Shown in pieces: positions 1 through 64,000 of a stretch of DNA of 64,000 nucleotides; within the stretch, counting starts at the first letter, position 1, and every line of letters begins with the position of its first letter. Source of the stretch: Eledone cirrhosa (Eukaryota); NCBI GenBank assembly GCA_964016885.1, contig OZ024745.1, positions 10,044,001 through 10,108,000 on the forward strand. Direction: 5' to 3'. Below the pieces are notes generated by a model. It worked only from the letters and a program-made list of their open reading frames with translations. It had not been told where the DNA came from and ran no database searches. Position numbers and translations under genes: made by a program.

Positions 1-26
1 GGTGACTAGATAACACTAGTGGTGAC

Positions 27-393
27 TGTAGCGGTTGTCTCCCTTGTTTTGATTAGGATCTAGACGGGAAGTGGAACCCTTTCTGCAATTTCCGGTCAGA
101 GCCCTATAAAACTAACAACTTTAAGCTTCCTCTCTCTCTTTGCCTTTTCGGCACCAGGTCGAAGAGCCTCTCATTTGGCTCTGCCATTAATTTGGCCAAC
201 AGGCGCCTGGCCTTAGCCAGGCGCCCTCTGCCAGCCGCGTTTGCCTGGCAATCAAAACGGTAACTACTAACTTTGTTTCATTCTAACATCTATCTTTGAC
301 ATGTCAAGTATTCTATCTACCGTTAATTAAATATTATATACACAAACCATGTCTCGTTTTGTTACATTCATACAATCCAGTAATCACGCTATA
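27..393 (+). repeat. 5' LTR
   Basis: Near-identical to 1770-2136. Contains TATAAAA (~105) and the hairpin GGCGCCTGGC-CTTA-GCCAGGCGCC (202-225). Confidence 0.92.
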
Positions 394-394
394 T

Positions 395-426
395 TGGTGA
401 CCCCGACGTGATACGAACACGCAGCC
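395..426 (+). promoter_or_regulatory. tRNA-Trp primer binding site (extended)
   Basis: TGGTGACCCCGACGTGAT is the classic tRNA-Trp PBS. Complementarity continues through CGAACACGCAGCC after one mismatch at 413. Confidence 0.9.
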
Positions 427-1769
427 GTTCATCGCTATAAGTGGTCACCCCCAAAAAAAGAAAAAAATAGCACATCTGGTTTTGTGAGTAACATTACGAA
501 TACACAGCAAATTTAGCGACAAACTATGAAAATACTCAAGGACACGCACACACGCACATGTGGAATTCGCACAGACATACTTTTTCTCTCACGCATCAAT
601 TAACTGTCGCATTTCACCAATATATATATATGTTTCTCGTTTCTTACAACGAACACTTTCAAAACAAAAAAAACATTTCACAATATATATATATGTTTCT
701 CGTTTCTTACAACGAACTCTTTCAAAACACAAAAAAAAAAAAAGAAATTTGATATTCTTTAAAAAACATTTCAACAGGAACATTTATTTTCGATGAACCA
801 TTGCCTTTTGTTCATCGTTTTCTTCATCGTTCAAGTTTTTTGTTTTTTTCCAAAGTTCACACCAATAATTATGCTGATTGAAGCCTTTCTTTTTCATCAT
901 TGTCACTTTCAAAATTGCACTATCATTTTCTCGCGCGTTAGAAATATTTTTTTTCAACCTTGTATTGGCACGTGTAGGCAGCATAAATTCTCGATTCACT
1001 GAGATGTCTCTACTCACAGACAGCCGCACGCCAGAGATAGCATTTCTCCCCCAAGGATTCTTCAGCCTTAAGCTATATTCTTCTATTTGCCGGTTTATAA
1101 ATTTACAATGTAAATTTACCGTTGATAACCGCGCATTTATTAAGAATGCTTATTTCTCTGGTCGCTGGCCTCTTGACCCTTCCAGGTCAACGCATTCTCA
1201 ACATCGACCATCAACTTCGGCTGCTATTTCTAGCACTTTGCGCAACTCATTTTTTTCTAAAAAAAAAATTTTTTTACTGCGAATTTAAACACCGAATACG
1301 CTCACTCAGCGAGACAACAGCAGCAGCAACAGCAATATAACAGCAACAGCAATACATCAACACAGCTTCACCAAAGCCAGAGAATTTATTTTTGCAGCAC
1401 TCTTCCTGTGAGAAAATCCATTCGGAGGTTGGAAATTTCACGACATACCACAGAACAGAAACCACCTGCATTCATTCTCTGGAACACACTTTCTTTCCTG
1501 CTGTCATGTGATTGCACACCTGTGAACTATATTTTGAACTTTGAGCTCTTCTATTACTTTTACTTTATTACATTGTATCTTTGGGTGATGGATGGATGGA
1601 TGGATGTCCAGTCGTTCTCTGGCCAAGAGTGGTTGGCTACCTTGATATCTATCATTGATTTTTCCAAACATTCTTTTGTCGTAATTTTCATGCCTGTTAC
1701 AACATTCTCGCCAACTTGCTACATATTTTCATTTCGATTTTTATACACTAAAATTCTGGCGGGAGGTTA

Positions 1770-2136
1770 TGTAGCGGTTGTCTCCCTTGTTTTGATTAGG
1801 ATCTAGACGGGAAGTGGAACCCTTTCTGCAACTTCCGGTCAGAGCCCTATAAAACTAACAACTTTAAGCTTCCTCTCTCTCTTTGCCTTTTCGGCACCAG
1901 GTCGAAGAGCCTCTCATTTGGCTCTGCCATTAATTTGGCCAACAGGCGCCTGGCCTTAGCCAGGCGCCCTCTGCCAGCCGCGTTTGCCTGGCAATCAAAA
2001 CGGTAACTACTAACTTTGTTTCATTCTAACATCTATCTTTGACATGTCAAGTATTCTATCTACCGTTAATTAAATATTATATACACAAACCATGTCTCGT
2101 TTTGTTACATTCATACAATCCAGTAATCTCGCTATA
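1770..2136 (+). repeat. 3' LTR
   Basis: Direct repeat of 27-393, preceded by a polypurine tract at ~1758-1766. Confidence 0.92.
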
Positions 2137-4647
2137 TGACTATATAACACTAGTGGTGACTAGATAACACTAGTGGTGACTAGATAACACTAGTGGTGAC
2201 TTGATAACACTAGTGGTGACTTGATAACACTAGTGGTGACTTGAGAACACTAGTGGTGACTTGAGAACACTAGTGGTGACTTGATAACACTAGTGGTGAC
2301 TAGATAACATTAGTGGTGACTAGATAACACTAGTGGTGACTTGATAACACTAGTGGTGACTTGATAACACTAGTGGTGACTAGATAACACTAGTGGTGAC
2401 TAGATAACACTAGTGGTGACTAGATAACACTAGTGGTGACTAGATAACACTAGTGGTGACTAGATAACATTAGTGGTGACTTGATAACACTAGTGGTGAG
2501 TAGATAACACTAGTGGTGACTTGATAACACTAGTGGTGACTTGATAACACTAGTGGTGACTTGATAACACTAGTGGTGAATAGATAACACTAGTGGTGAG
2601 TAGATAACATTAGTGGTGAGTAGATAACACTAGTGGTGACTTGATAACACTAGTGGTGACTAGATAACATTAGTGGTGAGTAGATAACACTAGTGGTGAG
2701 TAGATAACACTAGTGGTGACTTGATAACACTAGTGGTGACTAGATAACATTAGTGGTGAGTAGATAACACTAGTGGTGAGTAGATAACACTAGTGGTGAG
2801 TAGATAACACTAGTGGTGAGTAGATAACACTAGTGGTGACTTGATAACACTACTGGTGACTAGATAACACTAGTGGTGACTAAATAACACTAGTGGTGAC
2901 TAAATAACACTAGTGGTGACTAGATAACATTAGTGGTGAGTAGATAACACTAGTGGTGAGTAGATAACACTAGTGGTGAGTAGATAACACTAGTGGTGAC
3001 TTGATAACACTAGTGGTGACTAGATAACACTAGTGGTGACTTGATAACATTAGTGGTGAGTAGATAACACTAGTGGTGAGTAGATAACACTAGTGGTGAC
3101 TAGATAACACTAGTGGTGACTAGATAACACTAGTGGTGAGTAGATAACACTAGTGGTGAGTAGATAACACTAGTGGTGACTAGATAACACTAGTGGTGAG
3201 TAGATAACACTAGTGGTGAGTAGATAACACTAGTGGTGACTAGATAACACTAGTGGTGACTAGATAACACTAGTGGTGACTAGATAACACTAGTGGTGAC
3301 TAAATAACACTAGTGGTGACTAGATAACACTAGTGGTGAGTAGATAACATTAGTGGTGACTAGATAACACTAGTGGTGACTAGATAACACTAGTGGTAAC
3401 TAGATAACATTAGTGGTGAGTAGATAACACTAGTGGTGTCTTGATAACACTAGTGGTGACTAGATAACACTAGTGGTGACTAGATAACACTAGTGGTGAC
3501 TAGATAACACTAGTGGTGACTAGATAACACTAGTGATGACTAGATAACACTAGTGGTGAGTAGATAACACTAGTGGTGACTAGATAACACTAGTGGTGAC
3601 TAGATAACACTAGTGGTGATTAGATAACACTAGTGGTGACTAGATAACACTAGTGATGAGTAGATAACACTAGTGGTGACTAGATAACACTATTGGTGAC
3701 TAGATAACACTAGTGGTGACTCGATAACACTAGTGGTGACTCGATAACACTAGTGGTGACTAGATAACACTAGTGGTGACTAGATAACACTAGTGGTGAC
3801 TAGATAACACTAGTGGTGAGTAGATAACACTAGTGGTGACTAGATAACACTAGTGGTGACTTGATAACACTAGTGGTGACTAGATAACACTAGTGGTGAG
3901 TAGATAACACTAGTGGTGACTAGATAACACTAGTGGTGACTTGATAACACTAGTGGTGACTAGATAACACTAGTGGTGACTAGATAACACTAGTGGTGAC
4001 TAGATAACACTAGTGGTGAGTAGATAACACTAGTGGTGACTAGATAACACTAGTGGTGACTAGATAACACTAGTGGTGACTTGATAACACTAGTGGTGAC
4101 TAGATAACACTAGTGGTGACTTGATAACACTAGTGGTGACTTGATAACACTAGTGGTGAGTAGATAACACTAGTGGTGACTAGATAACACTAGTGGTGAG
4201 TAGATAACACTAGTGGTGAGTAGATAACACTAGTGGTGACTAGATAACACTAGTGGTGACTTGATAACACTAGTGGTGACTTGATAACACTAGTGGTGAC
4301 TAGATAACACTAGTGGTGACTAGATAACACTAGTGGTGAGTAGATAACACTAGTGGTGAGTAGATAACACTAGTGGTGACTAGATAACACTAGTGGTGAC
4401 TTGATAACACTAGTGGTGACTTGATAACACTAGTGGTGACTAGATAACACTAGTGGTGACTTGAGAACACTAGTGGTGACTAGATAACACTAGTGGTGAC
4501 TTGATAACACTAGTGGTGACTAGATAACACTAGTGGTGACTAGATAACACTAGTGGTGACTAGATAACACTAGTGGTGACTAGATAACACTAGTGGTGAC
4601 TTGAGAACACTAGTGGTGACTAGATAACACTAGTGGTGACTTGATAA
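2137..4647. repeat. 20-bp minisatellite (TAGATAACACTAGTGGTGAC)n, ~125 copies; also present at 1-26
   Basis: Tandem units directly visible. Confidence 0.98.
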
Positions 4648-4652
4648 CTTAC

Positions 4653-4757
4653 CAGTTCCTTCAGTTGAGATTCATATTCCATATTGCTATTGAGGGATTT
4701 CTTCATTTCAAGTTTCTCATTATCCAACTTTGACCCCCTCTTCTCGGCAAGAGACAA
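4653..4757 (-). CDS. CIT: Coding exon of citron kinase-like coiled-coil protein (LSLAEKRGSKLDNEKLEMKKSLNSNMEYESQLKEL)
   Basis: tttcag acceptor, gtaagt donor, 105 nt, phase 0-0. In frame with the upstream exon. Confidence 0.8.
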
Positions 4758-4780
4758 CTGAAACATAAATACACTATATA

Positions 4781-4886
4781 GACAGATGGACAGACGGAGG
4801 GACAGATGGAGGGATGGACGGACAGATGGACAGACGGAGGGATGGATGGACAGATGGAGGGATGGACAGACGAAGGGATGGACGGA
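4781..4886. repeat. GGAC/AGAT-type degenerate tetranucleotide microsatellite
   Basis: Repeats of gacagatggagggatg. Confidence 0.8.
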
Positions 4887-5280
4887 CACAAACCCTCAGA
4901 AGTAGATATATAGTTATGAAGTGTAGTTGTTTACTTGAAACATTGTGGAATATGAAAGTAAAAGTGGGTTTGTTTAGAAAGCCATACAATACAAGTGGGT
5001 TATAGAATTACCATGGTAACAAGTTGGAAGGGAATTGAGAGAGGTGCGGTAAGAGGGAGAAAGGAGGAGGAGGAGGAGAATAACTGAAAGTTACCATAGT
5101 AATTTATTAGGGACTAATAAATTACTAACGTAACATTCAGTCATTCTTTCTTTTATTTTATTTTATATTGCAGACTTTATATAGTGGGGTGGGGGCACCA
5201 TAGTATTTTAAGTACTTTAGTCTGAAAAGGACTTAATCTAACTGTCTAAATCTCAGAAAGTAAGAAATAAGAGACAGTAC

Positions 5281-5416
5281 TTGTTGAAAGCATTTGTTAA
5301 GTTTCTTCTTTGCTTCTTCAAGTTGATAACGCAATCCATTAATTTCATCGATGTAGTCAGATTTGTTGGTACTCAGCTTTTGAGACAATGAATTTAGAAT
5401 GTTGGTATCTGCATCT
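5281..5416 (-). CDS. CIT: Coding exon, CIT-like (DADTNILNSLSQKLSTNKSDYIDEINGLRYQLEEAKKKLNKCFQQ)
   Basis: ttttccag acceptor, gtactg donor, 136 nt, phase 2-0, open frame. Confidence 0.82.
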
Positions 5417-5507
5417 CTGGAAAAAAAAGTATTGACGAAGAAAATTGTGTTAAAACATATACAGAACAGAAATTTAAACTAAACACACACACATACATAT
5501 ATGGTGC

Positions 5508-7838
5508 ATCCAGTAATTACCTCCAATAATTACCTCCAGTAATTACCTCCAATTATTACATCCAGTAATTACGTCCAATTACCTCCAGTAATTACGTCCA
5601 ATAATTACCTCCAGTAATTACGTCCAATAATTACCTCCAGTAATTACGTCCAATCATAGCTGAATCAATGGCCGAGCTAGAGAAGAAATTCCAAACATGG
5701 AGGCACGGCCTAGAATCAAAAGGCCTTAAAATTAACCTGGCTAAGACCAAAGTTCTAGTTTGTAGAAAAGAAAATAAGGCGGCGGTCCCTTCCGGGAAGT
5801 GGCCATGCTCAGTGTGTAGGAAAGGCGTAGGTAGAAACTCCATTTTGTGTCAGAAATGCAAAGTATGGGTGCATAAAAGATGTAGTGGGATCACAGGTAA
5901 GCTAACTAAGAACATAGATTTCACATGTGGCCGGTGCTCTGGTGCAATAAGTAGCAGCAAGTGCCCACAAAATACTAGCTCTTTCAACTGCGCAGAGGGC
6001 TCTATAGAAATAGTGGACAGCTTCCGTTACCTGAGTGACAAAATCAGCAGTGGGGGAGGGTGCTCTGAAAGTACAGTAGCTAGAGTCAGAACTGGATGGA
6101 AAAAGTTCAGAGAGCTTATACCACTATTAGCCGCTAAAGGGTTCTCCCTAAAAATGAAAGGCAGGTTGTATGATGCCTGCATACGAACAGCAATGTTGCA
6201 TGGCAGTGAGACCTGGGCATTGAGTGCAGAGGATATACGCAGACTAGAGAGGAACGAAGCTTGCATGCTCCGCTGGATGTGTAATAGTAATATACGTGAA
6301 CGGCAAAGCATAAACGAACTAAGGAAAAAATTAGAAATAAGAGGGATCAGATGTTGTTTACTCGAGAGAAGGCTACGTTGGTATGGACACGTGATGCGCA
6401 TGAAAGTCGATAGCTGTATAACAAAGTGCAGGGCAATAAAGATAGACGGTAGCCAGGGAATAGGCAGACCTAGAAAAACCTGGGACGAGCTGATAAACTC
6501 CGACCTCACACACTTACACCTCTCCAAGACAATGTCACTGGACCGAGACCTTTGGCGGTACTCAGTAATAGAGAAGACCCGCCTTACCTAAATACATAGT
6601 AAAACCTACTACAGTCAGTAGGCATCTCTAACAAAATACACCCCCGTCCCACCCCATCCACACCGCCCCCTTCTATGTAAAGTTATGTTGGTGCCACACC
6701 ATCCAGGCCGAAACAAATGAGATCGTGTAGGTGTCACGACAAAAAAACACACAGTCCACGCTGTAATGTGGCCGTGTAGGCAACACGGTAAAAACCTCCC
6801 AGACCCACACTGTAAATGTGGTTGGTGTTAGGAAGGGCATCCAACTGTAGAAAACCTGCCAGACAGTCCTATGCGAGCAAGACAATCACTCTTGCCTCAA
6901 GTGGGACTACCCCCGTCCAAACCCATGCAAGCGTGGAACACGGACGTTAAACGTTGATGATGAATTACCTCCAATAATTACCTCCAGTAATTACGTCCAA
7001 TAATTACCTCCAGTAATTACCTCCAATAATTACATCCAGTAATTACGTCCAATAATTACCTCCAGTAATTACATCCAGTAATTACATCCAGTAATTACGT
7101 CCAATTACCTCCAGTAATTACGTCCAATAATTACATCCAATAATTACCTCCAGTAATTACATCCAGTAATTACGTCCAATTACCTCCAGTAATTACGTCC
7201 AATTATTACATCCAGTAATTACCTCCAATAATTACCTCCAGTAATTACGTCCAGTAATTACCTCCAATAATTACCTCCAGTAATTACGTCCAATTATTAC
7301 ATCCAGTAATTACCTCCAATAATTACCTCCAGTAATTACGTCCAATTACCTCCAGCAATTATGTCCAATAATTACCTCCAGTAATTACCTCCAATAATTA
7401 CCTCCAGTAATTACGTCCAATTATTACATCCAGTAATTACCTCCAATAATTACCTCCAGTAATTACGTCCAGTAATTACCTCCAATAATTACCTCCAGTA
7501 ATTACGTCCAATTATTACATCCAGTAATTACCTCCAATAATTACCTCCAGTAATTACGTCCAATTACCTCCAGCAATTATGTCCAATAATTACCTCCAGT
7601 AATTACCTCCAATAATTACATCCAGTAATTACGTCCAATTACCTCCAGTAATTACGTCCAATAATTACGTCCAGTAATTACCTCCAGTAATTACCTCCAG
7701 TAATTACGTCCAATAATTACCTCCAGTAATTACGTCCAATAATTACGTCCAGTAATTACCTCCAGTAATTACCTCCAGTAATTACCTCCAGTAATTACCT
7801 CCAGTAATTACGTCCAGTAATTACCTCCAGTAATTATG
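5508..7838. repeat. ~13-bp minisatellite (CCAGTAATTACCT and variants) interrupted by an RTE at ~5655-6963
   Basis: The same units occur on both sides of the insertion. Confidence 0.93.
5655..6963 (+). mobile_element. 5'-truncated RTE-clade LINE, family B (RT C-terminal ORF 5668-6591 plus ~370-bp 3' tail)
   Basis: GLKINLAKTKV and FRYL RT motifs, CxxC/PHD-like insert, RRLRWYGHV...GRPRKTW, (GAT)n tail. Confidence 0.92.
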
Positions 7839-7972
7839 TCTCAAAGGTTTCACAGAAAAACTCACAGAAAATAAACATTTTCTGCTTTCTCTTCAATAAT
7901 GTTATTACCAGTAATACACTGGATTAATTGCTGGCCTTGTGCCAAAAGTAGAAACAATTGTCATTTTTTTAC

Positions 7973-8056
7973 CTTGCTATCATCTCAGACTCCAGAAGCT
8001 TATCTGCATTCTGTACATCTCGGTCTTTTAATTTTAGAGTTTCTTCATAACTATTT
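7973..8056 (-). CDS. CIT: Coding exon, CIT-like (NSYEETLKLKDRDVQNADKLLESEMIAR)
   Basis: cattttag acceptor, gtaaaa donor, 84 nt, phase 2-2. Confidence 0.82.
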
Positions 8057-8825
8057 CTAAAATGTAGAACAAAATATTTACTGAGGTGAATTGAATAAAA
8101 TGGCCTTCAGTTATTTCTTACAGGGGGGGGGGGGGGGGGGGGGGCAGAAGAGAGAGAGAAGAATAACGGGGAGAAAAGTGTGTTAGAGAGAGTGAGTGAG
8201 AGAGAGTGATAGAGGGTAAGTGAGAGTGGGAGATATATATTAAAAAGTAAAAGAATAAAGAAGATAAAATATGCAACACTGGCTAAAATATCAATGAAGA
8301 GAAGGACAAGTTTCTCAACAGTTCCAAAGTCAATAAACATCTCCCTCTGATATTTACCAAGATCCCGCACCTCATTTGCTTACCAAGTGAGGTGGAACTT
8401 GTCTAATTGAACCAAGCTTGCTGTTAGGAAAGGAATCCAGTTGTAGAAATCATCCCCAAAATTGGAATATCTGAGTAAGATGAGGAACTTTGACCATACT
8501 AGGAAGACAGTAACTCTGAATAAGGACCGACTTGGACAGTAACTTGTCAAACCCATTCCAGTATGGAAACTGAACATAAAATAATGAGGACGAGGAAGAA
8601 AAATATTCATGGACATTACAATATTGCAGTTTCATAAAAGAGTTTTTAAGGTCAAGAGCAGTTGCTCTTAACCTGTTTATATCACAGCACCCCTTGAGAT
8701 TTTAAAATTAAATCCCACACCCCTAGACCTACCACATAAGACAAAACAACTTGAGTTTTCAGGTCAAATTATCAGCTAATTAGCTGCTACTATTTAATTA
8801 ATTAACTACTATCTTTTTATTCTTC

Positions 8826-9200
8826 TTCACTCACTTATTCCTGAGAGTGCCATGGGAGCAGAGTCCTCAAACACTCCCTCCAGCAGGTCCAATTGATCCA
8901 GCTGGACCTCTAAGCTAGACCAGCAAAACTCATAGATGTTATCCAACCATCTTGCTCTGGATCTACTCCTGGGTCTCTTGCCGGTTGGTTTTGCCCATAA
9001 AATCTGTCCAGTGATTCTTTCCTGAGACATTTTAACCACATGTTCATAGTATCAGAGCTGTGATCTCTCCGGAGAAGTAGCGGCTCTACCTGGAGTGACT
9101 CTCTGATCCCAGAGGTTTGTACTCTATCAAGTAATGTTACTCCAAAGACCCTTCGGGGGAACCCCATTTCGGCCACTTATATTTGCGATCGTATTCTACC
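8826..9200 (-). mobile_element. Degenerate RTE LINE 3' fragment (third family)
   Basis: AEMGFPRRVFGVTLLDRV...IRESLQVEPLL and KPTGKRPRSRSRARWLD, with a frameshift. Confidence 0.75.
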
Positions 9201-9368
9201 ATGAATAATAAATACAAAGTTTCTGAAAATATCCAATCAAAACACTGAATGTTGAAAAGTAAACCAAAATAAAAGTTGTTTTTCTGCCCCAGGTTAAGAA
9301 CCATTGCTGTAGGGGAAGATTATCAAGAACTATACAGATTTACAATTTATATAAACAAGTAATAATAC

Positions 9369-9478
9369 CTGATTGTACTCCACTCAGATTCTTTCTGTTC
9401 ATATTGTTTAATAATACCTTCGTAGTCAATGACTTGTAGTTCCAGTTCTTTACACACAGATTTCAGGTTATCGGCAGC
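9369..9478 (-). CDS. CIT: Coding exon, CIT-like (AADNLKSVCKELELQVIDYEGIIKQYEQKESEWSTIR)
   Basis: tttctag acceptor, gtatta donor, 110 nt, phase 0-2. The pattern LKxxCxxLExQVxDxE...KExxWxxxR matches the citron kinase coiled coil as I recall it (ALKTTCTMLEEQVMDLE...EKERQWEAWR). Confidence 0.85.
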
Positions 9479-9539
9479 CTAGAAACAACAGCTAATATAT
9501 AATCATCATTGCGACCACAGTCAAACATAACAGGTAATA

Positions 9540-9720
9540 CAAGGCCAGTAAGATTAGAGGCAGGAGCAAAGTCAATTTAAATCAACCCCAGTGTGTTACT
9601 GGTACCTTTAATAGACCCTGGAACGATGAAAGACAAAGTTGACTTCAGCAGGATTTGAACTAAGAATATAAAGGACCGTAACTACAAATCATTTTCTCTG
9701 ACGCTCCGTGTCCACACTAC
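9540..9720 (-). mobile_element. tRNA-derived SINE (family 1)
   Basis: Reverse B-box ggatttgaact plus the body motif gaccc..gaa.gatgaaag.caaagttgac shared by many copies. Confidence 0.7.
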
Positions 9721-9888
9721 CAGTAAAACTAAATAAGTTAACACTTCATAGATCACCAAACAGTGGTGGTGTTTTGGAGGAGGGAGGGAGGTATTGAGAT
9801 TTTACTTAAGTTGCTAAAGGGTCAAATGCTGGTGTTAAACCAGGGCAACAGATTAAGTCTAGCACCCAGACAACAGCATCATCTCAAT

Positions 9889-10777
9889 TCATCATCATTA
9901 CGTCCGCTTTTCCCTGCTTGCAAGGGTGGGACAGGTCCTCTTCAGCACAGCATCTCTCTATTCGTCACAGTCCTTCGTCATCTCCTCTGTGAACTTCAGC
10001 GATCTGAAGTCAGCTTTCACCACCCCCTCTCATGTTTTTCGTGGTCTTCCTTCCACCGGGATTTCTTGGCACTTCTTTACTCAGCGGTCATCCTCCATGT
10101 GCATCACATGTCCATACCAACGTAGTCTTCTCTCTGGCACACTACAGCTTATCCCTCTTAGACACAGTTTCTCTCTCAACTCATCTATGCTTGGTCGTTC
10201 ACGTACATTGACATTGCACATCCAACGGAGCATGCTTGCTTCATTTCTCTCTAGCCGTCGCATATCCTCTGCAGTTGCTGCTCATGTCTCACTACCATGC
10301 AGCATCGCGCATCTCACACAGGCATATTATAACCAGCCTTTCGTTAGTAGGGAGAAACCCTTCTTTGTCAACAGAAGAAGCAGCTCCCTAAACTTCTTCT
10401 AACCCGTCCTTATTCTAGACACTATGGCCTTAGAGCACCCTCCTCCCATGCTAATCTGATCACCTAGGTATCGGAAGCTATCAACCACTTCTGTATATCC
10501 TACCTGCATTGGAAAAATGTGTCTATCACTGCCACTTCTATCAAATTTCCCTGAACATCTACTGCATATGTAGTTTTCCCTACCTGTTAGTTTGCCTGCT
10601 ATCCCACTACATCTCCCGTGTACGCAAAATCTGCATTGTGTGCATTTTATAGAATTTATGCCAACTCCTTTTCTACATATCGAACATGGCTATTTCCCTG
10701 ATGGAATCAGAGTTTTGCCCTCTTTTCTACTTATCAACACTTTGGTCTTTGCTAGGTTCACTCTCAGTCCTCTCTCT
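9889..10777 (-). mobile_element. Truncated RTE LINE, family A-like, with stop codons
   Basis: Homologous to the 3' part of the 31286-33967 ORF; (CAT)n tail at 9889. Confidence 0.9.
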
Positions 10778-10915
10778 ACTGATTGCCAGGTTACCCATCT
10801 GTTGTTACATGTGTCTATCCTCCGTTACTATTTCAAGCTCTCCAACATTGTCCATTCTGATATCTCTCAGCAAGTTATCAATGTAATTTATTTTCCTTTC
10901 TACCTCTTGTTAATG

Positions 10916-12401
10916 GTTCCCACAGAACAAGACCATTGCTAACCCCTCATGGTGTCACACTGACCTGTAAGTCTGATAGTTCCCACAGAACAAGACCATT
11001 GCTAACCCCTCATGGTGTCACACTGACCTGTAAGTCTGATAGTTCCCACAGAACAAGACCATTGCTAACCCCTCATGGTGACACACTGACCTGTAAGTCT
11101 GATAGTTCCCACAGAACAAGACCATTGCTAACCCCTCATGGTGACACACTGACCTGTAAGTCTGATAGTTCCCACAGAACAAGACCATTGCTAACCCCTC
11201 ATGGTGACACACTGACCTGTAAGTCTGATAGTTCCCACAGAACAAGACCATTGCTAACCCCTCATGGTGAGACACTGACCTGTAAGTCTGATAGTTCCCA
11301 CAGAACAAGACCATTGTTAACCCCTCATGGTGACACACTGACCTGTAAGTCAGATAGTTCCCACAGAACAAGACCATTGTTAACCCCTCATGGTGACACA
11401 CTGACCTGTAAGTCTGATAGTTCCCACAGAACAAGACCATTGCTAACCCCTCATGGTGACACACTGACCTGTAAGTCTGATAGTTCCCACAGAACAAGAC
11501 CATTGTTAACCCCTCATGGTGACACACTGACCTGTAAGTCTGATAGTTCCCACAGAACAAGACCATTGCTAACCCCTCATGGTGACACACTGACCTGTAA
11601 GTCTGATAGTTCCCACAGAACAAGACCATTGCTAACCCCTCATGGTGACACACTGACCTGTAAGTCTGATAGTTCCCACAGAACAAGACCATTGTTAACC
11701 CCTCATGGTGACACACTGACCTGTAAGTCTGATAGTTCCCACAGAACAAGACCATTGCTAACCCCTCATGGTGACACACTGACCTGTAAGTCTGATAGTT
11801 CCCACAGAACAAGACCATTGCTATCCCTCATGGTGACACACTGACCTGTAAGTCTGATAGTTCCCACAGAACAAGACCATTGTTAACCCCTCATGGTGAC
11901 ACACTGACCTGTAAGTCTGATAGTTCCCACAGAACAAGACCATTGCTAACCCCTCATGGTGACACACTGACCTGTAAGTCTGATAGTTCCCACAGAACAA
12001 GGCCATTGCTAACCCCTCATGGTGACACACTGACCTGTAAGTCTGATAGTTCCCACAGAACAAGACCATTGCTAACCCCTCATGGTGACACACTGACCTG
12101 TAAGTCTGATAGTTCCCACAGAACAAGACCATTGCTAACCCCTCATGGTGACACACTGACCTGTAAGTCTGATAGTTCCCACAGAACAAGACCATTGCTA
12201 ACCCCTCATGGTGACACACTGACCTGTAAGTCTGATAGTTCCCACAGAACAAGACCATTGCTAACCCCTCATGGTGACACACTGTCCTGTAAGTCTGATA
12301 GTTCCCACAGAACAAGACCATTGCTAACCCCTCATGGTGACACACTGACCTGTAAGTCTGATAGTTCCCACAGAACAAGACCATTGCTATCCCTCATGGT
12401 G
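10916..12401. repeat. 63-bp minisatellite, ~23 copies
   Basis: Unit TTCCCACAGAACAAGACCATTGCTAACCCCTCATGGTGACACACTGACCTGTAAGTCTGATAG. Confidence 0.97.
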
Positions 12402-12555
12402 AGAAACACAGCACTGCTACTAAATTTTATTGACTTCAAAAGGGTTGTAAAGTAAAGCTGTTGTCTTGTCATGATAGATAACAACTAAACCAAGTGAAAT
12501 AGGGATGAGAGGGGAAATGAGAAGAGAAGAAACAACATCAATGGGGAGTACTAAC

Positions 12556-12672
12556 CCTTCTTTCCATATCACACTGATGTTGAAGATCTTGCAGTTCATG
12601 GAGCAGAGTTTGTCGTTCCATATTTAAAGACTGCTTTTCTTTTTCGGAATGCTTGTATTTGTCTTCATATTC
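12556..12672 (-). CDS. CIT: Coding exon, CIT-like (EYEDKYKHSEKEKQSLNMERQTLLHELQDLQHQCDMERR)
   Basis: ttttgatag acceptor, gttagt donor, 117 nt, phase 0-0. Confidence 0.8.
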
Positions 12673-12689
12673 CTATCAAAAGACATTGA

Positions 12690-12722
<33 letters not shown>

Positions 12723-13254
12723 TTTTAACTTGAATTACAATTATTGATGCTCTGAACCAAGGTTCATTGAACTTATTTATTGAGAAACATCATCATTCAT
12801 ACTAAATATGTATTGATACCGTAACATAGTATATATATATATATCTATGTATATATATATATCTGTGTATATATATATATATATACACACACACACATAT
12901 ATATGTGTGTGTATATGAAAATACAACAGAAGATGAAGTATAAAGAAGATATATTAATATATATCTTCTTTCACGCTTAATATAGTAGGAAAAGTGTTAA
13001 CATTTCAGAAAATAGAATGAGAAATTAAAGAAATAAAAAGATAGAGAAGAATTAGTTGGGGAAGAAATGAAAAACAATTTCTTCCAGAAAAAGTGGAATT
13101 GCACAATCCCCATTGATACTGAGTGATTGAAATACACATAAACACATGTGTGTATATACACACACACACACACACATAAACACATGTATGTGTGTATATA
13201 TATATACACACACATATCTAGAATTTACATTCCCACAGTAAATATATGACTTAC

Positions 13255-13338
13255 TCTGTAGATCCGTACAGCCTTTTCTTCTTTTGATCGGTATAGTTTT
13301 ACTTCATTTACTAAATGTGAGTTGGTTGTTTGAAGGCT
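13255..13338 (-). CDS. CIT: Coding exon, CIT-like (SLQTTNSHLVNEVKLYRSKEEKAVRIYR)
   Basis: cctttcag acceptor, gtaagt donor, 84 nt, phase 0-0. Confidence 0.78.
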
Positions 13339-15589
13339 CTGAAAGGAGATTTTAGAATAAACAAATAAAATCAGCTCTCTAATGCATCATCATCATCACT
13401 ATTTTACATCTCATTCACACTTGCATGGCTGGGATGGGACCTCTCCAACACATCCCTCAATTTGTTGCATTCCTTCTCCTGTGACCCTCAGGTACCTTCC
13501 ACGGGCATTTCCTAGTACTGCTTCACCCAACATCCTCCATACACATCACATATCCATCCCAGTCTCCTACACTACATTTCATTCCTCTTCTACTCAGTTT
13601 CTCTTTCAGCTCATTCATTCTTCACTGTTTACAAGCGTTAACATTGTACATTCATTGGAGCAAGCTGTCTTCATTTCTCTGCATTCACAGCCCATGTCCC
13701 TCTACCAGTGCAACATCGCACATTGTACGCAGGCTTCGTTTATAGAGAGAAACGTTTTGTTTTCATCACTGGTAATTAGCAGAAATAGATGCCAGATATT
13801 CCTTTCAATTTAAAATTAGCCACCACATGTCTTTTCTATGATTAACTCATGTTAGGTTAGTACAACATACCTTATATAAAAATAATGAAAATTATTGTGT
13901 ACAGTGCTCAGGTGCACTACAACTCATCAAAGATGCATGTATAGTACATAGAATAATGAACAGTGTATGAGTCATGATATATTCTTTCAGTTAAATATTA
14001 AACACTACCTCTTTTGTTCAGAGTAAACATTGCCACAGAATAAGATGAAATGTCACAAGTAATGGATTTATGGTTGAAGAGAGACAATACTAACCTAAAG
14101 TTAACCATAACTTATTACTAACCTAATGTTATTCTAAAGTTAACCATAACAATACTTTATGGTGAAGACAAAGAGCGTCTTGTATATCTACTGAATATTC
14201 TTCATTATATACAAGAGAAAACTAAATTTATGTGAGACATGAATAAAGAAAAGGTGAAGCAGTTATACACCATACAGTAGAACAGACAGGTGTGTGTGTG
14301 TGTGTGTATGTGTCTCGTGTGTATTGAACTGATTTTAGCATCAGTGCTGGATTTCCAACTACTGCAGGCTTTTTGAAGGGGAAGAAATAAAACCACTGAC
14401 AGCTAATACATAAAAGCTGTTAAGCAGGTATAAGGTCTTATTTCACAGACTCTCACAGAAATCTATCATAAACACATCAATAGGTTCAATGTTATGGAGT
14501 TTTACGTTGATTTTTCCATGCTTGCATGGGTTAGACAGGTAAGTCAGGCAAGTCACATGGCATGGTTTCCATGGTTAGATGCCCTTCCTAACACCACTTC
14601 ATGACATATACCAAGTTTTTATTTTTTGTGGTAGCACCACTAACACCTGATAAAGTGGGTTGGGTACATTTTATCATGACACCAGCACCACCGCTTTACA
14701 GAGTGTACTGGGTGTATTTTATGATGACACTAGCACCACCAGATTACAGAGTGGACTGGGTACATTTTATCATGGCACCAGCAGTACCATATGAAATATA
14801 TGGTGGAATGGTATGGTCCCATAACTGTTGAGGGAGTCATAAGGGACACCATATTGACATACAGTGTTTCTTGGGTATTTTAAGCCTGGTGGAGCTCCTT
14901 TCTCCAGACCTGGGTACAGCAGATTTCTTCCAGAGAAGGAGAGAAAATGAGAGAAAGTGAGAAAGAGAGAAAGAATTGATCCCAGTTCTGGTATGGAGGG
15001 TGAGGGGCTGAAAAAAATCATTGAAGGAAGAAGTGAAAGAGGTTGGACTGAGTGAAGAAGGTTATAGAGCTGGTTAATTGAAAAGATGAAAGGTCACTGA
15101 TGTAATGATAGAAAAGGTAGAGTAAAGAGTGTGTGAGGGAGTGTAGGATGTTGTTGGATCATCACTGACAGGTCAAATGGATGGCTTTTAGTGGGGATAA
15201 AATGTATAAAAGTGACATTCCAATGTGAAGCAGTTTGCATGTTGTCACTGTTATTGACAATGACACTATATATACTGAAAGTATATATACAAGAAAGTCA
15301 ATGGTAAAATAGAGACGAGGGGTCACCTTATAACCAACGTCAACAGTTTCACAATTTTTACTAACTTAAAAATTCTCCGTAAATCATCATCATCGTTTAA
15401 CGTCTATCTTCCACGCTAGCATGGGTTAGACGGGAATTGTCCCACTTGAGGCAAGATTGGTTGTCTTGCTCGGGGCTAAAATATTTTTGTTTTGGAGATG
15501 AATATTACACAGGTTTTAGTTTAGGGGACAATATCACACTGGTTTTAGGAGACATTGGCAGTATCAGTAGAGGGTCGGACACCAAGCTT

Positions 15590-15770
15590 TGACACACATA
15601 CATGTACACACACACACACACATACATGTACATACACACATACATGTACGTACACACACATGTACGTACACACATACACACACACGTACATACACACACA
15701 TACATGTACATACACACACACATGTACACACATACATGTACATACACACACACATGTACGTACACATAGA
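15590..15770. repeat. CA/TA compound microsatellite
   Basis: Repeats of acacatacatgtac. Confidence 0.9.
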
Positions 15771-16576
15771 ATAGTATGTCTACCATTTAACCAAGAAATG
15801 TCATGAAATATAAAATCTACCTGGTAAGCACCCAACAGAGCTCCTACATCCACATTCTGGGCAGAAGGTATTTCAAAGCGAGCCTGCATTTTCTAGTGTG
15901 CATCATTTCTAAATAACCTTGACGTGCACGCATGCGTTAACACTACCTCCCTCACAACAACAACAACCCAGGTTAACACTACCTCCCTCACAACAACAAC
16001 CACATCAATAACATGTTAACACTAGCTCCACAACAACAACAACAACCTAAAGAATTACTGAAAGTAAATATCTTAAAAGTTTGGATTTCAAATTGTCAGT
16101 AACATTAACAGTGAAACTTAAGAATTGGAAACAAGAAGTATTGGGTGGGGGGAGTTATAGTGCCCCCTCCCCCACATCTAGCAGAATCTCACAGAAAAGA
16201 AGTCATCTTGTAATTTTGGAGGAGAGGGGGTAGATCAATGGAGTTTTGGAATCAATGACAGATGATCCATAATTGCTTCACTTCACAACAACTAACACAG
16301 TACAGTGTTGGAACATTGATTTTCACACTTGTTTTGCTAAGTGAACATATAGGACACACACACATATATATTCTCACACACACATACATATGTATTCTCA
16401 CACACACACACACATATGTATTCTCACACACATACACATGTTCTCACACTCACATACATACTTACAGGTAGATTTAAGCAAGCATGTAAAAACTGGGATA
16501 TGTAAATATGCATGTGTATATAATAAACACATGCACACACACACACATAAATAAATACAATATATCTATATATATA

Positions 16577-18032
16577 TCATCATTTTACGTCCGCTTTTCC
16601 CTGCTTGCAAGGGTGGGACGGGTCCTATTCAGCACAGCATCTCTCCACCGTGAGCTTCAGCGATCTGAGGTCTGTTCTCACCACCTCCGCCCATGTTTTT
16701 CGTGGTCTACCTCTACCACGTCTTCCTTCAACTGGCATTTCCTAGCACTTCTTCACCCATCGATCATCCTCCATGCGCATCACATGTCCATACCACCTCA
16801 GTCTCCTCTCTCGCACACTACATTCTATCCCTCTCAGACACAGTTTCTCTCTCAACACATTCATACTGAGTCGTTCACGCACATTTACACTGCACATCCA
16901 ACGGGGCATGCTTGCTTCCTTTCTCTCCAGCCGTTGCTGCCCATGTCTCACTACCATGCAGCATCGCGCTCCTCACACAGGCATCATATAACCAGTCTTT
17001 TGTACGCAGGGGGAAACCCTTCTTCGTCAGCAGCTCCCTAAACTTTTTCCAACCCGTCCTTATTCTAGATACTATGGCCTCGGAACACTCTCCTCCCATG
17101 CTAATCTGATCTCTTAAGTACCGGAAGCTATCCACCACTTCTATAGTACCCGCCTGCATTTGAAAAAATGTGTCTATCAATGCGACTTCTACTGTCTAAT
17201 TTCCCTGTACATCTACTGCATACGCATTTCTCCCTACCTGTTAGTTTGCCTGCTATCCCACTACATCTCTTGTGTACCCAGGATCTGCATTGTGTGCATT
17301 TTATAGAATTTATGCCAGCTCCTTTTCTGCATATCGAACATGGCCTTTTCCCTGACGGAATCTTTTCTACTCATCAACACTTTTGTCTTAGCTAGGTTCA
17401 CTCTCAGTCCTCTTGCTTCCAACTGCTGTTTCCATAGCCAGAATTTATTCTCTAGCTTCTCTACTGATTCTGCTATAACAACCAGATCGTCAACATAGAG
17501 AAGTTCCCATGGACAGCAGTTATGGCTTGGAGGACTATAATGAACAAGAGGGGGCTGAGGACCGAACCCTGATGTACTCCTACTTGTACCTGGAATTCCT
17601 CACTAAACTCCATTCCTACCCTGACTTTACTGACAGCACCTCTGTACAAAGTTTGCACTGTCCTCACAAGCCATTCTTGAACACCTAGTTTCCTTAGGGA
17701 CTACGAGATGACAGATCAGGGTACCCTATCAAAGGCCTTCTCTAGGTCAACAAAGGCTAAGTATAGTGGCTTATTCTTCTCTAAGAACCTCTCTTGTAAT
17801 TGTCTCACCAAGTAGAGGGCATCTGTTGAACTTTCCCAGGCACAAAACCAAACTGCATCTCACCTAGTTTGACCCTTTCTCTAATTAGTTGTGCTAATAT
17901 CTTTTCTGCTACTTTCATAACCTGATCCATCAGTTTTATACCCCTATAATTGCTCCTCTCCAGAGCAGCCCCTTTACCTTTGTAGCAATTTATGGGAATA
18001 CTGCTGCACCAGTCTTTGGGTATGACAACATC
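16577..18032 (-). mobile_element. Truncated degenerate RTE LINE, family A
   Basis: NYRGIKL, QFGFVPG, GVHQGSVLSPLLF RT motifs with indels; (CAT)n tail. Confidence 0.92.
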
Positions 18033-18056
18033 ATATATATATACACACATACATAT

Positions 18057-18697
18057 ACAAATGCAGGTAGGTTCTATAGAAGTGGTTGATAGCTTCTAGT
18101 ACCTAGGTGTTCAGATTAGCATGGGAGGGGGGTGTACCGAGGCCATAGTATCTAGAATAAGGACGGGTTGGAAGAAGTTTAGGGAGCTGCTTCCTCTGCT
18201 GACAAAGAAGGGTTTCTCCCTGTGTACGAGAGGCTGGTTATAATATGCCTGTGTGAGATGCGCGATGCTGCATGGTAGTGAGACATGAGCAGCAACTGCA
18301 GAGGATATGCGACGGCTAGAGAGAAATGAAGCAAGCATGCTCCGTTGGATGTGCAATGTCAATGTACGTGAACGACCAAGCATAGATGAGTTGAGAGAGA
18401 AACTGTGTCTAAGAGGGATAAGCTGTAGTGTGCCAGAGAGAAGACTACGTTGGTATGGACATGTGATGCACATGGAGGATGACCGCTGAGTAAAGAAGTG
18501 CCAAGAAATCCCAGTAGAAGGAATATGCAGTAGAGGAAGACCACAAAAAACAGGCGGAGGTGGTGAGAGCAGACCTCAGATTGCTGAAGCTCACGGAGGA
18601 GATGACGAAGGATCGTGACAAGTAGAGAGATGCTGTGCTGAATAGGACCCCTCTCACCTTTGCAAGCAGGGAAAGGCAGATGTAAAATGATGATGAT
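18057..18697 (+). mobile_element. Truncated RTE LINE, family A-like, with stop codons
   Basis: RRLERNEASMLRWMC...RRLRWYGHV; (GAT)n tail. Confidence 0.9.
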
Positions 18698-18817
18698 ATA
18701 TATATATATTCATATACATACATATATATATATATCATCACCATCATCTTTTAACGTCCATCTTCCATGCTAGTTAGACGATTTTGTTCCATTTGTATAT
18801 ATATATATATATATATA

Positions 18818-20274
18818 CTAGCAGCAGTACCCAGCATTGCTTGGGTAGGTAAAATAATATCTGCTTTGATCAAAAGGTATTGATCTTAGCGATTGCTTTT
18901 TGATGACTCATCTATAGCCACACAGGCCATGCTAGGGGAGGGAGGTAATGACCTCTAACACTAAGCCAAATTTCCTCACGCTACTTGATTGGAAACCGAT
19001 GAATTCTCAAACGTGAACGACAAAGCATAAACGAACTAAGGAAAAAATTAGAGATAAGAGGGATCAGATGTTGTTTACTCGAGAGAAGGCTACGTTGGTA
19101 TGGACACGTGATGCGCATGAAAGTCGATAGCTGTATAACAAAGTGCAGGGCAATAAAGATAGACGGTAGCCACGGAATAGGCAGACCCAGAAAAACCTGG
19201 GATGAGCTGATAAACTCCGACCTCACACACTTACACCTCTCCAAGACAATGTCACTGGACCGAGACCTTTGGCGGTACTCAGTAATAGAGAAGACCCGCC
19301 TTACCTAAATACATAGTAAAACCTACTACAATCAGTAGGCATCTCTAACAAAATACACCCCCGTCCCACCCCATCCACACCGCCCCGTTTTATGTAAAGT
19401 TATGTTGGTGCCGCGCCATCCAGGCCAAAACAAATGAGATCGTGTAGGTGTCACGACAAAAAAACACACAGTCCACGCTGTAATGTGGCCGTGTAGGCAA
19501 CACGGTAAAAACCTCCCAGTCCCACACTGTAAATGTGGTTGGTGTTAGGAAGGGCATCCAACTGTAGAAAACCTGCCAGACAGTCCTATGCGAGCAAGAC
19601 AATCACTCTTGCCTCAAGTGGGAATACCCCCGTCCAAACCCATGCAAGCGTGGAACACGGACGTTAAACGTTGATGATGATGATGATGATGATGACAACT
19701 AAAAGCCCAGAGAGATGTCAGTGGCCATCATTTTGCTTTTGACCATCTATAAGATGTGCAATGATAGATTCTATTGTAGTATAAAAGTTGAACCAAATAA
19801 ATCGATTTATGTGTGAGGTGGAGCCGAAGTTTCAAATTTGAACGAAATCGGTTGAAAAATGTGGGAGCTAGAGCCGAAAAGGCGGAAATTTGAGCGAAAA
19901 GGTGGTATTTTCGAATATTTAAGCGGCTGCCACGCTGTTCCTGAACAACAAATACAAAATATAAAGCCATTACAGGATGTGCAATGATAAATTCTATTTT
20001 GCTTTAAAATTAGAATGAAATCGGTGGCAAAATGTGGGAGCTAGATCCAAACATCTTATTTTTCGATACCTAAAAAAAGGTGACCCCCCCCCCCCCCCCC
20101 CCCTATCGATTTTTATCTGCAGAATGACCCCGCAATAAAAAAAACGATACGCTGATATATAGAAAACACTCCCCGATGACTAATCTATGAGCCTGTTAAG
20201 TTTCATGAAAATTGGTCGTAAGATGTAGGCCCCTATAGGTAATACACAGACACACAATTTTATATATATACAGA
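18818..20274 (-). mobile_element. Non-autonomous Helitron carrying a nested RTE-B insertion
   Basis: Minus strand begins A|TCTGTATATATATAAAA and ends with the hairpin ACCCAAGCAATGCTGGGT followed by CTAG|T. This is the canonical TC...CTAG structure in an AT target with no TSD. Confidence 0.75.
19011..19695 (+). mobile_element. 5'-truncated RTE family B copy
   Basis: Near-identical to 6294-6963; (GAT)n tail. Confidence 0.92.
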
Positions 20275-20293
20275 TATACGTACATATACATAT

Positions 20294-23200
20294 GTGTAGT
20301 GCAGTGTAATGTGGTGTAGTGCAGTGTAGTGTTGTATAGTGCAGTGTAATGTGGTGTAGTGTAGTGTTGTATAGTGTAGTGTAATGTGGTGTAGTGTAGT
20401 GTTGTATAGTGTAGTGTAATGTGGTGTAGTGTAGTGTTGTATAGTGTAGTGTAATGTGGTGTAGTGTTGTATAGTGCGGTGTAGTGTAGTGTTGTATAGT
20501 GTAGTGTAATGTGGTGTAGTGTTGTATAGTGCAGTGTAATGTGGTGTAGTGTAGTGTAATGTGGTGTAGTGTTGTATAGTGCAGTGTAATGTGGTGTAGT
20601 GTAGTGTTGTATAGTGCAGTGTAGTGTGGTGTAGTGTAGTGTTGTATAGTGCAGTGTAATGTGGTGTAGTGTAGTGTTGTATAGTGCAGTGTAGTGTGGT
20701 GTAGTGTAGTGTTGTATAGTGTAGTGTGGTGTAGTGTAGTGTTGTATAGTGTAGTGTAATGTGGTGTAGTGTTGTATAGTGCAGTGTAATGTGGTGTAGT
20801 GTAGTGTTGTATAGTGTAGTGTAATGTGGTGTAGTGTAGTGTTGTATAGTGTAGTGTAATGTGGTGTAGTGTTGTATAGTGCAGTGTAATGTGGTGTAGT
20901 GTAGTGTTGTATAGTGTAGTGTAATGTGGTGTAGTGTTGTATAGTGCAGTGTAATGTGGTGTAGTGTAGTGTTGTATAGTGCAGTGTAATGTGGTGTAGT
21001 GTAGTGTTGTATAGTGCAGTGTAATGTGGTGTAGTGTAGTGTTGTATAGTGCAGTGTAATGTGGCGTAGTGTAGTGTTGTATAGTGCAGTGTAATGTGGT
21101 GTAGTGTAGTGTTGTATAGTGTAGTGTTGTATAGTGTAGTGTAATGTGGTGTAGTGTAGTGTGGTGTAGTGTAGTGTAGTGTTGTATAGTGCAGTGTAAT
21201 GTGGCATAGTGTAGTGTTGTATAGTGCAGTGTAATGTGGCGTAGTGTAGTGTTGTATAGTGCAGTGTAATGTGGTGTAGTGTAGTGTTGTATAGTGTAGT
21301 GTAATGTGGTGTAGTGTTGTATAGTGCAGTGTAATGTGGTGTAGTGTAGTGTTGTATAGTGTAGTGTAATGTGGTGTAGTGTAGTGTAATGTGGTGTAGT
21401 GTAATGTAGTGTAGTGTAGTGTTGTATAGTGCAGTGTAATGTGGCGTAGTGTAGTGTTGTATAGTGCAGTGTAATGTGGCGTAGTGTAGTGTTGTATAGT
21501 GCAGTGTAATGTGGTGTAGTGTAGTGTTGTATAGTGCAGTGTAATGTGGTGTAGTGTAGTGTTGTATAGTGCAGTGTAATGTGGTGTAGTGTAGTGTAGT
21601 GTTGTATAGTGCAGTGTAATGTGGTGTAGTGTTGTATAGTGCAGTGTAATGTTGTATAGTGTAGTGTTGTATAGTGTAGTGTAATGTGGTGTAGTGTTGT
21701 ATAGTGCAGTGTAATGTGGTGTAGTGTAGTGTTGTATAGTGTAGTGTAATGTGGTGTAGTGTAGTGTAATGTGGTGTAGTGTAGTGTAGTGTTGTATAGT
21801 GCAGTGTAATGTGGTGTAGTGTAGTGTTGTATAGTGTAGTGTAATGTGGTGTAGTGTAATGTGGTGTAGTGTAGTGTAGTGTTGTATAGTGCAGTGTAAT
21901 GTGGCGTAGTGTAGTGTTGTATAGTGCAGTGTAATGTGGTGTAGTGTAGTATAGTGTAGTGTAATGTGGTGTAGTGTAGTGTAATGTGGTGTAGTGTAGT
22001 GTTGTATAGTGCAGTGTAATGTGGTGTAGTGTAGTGTTGTATAGTGCAGTGTAATGTGGCGTAGTGTAGTGTTGTATAGTGCAGTGTAATGTGGTGTAGT
22101 GTAATGTGGTGTAGTGTAGTGTAGTGTTGTATAGTGCAGTGTAATGTGGCGTAGTGTAGTGTTGTATAGTGCAGTGTAATGTGGCGTAGTGTAGTGTTGT
22201 ATAGTGCAGTGTAATGTGGTGTAGTGTTGTATAGTGCAGTGTAATGTGGTGTAGTGTAGTGTTGTATAGTGCAGTGTAATGTGGTGTAGTGTAGTGTTGT
22301 ATAGTGCAGTGTAATGTGGTGTAGTGTAGTGTTGTATAGTGCAGTGTAATGTGGTGTAGTGTAGTGTTGTATAGTGCAGTGTAATGTAGTGTAGTGTAAT
22401 GTGGTGTAGTGTAGTGTTGTATAGTGCAGTGTAATGTGGTGTAGTGTAGTGTTGTATAGTGCAGTGTAATGTAGTGTAGTGTAATGTGGTGTAGTGTAGT
22501 GTTGTATAGTGCAGTGTAATGTGGTGTAGTGTTGTATAGTGCAGTGTAATGTAATGTAGTGTTGTATAGTGCAGTGTAGTGTGGCGTAGTGTAGTGTTGT
22601 ATAGTGCAGTGTAATGTGGTGTAGTGTAGTGTTGTATAGTGTAGTGTAATGTGGAGTAGAGTAGTGTAGTGTTGTATAGTGAAGTGTAGTGTTGTATAGT
22701 GTAGTGTAATGTGGTGTAGTGTAGTGTTGTATAGTGTAGTGTAATGTGGTGTAGTGTAATGTGGTGTAATGTAGTGTAGTGTTGTATAGTGCAGTGTAAT
22801 GTGGCGTAGTGTAGTGTAGTGTAGTGTAGTGTTGTATAGTGCAGTGTAATGTGGTGTAGTGTAGTGTTGTATAGTGCAGTGTAATGTGGTGTAGTGTAGT
22901 GTAGTGTTGTATAGTGCAGTGTAGTGTTGTATAGTGCAGTGTAATGTGGTGTAGTGTAGTGTTGTATAGTGCAGTGTAATGTGGTGTAGTGTAGTGTTGT
23001 ATAGTGTAGTGTAATGTGGTGCAGTGTAATGTGGTGTAGTGTAGTGTTGTATAGTGCAGTGTAATGTAGTGTAGTGTAATGTGGTGTAGTGTAGTGTTGT
23101 ATAGTGCAGTGTAATGTGGTGTTGTATAGTGCAGTGTAATGTGGTGTAGTGTAGTGTTGTATAGTGCAGTGTAATGTGATGTAGTGTAGTATAGTGTAGT

Positions 23201-26200
23201 GTAATGTGGTGTAGTGTAGTGTTGTATAGTGCAGTGTAATGTGGTGTAGTGTAATGTGGTGTAGTGTTGTATAGTGCAGCGTACTGTGGTGTAGTGTAGT
23301 GTTGTATAGTGCAGTGTAATGTGGTGTAGTGTAGTGTTGTATAGTGCAGTGTGGTGTAGTGTAGTGTTGTATAGTGCAGTGTAATGTGGTGTAGTGTAGT
23401 GTTGTATAGTGCAGTGTAATGTGGTGTAGTGTAGTGTAATGTGGTGTAGTGTAATGTGGTGTAGTGTAGTGTTGTATAGTGTAGTGTAATGTGGTGTAGT
23501 GTAGTGTTGTATAGTGTAGTGTGGTGTAGTGTAATGTGGTGTAGTGTAGTGTAGTGTTGTATAGTGCAGTGTAATGTGGTGTAGTGTAATGTGGTGTAGT
23601 GTAGTGTTGTATAGTGCAGTGTAGTGTAGTGTAGTGTTGTATAGTGCAGTGTAATGTGGCGTAGTGTAGTGTTGTATAGTGCAGTGTAGTGTAGTGTAGT
23701 GTTGTATAGTGCAGTGTAATGTGGTGTAGTGTAGTGTTGTATAGTGTAGTGTAATGTGGTGTAGTGTAGTGTAGTGTTGTATAGTGCAGTGTAATGTGGC
23801 GTACTGTAGTGTAGTGTAGTGTTGTATAGTGCAGTGTAATGTGGTGTAGTGTAGTGTTGTATAGTGCAGTGTAATGTGGTGTAGTGTAGTGTAGTGTTGT
23901 ATAGTGCAGTGTAGTGTTGTATAGTGCAGTGTAATGTGGTGTAGTGTAGTGTTGTATAGTGCAGTGTAATGTGGTGTAGTGTAGTGTTGTATAGTGTAGT
24001 GTAATGTGGTGTAGTGTAGTGTTGTATAGTGCAGTGTAATGTAGTGTAGTGTAATGTGGTGTAGTGTAGTGTTGTATAGTGCAGTGTAATGTGGTGTAGT
24101 GTAGTGTTGTATAGTGCAGTGTAATGTGGTGTAGTGTAGTGTTGTATAGTGCAGTGTAATGTGGTGTAGTGTAGTGTTGTATAGTGTAGTGTAATGTGGT
24201 GTAGTGTAGTGTTGTATAGTGCAGTGTAATGTGGTGTAGTGTAGTGTTGTATAGTGCAGCGTACTGTGGTGTAGTGTAGTGTTGTATAGTGCAGTGTAAT
24301 GTGGTGTAGTGTAGTGTTGTATAGTGCAGTGTAATGTGGTATAGTGTAGTGTTGTATAGTGCAGCGTACTGTGGTGTAGTGTAGTGTTGTATAGTGCAGT
24401 GTAATGTGGTGTAGTGTAGTGTTGTATAGTGCAGTGTGGTGTAGTGTAGTGTTGTATAGTGCAGTGTAATGTGGTGTAGTGTAGTGTTGTATAGTGCAGT
24501 GTAATGTGGTGTAGTGTAGTGTAATGTGGTGTAGTGTTGTATAGTGCAGTGTAATGTGGTGTAGTGTTAGTGTTGTATAGTGTAGTGTAATGTGGTGTAG
24601 TGTAGTGTTGTATAGTGTAGTGTAATGTGGTGTAGTGTAGTGTTGTATAGTGTAGTGTGGTGTAGTGTAATGTGGTGTAGTGTAGTGTTGTATAGTGCAG
24701 TGTAATGTGGTGTAGTGTAGTGTTGTATAGTGCAGTGTAATGTGGCGTAGTGTAGTGTTGTATAGTGCAGTGTAGTGTAGTGTAGTGTTGTATAGTGCAG
24801 TGTAATGTGGTGTAGTGTAGTGTTGTATAGTGTAGTGTAATGTGGTGTAGTGTAGAGTAGTGTTGTATAGTGCAGTGTAATGTGGCGTAGTGTAGTGTAG
24901 TGTAGTGTTGTATAGTGCAGTGTAATGTGGTGTAGTGTAGTGTTGTATAGTGCAGTGTAATGTGGTGTAGTGTAGTGTAGTGTTGTATAGTGCAGTGTAG
25001 TGTTGTATAGTGCAGTGTAATGTGGTGTAGTGTAGTGTTGTATAGTGCAGTGTAATGTGGTGTAGTGTAGTGTTGTATAGTGTAGTGTAATGTGGTGTAG
25101 TGTAGTGTTGTATAGTGCAGTGTAATGTGGTGTAGTGTAGTGTTGTATAGTGCAGTGTAATGTGGTGTAGTGTAGTGTTGTATAGTGCAGTGTAATGTGG
25201 TGTAGTTTAGTGTTGTATAGTGCAGTGTAATGTGGTGTAGTGTAGTGTAATGTGGTGCAGTGTAATGTGGTGTAGTGTAGTGTTGTATAGTGCAGCGTAC
25301 TGTGGTGTAGTGTAGTGTTGTATAGTGCAGTGTAATGTGGTGTAGTGTAGTGTTGTATAGTGCAGTGTAGTGTAGTGTTGTATAGTGCAGTGTAATGTGG
25401 TGTAGTGTAGTGTTGTATAGTGCAGTGTAATGTGGTGTAGTGTAGTGTTGTATAGTGCAGTGTAATGTGGTGTAGTGTAGTGTAATGTGGTGTAGTGTAG
25501 TGTTGTATAGTGTAGTGTAATGTGGTGTAGTGTAGTGTTGTATAGTATAGTGTAATGTGGTGTAGTGTAGTGTTGTATAGTGTAGTGTGGTGTAGTGTAA
25601 TGTGGTGTAGTGTAGTGTAGTGTTGTATAGTGCAGTGTAATGTGGTGTAGTGTAGTGTTGTATAGTGCAGTGTAGTGTAGTGTAGTGTTGTATAGTGCAG
25701 TGTAATGTGGCGTAGTGTAGTGTTGTATAGTGCAGTGTAGTGTAGTGTTGTATAGTGCAGTGTAATGTGGTGTAGTGTAGTGTAGTGTTGTATAGTGCAG
25801 TGTAATGTGGTGTAGTGTAGTGTTGTATAGTGCAGTGTAATGTGGTGTAGTGTAGTGTTGTATAGTGCAGTGTAATGTGGTGTAGTGTAGTGTTGTATAG
25901 TGCAGTGTAATGTGGTGTAGTGTAGTGTTGTATAGTGCAGTGTAATGTGGTGTAGTGTAGTGTTGTATAGTGCAGTGTAATGTGGTGTAGTGTAATGTGG
26001 TGTAGTGTAGTGTCGTATAGTGCAGTGTAATGTGGTGTAGTGTTGTATAGTGCAGTGTAATGTGGCGTAGTGTAGTGTTGTATAGTGCAGTGTAATGTGG
26101 TGTAGCGTAGTGTAGTGTTGTATAGTGCAGTGTAATGTGGTGTAGTGTAGTGTTGTATAGTGCAGTGTAATGTGGTGTAGTGTAATGTGGTGTAGTGTAG

Positions 26201-29200
26201 TGTTGTATAGTGCAGTATAATGTGGTGTAGCGTAGTGTAGTGTTGTATAGTGCAGTGTAATGTGGTGTAGTGTAGTGTTGTATAGTGTAGTGTAATGTAG
26301 TGTAGTGTAATGTGGTGTAGTGTAGTGTTGTATAGTGCAGTGTAATGTGGTGTAGTGTAGTGTAGTGTTGTATAGTGCAGTGTAATGTAGTGTAGTGTAA
26401 TGTGGTGTAGTGTAGTGTTGTATAGTGCAGTGTAATGTGGTGTAGCGTAGTGTAGTGTTGTATAGTGCAGTGTAATGTGGTGTAGTGTAGTGTTGTATAG
26501 TGTAGTGTAATGTAGTGAAGTGTAATGTGGTGTAGTGTAGTGTTGTATAGTGCAGTGTAATGTGGTGTAGTGTAGTGTTGTATAGTGCAGTGTAATGTAG
26601 TGTAGTGTAGTGTTGTATAGTGCAGTGTAATGTGGTGTAGTGTAGTGTTGTATAGTGCAGTGTAATGTGGTGTAGTGTAGTGTTGTATAGTGCAGTGTAA
26701 TGTGGTGTAGTGTAGTGTTGTATAGTGCAGTGTCATGTAGTGTAGTGTAATGTGGTGTAGTGTAGTGTTGTATAGTGCAGTGTAATGTAGTGTAGTGTAG
26801 TGTTGTATAGTGCAGTGTAATGTGGTGTAGTGTAGTGTTGTATAGTGCAGTGTAATGTGGTGTAGTGTAGTGTTGTATAGTGCAGTGTAATGTGGTGTAG
26901 TGTAGTGCAGTGTAATGTGGTGTAGTGTAGTGTTGTATAGTGCAGTGTAATGTGGTGTAGTGTAGTGTTGTATAGTGCAGTGTAATGTGGTGTAGTGTAG
27001 TGTTGTATAGTGCAGTGTAATGTGGTGTAGTGTTGTATAGTGCAGTGTAATGTAGTGTAATGTGGAGTAGTGTAGTGTTGTATAGTGCAGTGTAATGTGG
27101 TGTAGTGTAGTGTTGTATAGTGCAGTGTAATGTGGTGTAGTGTAGTGTTGTATAGTGCAGTGTAATGTGGTGTAGTGTAGTGTTGTATAGTGCAGTGTAA
27201 TGTAGTGTTGTATAGTGCAGTGTAATGTAGTGTAGTGTAATGTGGTGTAGTGTAGTGTTGTATAGTGTAGTGTAATGTGGTGTAGTGTAGTGTTGTATAG
27301 TGTAGTGTAATGTGGTGTAGTGTAGTGTAGTGTTGTATAGTGCAGTGTAATGTGGCGTAGTGTAGTGTTGTATAGTGCAGTGTAATGTGGCGTAGTGTAG
27401 TGTTGTATAGTGCAGTGTAATGTAGTGTAGTGTAGTGTTGTATAGTGCAGTGTAATGTGGTGTAGTGTAGTGTTGTATAGTGCAGTGTAATGTGGTGTAG
27501 TGTAGTGTTGTATAGTGCAGTGTAATGTTGTGTAGTGTAATGTGGTGTAGTGTAGTGTTGTATAGTGCAGTGTAATGTGGTGTAGTGTAGTGTTGTATAG
27601 TGCAGTGTAATGTGGTGTAGTGTAGTGTTGTATAGTGCAGTGTAATGTGGTGTAGTGTAGTGTTGTATAGTGCAGTGTAGTGTTGTATAGTGCAGTGTAA
27701 TGTGGTGTAGTGTAGTGTTGTATAGTGCAGTGTAATGTGGTGTAGTGTTGTATAGTGTAGTGTAATGTGGTGTAGTGTAGTGTTGTATAGTGCAGTGTAA
27801 TGTAGTGTAGTGTAGTGTTGCATAGTGTAGTGTAATGTGGTGTAGTGTAGTGTTGTATAGTGCAGTGTAATGTGGTTTAGTGTAGTGTTGTATAGTGCAG
27901 TGTAATATGGTGTAGTGTAGTGTTGTATAGTGCAGTGTAATGTGGTGTACTGTTGTATAGTGCAGTGTAATGTGGTGTAGTGTAGTGTTGTATAGTGCAG
28001 TGTAGTGTAGTGTTGTATAGTGCAGTGTAATGTGGTGTAGTGTAGTGTTGTATAGTGCAGCTTACTGTGGTGTAGTGTAGTGTTGTATAGTGCAGTGTAA
28101 TGTGGTGTAGTGTAGTGTTGTATAGTGCAGTGTAATGTGGTGTAGTGTAGTGTTGTATAGTGCAGTGTAATGTAGTGTAGTGTAGTGTTGTATAGTGCAG
28201 TGTAATGTGGTGTAGTGTAGTGTTGTATAGTGCAGTGTAATGTGGTGTAGTGTAGTGTTGTATAGTGCAGTGTAATGTGGTGTAGTGTAGTGTTGTATAG
28301 TGCAGTGTAATGTAGTGTAGTGTAGTGTTGTATAGTGCAGTGTAATGTGGTGTAGTGTAGTGTTGTATAGTGCAGTGTAATGTGTTGTAGTGTAGTGTTG
28401 TATAGTGCAGTGTAATGTAGTGTAGTGTAGTATAGTGCAGTGTAATGTGGTGTAGTGTAGTGTTGTATAGTGCAGTGTAATGTGGTGTGGTGTAGTGTTG
28501 TATAGTGCAGTATAATGTGGTATAGTGTAGTGTTGTATAGTGCAGTGTGGTGTAGTGTAGTATAGTGCAGTGTAATGTAGTGTAGTGTTGTATAGTGCAG
28601 TGTAATGTAGTGTAGTGTAGTGTTGTATAGTGCAGTGTAATGTGGTGTAGTGTTGTATAGTGCAGTGTAATGTGGTGTAGTGTAGTGTTGTATAGTGCAG
28701 TATAATGTGGTGTAGTGTAGTGTAGTGTTGTATAGTGCAGTGTGGTGTAGTGTAGTGCTGTATAGTGCAGTGTAATATGGTGTAGTGTAGTGTTGTATAG
28801 TGCAGTGTGGTGTAGTGTAGTGTTGTATAGTGCAGTGTAATGTAGTGTAGTGTTGTATAGTGCAGTGTAGTGTAGTGTAGTGTAGTGTTGTATAGTGCAG
28901 TGTAATGTAGTGTTGTATAGTGCAGTGTAATGTAATGTAGTGTTGTATAGTGCAGTGTAATGTAGTGTAGTGTAATGTTGTATAGTGCAGTGTAATGTAA
29001 TGTAGTGTTGTATAGTGCAGTGTAATGTAATGTAGTGTAGTGTAATGTTGTATAGTGCAGTGTAATGTAATGTAGTGTTGTATAGTGCAGTGTAATGTAA
29101 TGTAGTGTTGTATAGTGCAGTGTAATGTAATGTAGTGTAGTGTAATGTTGTATAGTGCAGTGTAATGTAGTGTTGTATAGTGCAGTGTAATGTAATGTAG

Positions 29201-29533
29201 TGTAGTGTAATGTTGTATAGTGCAGTGTAATGTAATGTAGTGTTGTATAGTGCAGTGTAATGTAATGTAGTGTTGTATAGTGCAGTGTAATGTAATGTAG
29301 TGTTGTATAGTGCAGTGTAATGTAATGCAGTGTAATGTAATGTAGTGTAGTGTAATGTTGTATAGTGCAGTGTAATGTAATGTAGTGTAGTGTAATGTTG
29401 TATAGTGCAGTGTAATGTAATGTAGTGTTGTATAGTGCAGTGTAATGTAATGTAGTGTTGTATAGTGCAGTGTAATGTAATGTAGTGTAGTGTCATGTTG
29501 TATAGTGCAGTGTAATGTAATGTAGTGTAGTGT
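20294..29533. repeat. 9.2-kb (GTAGT)n-derived satellite with a 35-bp higher-order unit
   Basis: Pentamers gtagt-gtagt-gttgt-atagt-gcagt-gtaat-gtggt recur in order. Confidence 0.97.
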
Positions 29534-29714
29534 GGGTCTTCCATCAGTTTTTCTTGGCATAAACTGTGATGGAAAGAAACTGAAGAAGAAAAAGTGAAAT
29601 AATCAGCAGTATGAGATGTATTGGAAAACGGGAGTGAAGTTGTGATTTAGTTTAACACTGTATATTGATGGCAGAGGGTGAGGGTAAGTTACTGATGGTG
29701 TCATATATAACACG

Positions 29715-30050
29715 AGGGAGGAAACTGGTGTGGGTGGGGAGAAAATGGGAGAGGGAGGGAAAGAGAGGAAGGGGTAATGGAATGAGGAAGTGACAGAATA
29801 GTGTGTGGGGGGAGACAGAGATAGAAATAGAGTGGAAGAGAGGGGGAGAAAGAGAGAAAAGTAATAGGGAATTGTAAGAGAGTGAAAGGGGGAAGGAGAG
29901 GGGAGGGGAGCAGAGTGAGGAGAGTTTAGAGAAATATTGTGGAGAGAGGGGGACAGAGAGTGAGAAAAGGGGATGGAGAGAGTGAGAGAGGGTGAAGAGA
30001 GAGAGTGAGGAAGAAAGAGAAAGGAACGGAGAGAGAGTGAGAGAGGCGAG
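29715..30050. repeat. GA-rich low-complexity tract
   Basis: Purine-rich gagagagg runs. Confidence 0.7.
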
Positions 30051-30112
30051 ATGTTTCTGTCTACAGATAATGTTCAAAGATTTCTCTATACATATATATA
30101 CATATATATATA

Positions 30113-31133
30113 CATCATCATCATCATCGTTTAACGTCCATGTTCCACGCTTGCATGGGTTTGGACGGGAGTTTTCCCACTTGAGGCAAGAGTGGTTGTC
30201 TTGCTCGCATAGGACTGTCTGGCGGGTTTTCTACGGCTGGATGCCCTTCCTAACACCAACCACATTTACAGTGTGGGGCTGGGAGGTTTTTACCGTGTTG
30301 CCTACACGGCCACATTACAGCGTGGACTGTGTGTTTTTTTTGTCGTGACACCTACACAATCTCATTTGTTTCGACCTGGATGCTGTGGCACCAACATAAC
30401 TTTACATTGAAAGGGGCAGTGTGGGTGGTGGGACGGGGGTGTATTTTGTTAGAGATGCCTACTGACTGTAGTAGGTTTTACTTTGTACTTAGGTAAGGCG
30501 GGTCTTCTCTATTACTGAGTGCCGCCAAAGATCTCGGTCCAGTGACATTGTCTTGGAGAGGTGTAACTGTGTGAGGTTGGAATTTATCAAGTCGTCCCAG
30601 GTTTTTCTGGGTTTGCCTGCACTTTTTTATACAGCTGTCGACTTTCATGCGCATCACGTGACCATACCAACGTAGCCTTCTCTCGAGTAAACAACATCTG
30701 ATCCCTCTTATTTCTAATTTTCCCTTAGTTCGTTTATGCTTTGCCGTTCGCGTATATTACTATTACACATCCAGCGGAGCATGCAAGCTTCATTTCTCTC
30801 CAGTCTGCGTATATCCTCTGCACATAATGCTCAGGTCTCACTGCCATGCAACATTGCTGTTCGTATGCAGGCATCATACAGCCTGCCTTTCATTTTTAGG
30901 GAGAACCCTTTAGCGGCTAATAGTGGTATAAGCTCTCTGAACTTTTTCCATCCAGTTCTGACTCTAGCTACTGTACTTTCAGAGCACCCTCCCCCACTGC
31001 TGATTTTGTCACCCAGGTAACGGAAGGTGTCCACTATTTCTATAGTACCATCTGTGCAATGGAATGAGCTAGTATTCTGTGGGCACTTGTTGCTACTTAT
31101 TGCACCAGAGCACCGGCCACATATAAAATCTAT
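30113..31133 (-). mobile_element. 5'-truncated RTE family B copy with an internal deletion
   Basis: Reverse-complement homologue of 5915-6963. Confidence 0.9.
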
Positions 31134-31181
31134 ATATATATATATATAAATCTATATATATATACATAAATCTATATATAT

Positions 31182-33988
31182 AGCTTAGATTAGTTGTAGG
31201 TAGGAGACTACTGACAATCATCTCGGTCTATGCTCCCCAAGCAGGCCTAGGCAAAGATGAGAAAGACTGCTTTTATGAGCAACTTTTGCAAACAACCACA
31301 ATGACAGAGGACGGAGACATCGTTATGCTAGCAGGAGACTTCAATGGTCATGTTGGACAGCTCCAGGATGGTTACACTGGGGTACATGGTGGGCACGGTT
31401 ACGGTTCAAGAAATAAAGAAGGAGTGAGACTTCTTGAATTTTGTGATGCAAGTACATTGACTATTTGCAACACAAACTTCCAGAAACCTGCCAATCACCT
31501 AATAACCTACAAATCTGGTGAGCACATAAGCCAGATTGACTTCCTGCTAGTTAGGCAGCGGGACAGGCAGATAGTGTCTAATACCAAGGCAAACCCTGGG
31601 GAAGAATGTACTCCACAGCATAGGTTAGTTGTTAGTGATATCTCAGTAAGCAAGAGATGGAATGAGACATATAGGAAGGTGTGGAGAAGAAAGGTCTGGA
31701 AGCTAAAAGACCTTTCACTAAAATTCAAATTTAGGAAAGCCCTTCAAGATGTATATGACAAAAAAGAAGACGATTTAGAGACGTATGACATAGATAATAA
31801 CTGGAAGTTCTTACGTGACAACTTGCTGAAGGCTACTGATGAAACCTGTGGCTGGAGCAGAGCTCCAACCAGACAGAGAGTGACCTGGTGGTGGAACAGC
31901 AGTGTAGATAAGGCTATTAGAGACAAAAGACTAGCATGGAAGGCTTGGAATAAGGGTGGGAGTAGGGAAGAATATACAGCCACTAAGAGAGAAGCTAGAC
32001 GTCAGGTGTACTTAGCACGCAGGGAGGCAGAGAGTAGGAGGTTTGCCAATGTTCTGCGACGGGAAGATCAGAGGCGTGCGGTGTTCCACATTGCAAGGCA
32101 GTGTGTCAATGCAAATCAGGATGTTGTTGGTGATAAATGTGTCCGGGATGATGCCGGTGTACTTAGTGTCACGAATGACCAGAAAAAGGAGGCCTGGAAA
32201 TGTCATTATGAGAGACTGATGAATGTGGAGAACGAATGGGAGAGAGAGAAATTACCCTTGGTAGATCCGACAGAGGGACCAGCTATTGAGATTGACGAAT
32301 ATAGGGTCCAAGAGGCGATTAGGGAAATGAAAAATGGTAAGGCGGCCGGACCATCGGGAATAGTTGCTGAGATGCTGAAGGCATCAAGGGACGTAGGCAC
32401 TAAACTGGTTGCACGCATAATCAATCAGGCTATATATGGTGGTGTCATACCCAAAGACTGGTGCAGCAGTATTCTCATAAATTGCTACAAAGGTAAAGGG
32501 GATGCTTTGGAGAGGAGCAATTATAGGGGTATAAAACTGATAGATCAGGTTATGAAAGTGGCAGAAAGGATTTTAGCACAACTAATTAGAGAAAGGGTCA
32601 AACTAGATGAGATGCAGTTTGGTTTTGTGCCTGGGAAGAGTACAACAGATGCCCTCTTCTTGGTGAGACAAATGCAAGAGAGGTTCTTAGAGAAGAATAA
32701 GCCACTATACTTAGTCTTTGTTGACCTAGAGAAGGCCTTTGATAGGGTACCCCGATCTGTCATCTGGTGGTCCCTAAGGAAGCTGGGTGTTGAGGAATGG
32801 CTTGTAAGGACAGTGCAAACTTTGTACAGAGGTACTCTCAGTAAAGTCAGGGTAGGAATGGAGTTTAGTGAGGAATTCCAGATACAAGTAGGAGTACATC
32901 AGGGTTCGGTCCTCAGCCCGCTCTTGTTCATTATAGTCCTCCAAGCCATAACAGAGGAGTTTAAGACTGGCTGTCCATGGGAACTTCTCTATGCTGACGA
33001 TCTGGCTCTTATGGCAGAATCAGTAGAGGAGCTAGAGAATAAATTCCGGCTATGGAAACAGCAGTTGGAAGCAAGAGGACTGAGAGTAAATCTAGCTAAG
33101 ACAAAAGTGTTGATGAGTAGAAAAGAGGACAAAACCCTGATTCCGTCAGGGAAATGGCCATGTTCGATATGCAGAAAAGGAACTGGCATAAATTCTATAA
33201 AATGCACACAATGTAGGTCCTGGGTACACAAGAGATGTAGCGGGATAGCAGGCAAACTAACAGGTAGGGAGAAATATGTATGCAGTAGATGTACAGGGAA
33301 ATTAGACAGTAGAAGTCGCACTGATAGACACATTTTTCAAATGCGAGAGGGCGCTATAGAAGTGGTGGATAGCTTCCGGTACCTAGGAGATCAAATTAGC
33401 ATGGGAGGAGGGTGTTCCGAGGCCATAGTATCTAGAATAAGGACGGGTTGGAAGAAGTTTAGGGAGCTGCTTCCTCTGTTGACGAAGAAGGGTTTCTCCC
33501 TGCGTACGAAAGGCCGGTTGTATGATGCCTGTGTGAGGAGCGCGATGCTGCATGGTAGTGAGACATGGGCAGCTACCGCAGAAGATATGCGACGGCTGGA
33601 GAGAAATGAGGCAAGCATGCTCCGTTGGATGTGCAGTGTAAATGTGCGTGAACGACCCAGCATAAATGTGTTGAGAGAGAAACTGTGTCTGAGAGGGATA
33701 GAATGTAGTGTACGGGAGAGGAGACTGATGTGGTATGGACATGTGATGCGCATGGAGGATGACCGATGGGTGAAGAAGTGCCAGGAAATGCCAGTTGAAG
33801 GAAGACGTGGTAGAGGTAGACCACGAAAAACATGGGCGGAGGTGGTGAGAACAGACCTCAGATCATTGAAGCTCACGGTGGAGATGACGAGGGACCGTGA
33901 CGAGTGGAGAGATGCTGTGCTGAACAAGACCCGTCCCACCCTTGCAAGCAGGGAAAAGCGGACGTAAAATGATGATGATGATGATGAT
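31182..33988 (+). mobile_element. RTE-clade LINE family A, 5'-truncated within the APE domain
   Basis: Uninterrupted ORF with GDFNGHVG and SQIDF (APE) and NYRGIKL, QFGF, VDLEKAFD, QGSVLSPLLF, YADD (RT); (GAT)n tail. Confidence 0.96.
31286..33967 (+). CDS. RTE endonuclease/reverse transcriptase ORF (N-terminally truncated, otherwise intact)
   Basis: 893-aa ORF with YADD and a CxxC...CxxC...HxxC...CxxC PHD-like finger. Confidence 0.9.
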   Translation: MQTTTMTEDGDIVMLAGDFNGHVGQLQDGYTGVHGGHGYGSRNKEGVRLLEFCDASTLTICNTNFQKPANHLITYKSGEHISQIDFLLVRQRDRQIVSNTKANPGEECTPQHRLVVSDISVSKRWNETYRKVWRRKVWKLKDLSLKFKFRKALQDVYDKKEDDLETYDIDNNWKFLRDNLLKATDETCGWSRAPTRQRVTWWWNSSVDKAIRDKRLAWKAWNKGGSREEYTATKREARRQVYLARREAESRRFANVLRREDQRRAVFHIARQCVNANQDVVGDKCVRDDAGVLSVTNDQKKEAWKCHYERLMNVENEWEREKLPLVDPTEGPAIEIDEYRVQEAIREMKNGKAAGPSGIVAEMLKASRDVGTKLVARIINQAIYGGVIPKDWCSSILINCYKGKGDALERSNYRGIKLIDQVMKVAERILAQLIRERVKLDEMQFGFVPGKSTTDALFLVRQMQERFLEKNKPLYLVFVDLEKAFDRVPRSVIWWSLRKLGVEEWLVRTVQTLYRGTLSKVRVGMEFSEEFQIQVGVHQGSVLSPLLFIIVLQAITEEFKTGCPWELLYADDLALMAESVEELENKFRLWKQQLEARGLRVNLAKTKVLMSRKEDKTLIPSGKWPCSICRKGTGINSIKCTQCRSWVHKRCSGIAGKLTGREKYVCSRCTGKLDSRSRTDRHIFQMREGAIEVVDSFRYLGDQISMGGGCSEAIVSRIRTGWKKFRELLPLLTKKGFSLRTKGRLYDACVRSAMLHGSETWAATAEDMRRLERNEASMLRWMCSVNVRERPSINVLREKLCLRGIECSVRERRLMWYGHVMRMEDDRWVKKCQEMPVEGRRGRGRPRKTWAEVVRTDLRSLKLTVEMTRDRDEWRDAVLNKTRPTLASREKRT

Positions 33989-34075
33989 AGTAATAATAAT
34001 AAATTTGAAGACTAAAATCCAAAGAGGGCTCGATAAGGATAAATATATATCAAATATATAAGAACCGTAGAGCAA

Positions 34076-35140
34076 ATATTTATTAAAATAACAGATTAAA
34101 GTTTAAGCAAAGAATCGCTGCTTTCACCCTTAACGGGATCTTCTGAAACTAACAAAGTCAATCTGTGAACGCAGAAGTGAATATTTCAAAAAACGTTGCA
34201 ACCGGAGGAAGACAGGAAGACGATACTTTGGTTCGTGGAAACGTTCCCTGGCAAAGAACGGGAAAAAATGAATATAATACGTCATAATAGGAGCGGTGAA
34301 AAACAATTACATGCAAAGACAGAACTACGTTTATGGTATAAAAGAAGTCGTAGACTAATGTTCTCTTAGGTGGTTCATAGAGACGTTCTCTGGCAATGGA
34401 CGGAAAAAACGATGATAATACGTCATATGTGGAGTGTGGAGAACAATTTGTGTATTTACATGTAGGTATGTGTGTGCGCTTGTTATATACGTATTTATTT
34501 ATTTATTTATTTATTTGTATACACGCACACACACACACACATATTTATATGTGCGTGGTTTTGTATACCTATGGCAAGTGTTTTCGCGTATGCTTGTGTA
34601 TGTACGTATTTGCATGCGTGTATGTATTTATTTAATTTCTATTACCTCTGTATTGTATTTTATTTACTTTATTCTTAACTCTGTAGCGGAGATTCATTCG
34701 GTTTCCTAGTTAGAATTTTAGTCTACAACTTCTGCTATACCATTTACGAGGTTTTGTCTTGCGTGCAATTGTTCTCCACGCTCCACATATGACGTATTAT
34801 CTCCGTTTTTTCCGTTCATTGCCAGAGAACGTCTCTATGAACCACCTAAGAGAACATTAGTCTGCGACTTCTTTTATACCATAAACGTGGTTCTATCTTT
34901 GCGTGTAATTGTTTTTCACCACTCCAATTAATGACGTATTATATTCGTTTTTTCCCGTTCTTTGCCAGGGAACGTTTCCATGAACCAAAGTATCGTCTTC
35001 CTGTCTTCCTCCGGTTGCAACGTTTTCTGAAATATCCACCTCTACGTGTACAGATTGACTTTGTTAGTTTCAGAAGATCCCGTTAAGGGTGAAAGCAGCG
35101 ATTCTTTGCTTAAACTTTAATCTGTTATTTTAATAAATAT
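34076..35140. mobile_element. Foldback element with ~370-bp inverted arms (34076-34448 and 34767-35140), Penelope pLTR-like
   Basis: The arms are reverse complements with scattered mismatches, and each carries a hammerhead-like motif. Confidence 0.85.
35066..35116 (+). ncRNA. Type I hammerhead-like ribozyme with a variant core (mirror copy at 34100-34150, minus strand)
   Basis: AGTTT-CAGAAGA-T-CCC-GTTAA-GGG-T-GAAA-GCA..TGC-TT-AAACT. All three stems form; core position U4 is A. Confidence 0.6.
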
Positions 35141-35194
35141 ATATATATATATATAAATAATATAAGATCAAAAGATGGTTAAAAGAGTTCCATG

Positions 35195-38100
35195 TATTTT
35201 ATTATGCGCATTTCAAAAACAAATATCATCATCATCATCATCATCATTTTATGTCCGCTTTTCCCTGCTTGCTAGGGTGGGACGGGTCTTATTCAGCACA
35301 GCATCTCTCCACATCTCCACCGTGAGCTTCAATGATCTGAGTTCTGTTCTCACCACCTCCACCCATGTTTTTCGTGGTCTACCTCTATCACGTCTTCCTT
35401 CAACTGGCAATTCCTGGCACTTCTTCACCCATCGGTCATCCTCCATGCGCATCACATGTCCATACCACCTCAGTCTCCTCTCCCGTACACTACATTCTAT
35501 CCCTCTCAGACACAGTTTCTCTCTCAACACATTTATGCTGGGTCGTTCACGCACATTTACACTGCACATCCAACGGAGCATGCTTGCCTCATTTCTCTCC
35601 AGCCGTCGCATATCCTCTGCAGTTGCTGCCCATGTCTCACTACCATGCAGCATTGCGTTCCTCACACAAGCATCATACAACCGGCCTTTCATACGCAGGG
35701 AGAAACCCTTCTTCGTCAACAGAGGAAGCAGCTCCCTAAACTTCTTCCAACCCGTCCTTATTCTAGATACTATGGCCTCGGAACACCCTCCTCCTAGGTA
35801 CCGGAAGCTATCCACCACTTCTATAGCGCCCTCTTGCATTTGAAAAATGTGTCTATCAGTGCGACTTCTACTGTCTAATTTCCCTGTACATCTACTGCAT
35901 ACATATTTCTCCCTACCCGTTAGTTTGCCTGCTATCCCGCTACATCTCTTGTGTACCCAGGACCTACATTGTGTGCATTTTATAGAATTTATGCCAGTTC
36001 CTTTTCTGCATATCGAACATGGCCATTTCCCTGACGGAATCAGGGTTTTGTCCTCTTTTCTACTCATCAACACTTTTGTCTTAGCTAGATTCACTCTCAG
36101 TCCTCTTGCTTCCAACTGCTGTTTCCATAGCCAGAATTTATTCTCTAGCTCCTCTACTGATTCTGCTATAAGAACCAGATCGTCAGCATAGAGAAGTTCC
36201 CATGGACAGCCAGTCTTAAACTCCTCTGTTATGGCTTGGAGGACTATAATGAACAAGAGCGGGCTGAGGACCGAACCCTGATGTACTCCTACTTGTATCT
36301 GGAATTCCTCACTAAACTCCATTCCTACCCTGACTTTACTGAGAGTACCTCTGTACAAAGTTTGCACTGTCCTCACAAGCCATTCCTCAACACCTAGCTT
36401 CCCTAGGGACCACCAGATGACAGATCGGGGTACCCTATCAAAGGCCTTCTCTAGGTCAACAAAGGCTAAGTATAGTGGCTTATTCTTCTCTAAGAACCTC
36501 TCTTGCAATTGTCTCACCAAGAAGAGGGCATCTGTTGTACTCTTCCCAGGCACAAAACCAAACTGTATCTCATCTAGTTTGACCCTTTCTCTAATTAGTT
36601 GTGCTAAAATCCTTTCTGCCACTTTCATAACCTGATCCATCAGTTTTATACCCCTATAATTGCTCCTCTCCAAAGCATCCCCTTTACCTTTGTAGCAATT
36701 TATGAGAATACTGCTGCACCAGTCTTTGGGTATGACACCACCATATATAGCCTGATTGATGATGCGTGCAACCAGTTTAGTGCCTACGTCCCCTGATGCC
36801 TTCAGCATCTCAGCAACTATTCCCGATGGTCCGGCAGCCTTACCATTTTTCATTTCCCTAATCGCCTCTTGGACCCTATATTTGTCAATCTCAATAGCTG
36901 GTCCCTCTGTCGGATCTACCAAGGGTAATTTCTCTCTCTCCCATTCGTTCTCCACATTCATCAGTCTCTCATAATGACATTTCCAGGCCTCCTTTTTCTG
37001 ATCATTCGTGACACTAAGTACACCGGCATCTTCCCGGACACATTTATCTCCAACAACATCCTGATCTGCATTGACACACTGCCTTGCAATGTGGAACACC
37101 GCACGCCTCTGATCTTCCCGTTGCAGAACATTGGCAAACCTCCTACTCTCTGCCTCCCTGCGTGCTAAGTACACCTGACGTCTAGCTTCTCTCTTAGTGG
37201 CTGTATATTCTTCCCTACTCCCACCCTTTTTCCAAGCCTTCCATGCTAGTCTTTTGTCTCTAATAGCCTTATCTACTGTGCTGTTCCACCACCAGGTCAC
37301 TCTCTGTCTGGTTGGAGCTCTGCTCTAGCCACAGGTTCCATTAGTAGCCTGCAGCAAGTTGTCACGTAAGAAATTCCAGTTATTATCTATGTCATACGTC
37401 TCTAAATCGTCTTCTTTTTCGTCATATACATCTTGAAGGGCTTTCCTAAATTTGTATTTTAGTGAAAGGTCTTTTAGCTTCCAGACCTTTCTTCTCCACA
37501 CCTTCCTATATGTCTCATTCCATCTCTTGCTTACTGAGATATCACTCACAACTAACCTATGCTGTGGGGTACATTCTTCCCCAGGGTATGCCTTGGTATT
37601 AGACACTATCTGCCTGTCCCGCTGCCTAACTAGCAAGAAGTCAATCTGGCTTATGTGCTCACCAGATTTGTAGGTTGTTAGGTGATTGGCAGGTTTCTGG
37701 AAGTTTGTGTTGCAAATAGTCAATGTACCCGCATCACAAAATTCAAGAAGTCTCACCACTCCTTCATTTCTTGAACCGTAACCGTGCCCACCATGTACCC
37801 CAGTGTAACCATCCTGGAGCTGTCCAACATGACCATTGAAGTCTCCTGCTAGCATAACGATGTCTCCGTCCTCTGTCATTGCGGTTGTTTGCAAAAGTTG
37901 CTCATAAAAGCAGTCTTTCTCATCTTTGCCTAAGCCTGCTTGGGGAGCATAAACCGAGATGATTGTCAGTAGTCTCCTACCTACAACTAATCTAAGCTTA
38001 ATTATTCGATTACTAACTCGAACTACCTCTATTGTCTTATTGATCCATTTCTCAGCCAGGAAAATGCCTACTCCCCCTAGCCCATCATCCTTACCTACCC

Positions 38101-38376
38101 AGAATAGCTTATAGCTAAGACGCTTGCCTACGACTAGTCTCGCAGAGGCACCTCTCCATCTCACCTCCACCTGCCTTCTCTCCAGCATCTCCGCTATTTC
38201 AGCAGATCTACCTCCGAGAGTGCCAACATTAAGTGTTGCAACTCTGAGATGCGACGTCTTCATATTTTGTTGTTGCTATTTGTTGCTGTGCTGATAAGCG
38301 TTTTGGCATTGATACACTGGTTGAATGCCCTTCCTAACATCATGGGATGATATTTGCGTTCTCATCAGATAAAATA
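35195..38376 (-). ncRNA. Minimal type I hammerhead ribozyme interrupted in stem II by an RTE (halves 38347-38376 and 35195-35229)
   Basis: Rejoined sequence: TATTTTAT-CTGATGA-GAACGCAAATATCAT/ATGATATTTGTTTTT-GAAA-TGCGCA-TA-ATAAAATA. Confidence 0.8.
35230..38346 (-). mobile_element. Near full-length RTE LINE family A (APE-RT), inactivated
   Basis: ORF starts MKTSHLRVATLNVGTL at 38263. A TGG>TAG stop at ~37325 and small in-frame deletions relative to the 31286 ORF. The 5' UTR has a GTTAGGAAGGGCAT motif. Confidence 0.95.
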
Positions 38377-38612
38377 GGAAGACATGATATGAAGCTTAAA
38401 AAACACTTGCAAGCGCAGTGAAGTGTTAAATCAACAAGTGGTAAATATCAATGATGATATTTGTTTTTGAAATGCGCATAATAAAATACATGGAACTCTT
38501 TTAACCATCTTTTGATCTTATATTATTTATACTCCAGTCCTATAAACTGTTGAGGGCTACTTATTCGATATTTGCATTGCTTTATTGTGCTACAATAAAA
38601 CTCACCTCCTAC

Positions 38613-38668
<56 letters not shown>

Positions 38669-38671
<3 letters not shown>

Positions 38672-39755
38672 CTAGAGAAGAAATTCCAAACTTGGAAGCA
38701 GGGACTAGAAAGAAAGGGTCTCAAAGTCAACATGACAAAGACTAAGGTCCTTGTAAGTAGACAAGAAAACAGAACCCAGATCCCCTCAGGGAAATGGCCT
38801 TGCTCAGTATGTAGGAAAGGTGTAGGTAGGAACTCCATTCTCTGCCCCAAATGCAATCAATGGGAACACAAGAGATGTAGTGGGATCTCAGGAAGCTTAA
38901 CTAAGAATGTAGGCTTCACATGTAGCAGCTGTGCTGGGACAGCAAGCAGCAAACAGCCACAGGAAACAAGTACCACTAATCTCTGGGAGGGCTCTATAGA
39001 AACAGTAGACAGCTTCTGCTACCTAGGTGACCGAATTAGCAGTGGAGATGGGTGTTCGGAAAGTTCAATAACTAGGGTAAGAACAGGATGGAAGAAGTTC
39101 AGGGAGCTTCTGCCACTGTTAGCTGCAAAAGGTTTTTCCCTCAAAATGAAAGGCAGACTGTATGATGCGTGTATCCGAACAGCAATGTTACATGGTGGTG
39201 AGACCTGGGCGCTGTCTGTAGAAGACTTGCGCAAATTAGAAAGAAACGAAGCTTACATGCTCTGATGGATGTGTAATAGTAATATACGCGATTGTGTTGG
39301 TATGGACATGTGATGCATATGAAGGATGAAAGCTACATAAAAAGGTGCAGAGCACTAGAAGTCGATGGAAACTGCGGAGTGGGATGAGGTGATAAAAGCC
39401 AACCTTACCCAATTACACCTCTCAAAGGCGATGACACACGACCGTGACCTCTGGCGTCACGCAGTAATACAGAGTACCCGACCTCCCATGGGAACAAGCT
39501 GAAGCTGAAGCATATAGACAATATGCCCCACCCCCTCCCACTGCAAAGTGGACGTGTAGGCGCCACGGAAAAAAGCACCCAGCACTCACTGTAAATGAGG
39601 TTGGTGTTAGGAAGGGCATCCAGCTGTAGAAATCAAGCCAGAATCAGTTCCCATATGAGCAAGACAAGGTCAGCCGACTGGACACTGCTCACAACAGGAC
39701 AACCCGTCTAACTCATGCTAGCGTGGAAGAACGGACGTAAAACGCTGATGATGAT
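38669..39755 (+). mobile_element. 5'-truncated, diverged RTE family B-like copy
   Basis: ELEKKFQTWKQGLERKGLKVNMTKTKV...; same type of 3' tail as family B. Confidence 0.88.
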
Positions 39756-39761
39756 ACTTAC

Positions 39762-39992
39762 CGACACAGATTCTTGGTCAGTACTGTTATCTGCCAACTT
39801 CCTCGATATATCAGTGTAGGCATGTTGAAGTTTATCATGTTCCCGGTGAATTTTGTCCAGTTCCCACTGAGTATGACTGAGGCTGCGATGGGTTTCTTCT
39901 AATTCTTTCCGTAACACTTTCACTTGCCTCTCATAATCCACAAGGTTCTCTTCCGATGTCATTATTTCACACTGCCATTTTTCAAGGTCACT
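39762..39992 (-). CDS. CIT: Coding exon (SDLEKWQCEIMTSEENLVDYERQVKVLRKELEETHRSLSHTQWELDKIHREHDKLQHAYTDISRKLADNSTDQESVS)
   Basis: ttttgtgtag acceptor, gtaagt donor, 231 nt, phase 0-0, coiled-coil character. Confidence 0.8.
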
Positions 39993-40230
39993 CTACACAA
40001 AATAAAACAATAATAATGGTTTCTAATTTAGGCACAAGACCAACAATTTTGGGGAAGGGAAAAATCAATTAAATCAACCCCAGTGTGTTACTGGTACTAT
40101 ATTGACCCCGTAAAGATGAAAGGTAAAGCTAACCCCAGCGGGATTTGGACGCAAGACGGAGGTGATGATGATAGATGTATATACACTCAAATATATATAT
40201 ACCATTATCATGATATATACGTGTGTGTAT

Positions 40231-40480
40231 AAAGTTATGTTGGTACCACAAAACATCCAGTCCACACCGTAAAGTGGCTGTGTGGGTGTCACAACAAAAA
40301 GCACCTAGCCCTCACTGTAAATATGGTTGGCGTTAGGAAAGGCATCTAACTGTAGAAAACCAGCCAGAAACAGTCCTGTATGAGCGAGACATGGTCACCC
40401 GACCCAACTTGCCTCTAAATGGGACAAAGCTGTCTAACCCATGCTAGTGTGGAAGATGGACGTTAACCGATGATGATGAA
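40231..40480 (+). mobile_element. RTE-tail SINE-like unit (same as the family B 3' tail)
   Basis: ggttggcgttaggaaaggcatc...aacccatgctagtgtggaagatggacgtt(gat)n. Confidence 0.75.
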
Positions 40481-40760
40481 CATAATGATAAATAATTAAA
40501 AAGTAGTCATCATCACCATTGTTTAATAGCATGGGTTAGATGGACAGTAGTAATTACAATGTATTGAGGTGTATTTGTTGACATTTTAAGCCTGAAGAAA
40601 TCTCCTCCAAACTAGAGGTTGACATATATGACAGCTTGGTGCCAGCAATGTGTAATAAAGTGTCTTGCTCAAGGACACAATGCATCACCTGGTCTGAGAG
40701 TCAAACACACAACCTTTCAATTGCAAGCCCAACATTCTAACCACTAAGCCACACACGTAC

Positions 40761-40794
<34 letters not shown>

Positions 40795-40901
40795 GTTTTT
40801 GCATAATATGACACGAAACTACGTAGTTGAGGAGTAATGAAGGAATTTGGGTATGGTATATCTTATTAATTATATCTAATGTTTCTTCTTTCTTTATAAT
40901 G

Positions 40902-40941
<40 letters not shown>

Positions 40942-41284
40942 CATATATTGTAGTTATAAGCCTAACACAAAATTTTGAGCTAAGAATGTGAAGATGTGTA
41001 GGCCAGGTAAACTTGTATACTACAATATATTCCTTGCAAGCAGGGAAAAGTGGACGTATGATGATTAACAGTAGGATGAACATAGTGTGGTTCATAAAAG
41101 AGGTGTATATGAAGATATATATGATATATTGATGTATAATAAACATATATACTGTATATAAGCAGAAAATTATGTGACGAAAAACAAAAAAAAAGGGGCG
41201 TTTTTTTGTTGTTTTTATTCGAGGTCAATATTTTACCAATTCTCACCAACTTCAAAATTCTATGTAAATGAGGTGCTAAAATAT

Positions 41285-41785
41285 TTTCACTTTGGAGGTG
41301 ATTATTACACCTGTTTCACTTTGGAGGTGAATATTACACCTGTTTCACTTTGGAGGTGAATATTACACCTGTTTCACTTTGGAGGTGATTATTACACCTG
41401 TTTCACTTTGGAGGTGAATATTACACCTGTTTCACTTTGGAGGTGATTATTACACCTGTTTCACTTTGGAGGTGATTATTACACCTGTTTCACTTTGGAG
41501 GTGAATATTACACTTGTTTCACTTTGGAGGTGAATATTACACCTGTTTCACTTTGGAGGTGAATATTACACCTGTTTCACTTTGGAGGTGATTATTACAC
41601 CTGTTTCACTTTGGAGGTGATTATTACACCTGTTTCACTTTGGAGGTGAATATTACACCTGTTTCACCTTGGAGGTGAATATTACACCTGTTTCACCTTG
41701 GAGGTGAATATTACACCTGTTTCACTTTGGAGGTGAATATTACACCTGTTTCACTTTGGAGGTGATTATTACACCTGTTTCACTT
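41285..41785. repeat. 29-bp minisatellite, ~17 copies
   Basis: Unit TTTCACTTTGGAGGTGAATATTACACCTG. Confidence 0.96.
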
Positions 41786-42376
41786 GCGACTTTAAATTTG
41801 TATTTCTTATTGCTTTTGATATGTTTTGATTGAATATGGCCTTTAAAATGGTTGTAAATTGGTTAAAAAAATCATTACGTACAGTTGTGAAATATAAACT
41901 ATACTCTAAATGACACTTAAAACATTTTAAATATCAAAATATTAAAACTTCATAAATATATTCTCCACTCTTGAGAATTTCAAAACCACACCATCTAAAT
42001 ATAGGGTGTTGATGAGCTGTCTTGACTTATAAATGGAGTTTGGACTTTTGCCTATTTCTCAGACATAAAATAGTCAACCATATTGACTACAATACATGGT
42101 ATTTGTATAATTCACCACAGATGATAGGTAAAGCCAATGGTGACAGGATTTGAACTCAGAAAATAAAAACTATAATTAGTCTGGTGTTCTTACCATTTCA
42201 GAAAATTCATTGATAAGATGGTCAAGAAGAAAAAAAGACAATTTATGATGATTTAAGAAGGGGAAGAAGAAGAGAAGACTAAGGAGAAGAATTCAAAATA
42301 AAGAAATTATTTCCTTTTCTTTCTTTTTTTATCCCGAATAATCAACAAAAAATAATTTCAAAGATTTTAAAATTAC

Positions 42377-42532
42377 CTGAGAGCTCTGATATTTCTCTTC
42401 AGCTTTATCTCTTTGAGCTTTCATCTTCTCAATTTGTAATAACAGACGCTCTTTCATTTTTGATGCTTCATCTTCCCAAGATGTCAATTCTTCTGTTAAA
42501 CTTTTCACAAGTTCTTTGTTGGATTTGTCTTG
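42377..42532 (-). CDS. CIT: Coding exon (QDKSNKELVKSLTEELTSWEDEASKMKERLLLQIEKMKAQRDKAEEKYQSSQ)
   Basis: cattttag acceptor, gtaatt donor, 156 nt, phase 0-0. Confidence 0.8.
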
Positions 42533-42782
42533 CTAAAATGCCATAAGGCAAAAATTACAAAATTATAAAAAAAATAATAATAATAATAAAGGAAAAAAAA
42601 AACTGCCCCAAACAAACAAAAATGTATGAAACTAAAATGGAAGGATGCTAGACAAAGCTAATGTGATGTTTACAAAATTCTATTTTTAAGAAGACACTTA
42701 AGTGAGATGAAAGGTTGAGAGTTTAAAAAGTTTTACTTGTTTTATAGAAATTCTGTCCTTTAATAATCTTGATGAAATATTG

Positions 42783-43110
42783 TTTCTACTTTTGGCACAA
42801 GGCCAACAATAATCCCCAGTACATTACTGGTGCTTTATTTTATCAACTCTGTAAGGATGAAAGGCAAAGTTGACCACGGCAAAAATAATGATTTCTAATT
42901 TGGGCACAAGGCCAGCAATATTGAGGCATGAAAGGAAAAGTTGATTATATTGACCTCAGTATATGACTGGTACTGATTTTTATCAAACCCCAGAAAGATG
43001 AAATGGAAAGTTGACCACAGTCAGATTTCAAACATTTTCAAGAGCTGGAATGAATGCCACAAAGCATTTTGTCTGACACTCTACCGATTCTGCTAATCCA
43101 CTGCCCTTAT
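42783..43110 (-). mobile_element. Two tandem tRNA-SINE family 1 copies
   Basis: ggcacaaggcca...actggt...ggatgaaaggcaaagttgacc occurs twice. Confidence 0.7.
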
Positions 43111-43441
43111 ATCAATAATACTGATTTGTAACAAAGTTATACAGCAAAAGATTTTGTAAGAAAGTATTCATCATTTTTACATACACTTTTCCACACTGGC
43201 ATAGGTTTAGACAAGATGTTTTGAGACAATGTTTTACAGCCAGATGTCCTTCCTGACACCACTTCTTACAACACACAGCATACAGTGTACTTATTCTATA
43301 AACCAAGATACACTCGGTATTATCATTTATATCCATCTCTGGAAGGATGTAAGGCAAAAATGGAATTTGAGAACCTTAACTCTGTTTCTTTACCAAACTG
43401 TCTGACGTGAAGAGTTAAAAACTGAAGCTACATATTCACAC

Positions 43442-43574
43442 CTTTAATATGTTCTCCTTTAATGACCCTATGTTGGTTTGATATTCTTGGACAAGGTGTT
43501 CTAAGGTAGAAATACGAGCTTCTAGATGAGCCTTATCTTGTTGAAGTATTTGTAGCTTCTCTTCTGTTTTGGGG
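43442..43574 (-). CDS. CIT: Coding exon (PKTEEKLQILQQDKAHLEARISTLEHLVQEYQTNIGSLKENILK)
   Basis: atttcag acceptor, gtgtga donor, 133 nt, phase 2-0. Confidence 0.8.
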
Positions 43575-43602
43575 CTGAAATATTTAAACAAAAAATGAAA
43601 AC

Positions 43603-45521
43603 AAATGTCATAATTAGTGATAAACCCATTAGGGTCTGACCAATTAACAACAATGTCATAATTAGTGATAAACCCATTAAGGTCTGACCAATTAACAACA
43701 ATGTCATAATTAGTGATAAACCCATTAGGGTCTGACCAATTAACAACAATGTCATAATTAGTGATAAACCCATTAGGGTCTGACCAATTAACAACAATGT
43801 CATAATTAGTGATAAACTCATTAGGGTCTGACCAACTAACAACAATGTCATAATTAGTGATAAACCCATTAGGGTCTGACCAACTAACAACAATGTCATA
43901 ATTAGTAATAAACCCATTAGGGTCTGACCAACTAACAACAATGTCATAATTAGTGATAAACCCATTAGGGTCTGACCAACTAACAACAATGTCATAATTA
44001 GTGATAAACCCATTAGGGTCTGACCAATTAACAACAATGTCATAATTAGTGATAAACCCATTAGGGTCTGACCAATTAACAACAATGTCATAATTAGTGA
44101 TAAACCCATTAGGGTCTGACCAATTAACAACAATGTCATAATTAGTGATAAACCCATTAGGGTCTGACCAATTAACAACAATGTCATAATTAGTGATAAA
44201 CCCATTAAGGTCTGACCAACTAACAACAATGTCATAATTAGTGATAAACCCATTAGGGTCTGACCAACTAACAACAATGTCATAATTAGTGATAAACCCA
44301 TTAGGGTCTGACCAATTAACAACACTGTCATAATTAGTGATAAACCCATTAAGGTCTGACCAATTAACAACAATGTCATAATTAGTGATAAACCCATTAG
44401 GGTCTGACCAATTAACAACACTGTCATAATTAGTGATAAACCCATTAGGGTCTGATCAATTAACAACAATGTCATGATTAGTGATAAACTCATTAGGGTC
44501 TGACCAATTAACAACACTGTCATAATTAGTAATAAACCCATTAGGGTCTGACCAATTAACAACAATGTCATAATTAGTGATAAACTCATTAGGGTCTGAC
44601 CAATTAACAACACTGTCATAATTAGTAATAAACCCATTAGGGTCTGACCAATTAACAACAATGTCATAATTAGTGATAAACTCATTAGGGTCTGACCAAT
44701 TAACAACAATGTCATAATTAGTGATAAACCCATTAGGGTCTGACCAATTAACAACAATGTCATGATTAGTGATAAACTCATTAGGGTCTGACCAATTAAC
44801 AACACTGTCATAATTAGTGATAAACCCATTAAGGTCTGACCAATTAACAATGTCATAATTAGTGATAAACCCATTAAGGTCTGACCAATTAACAACAATG
44901 TCATAATTAGTGATAAACCCATTAGGGTCTGACCAATTAACAACAATGTCATAATTAGTGATAAACCCATTAGGGTCTGACCAATTAACAACAATGTCAT
45001 AATTAGTGATAAACCCATTAGGGTCTGATCAATTAACAACAATGTCATAATTAGTGATAAACCCATTAGGGTCTGACCAATTAACAACAATGTCATGATT
45101 AGTGATAAACTCATTAGGGTCTGACCAATTAACAACACTGTCATAATTAGTGATAAACCCATTAAGGTCTGACCAATTAACAATGTCATAATTAGTGATA
45201 AACCCATTAAGGTCTGACCAATTAACAACAATGTCATAATTAGTGATAAACTCATTAGGGTCTGACCAATTAACAACAATGTCATAATTAGTGATAAACT
45301 CATTAGGGTCTGACCAATTAACAACAATGTCATAATTAGTGATAAACTCATTAGGGTCTGACCAATTAACAACAATGTCATAATTAGTGATAAACCCATT
45401 AAGGTCTGACCAACTAACAACTGTCATAATTAGTGATAAACTCATTAGGGTCTGACCAATTAACAACAATGTCATAATTAGTGATAAACCCATTAAGGTC
45501 TGACCAAGTAACAACAATGTT
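43603..45521. repeat. 48-bp minisatellite, ~40 copies
   Basis: Unit AACAACAATGTCATAATTAGTGATAAACCCATTAGGGTCTGACCAATT. Confidence 0.97.
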
Positions 45522-45659
45522 GCCATTCTTTTGATGCAATGAAAGTGTGTGCGTATCTCTAACTCTTGATGGAGTCATAAGGCCGTTGTTGTTAGAGCAG
45601 GTCTTGAGATCTTTAAACCTGGCAAAGCCCAGAAATCTCTCTCTCTATATATATATAGA

Positions 45660-45805
45660 GATATCACAGAAAAAAGAGAATAAGTGTTGCGACGAAAGGA
45701 ATTTATTGGACATATTACAAATGTTTGTCGGGCCCGAGAAACAATTGTAATATGTCCAATAAATTCCTTTCGTCACAACACTGATTCTCTTTTTTCTGTG
45801 ATATC
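45660..45805. repeat. 146-bp palindrome with no spacer (Penelope pLTR-like hairpin with a hammerhead 3' half)
   Basis: 73-bp arms centred on GGG|CCC (45732/45733), four mismatches. The right arm contains GAAA-CAATTG-TA. Confidence 0.85.
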
Positions 45806-46639
45806 ATACTCTGCTCTAGGAGAGCACAGAGTGTTCAAACGGCCTACCGCATATGGACGCTTTAAGCATCCAACACCAAATATATATATATATATATAAT
45901 ATAATATATATATTATGGAATACTGTTGGCTTCTTGCTACAATAATTTCTATACTTTTCATTTATATATAATAATATATGTAGAAATAAACACAGTAAAT
46001 TGTGTGTCTAAAATTACGAGAGTTGAAATGCCACATTGGTTTGACAAATTTAACCTGAAGAAAACGGAAGATATAGAATATATATATTACAGACTATTTC
46101 ATCTCTCGGACAGATTAGAGATTTTTATCTGTTTCACCCTGAAAATTGTGTTTGTAACATAATCCGTAGGCTTTCCTCAGCAAGAGATAAGATCAAATGC
46201 AACAAACACATACAACTAAAAACCACACGAGTGAATATTTCACCTCGTGTGGTGGATATGCTAAAAATAATAGCCTTAATACACCCAACTTATAAGCTCA
46301 CCTAGTTAGAGAGCCGAAATACAAATAAAATTTATAGTTACTAACTCATATTGATACCCTATAATTAACAAGCTATGAGTTAGTAACCAAATTTTATTTG
46401 TGTGTGTGTAGAGAGAGAGAGAGAGATAGAGGGAGAGGGAGAGGGAGAGAGAGAGACTGGTACTTTTTTTTATTGACCTCGAAAGGATGACAGTCAAAGT
46501 TGACCTGAGAAGGATTTGAACTTAGAGAGAAGAGAGCCAGAACTACAAAATATTCTATCTGAACCTCTAATGACTCACTTATAGATTATAGATAAATTCA
46601 AATATTGATTTTTGTATATTCTTTCAGAAAGAGTCTAGA

Positions 46640-46920
46640 TGTGAAGAGATATATGCTGTTGTTGGACCTCTGTTGTCCAATGAGTGTTCCAGTTGGAACT
46701 GCCTGATAGTGAAGTTAACACGTAAGTAACTGACCATTCCATAGACACAAGCATCCTTCATGTAGTTCTCAGGGAGATTTAGCATGACACAAAGACACAA
46801 CTCAATTTTGCCAGCTGAGTGTACTGGAAGAATTTGAAATAAAGTGTCTTGCTGAATGACACAGTGCTCTGCCAGTCTGAGAATCAAACTCATCACCTTA
46901 CAATCGTGAGTTGAACACCT
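46640..46920 (-). mobile_element. tRNA-derived SINE family 2 (CORE-like body); related copies at ~40650-40755, 47020-47225, 51410-51510, 61130-61330 and 63380-63555
   Basis: Shared motif aaataaagtgtcttgct(caagg)acac...gaatcaaactcacaacc. Confidence 0.65.
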
Positions 46921-47411
46921 TCAGGAATAGAATTTGAAGAACTGACTCAAGTGAACAACTTTGGAAATTAGAAATTATAGTTTTTTGGTTTTTTTAATCG
47001 AATTAACAAGATCTCAGATCTCTTTCACTTACCGGGTGGGATGGAACTCGTGAAATCAGACCAAAGATATAATGCTTCCATTGCTGGTACTATCTACCGG
47101 TTGCAACTCCTGGTAGAAAGAGCAACATGAAATAAAGTGTCTTGCTCAAGGACATAATGCATCACCCAGTCTGGGCATCAAACTCACAATCTCACGATTG
47201 CAAATCCAATTCTCTAACTACTAAAAACTATAAACATTAACTTGCTTGAGTAGTTCTAGTAACCACTGGAAGGAAAACATCAAAATGAAAATAACTTACA
47301 TGAAAAAAACAAAAACCATAAGACACATATGAAGAAAATAGAGTGAAGGGTTCATTTGCTTCCTTAGTCCAAGGCTCAACGTTATCTATAATGTTGAAGA
47401 ATATAACTTAC

Positions 47412-47488
47412 CAAGTTTCTGTTGATCTCTCAGTACCTTTGTTCTGTAATCGGCTCACACTTACTGATCGGGCTAATGGATTAGAGAC
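47412..47488 (-). CDS. CIT: Coding exon (VSNPLARSVSVSRLQNKGTERSTETC)
   Basis: ttcacaacag acceptor, gtaagt donor, 77 nt, phase 0-2, matching the phase-2 start of the next exon. Confidence 0.75.
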
Positions 47489-47514
47489 CTGTTGTGAAAA
47501 GTAAAACATAATTA

Positions 47515-48190
47515 TAACTGGTTTAACTTGAGCCATTCCCTACTGTCAGAAGTTGAATGTAGATATAAACTAGTTTAACTTGAGCCATCCGATGTGGTCA
47601 GAAGATGAATGTAGATATAAACTAGTTTAACTTGAGCCATCCCATGTGGTCAGAAGATGAATGTAGATATAAACTAGTTTAACTTGAGCCATCCCATGTG
47701 GTCAGAAGATGAATGTAGATATAAACTAGTTTAACTTGAGCCATCCCATGTGGTCAGAAGATGAATGTAGATATAAACTAGTTTAACTTGAGCCATCCCA
47801 TGTGGTCAGAAGATGAATGTAGATATAAACTAGTTTAACTTGAGCCATCCCATCTGGTCAGAAGATGAATGTAGATATAAACTAGTTTAACTTGAGCCAT
47901 CCCATATGGTCAGAAGGTGAATGTAGATATAAACTAGTTTAACTTGAGCCATCCCATGTGGTCAGAAGATGAATGTAGATATAAACTAGTTTAACTTGAG
48001 CCATCCCATGTGGTCAGAAGATGAATGTAGATATAAACTAGTTTAACTTGAGCCATCCCATGTGGTCAGAAGATGAATGTAGATATAAACTAGTTTAACT
48101 TGAGCCATCCCATCTGGTCAGAAGATGAATGTAGATATAAACTAGTTTAACTTGAGCCATCCCATGTGGTCAGAAGATGAATGTAAATAT
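47515..48190. repeat. 52-bp minisatellite, ~13 copies
   Basis: Unit AACTAGTTTAACTTGAGCCATCCCATGTGGTCAGAAGATGAATGTAGATATA. Confidence 0.96.
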
Positions 48191-48648
48191 CAGAGCTGTG
48201 ATGGCTCTACCTCGAACGACTGAGCTACACTCTATCAAGTAACATTACTCCAAAATCACTTCGCAGTCTCCTTTTCTCTCCCTCCTCCTCTATCTTCAGT
48301 TTGTTCACAATTTTTGGATTATTTTTTTGCAAGTTCTCCACCTGTCCCCCTGCCCCATCGGGGTGGGAGATGCTTTTTTTCTGTATTTTCTATTCATATA
48401 TTCCATTTCCAAACTACCTACAGTCTCCTGTTTTAAACCTTTGATACTAAACTGGATGAAACAGCCCTTGGTTCTACAATACAAAACTGGTAGTTTTAAA
48501 GTGTTTATATTAATATAAAAACCTTCCTCACAATTTTATGTAAAAACATTTGTTATGTTCCAAACACCAGTTTAATAATAAAGTTATTTACCTTACTAAA
48601 ATCCTTCCAAATTCTGGATTATTTTAAAAATGATTTGAAAACCTCAGG

Positions 48649-49167
48649 CAGTGTCTTTCATTAGAAATATGGTAATGAAAGGGTTAATGACATAGACAGT
48701 GTCTTTCATTAGAAATATGATAATGAAAGGGTTAATGACATAGACAGTGTCTTTCATTAGAAATATGGTAATGAAAGGGTTAATGACATAGACTGTGTCT
48801 TTCATTAGAAATATGGCAATGAAAGGGTTAATGACATAGACAGTGTCTTTCATTAGAAATATGGTAATGAAAGGGTTAATGACATAGACAGTGTCTTTCA
48901 TTAGAAATATGGCAATGAAAGGGTTAATGACATAGACAGTGTCTTTCATTAGAAATATGGTAATGAAAGGGTTAATGACATAGACAGTGTCTTTCATTAG
49001 AAATATGGCAATGAAAGGGTTAATGACATAGACAGTGTCTTTCATTAGAAATATGGCAATGAAAGGGTTAATGACATAGACAGTGTCTTTCATTAGAAAT
49101 ATGGCAATGAAAGGGTTAATGACATAGACAGTGTCTTTCATTAGAAATATGGCAATGAAAGGGTTAA
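48649..49167. repeat. 48-bp minisatellite, ~11 copies
   Basis: Unit CAGTGTCTTTCATTAGAAATATGGYAATGAAAGGGTTAATGACATAGA. Confidence 0.96.
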
Positions 49168-49189
49168 TTAAACAGGAGATCATACATAC

Positions 49190-49237
49190 CTTCGGTCTAG
49201 CTCTGGCATTTTGTTGTTGCAGTTCTGTTTCTAATTC
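49190..49237 (-). CDS. CIT: Coding exon (ELETELQQQNARARPK)
   Basis: cttttgcag acceptor, gtatgt donor, 48 nt, phase 0-0. Confidence 0.75.
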
Positions 49238-49343
49238 CTGCAAAAGGCATTAATAAAAATATACAAAAAAAATGTAAATATCTCTTAAAATAAAAAAAAA
49301 AAAAAAAAAGGAAAATAATTTATAAAGGCCTTCAAATTCCAAT

Positions 49344-49400
<57 letters not shown>

Positions 49401-50076
49401 TTTTACTGTCTAAATAATTGGTATCATAATTCTGATGAGATTAGAGTAGATAATTAAAAAGTGGAATCTGGTAAATTTTCCTTTAAATACTTGTCTAAAG
49501 TTCTGTTCAAACATGTTTACCTCTATTTTTCTTTTTGTGTTTTCAACTAATCAGTTCTGTAAAAGCCCCACAAACGACTTTTTTCTGGGAAAAAAAAAAG
49601 GGGGTGGGGTGCGCTCTTCAAAATTTTCCATCCACAGCGTTTTCTTTCTTTTCCAGGTTATTTTGTAGGATTAGGGTTATCCCCTTTTATTCCAAAAAAA
49701 AAAGTTGTTTGCTATACTTTTGGGGGTCAGATTGAGAGCACATGAGGTGGGGAAGGTGTAAGAGAACTAGTGACAGGTCTTTTATCAAATATTTACCTGG
49801 AATGACATAGATATAATCTAAATGTGATCTATAGTGAGAAAATTAGATATTCTGTGTAGTGCATGGAACTTGTCTGCATGGCAATAATATGAGGCAAATT
49901 TGGAAGAAGGGCTAAGTTGATTAAATCAACCCCAGTACCTGACTGCTACTTTCTTTTACCAATTACTGTTAATCTATCAGCCCCTTAGATAATACCATAA
50001 TTTCTGGCAAATTAAACAACATTTCTGAAAATGTTCTTTAGAAGAAAATACAAATTTTTTTTTCATTACAACTTAC

Positions 50077-50160
50077 TTTTATTCTGTCTTTCTGTAGTCG
50101 TTCAGTTTTCCTTATATCATTCTTTTCAGAATTGAACTTTTCTGAGTTACGTTCTAAGTC
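50077..50160 (-). CDS. CIT: Coding exon (DLERNSEKFNSEKNDIRKTERLQKDRIK)
   Basis: ttgtttcag acceptor, gtaagt donor, 84 nt, phase 0-0. Confidence 0.78.
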
Positions 50161-50192
50161 CTGAAACAAATAATTTATATATATAAATAAAT

Positions 50193-50724
50193 ATCATCAT
50201 CATCGTTTAACGTCTATCTTCCACTAGCATGGGTTAGACGGGAGTTGTCCCACTTGAGGCAAGGTTGGTTGCGTGATCGTGTCTCGCTCATATAGGACTA
50301 TCTGGCAGGTTTTCTACGACTGGATGCCCTTCCTAACACCAACCACATTTACAGTGTGGAAATGGGAACTGTTTACCGGGTTACCTACACGGCCACATTA
50401 CAGCGTCGACTGTTTTTTTTTTTGTCGTGACACCTACACAATCTCGATCTCATTTATTTGGACTGGATGTTGTGGTACCAACTTTACAGAGAGAGGGTGT
50501 TGGTGGTGGGAGTGGGAGGATAGGGTAGGGGTAGTGGATTGGGGTATATATTTGGTTAAGAGGTGCCTACTGACTGCAGGTTTCGCTTTGTACATAGGCA
50601 AGGCGGGTCTTCTGTATTACTGTGTAGCGCCAAAGATCTCGGCCCAGTGACATTGTCTTAGAGAAGTGCAACAGTGTAAGGTCGGAATTTATCAAATCGT
50701 CCCAGGTTTTTCTGGGTCTACCTA
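50193..50724 (-). mobile_element. RTE family B 3' fragment
   Basis: Reverse-complement homologue of 6460-6963. Confidence 0.85.
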
Positions 50725-50789
50725 TATATATATATACATGCTAGCGTGGAAGATGGATGTTAAACGATGATGATGATGATGATATATAT

Positions 50790-51132
50790 ATACGATATTA
50801 ACAAATGGAAACTATATTTATAAAACCATCTTTCAAGGACACCAAGTTAAATTATGGTGTGCTTTCATCAGATAAAATATAATATAGATCAGTTTTATAA
50901 ATAAATATTGACATACCCTTAAAGAATGCAACCATTACTGTTGGAAGCTCCCGGAGCTTCCAACAGTAATGGTTGCATTCTTTAAGGGTATGTCAATATT
51001 TATTTATAAAACTGATCTATATTATATTTTATCTGATGAAAGCACACCATAATTTAACTTGGTGTCCTTGAAAGATGTATAATGAAATAAATATGGTTTT
51101 ATAAATATAGTTTCCATTTGTTAATATCGTAT
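50790..51132. mobile_element. Palindromic Penelope pLTR-like element (125-bp perfect arms around 50952, plus outer arms)
   Basis: 50827-50951 is the reverse complement of 50953-51077; 50790-50829 pairs with ~51093-51132. Confidence 0.88.
51025..51089 (+). ncRNA. Minimal type I hammerhead ribozyme motif (stem III degenerate)
   Basis: TATTTTAT-CTGATGA-AAGCACACCA..TGGTGTCCTT-GAAA-GATGTA-TA-ATGAAATA. Confidence 0.7.
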
Positions 51133-51724
51133 TTTTACTCCAAATATTTGTTGAGTGCTTTATATCAGTTATAAAAATATTTGCTTGTTGTTATCCCAAC
51201 AATTTAAATAGAACTTTTACATATATATATATATATATAACATTCATTATAAATTAAATGGTAACAAGTTTTATGTTTAAAACATTAAATGTTACATTAG
51301 ATGTTGATTAATGTTGAGTGCAGATTTACTAGAAGATTCTTGTCATCATCATCATCAGATATGGTTAAATATTCTGTTGATGTCAAGAGTTTGACACCAG
51401 TGACAGCTGAGTGCACTCGAGTAATGTGAAATAAAGGACACAACACACTGCCCAGCACAGGAATCAAACTGACAACCTTAGGATTGTGCGCCCAACATTT
51501 TAACCACCAAAACCTATATTACTCAGGCAAATATAATAGTGGTTTCTGATTTAGACACAAGGCAACGATTTTAGTGGGAGAGGAAAGTCATTAAATCAAC
51601 CCAGTGTATTACTGGTACTTTATTAAATTGACCTCAGTAAGGATGACAAGCAAAGCTAACCTCAGTGGAATGTATAATACAAAAAATAAAACAATTGTGA
51701 AAGATGGAAGACCATAAAACTCAC

Positions 51725-51808
51725 CTCAATTTGTCTTGTTAGCTGTCTACACTTTCTATCTAGTCTCTGCTTCTCCAAGGTTTCCAGTTCTAACTTCTGT
51801 TCAAGTTC
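51725..51808 (-). CDS. CIT: Coding exon (ELEQKLELETLEKQRLDRKCRQLTRQIE)
   Basis: catgtag acceptor, gtgagg donor, 84 nt, phase 0-0. Confidence 0.78.
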
Positions 51809-52030
51809 CTACATGTAACAAACCAGAGTATTAGGAAAACTCAGTCTTCAGATATTATCTATACTGCAATATTATAAACTGTATTGTTGTTATAGCAATC
51901 TGACAGTAGCACAGGACTAAAAGGAAAAGAGACAATCATTAAAGTGGACCGAGGAAACCAGGTTTCCATTAGTCTTTCTTTCCACTATTGATACTATCTT
52001 GGAAGACAGGGCAGGATAGAACTCAGAACA

Positions 52031-52257
52031 CACAGGGCCAGACACCATGTCATGTGACCACAGGGCCAGATGTGATACCATGTGATGTGACCACAGGGCC
52101 AGATGAGATACCATGTGATGTGACCACAGGGCCAGATGATGAGATACCATGTGATGTGACCACAGGGCCAGATGAGATACCGTGTGATGTGACCACAGAG
52201 CCAGATGATGAGATACCATGTGATGTGACCACAGGGCCAGATGAGATACCACAGGGC
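52031..52257. repeat. 33/36-bp minisatellite
   Basis: Unit CCACAGGGCCAGATGAGATACCATGTGATGTGA. Confidence 0.9.
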
Positions 52258-52639
52258 TAGATGACCACAAAGGATCTCATGTGGCCCTCTTACAATTCTT
52301 TACAACACCAACACAGGTACTTTATCAACTCAGAAAGGATTAAAGTCAAAGTTGTCTTCAATAAATAAACAACATTGTTAAACCAATTTAAGGAACATAC
52401 AATAAATGTAATATAAGAATATATAAAACTATTTGGATATCTTTTTCTTTTATAGAAAGATATCAAATATAAACCTCCTGGTGTACTAAACTAATTACAG
52501 TTTAATTAGGGAAATATTTAATGATAAATACAACAATATTGAACAGATTGAAATGTGAAGTGGCTGAAAATATAAAGAATATATAAGTCAATGCAACATT
52601 GTAAAAAATACAGAAAACATAATATATAATACATGGGAT

Positions 52640-52840
52640 ATATAGTACATATATACATGGTCTAGTTAGTATATATACATGGTATAGTACATATATACAT
52701 GGTATAGTTAGTATATATACATGGTATAGTACATATATACATGGTATAGTTAGTATATATACATGGTATAGTACATATATACATGGTCTAGTTAGTATAT
52801 ATACATGGTATAGTACATATATACATGGTATAGTTAGTAT
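52640..52840. repeat. 20/24-bp AT-rich minisatellite
   Basis: Units of tagtacatatatacatggta. Confidence 0.85.
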
Positions 52841-54105
52841 AATGTTCAGCCAAGAATGACAGTAATATTACTGAAATAACATTACATATGATTCATTCAA
52901 TACATTAGATATAACAGTGGTGGGAGTGGAGTTCAATATAATACAGTGGTGGTAGTGGAGTTCAATATAATACAGTGGTGGGAGTGGAGTTCAATATAAT
53001 ACAGTGGTGGGAGTGGAGTAAAAACCAAGTCAATTGTTTTAATGACAAAATGCCAGATTATTATGTAACAATAGTAAAACATTATTTGGATAAAATAATA
53101 GTCCTGAGAAAGTTAACAGAAAAAACATACAATATATGGAAGGAATTCTTTATACATCATCACATTACCATTTTACGTCTAGTTTCCGTACTTCTATAGG
53201 TTAGACAGGTTGTCAAGTTAGACATGTTATCTGGCTGGACATGTCAAGTTCTATGGCTAGACATGTTGTCAGGTTCTGAGGCTAGACAGGCAGATTTATT
53301 TCTACAGATGGAGTACTTTATAATGCGAGCCACTTCAACATGTATTGGGTTTGTTGGTTTATGGCACCAGGACTACCACATGACAGAGTGGACTGGGTGC
53401 TTTGTGGCACTACCACTACCACATGACAGGGTGGACTGGGTACTTTGTAGCACCAGCACTACCACATGACAGGGTGGACTGGGTGCTTTCTTTGCACCAA
53501 CACTGCCACATGACAGGGTGGACTGGGTGCTTTATTTGCACCAACACTACCACTTTATAGAGTGGACAGGGTCCATTTTATCATGGCCCCATTAAATAAC
53601 TAAAATAAAACAACATAAAACAACCATTACATCAACTCTGTAATCATTGTTGTAATCATTGGTTACATTCTAATTAAGTTATAAAACTTCTAAATATAGA
53701 AGTAGAGTCAAGAATTGAGGAACCTAAAGGTTAAATTATTAAATATGGAAGTCTTAGCAGGAAGGAACTGTGGTTGACAGGCAGAAGTGTACTCAATACA
53801 AACAATGGGTACATGGAAGATAAAGTGGAATCTCAGGCAGGTAAATATAAACTAAACATGTACCAGATGCATAAAAGTTAGCAACAAGAACACTGAAAAA
53901 TAGAAGTCTTTCAACTGCCCTGAACAATTGATAGTCGATAGCTTATGTTACCTAGGTGTTCTAATCAGCAGTGGGGGTAACAGTGGTGAAAGTATACAGA
54001 GTGGAAAACATTCAGGGAACTGTGACTTGTTTTGGCAACAAAAGGCTTCACTTTCCAAATGATAGGGGCTTGTGTTTTTATTGGCAGCATGACCCTCTCA
54101 AAGTA

Positions 54106-54170
<65 letters not shown>

Positions 54171-54353
54171 CTAACAAGCTTGAAACTAGTACATCGTTCC
54201 TGTGTCAGTGTTGAACAAAAAGGTGACGTGGTTGCCTTAACACCGTACGGCATAAAAATTCAGGCTGTTCAGTTTGTTCACAAACGAACAAAGCGGCGTT
54301 ATAATAAGCGTCTGCTAAACTGATACGTGCATATATGTATGTGTACCTGTATG

Positions 54354-54405
<52 letters not shown>

Positions 54406-54687
54406 TGCTACTGTACGTCTGTATACATATATGTATGTACGTATACACACATACTTACATATATATATATATATATGTGAAAAAATGGGGAGAAGAATAC
54501 TGCAGGTTGCACATGGATAACATGTAATAAAATAAGTCCCTCATCAGTGATTTGCCGACGATCATAGATATTTCATTATATATATATAGAAATGTTAGCA
54601 ACTGATCCAAGGGAAATAACTTGGAAAATATACTCTCATTTATTAAGAATTAGTTCCCTTATAAACCTAAACAAATCAGAGAGAGAG

Positions 54688-54895
54688 TCATCATCATCAT
54701 CTTCGTTTAACGTCCATTTTCCACGCTAGCATGGGTTAAACGGGAGTTGTCCCACTTGAGGCAAGGTTGGTCGGGTGACCGTGTCTCGCTCGTATAGGAC
54801 TATCTGGCAGGCTTTCTACGGCTGGATGTCCTTCCTAACACCAACCACATTTACAGTGTGGAACTGGGAACTTTTTACCGTGTTACCTACACGGC
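54688..54895 (-). mobile_element. RTE-tail SINE-like unit
   Basis: Reverse complement of the family B tail, with (CAT)n. Confidence 0.8.
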
Positions 54896-56884
54896 TAGTG
54901 TAAAGTGTGTAGGAAAATGTGTTATGCTTTAGTTTGCACAACTGAAAAATTCATATTTTCAGAGGTAATAATAGAACGATTGAACAGTTCATATGCAAAT
55001 AACATTTATTGATATTTAGTCTAACAAATGATTTGAAATAATGGAGAAATTTTCAAGTTTGAGAATTGTTCAGGTGATGACACTTTAACATTTGTTCGTG
55101 AAGACCTCTGCTGTCCTTAGTTCCCACATTGCTGATTTCTTCTGTAAAACCAGAAAGACAACAGCCCACTAGAGGAAAGAGGACTCATGAGATGGGAAAT
55201 GGCCGTTGCAGTGGGTGTCTCTGGCTATTCTTTACAGTAATGCCTTTTTGTCTGCAGGGTGCAGCTGATGATGTCTCACCAGTCATTGAAGTTGTCTGTA
55301 AAAGTTCCTCATAGAGACTGTCCTTTTGTTCTTTACCTAGTCCTGTCGTGGAGCAGCGGTAGATGTAATTGTCACCAGTCTATTTCCTACAGCTATTCTA
55401 TACTTGATAATTCTGCCACTCTAACTACCCCTATCACCTTATCTACCCTCTTCTGAGATAGTAGGATGCCTACACCTCCTACGAATCGTCATTTCCTACA
55501 CAGTAGAGATTATATCTCTCTTGTTTGCCTGTAATTAGTCTCACAGAGGCACCTTTCCATCTCACTTCTAGTCTACAGCATACATCTACTTCTCTTCTCT
55601 CTAACAGTTCCACTTTTCAGGGTGGTAATCCTGAGATTTATACCTTGACTGATGCTGTTATTTCCTTGCGTAGAGGTTCTATGTACCTGAAAGAGAAAAA
55701 ATGCTGTGTGATTGCTTCATGATGGTCGAAGGCACACGGCTGCTCCAGCCTCCCCACCACCGTGCGTAACACTAACATGACTAGTGTTAGCCCTGTATGT
55801 TGAATATATCTCCGGATGATACACCACAGGCTCTTGTAGAAAGACGGATGTCAGTCAGTCATGTATGGATCTGTAACACTTCATGGAGTGATAGGGGCAC
55901 TGTAGTGACATACCATATCTCTTGGGCATTTAAAACCTGGTGAAGTGGAGCCCATCCCCTCGCCAGGTCTCAACACACTGATTTCTTCCAGAGAATGAGA
56001 GAGAGCAGTAGAGAGGAAGTGAAAAAGAGACATACAGGAAAAATTATCCTTGTTGATCTCAAAAGGATGAAAGGTAAAGTTGACCTCAGCTGGATTTGAA
56101 CTCAGAGTGCAGAGAGCTGGAACAAATACTGCAAAATATTCTGTCAGGCATTCTAATGACTCATGAAGGTATATGTGATATGTTTATGTATAACAGACAT
56201 ATATAAGTCTTACTATGACTGTTTTAAGCTGTGAACCTGTCATAGGTAATTAAGTAAGCCATATGAGAATGCCAGATATTAAGTGTTTCAGGATTTTTTA
56301 ATCCATCATCAGTGACACTTATTCAGTATTGAGACAAGAATAAACTGAACAAGTTTGCTAGTCAATGAGAAAGATTAAAACAAACATACCAAGTCAACTC
56401 CAGCTTTTGGCCAGCTTTATAGTCAATACTTAGAAGAAAAAGAACAAATGTTATCCATGCATTTCACAATTTCCCCATGTCATGTTTTCTGTACAAGAAG
56501 CTACGAGTTCTACTGGGTACTGTGGCAACTATACAAGAAATATTGAACAATAATCTCGCAGGATAAAAATAGAAAAATCCATACTTGCATATTTGTAGGG
56601 TCAGCAACATAAGAAATCAAATGAAAAGATAGATGTTAAATGATGATGATGATGATGGTGGTGGTGGTGATGATTCACTCAAACATCTTTAACTGACAAT
56701 GTAACACTTCCATACACCAAATAACTAGAAATCTAGTCGCACCAAATCTTAGATGAGTTTGCTTTAATCAATTTTCAGAAAACCTGCCAAACAAAGGGTC
56801 AGGAGGGTTCTTCAACTATATCAAAGACATGACAACATCCCTGGGGCCATAATAAAATGTACTTGACAGAGCACAGGATTGTAA

Positions 56885-57152
56885 GTAAGATGTAGTTCCC
56901 CTGGCATGTCTGAGCATTCAGTAGAGTACAAGGACATAAGATGTAGTTCCCATGGCCTGTCTGAGCATTTAGTAGAGTACAAGGATATAAGATGTAGGTC
57001 CCCTGGCCTGTCTGAGCATTCAGTAGAGTACAAGGACATAAGATGTAGTTCCCATGGCCTGTCCGAGAATTCAGTAGAGTACAAGGACATAAGATGTAGG
57101 TCCCCTAGCCTGTCTGAGCATTCAGTAGAGTACAAGGATATAAGATGTAGGC
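56885..57152. repeat. ~51-bp minisatellite, ~5 copies
   Basis: Unit taagatgtagttcccatggcctgtctgagcattcagtagagtacaaggaca. Confidence 0.9.
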
Positions 57153-57299
57153 CTCCTGTCGACCTGAGGTCAGTAACTCTACTTGAACACTAATCTGTGA
57201 CAGTCTGTTCAACCTTTGCTATAAAATGAATGAACAAACATTGTCTTCCATTTACATCAAATCCCCTCCAAATAACATAGCGCCTCCTTTTTATGCTAA

Positions 57300-57470
57300 T
57301 CTAAACAATAGAGGGTTGGACATGCTTTCCAGCATAGTTATGTCCCTTTACGATCTGAGTTCAAATCCCGCCAAGGTCAACTTTGCCTTTCATCCTTACG
57401 AGGTCGATAAAATAAAGTACCAGTAATGTACTGGGTATTTGCTGGCCTTGTGCCGAAAGTAGAAACAATT
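57300..57470 (+). mobile_element. tRNA-derived SINE family 1 (inverted copy at 58342-58525)
   Basis: B-box GAGTTCAAATCCC followed by gtcaactttgcctttcatccttacgaggtcgataaaataaagtaccag. Confidence 0.8.
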
Positions 57471-57643
57471 ATATTCCAATACACACAGTTACTATAAACA
57501 ATACTAATACTTGTAAAAACAATTTTAGCAGTAAATATTGATAAAAAAAGAACTGTGTCAATTTCCCTCCTGCTCTTACATTATGTTGAATTGTTAATTC
57601 TTTTGTGAACTTCATAAATATATGTCTCTAGGGCTTCATACAA

Positions 57644-57681
<38 letters not shown>

Positions 57682-58587
57682 AACAATCATCGTTTTTGTG
57701 TTTTAGAACAAACCAAAAAAAAAAAAATTTTATATTAATGAACAGAAATTTTTTTAGTCTATTATATTTTACTTAAATTTAAACTGTGCTCTTCACTCAG
57801 AGAGGTAGAGAAACCCTTTGTTGCTAGCAGAGATAAAAGCTCCCTGAACTTCTCTTACTTTGGCTACTATGCTTTCAGAATCCCTCAATCAATGCTAATT
57901 AGGTCACACAAGTAACAAAAGCTATCAACTACTTCTAGTGAGTTTTTCGAGCAGTTGAAAGAATATAATTCCCTTATATTTTTACTAACTACTCCTGTGC
58001 AGCAACATGTGAAATCTACTGTGGTTCCAGCACACCTCCTCTACATCCATATTGTGCACCAAGCACACAGTATGGAAGTTCTACTTATAATTTAACAAAT
58101 GACAATACAAGCTGAAACTTGAAATTTAAATATATTTGCATTTCGAAATTAAAAATCAAGTAAAACCTCTGTCCTCTGGCATTTATGTTTCACGAGAAAC
58201 AAAATATCCTGAAAATTACTGTAATGATAGAGATGTAAATATTAAAACAATTTCCACACAAAATATCTACATTTGGTGACCATTATAGTAAATCTGATTT
58301 AAATGAAAGATATTGCTACACTCCCACCAAATAATAATAATTGTTTCTACTTTTGGCACAAGGCCAGCAATTACCCAGTACATTACTGGTACTTTATTTT
58401 ATTGACCCCGTAAGGATGAAAGGCAAAGTTAACCTCAACGGGATTTGACTCAGTTCGTAAAGGGACATAACTGTGCTGCAAAGCATGACGTCTGACCCTC
58501 TACCGATACTGCCAATCCACCACCATAATAATGGTTTCTGGTTTAGCCAACAGGTTCTTTTAGGGGAGAGGGATGTCTATTAAATAT

Positions 58588-58772
58588 ATGTATAGGACCT
58601 ATACACATCATATGTATAGGTCCTATACATATATGTATAGGACCTATACACATCAAATGTATAGGACCTATACACATCAAATGTATAGGTCCTATACACA
58701 TCATATGTATAGGTCCTATACACATTATATGTATAGGACCTATACATATGTGTATAGGACCTATACACATCA
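58588..58772. repeat. ~24-bp palindromic minisatellite
   Basis: Units of TGTATAGG(A/T)CCTATACA. Confidence 0.9.
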
Positions 58773-58946
58773 CTGTAGCCTTCTAGTAAAATATGGTATT
58801 TTCTACATTTTACACAAGGCTTCGTGTAAACAACACCTTTGTACATTGATATTGTAGCGAACCCTTGATTTCTAATTCCTTTAATTACCAAATGTTGGGT
58901 CATCATTCCATTTTATCAGAGTTTAACTTTGTTTTTACATCAATTA

Positions 58947-58984
<38 letters not shown>

Positions 58985-58988
<4 letters not shown>

Positions 58989-59590
58989 GTGGTTACACAA
59001 CATTTAGTTCATCATACCGAGAACAATTGTTTCACCTTAGCGGATCCTCAGCTCTTAATGGACATGGTTATACGGAACAGGAAGGACAACCATACGAACG
59101 CGCATGCGCAGAAAGCAGTCACTTCACACAGGCAATACTAAAATGCGTGCGAGAGGTGTAAGGGAGATAACTGCGAAAGTCCGAAAAGTTTTAAGTTGAT
59201 AAAAAAATTATGATGTAATAATTCAATCCGGAGCTTTGTAGTTATGCAAGAGGTGTTTCGAGAAGTGTGGACGTGTGAAGAATTCATTTCTCGTTTTTAG
59301 GCAATCACTATTGCATAATCTCTTTAGAATATTTATATGTTCATCAATACATAGTCCACACGACGGATTTCCCCTTGCGTATGGCTTGGACTTAGTGATG
59401 GCTTTCCATTGAATGGAGTAGTCTATACTTGAGTCCTTGAGGGACCATACGTGGCTCGCGAGTTTCGTGGCTGAACGTCTGTCTGGGTACCTAAAGGTCG
59501 ACTGGTGGTTCAGGAAACGTTCCTTAAATCGGCCCTCCGCCATGCCCACATAGGATTTGACCTCCTGTGGTTGGTTTGGTCGGTTGGATA
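58985..59590 (-). mobile_element. 5'-truncated Penelope-like element (Neptune-type GIY-YIG endonuclease C-terminus plus pLTR) inserted in (TA)n
   Basis: KSYVGMAEGRFKERFLNHQSTFR...ATKLASHVWSLK...IQWKAI...PYARGNPSCGLCIDEH...RNEF is typical of PLE GIY-YIG domains. A hammerhead lies downstream of the stop. Confidence 0.85.
59019..59054 (-). ncRNA. Minimal type I hammerhead ribozyme in the PLE pLTR
   Basis: GAG-CTGAGGA-T-CC-GCTAA-GG-T-GAAA-CAATTG-TT-CTC, with a palindromic stem III. Confidence 0.72.
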
Positions 59591-60116
59591 TGTATATATA
59601 TAGTAGTTTAATAATAATTTTAAAAATAAAGAATTAGAGAAAACCTTCCCTAACTTCTTTTAGAGTTAAAAACAAATATTAAAATATTACATTGTGATGT
59701 GTTACAGAGAATATTTCCAAAGGAAGACATTAAACCAAAGTCCCACCAAATTGTTAAGCAGATGGAATTATAGAACCACATAAAATATAAGCAGGAAAGT
59801 TTGAATAAAACCAGTTAAAAAAAAGATTTGTGTTGCTTATAGTAAACACCAAATGCACTCATATAGGGTTCAAAGTTTAAAAGCAAAAGCAATACTAAAG
59901 GAGGATCTAAGCATCATGCTAGCAAGAGGAAAATTGATTGGAATAAAGAAAGCAGTGAGAAGTGTAGAGTTAAAGACGAGTAAATATTAGTGGAGATGTG
60001 CTACCATTGTAGACTAGGGTGAGTGAATAGATGCAGCTAGAATCTTAACTAATATTATTGCTCCATGTCTTCCAGAGCAGCCACATGACCTTAACGACAT
60101 GGCAGCATGCACTCAC

Positions 60117-60200
60117 CATAATCTTTTCTCGGCATAACTTGTCCCTTTTCCTAACATCAGTTTTTTCAGCTTTCAATCTTTCAATTTCAAGTTCTTTGTT
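60117..60200 (-). CDS. CIT: Coding exon (NKELEIERLKAEKTDVRKRDKLCREKIM)
   Basis: tttctcacag acceptor, gtgagt donor, 84 nt, phase 0-0. Confidence 0.78.
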
Positions 60201-60254
60201 CTGTGAGAAATCACATTGATTTTTATCAAGTCTATTTATTCACCATAAGAAACA

Positions 60255-60625
60255 CGATAAGAAAAGTAAAAGTGGCTGTTTAGAAAGTCGTACAATGTAG
60301 GTTAGAATTACCATGGTAACAAGTGAGAAGAGAATTGAGAGAGATGAGGTAGAAAGTAAAAAGGGGGAGGAGGAGGAAAATAAAAGAAATAACTGAAAGT
60401 TATCTTAATTTATTAATCCCCAAATATTTCAGATTTACACTAAGGTAACTTTTAATCATCCTTTTCTTTTATTTTTCCTCCTCCTCCTCCTACTTTCTAC
60501 CTCATCTCTCTCTCAATTCTATTTCGACATGTTACCTTGGTAACCCACTTGCACTGTATGGCTTTCTAAACACATACACCAACTTTTTACTTTCATATTC
60601 CACAATGCTTCAAGCAAACTATCAC
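60255..60625. mobile_element. Degenerate foldback/MITE-like element; related sequence at ~4915-5165
   Basis: Purine-rich left arm is the reverse complement of the pyrimidine-rich right arm (ttaccatggtaac...gaggtagaaagta / tactttctacctc...gttaccttggtaa). Confidence 0.65.
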
Positions 60626-61580
60626 ACCTTATTACCCATAAAGTATTTAATCATTGGAACACTAAATACTTTGTACTTCTCCGAGTTAATGCAACATTTA
60701 AACATCTAAATTATTTACAGAACTAAAACAGATGTATAAAAGATGTATACATATAAGTATTGCATTCTCTGACTCTAACAATGACTCAGCCAATTAACTG
60801 CTTTCAAATTAAAAGCTTCAGAGATACAAGACAAATCTATAAACAACACTAAAGAAAATTTATTGTAGAAAATTACTATTAACGAAAAAAAATTGAGAAT
60901 TTAAAGAAATTCTAATATTTTTGAAATTAATTATTGATAACTATTTTAGGCTTTCTTAACTATTGTGTGTGTGTGTGTTTGTAGCTACATTACATTGAGT
61001 TGGTAAAAGTAATGAAACTTAGAAAGGTTCTTAGTTGAAAGAACATGTGTCTAAAGAGAAATAGAGCAACTGAAAGCTCTCACAGAACTGATTGACACAC
61101 TGTAGGTCAATGTTCCCAGACTTCACTGAGTGGGGAGGAACTCAGCAAGTTGGACCAAGGAAACAATGATTACATTGATCTTTCCATTGCCCATACTATC
61201 TATTGATCACAACTCCTGGCAGCTGAAGCAACATGAAATAAAGAGTCTTGCTCAAGGACATAACAATTGTCCAGTCTGAGAATCAAACTCACAACCTCAT
61301 GATTACTAAAAGTATAGTAAAAGCCACACACTTTTACTATACTGAACATCAGTAGTTCTTAACCTTTTGTGCACCTCAATATCTCAAAAATTTATTAGGA
61401 CCCCACCCCACTCTTTGATATGAAAACAGTGATGATCAACAGGAAAGAGAAAACAAATTGGTGTGTATATCATCATCATCGTTTAACATCCATCTTCCAC
61501 ATTAGCATGGGTTAGACGGGTTTGTCCCATTTAGAGGCAAGTTGTGTTGGGTGACTGTCTCACTCATATAGGACTGTATG

Positions 61581-61644
<64 letters not shown>

Positions 61645-64000
61645 CCGATGAAATTTCGTTTACATGTAACGCCATTGTTTTTTTAATATACACACTCTGC
61701 CTGTATATTTAAGAATTAGAGATTAATTTAATATTTAATTATTCATTTATATATATATACATAAACTCTATGCTAGAAATCTACATTTAAATGAAGATTT
61801 CTAGAAATTCTAACAGTGTTACAGTCGTTGTACAATATTGTTTTGTTATGTATTAACTCCTCTGTCAGAGTCATATAACATTTTATAGATATTTAACATA
61901 TAACATTTTATAGATATTTACATATAATATTTTATAGATATTTACATAATATTAAGTAATCTATAGAAACTATTAATTACTGGAATAGTGAGAAGTATGT
62001 ATTGATTGGAACAGTAGAGTAATATAGTAGTGGTAGCTTCCACAAGGTGATAAATGTTGAGGAAAATACAAAATTACCATTAGACAGTATGAGGAGGTAT
62101 GTATGTGTGTGGATCTATAACTCCTGATTGAGTTGTAGGGGTGCTGTAGTGACATGTCTCTGGTGGAGTCCATCCTCTCCTTAGGTCTCAATCCCAGTAT
62201 TGAACTGGTCTTTTATTGACCCCAAACGGACAAGAGACAAAGATGACCTGGGTGGAATTTAAGTACAGAGAGATCCAGAACAAATACCACAAAGTATTCT
62301 ATCTGGCATTCTAACAACTCTGCCAAATTGTCACCTAACAAGAAGCCACCATGTAAACCCAGGAAATTAATGACATATGAACTCATGTCAACTTTACAAG
62401 AAACTGTTCAGATAAACCTTCATGTGTGTTGAATGACAAAACCATATATATATTTTTGATGATGATACATGTTGCTGTTTATATTTAATGGTGCTACATG
62501 TTGCTGTGTGTATGTGTGTGTGTGTGTTTGATGATGCTACATGTTGCTATATATATATATATATTTGATGATGCTACATGTTGTGAGATTCTCTGCCCCT
62601 CCAACCTAGTTGGCCACAACCCCAGCACTGCAGCCTGCAATGTAGAGGACAGGAAGACAAATACCAGGGCTTGTCCAGCTGCTTTCTCTTTACACTGGTT
62701 ACCATTGAGATCTCAGACATCGTTGGACCCCATATAGCTGATCTCCTCCATAAAACCTGAAGAAGGAGCATTGCAAGGTGGGGTGGCTGTTGCAGCAGGT
62801 GTTGCTGACCATTGTCCATGGCAATGAATTTACCATTTTGTCCGTGGGGTACAGTTAAAACACCACTCTGACTTAGGGGTAGAGCGTCACCCTTACACCT
62901 TCCTTTTGTACTTAACAACCCTTGCCCTTTTCCTCTCAGTCTTTTGCAATGCTACTTTCTTATCCTTTATATTTTGCTAAATATTAAATTCTTGACTATT
63001 TGAAGAGGAATTGGAAGTGAAACAAAGTGACTGCTTTTGTGGGAAAAAGACAATGATGAAGGTTTCCAATGCTACCCTACTACAATATTTAAAGTAGATT
63101 TTAGATATATTGGTTCTATCAAATCTATATCTTCACTGTCTTCACCCATTGGAAATGTACTATTGATCACAGAATTATTGATTTCTTTAAATTATATACT
63201 TTCATGGAATCTAATGTCCTATGATGATACGAAACATCTCTAAAATTTCTTATTTTACTATCAGTTAAGTTTGGTATTCCCTAATTGCTGAGACAACCTT
63301 CCATACTTTCTATTTAGAGAATTAATAGATTTACACATTTTCTTCTCTTTTTTTTTTGAAGCAATCAACAAGATCCCAGACCTCACTTGCTTACCAAGTG
63401 GGGTGGAACTCCTCAAATCGGACCAAGGAAACAATGTTTCCATTGGTCTTTCCAACTTCTGGCAGAAAGAGCAATGTGAAATAAAAGGTCTGGGAATTGA
63501 ACTAACAACCTCACGATTGCAAATCCAATTCTCTAACCACTAAATCACACACCTTACAAATTTAAGATATTGTTAATTGAATTGTTTTAAAAGCTCAACC
63601 TTATTTGCTGATGTTTAACCAACAATTTATAGCACAAAGCATTGCATAAAAATATAATGGATGAAAAAGAAACTCAATTAATATACAATTATTAAATGGA
63701 AAATAAAGCAAAACAGAAACAATTTATGACAAAAAATCATTAAAACAAGAAACACTCAATGAAATAAGTTTCTTAAAATTTTACTGATATTAGTACACTG
63801 TACTAACATTAGTAATATATCCTATAATACAGTAGATATTAAGTCAAGACTTAAGTTTTTAAAATGTCCAATTACCCCCCTCCCCTCAATAAACCACTAA
63901 TAGGTATTCCCTACATTACTCTATGTTGTATATTTTAACATTTATTTAAATGTGATTTTCTATGTTTTTATAAGGTGTTTTTTTTTTAGTGTTTTCTATG

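Follow-up and report, generated by a model that had tools for sequence, protein, structure and literature searches.

The window analyzed here, a stretch of 64 kb, carries on its minus strand a hammerhead-shaped motif that has been opened by a 3.1-kb RTE retrotransposon. The reading that we favor, with a probability of about 0.88, is that the RTE is nested in the hammerhead of a truncated, intronic copy of a Penelope-like element (PLE), that it duplicated 6 bp upon insertion, that it landed there through a preference for ATG followed by ATAT, and that the motif is predicted to be inactive. The split copy is nested and probably dead transposon debris, likely not a working split ribozyme. Against this reading stands the fact that a 3.1-kb loop II is geometrically possible and that all hammerhead nucleotides have been kept.

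Structure of the split hammerhead and its insert

An earlier note on this DNA had described a hammerhead ribozyme split by an RTE in its stem-II loop. The split itself was borne out, while its exact site proved to be the border between the loop and the 3′ strand of stem II. Excision of the RTE together with one copy of ATGATG restores a hammerhead that is identical at 71/71 nt to a natural copy (L052), with which the 5′ side agrees through position 38338 and the 3′ side from position 35232 (Table 1). The RTE boundary previously placed at 38346 is 9 bp off, and a cut at that position drops 6 nt, including the CCAU loop (65 versus 71 nt). Every hammerhead nucleotide has been retained because ATGATG was duplicated as a 6-bp target site duplication (TSD); the resemblance noted before between the tail of the RTE and its target is supported, with (ATG)n as the tail. 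Both stem I strands, CTGATGA, GAAA, the palindrome TGCGCA (35210 to 35205), and the AUA triplet ending at 35203 were all recovered on the minus strand as first described. Stem II, given earlier as 15 bp with one mismatch, has 16 positions in its natural form, i.e., 15 pairs (two of them G-U) plus one C/U mismatch, and carries a CCAU loop.

Table 1. Features of the split locus and its surroundings (positions within the window)
Feature	Position	Strand	Basis or remark
Nearest upstream host exon (coiled-coil protein)	39762..39992	-	AG/GT ends
Inverted, 5′-truncated second copy of the element end, with tail of ~85 bp, then (TA)n	38451..38615	+	81 bp identical to 35232-35152
Penelope-like element pLTR/3′ UTR, 5′ truncated, preceding the hammerhead	38377..38436	-	Locus comparison
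Hammerhead stem I, 5′ strand TATTTTAT	38369..38376	-	Pairs conserved across families
Hammerhead core C3-A9, CTGATGA	38362..38368	-	Sequence
Stem II 5′ strand (38361-38346) and CCAU loop (38345-38342)	38342..38361	-	Match to L052
TSD, upstream copy ATGATG	38338..38343	-	Six natural bases on either side of the insert
RTE-clade LINE, 3,105 bp	35233..38337	-	ORF pieces, Pfam domains, TSD, (ATG)n tail
TSD, downstream copy ATGATG, which merges into the RTE tail	35227..35232	-	L052 comparison
Stem II 3′ strand, complete	35215..35230	-	L052 comparison
GAAA (35214-35211), palindromic stem/loop III AUGCGCAU, AUA triplet	35203..35214	-	Predicted cut 35203/35202
Hammerhead stem I, 3′ strand ATAAAATA	35195..35202	-	L052 comparison
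Rest of the Penelope-like element 3′ end, ending in (TA)n	35152..35194	-	Same end in many copies

The insert is a LINE that we take to belong to the RTE clade from its ORF layout and motifs: a single ORF with APE followed by RT, a short tandem-repeat tail, and a TSD. A premature stop at 37325 to 37327 breaks the ORF into two parts, one of 316 aa with APE and one of 691 aa with RT, and its Pfam matches were Exo_endo_phos_2 (E = 1.3e-4), RVT_1 (E = 2.2e-29), and PHD. About 120 nt of 5′ UTR, present in 4 of 14 other copies, are missing, and there are three 18-nt deletions, one relative to all three (3/3) copies having the longer 5′ UTR and two relative to the neighboring RTE. The stop (position 37326) is absent from nearly all aligned contigs and reads. 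The RTE is a 5′-truncated, broken copy.

Two further observations concern these RTEs. The 5′ truncations of copies elsewhere cluster, with 5 of 14 copies beginning at TGGTG and two at TG, just before TTAGGAAGGGCAT (L058 to L062, L066, and L067), and the window copy does likewise; the cause could be search bias, microhomology to (TA)n, or a 5′ UTR processing site. In addition, a second RTE of the same subfamily, together with a common 450-bp downstream repeat, forms a 95%-identical inverted pair with the first (31182-34448 versus 34767-37998, 320 bp apart), which in intron RNA would pair as a duplex of 3.2 kb, leaving the hammerhead 3′ half within a bubble. Both elements have 5 of 14 minority variants in common and are therefore no recent duplicate.

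Intact copies and the Penelope-like parent element

Uninterrupted copies, whose absence the earlier note would have held against its interpretation, are plentiful. A genome search with the right flank returned 87 matches from the 40 scored of 213 candidates, and the 5′ half was continuous with the 3′ half in 29/29 other loci fetched (28 distinct places). The two halves do belong together, since an exact 38-mer spanning the insertion point joins them 935 times genome-wide, against 0 for the reversed control; the exact 3′ half occurs 11,980 times. In the 364,727 bases fetched, a hammerhead descriptor matched 84 times (54 distinct, the loci being partly overlapping), compared with no match in any of 5 shuffles.

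By its sequence pattern, the motif is type I hammerhead-shaped. In an alignment of 12 variants, which were hand-picked to span AT-rich families, are related in sequence, and also served to name the structure, 95.8% of the cells of stems I and II were paired and 9/18 pairs showed two-sided, compensatory change; none of 500 shuffles scored as high, and slid controls reached 31 to 58%. The core CUGANGA...GAAA...UH is present and invariant among the 12 except at position 7. Stem III is short, and its self-complementary loop III had 91.7% of palindrome cells paired across the same variants. The motif is nevertheless not the "textbook" hammerhead it had been called: pair 10.1-11.1 is G-U here instead of G-C (8 A-U and 4 G-U in the 12-variant alignment), and the Rfam hammerhead models miss intact copies too, with no match in the window nor in four loci with intact copies (0/80 rows hammerhead). 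Rfam being blind to intact copies, the Infernal scoring that had been proposed as a check is uninformative for this family. A non-LTR retrozyme, described in 10.64898/2026.07.22.740005 as short hammerhead units arranged head to tail, was considered and set aside, the locus having a single hammerhead and an inverted half.

The fetched loci contain at least five further hammerhead-shaped families (L014, L019, L070, L072, L073, L076, L077, and others). Loop III is palindromic in most of these, several also have the C/pyrimidine mismatch of stem II, and Rfam saw none of them where it was run. One second family is found in the window itself, on both strands of a 343-bp palindrome (50790-51132) that is probably another inverted Penelope-like end; it is complete at 51025-51089 (+) and shortened on the minus strand. 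In this genome, a single Penelope-like family accounts for ~12,000 hammerhead-shaped motifs, and these, like several other families, are missed by the Rfam models.

Longer copies of the hammerhead-bearing element have an RT-endonuclease ORF upstream. A protein search for this parent ORF scored 150 of 46,730 candidates, and 11 ORF loci were examined. In 9 of the 11, a hammerhead of this family follows the ORF on the strand of the ORF, ~1.0 to 1.3 kb past it in seven; two of those nine (L052 and L070) have a hammerhead on both sides, spaced 3,194 and 3,940 bp apart around the ORF, and of the remaining two loci, one has it upstream only and one has none. The parent ORFs measure 713 to 821 aa. The 821-aa ORF of L069 contains DKT, CxCx5C, CxxC, and CxH, with no CCHH, and the same was read by eye in L070, L073, and L074; where Hydra elements have RWK, these ORFs have RWT or RWI. 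Pfam and PDB scans of the PLE ORFs gave no relevant match, and the atlas places the parent ORF beside GIY-YIG/RT-type clusters (GIY-YIG, RVT_1, HTH_animal) at 0.95 to 0.98. A Neptune parent, suggested by motifs, was dropped on comparison with the description of the Hydra clade in PMC8557442 (Craig et al. 2021), where Hydra-clade PLEs insert into (TA)n and carry hammerheads. The hammerhead is not a host element but the terminal motif of a Penelope-like retrotransposon that is abundant in this genome and whose ORF has Hydra-clade motifs. The supplement of PMC8557442 has an octopus family, Hydra-1_Obim, of 2,507 bp, and its consensus and hammerhead files may already include the present element family.

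The window holds only the end of this element, made up of ~100 bp preceding the split, the 3′ half with its terminus, and the inverted copy, with (TA)n on both sides. Together with the hammerheads flanking the ORF in L052 and L070, the inverted, 5′-truncated copy and one-sided tail are Penelope traits, and the window copy, as its layout indicates, is of the truncated, inverted form described for Penelope-like elements. Judging from the literature and the covariation, the hammerhead of the parent element would dimerize via its palindromic stem III and process tandem transcripts. As separate observations, L069 and L070 (G000 C1714 and C1) have long open ORFs (821 and 775 aa) with a variant hammerhead, which suggests a recently active Penelope-like subfamily, and the minus strand at 59226-59633 encodes an endonuclease C terminus resembling the same Penelope-like type (YVG...CxxC...H) but of another family, with no Pfam match.

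Recurrent insertion at a single base

Searches with exact patterns showed that the window insertion has counterparts. Where at least four ATG repeats precede the 3′ half, 9/9 loci are independent insertions, differing in length and family, whose 3′ junction is at the same base. They comprise three RTE fragments (3.1 kb in the window, net 908 and 861 bp in the others) and six SINE-like elements with RTE-type tails (net 211 to 409 bp in the five measured; L091 is the sixth). The 5′ junctions differ among the nine, a full ATGATG duplication being present in four (the window, L087, L092, and L093); the other split loci lose target bases, three of them with short visible microhomology. These patterns overturned the view of a unique event, which rested on BLAST-type searches that had found no second RTE-hammerhead junction among 40 scored matches each. 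Transduction of an RTE-hammerhead unit was also rejected, as the 5′ junction of the window copy is unique and none of the eight other inserts is the same as it. Where exactly (ATG)3 precedes the 3′ half, as at ten loci, RTE insertion was ruled out: seven matches are intact motifs with an extra ATG and three are truncated or inverted element ends.

RTE-type tails elsewhere point to the kind of target involved. In 32 distinct tails, drawn from loci fetched for other reasons, the tail is followed by ATAT in 19 and by AT in 25, compared with an ATAT background of 1.2 to 2.7%. Exact RTE ends of the counted tail motif number 18,168, for which uniform insertion expects 0.036 events at the 11,980 hammerhead sites and the ATAT preference alone 0.8 to 1.8, the chance estimate deriving from the composition of the window and the loci rather than from a count across the genome, and the upper bound of the enrichment reaching P = 0.047; 3 events were observed, with a closely similar tail pattern. 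As a control, another ATAT of the element that no ATG precedes, of uncounted copy number, had 1 tail junction versus 9 at the hammerhead. Most simply, an ordinary target preference met with a target that is abundant; tail-target matching of RTE retroposons has been published (PMC6007223).

Nine independent insertions at one base, an excess of ~80-fold over the uniform expectation for the counted motif, and the imbalance with the control site might alternatively mean that RTEs and SINEs target the PLE hammerhead specifically, beyond the short ATGATGATAT site motif, e.g., through a DNA hairpin at stem II. We consider this very unlikely: only 3 of the ~18,000 counted RTE ends and 9 of the 11,980 sites are involved, the ATAT preference by itself predicts 0.8 to 1.8 events, and the tail finds ATGATG homology at the hammerhead site but not at the control site.

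Under the preferred reading of ordinary target preference, events at the locus would have followed in three steps. A PLE with Hydra motifs would have entered (TA)n as a short 5′-truncated end plus inverted copy, a structure that is seen in the window and a mechanism that is taken from the literature. The RTE would have been added later by target-primed reverse transcription, with duplication of ATGATG and, likely, base pairing between its (ATG)n RNA tail and the nicked target; the duplication is directly visible, the priming presumed. Finally, the RTE would have gained the stop and deletions that it now displays. The RTE and SINE insertions are by this order dated later than the Penelope copies they hit, and the split loci provide a clean readout of RTE target choice. 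The nine splits are also a natural series of loop-II inserts (~0.2 to 3.1 kb) at one base, usable for testing the tolerance of the PLE hammerhead.

Predicted folding in the host intron and relation to known systems

The earlier assignment of this strand as the sense strand of a host gene was upheld by minus-strand coiled-coil exons, bounded by AG/GT, that flank the locus (at ~60.1, 49.2, 43.5, 42.4, 39.9, 5.4, and 4.7 kb). Judged by these exons, the locus is placed within the intron that follows exon 39762..39992, in sense orientation. A 4,770-nt contig of run X6, whose run type is not on record, covers 39762-39994 only, with 0 differences, and a search for homologues of the host gene found none, returning generic coiled-coil matches only. 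The gene lies at 4623-60239 (-) of the window and has seven or more small coiled-coil exons, along with a 34-kb intron filled with repeats. Some 10 kb of the window (20000-30000) have an extreme GC skew (0.74 to 0.86) and are probably a satellite or simple repeat array.

The inverted copy next to the hammerhead, absent from the earlier note, bears on what the motif might do in intron RNA. Its first 81 bp (38451-38531) are identical, inverted, to 35232-35152 and hence constitute an arm antisense to the hammerhead 3′ half. Read-through intron RNA copies this arm first, and the 3′ half is therefore predicted to be sequestered. The predicted pairing of arm and 3′ half amounts to -119 kcal/mol versus ~-13 to -17 for the hammerhead, and in the minimum free energy (MFE) structure of a 3.5-kb transcript the arm pairs with the 3′ half. 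For a reconstructed empty allele, the modeled mean pairing probability of stems I and II was 0.00 with the arm and 0.86 to 0.87 without it; in the filled allele, stems I and II were still missing from the predicted MFE structure when the arm was omitted. These folding models ignore kinetics and proteins. No second hammerhead of the same family that could act as dimer partner lies on the same strand within the 64-kb window, and no informative empty-allele joint was found among the matches listed from four sequencing runs, which were dominated by repeat copies.

The earlier note had offered two functional ideas, neither of which gained support. One was that the ribozyme still folds around the 3-kb insert and processes the RTE RNA. 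In the form considered here, stem II would close over the RTE and intron RNA would be cut 30 nt past the RTE tail. No core or stem base has indeed been lost or altered relative to natural copies, the host intron carries the motif in sense orientation, and a discontinuous hammerhead with 150 to 1500 nt in helix I is known from Clec2 (PMC6155905). We nonetheless regard this as very improbable. The antisense arm is predicted to take the 3′ half in read-through RNA, the stems are missing from the MFE even without it, an RNA begun inside the RTE would lack the 5′ half, the window has no dimer partner on that strand, and in vitro the PLE hammerheads of metazoans did not cleave as monomers and cleaved only at a low level as dimers (PMC4209133).

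The second idea, that the insertion knocked out a hammerhead active and important in the host pre-mRNA, can draw on the sense orientation within the intron, on the folding of stems I and II by the intact motif when the arm is left out, and on the domesticated intronic hammerheads of amniotes (PMC6155905). Yet the motif is a young, family-identical transposon end with ~12,000 copies and a lone monomer with a 2-bp stem III, and with the arm the empty allele is predicted not to form the hammerhead stems; we judge this reading to be extremely improbable. We also give little credence to a broader version in which (ATG)n LINEs and SINEs repeatedly open loop II, no core base being removed, and some of the nine split copies, among them the 3.1-kb one of the window, still cleave host RNA directly past the insert. 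Were this so, long-range ribozymes would arise in introns repeatedly by this route. Our preferred reading of nested, probably dead debris, in which the antisense arm would sequester the 3′ half, leaves the significance of the locus, as things stand, modest.

The individual parts of this arrangement, i.e., terminal PLE hammerheads, nested LINE insertion, and tail-guided targeting, are already known. Within the incomplete coverage of the titles and abstracts searched, there was no LINE-split PLE hammerhead, no recurrent split, and no cephalopod hammerheads beyond PMC8557442. Like the PLE pLTR hammerheads of PMC4209133 (Cervera and de la Pena 2014), those described here are of type I with a long helix II and a small palindromic helix III suited to dimers, and they occur as thousands of dispersed single copies from truncated elements, as close opposite-strand pairs, and as tandem pairs ~3 kb apart around an RT ORF. 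They differ in the longer stem II (16 positions), the 8-bp stem I, G-U or A-U instead of G-C at 10.1-11.1, a C/pyrimidine mismatch conserved at the fourth position of stem II in the 12 variants, and, for the window copy, the interruption by a LINE.

With the Hydra clade as described in PMC8557442, the element shares the C-terminal endonuclease, DKT, the CxCx5C linker, CxxC, CxH, (TA)n targets, the hammerhead, inverted 5′-truncated copies, and one-sided tails, whereas it has RW(T/I) in place of RWK and a unit of 3.2 to 3.9 kb versus "generally <3 kb." Hydra-1_Obim is listed there with "no pLTR," in contrast, at the level of these descriptions, to the tandem hammerhead-bearing ends seen here. 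The insertions resemble the tail guidance of RTE LINEs and SINEs (PMC6007223) in that the tail repeat matches the start of the target duplication and that SINEs with an RTE 3′ end use the same sites; here, however, the tail is (ATG)n, the target is ATG and then ATAT, and the TSD is 6 bp, its length being ambiguous within the tail, versus the reported 7 to 15 bp. The Clec2 hammerhead (PMC6155905) is likewise in two pieces with a long insert between them in a host transcript, but it is of type III, opened in helix I by 150 to 1500 nt, and found in several mammals, whereas the present one is of type I, opened in helix II by a 3.1-kb LINE, and a single copy. Cleavage by a split copy would make it a discontinuous hammerhead of a second kind, through which nested transposons could cut introns.
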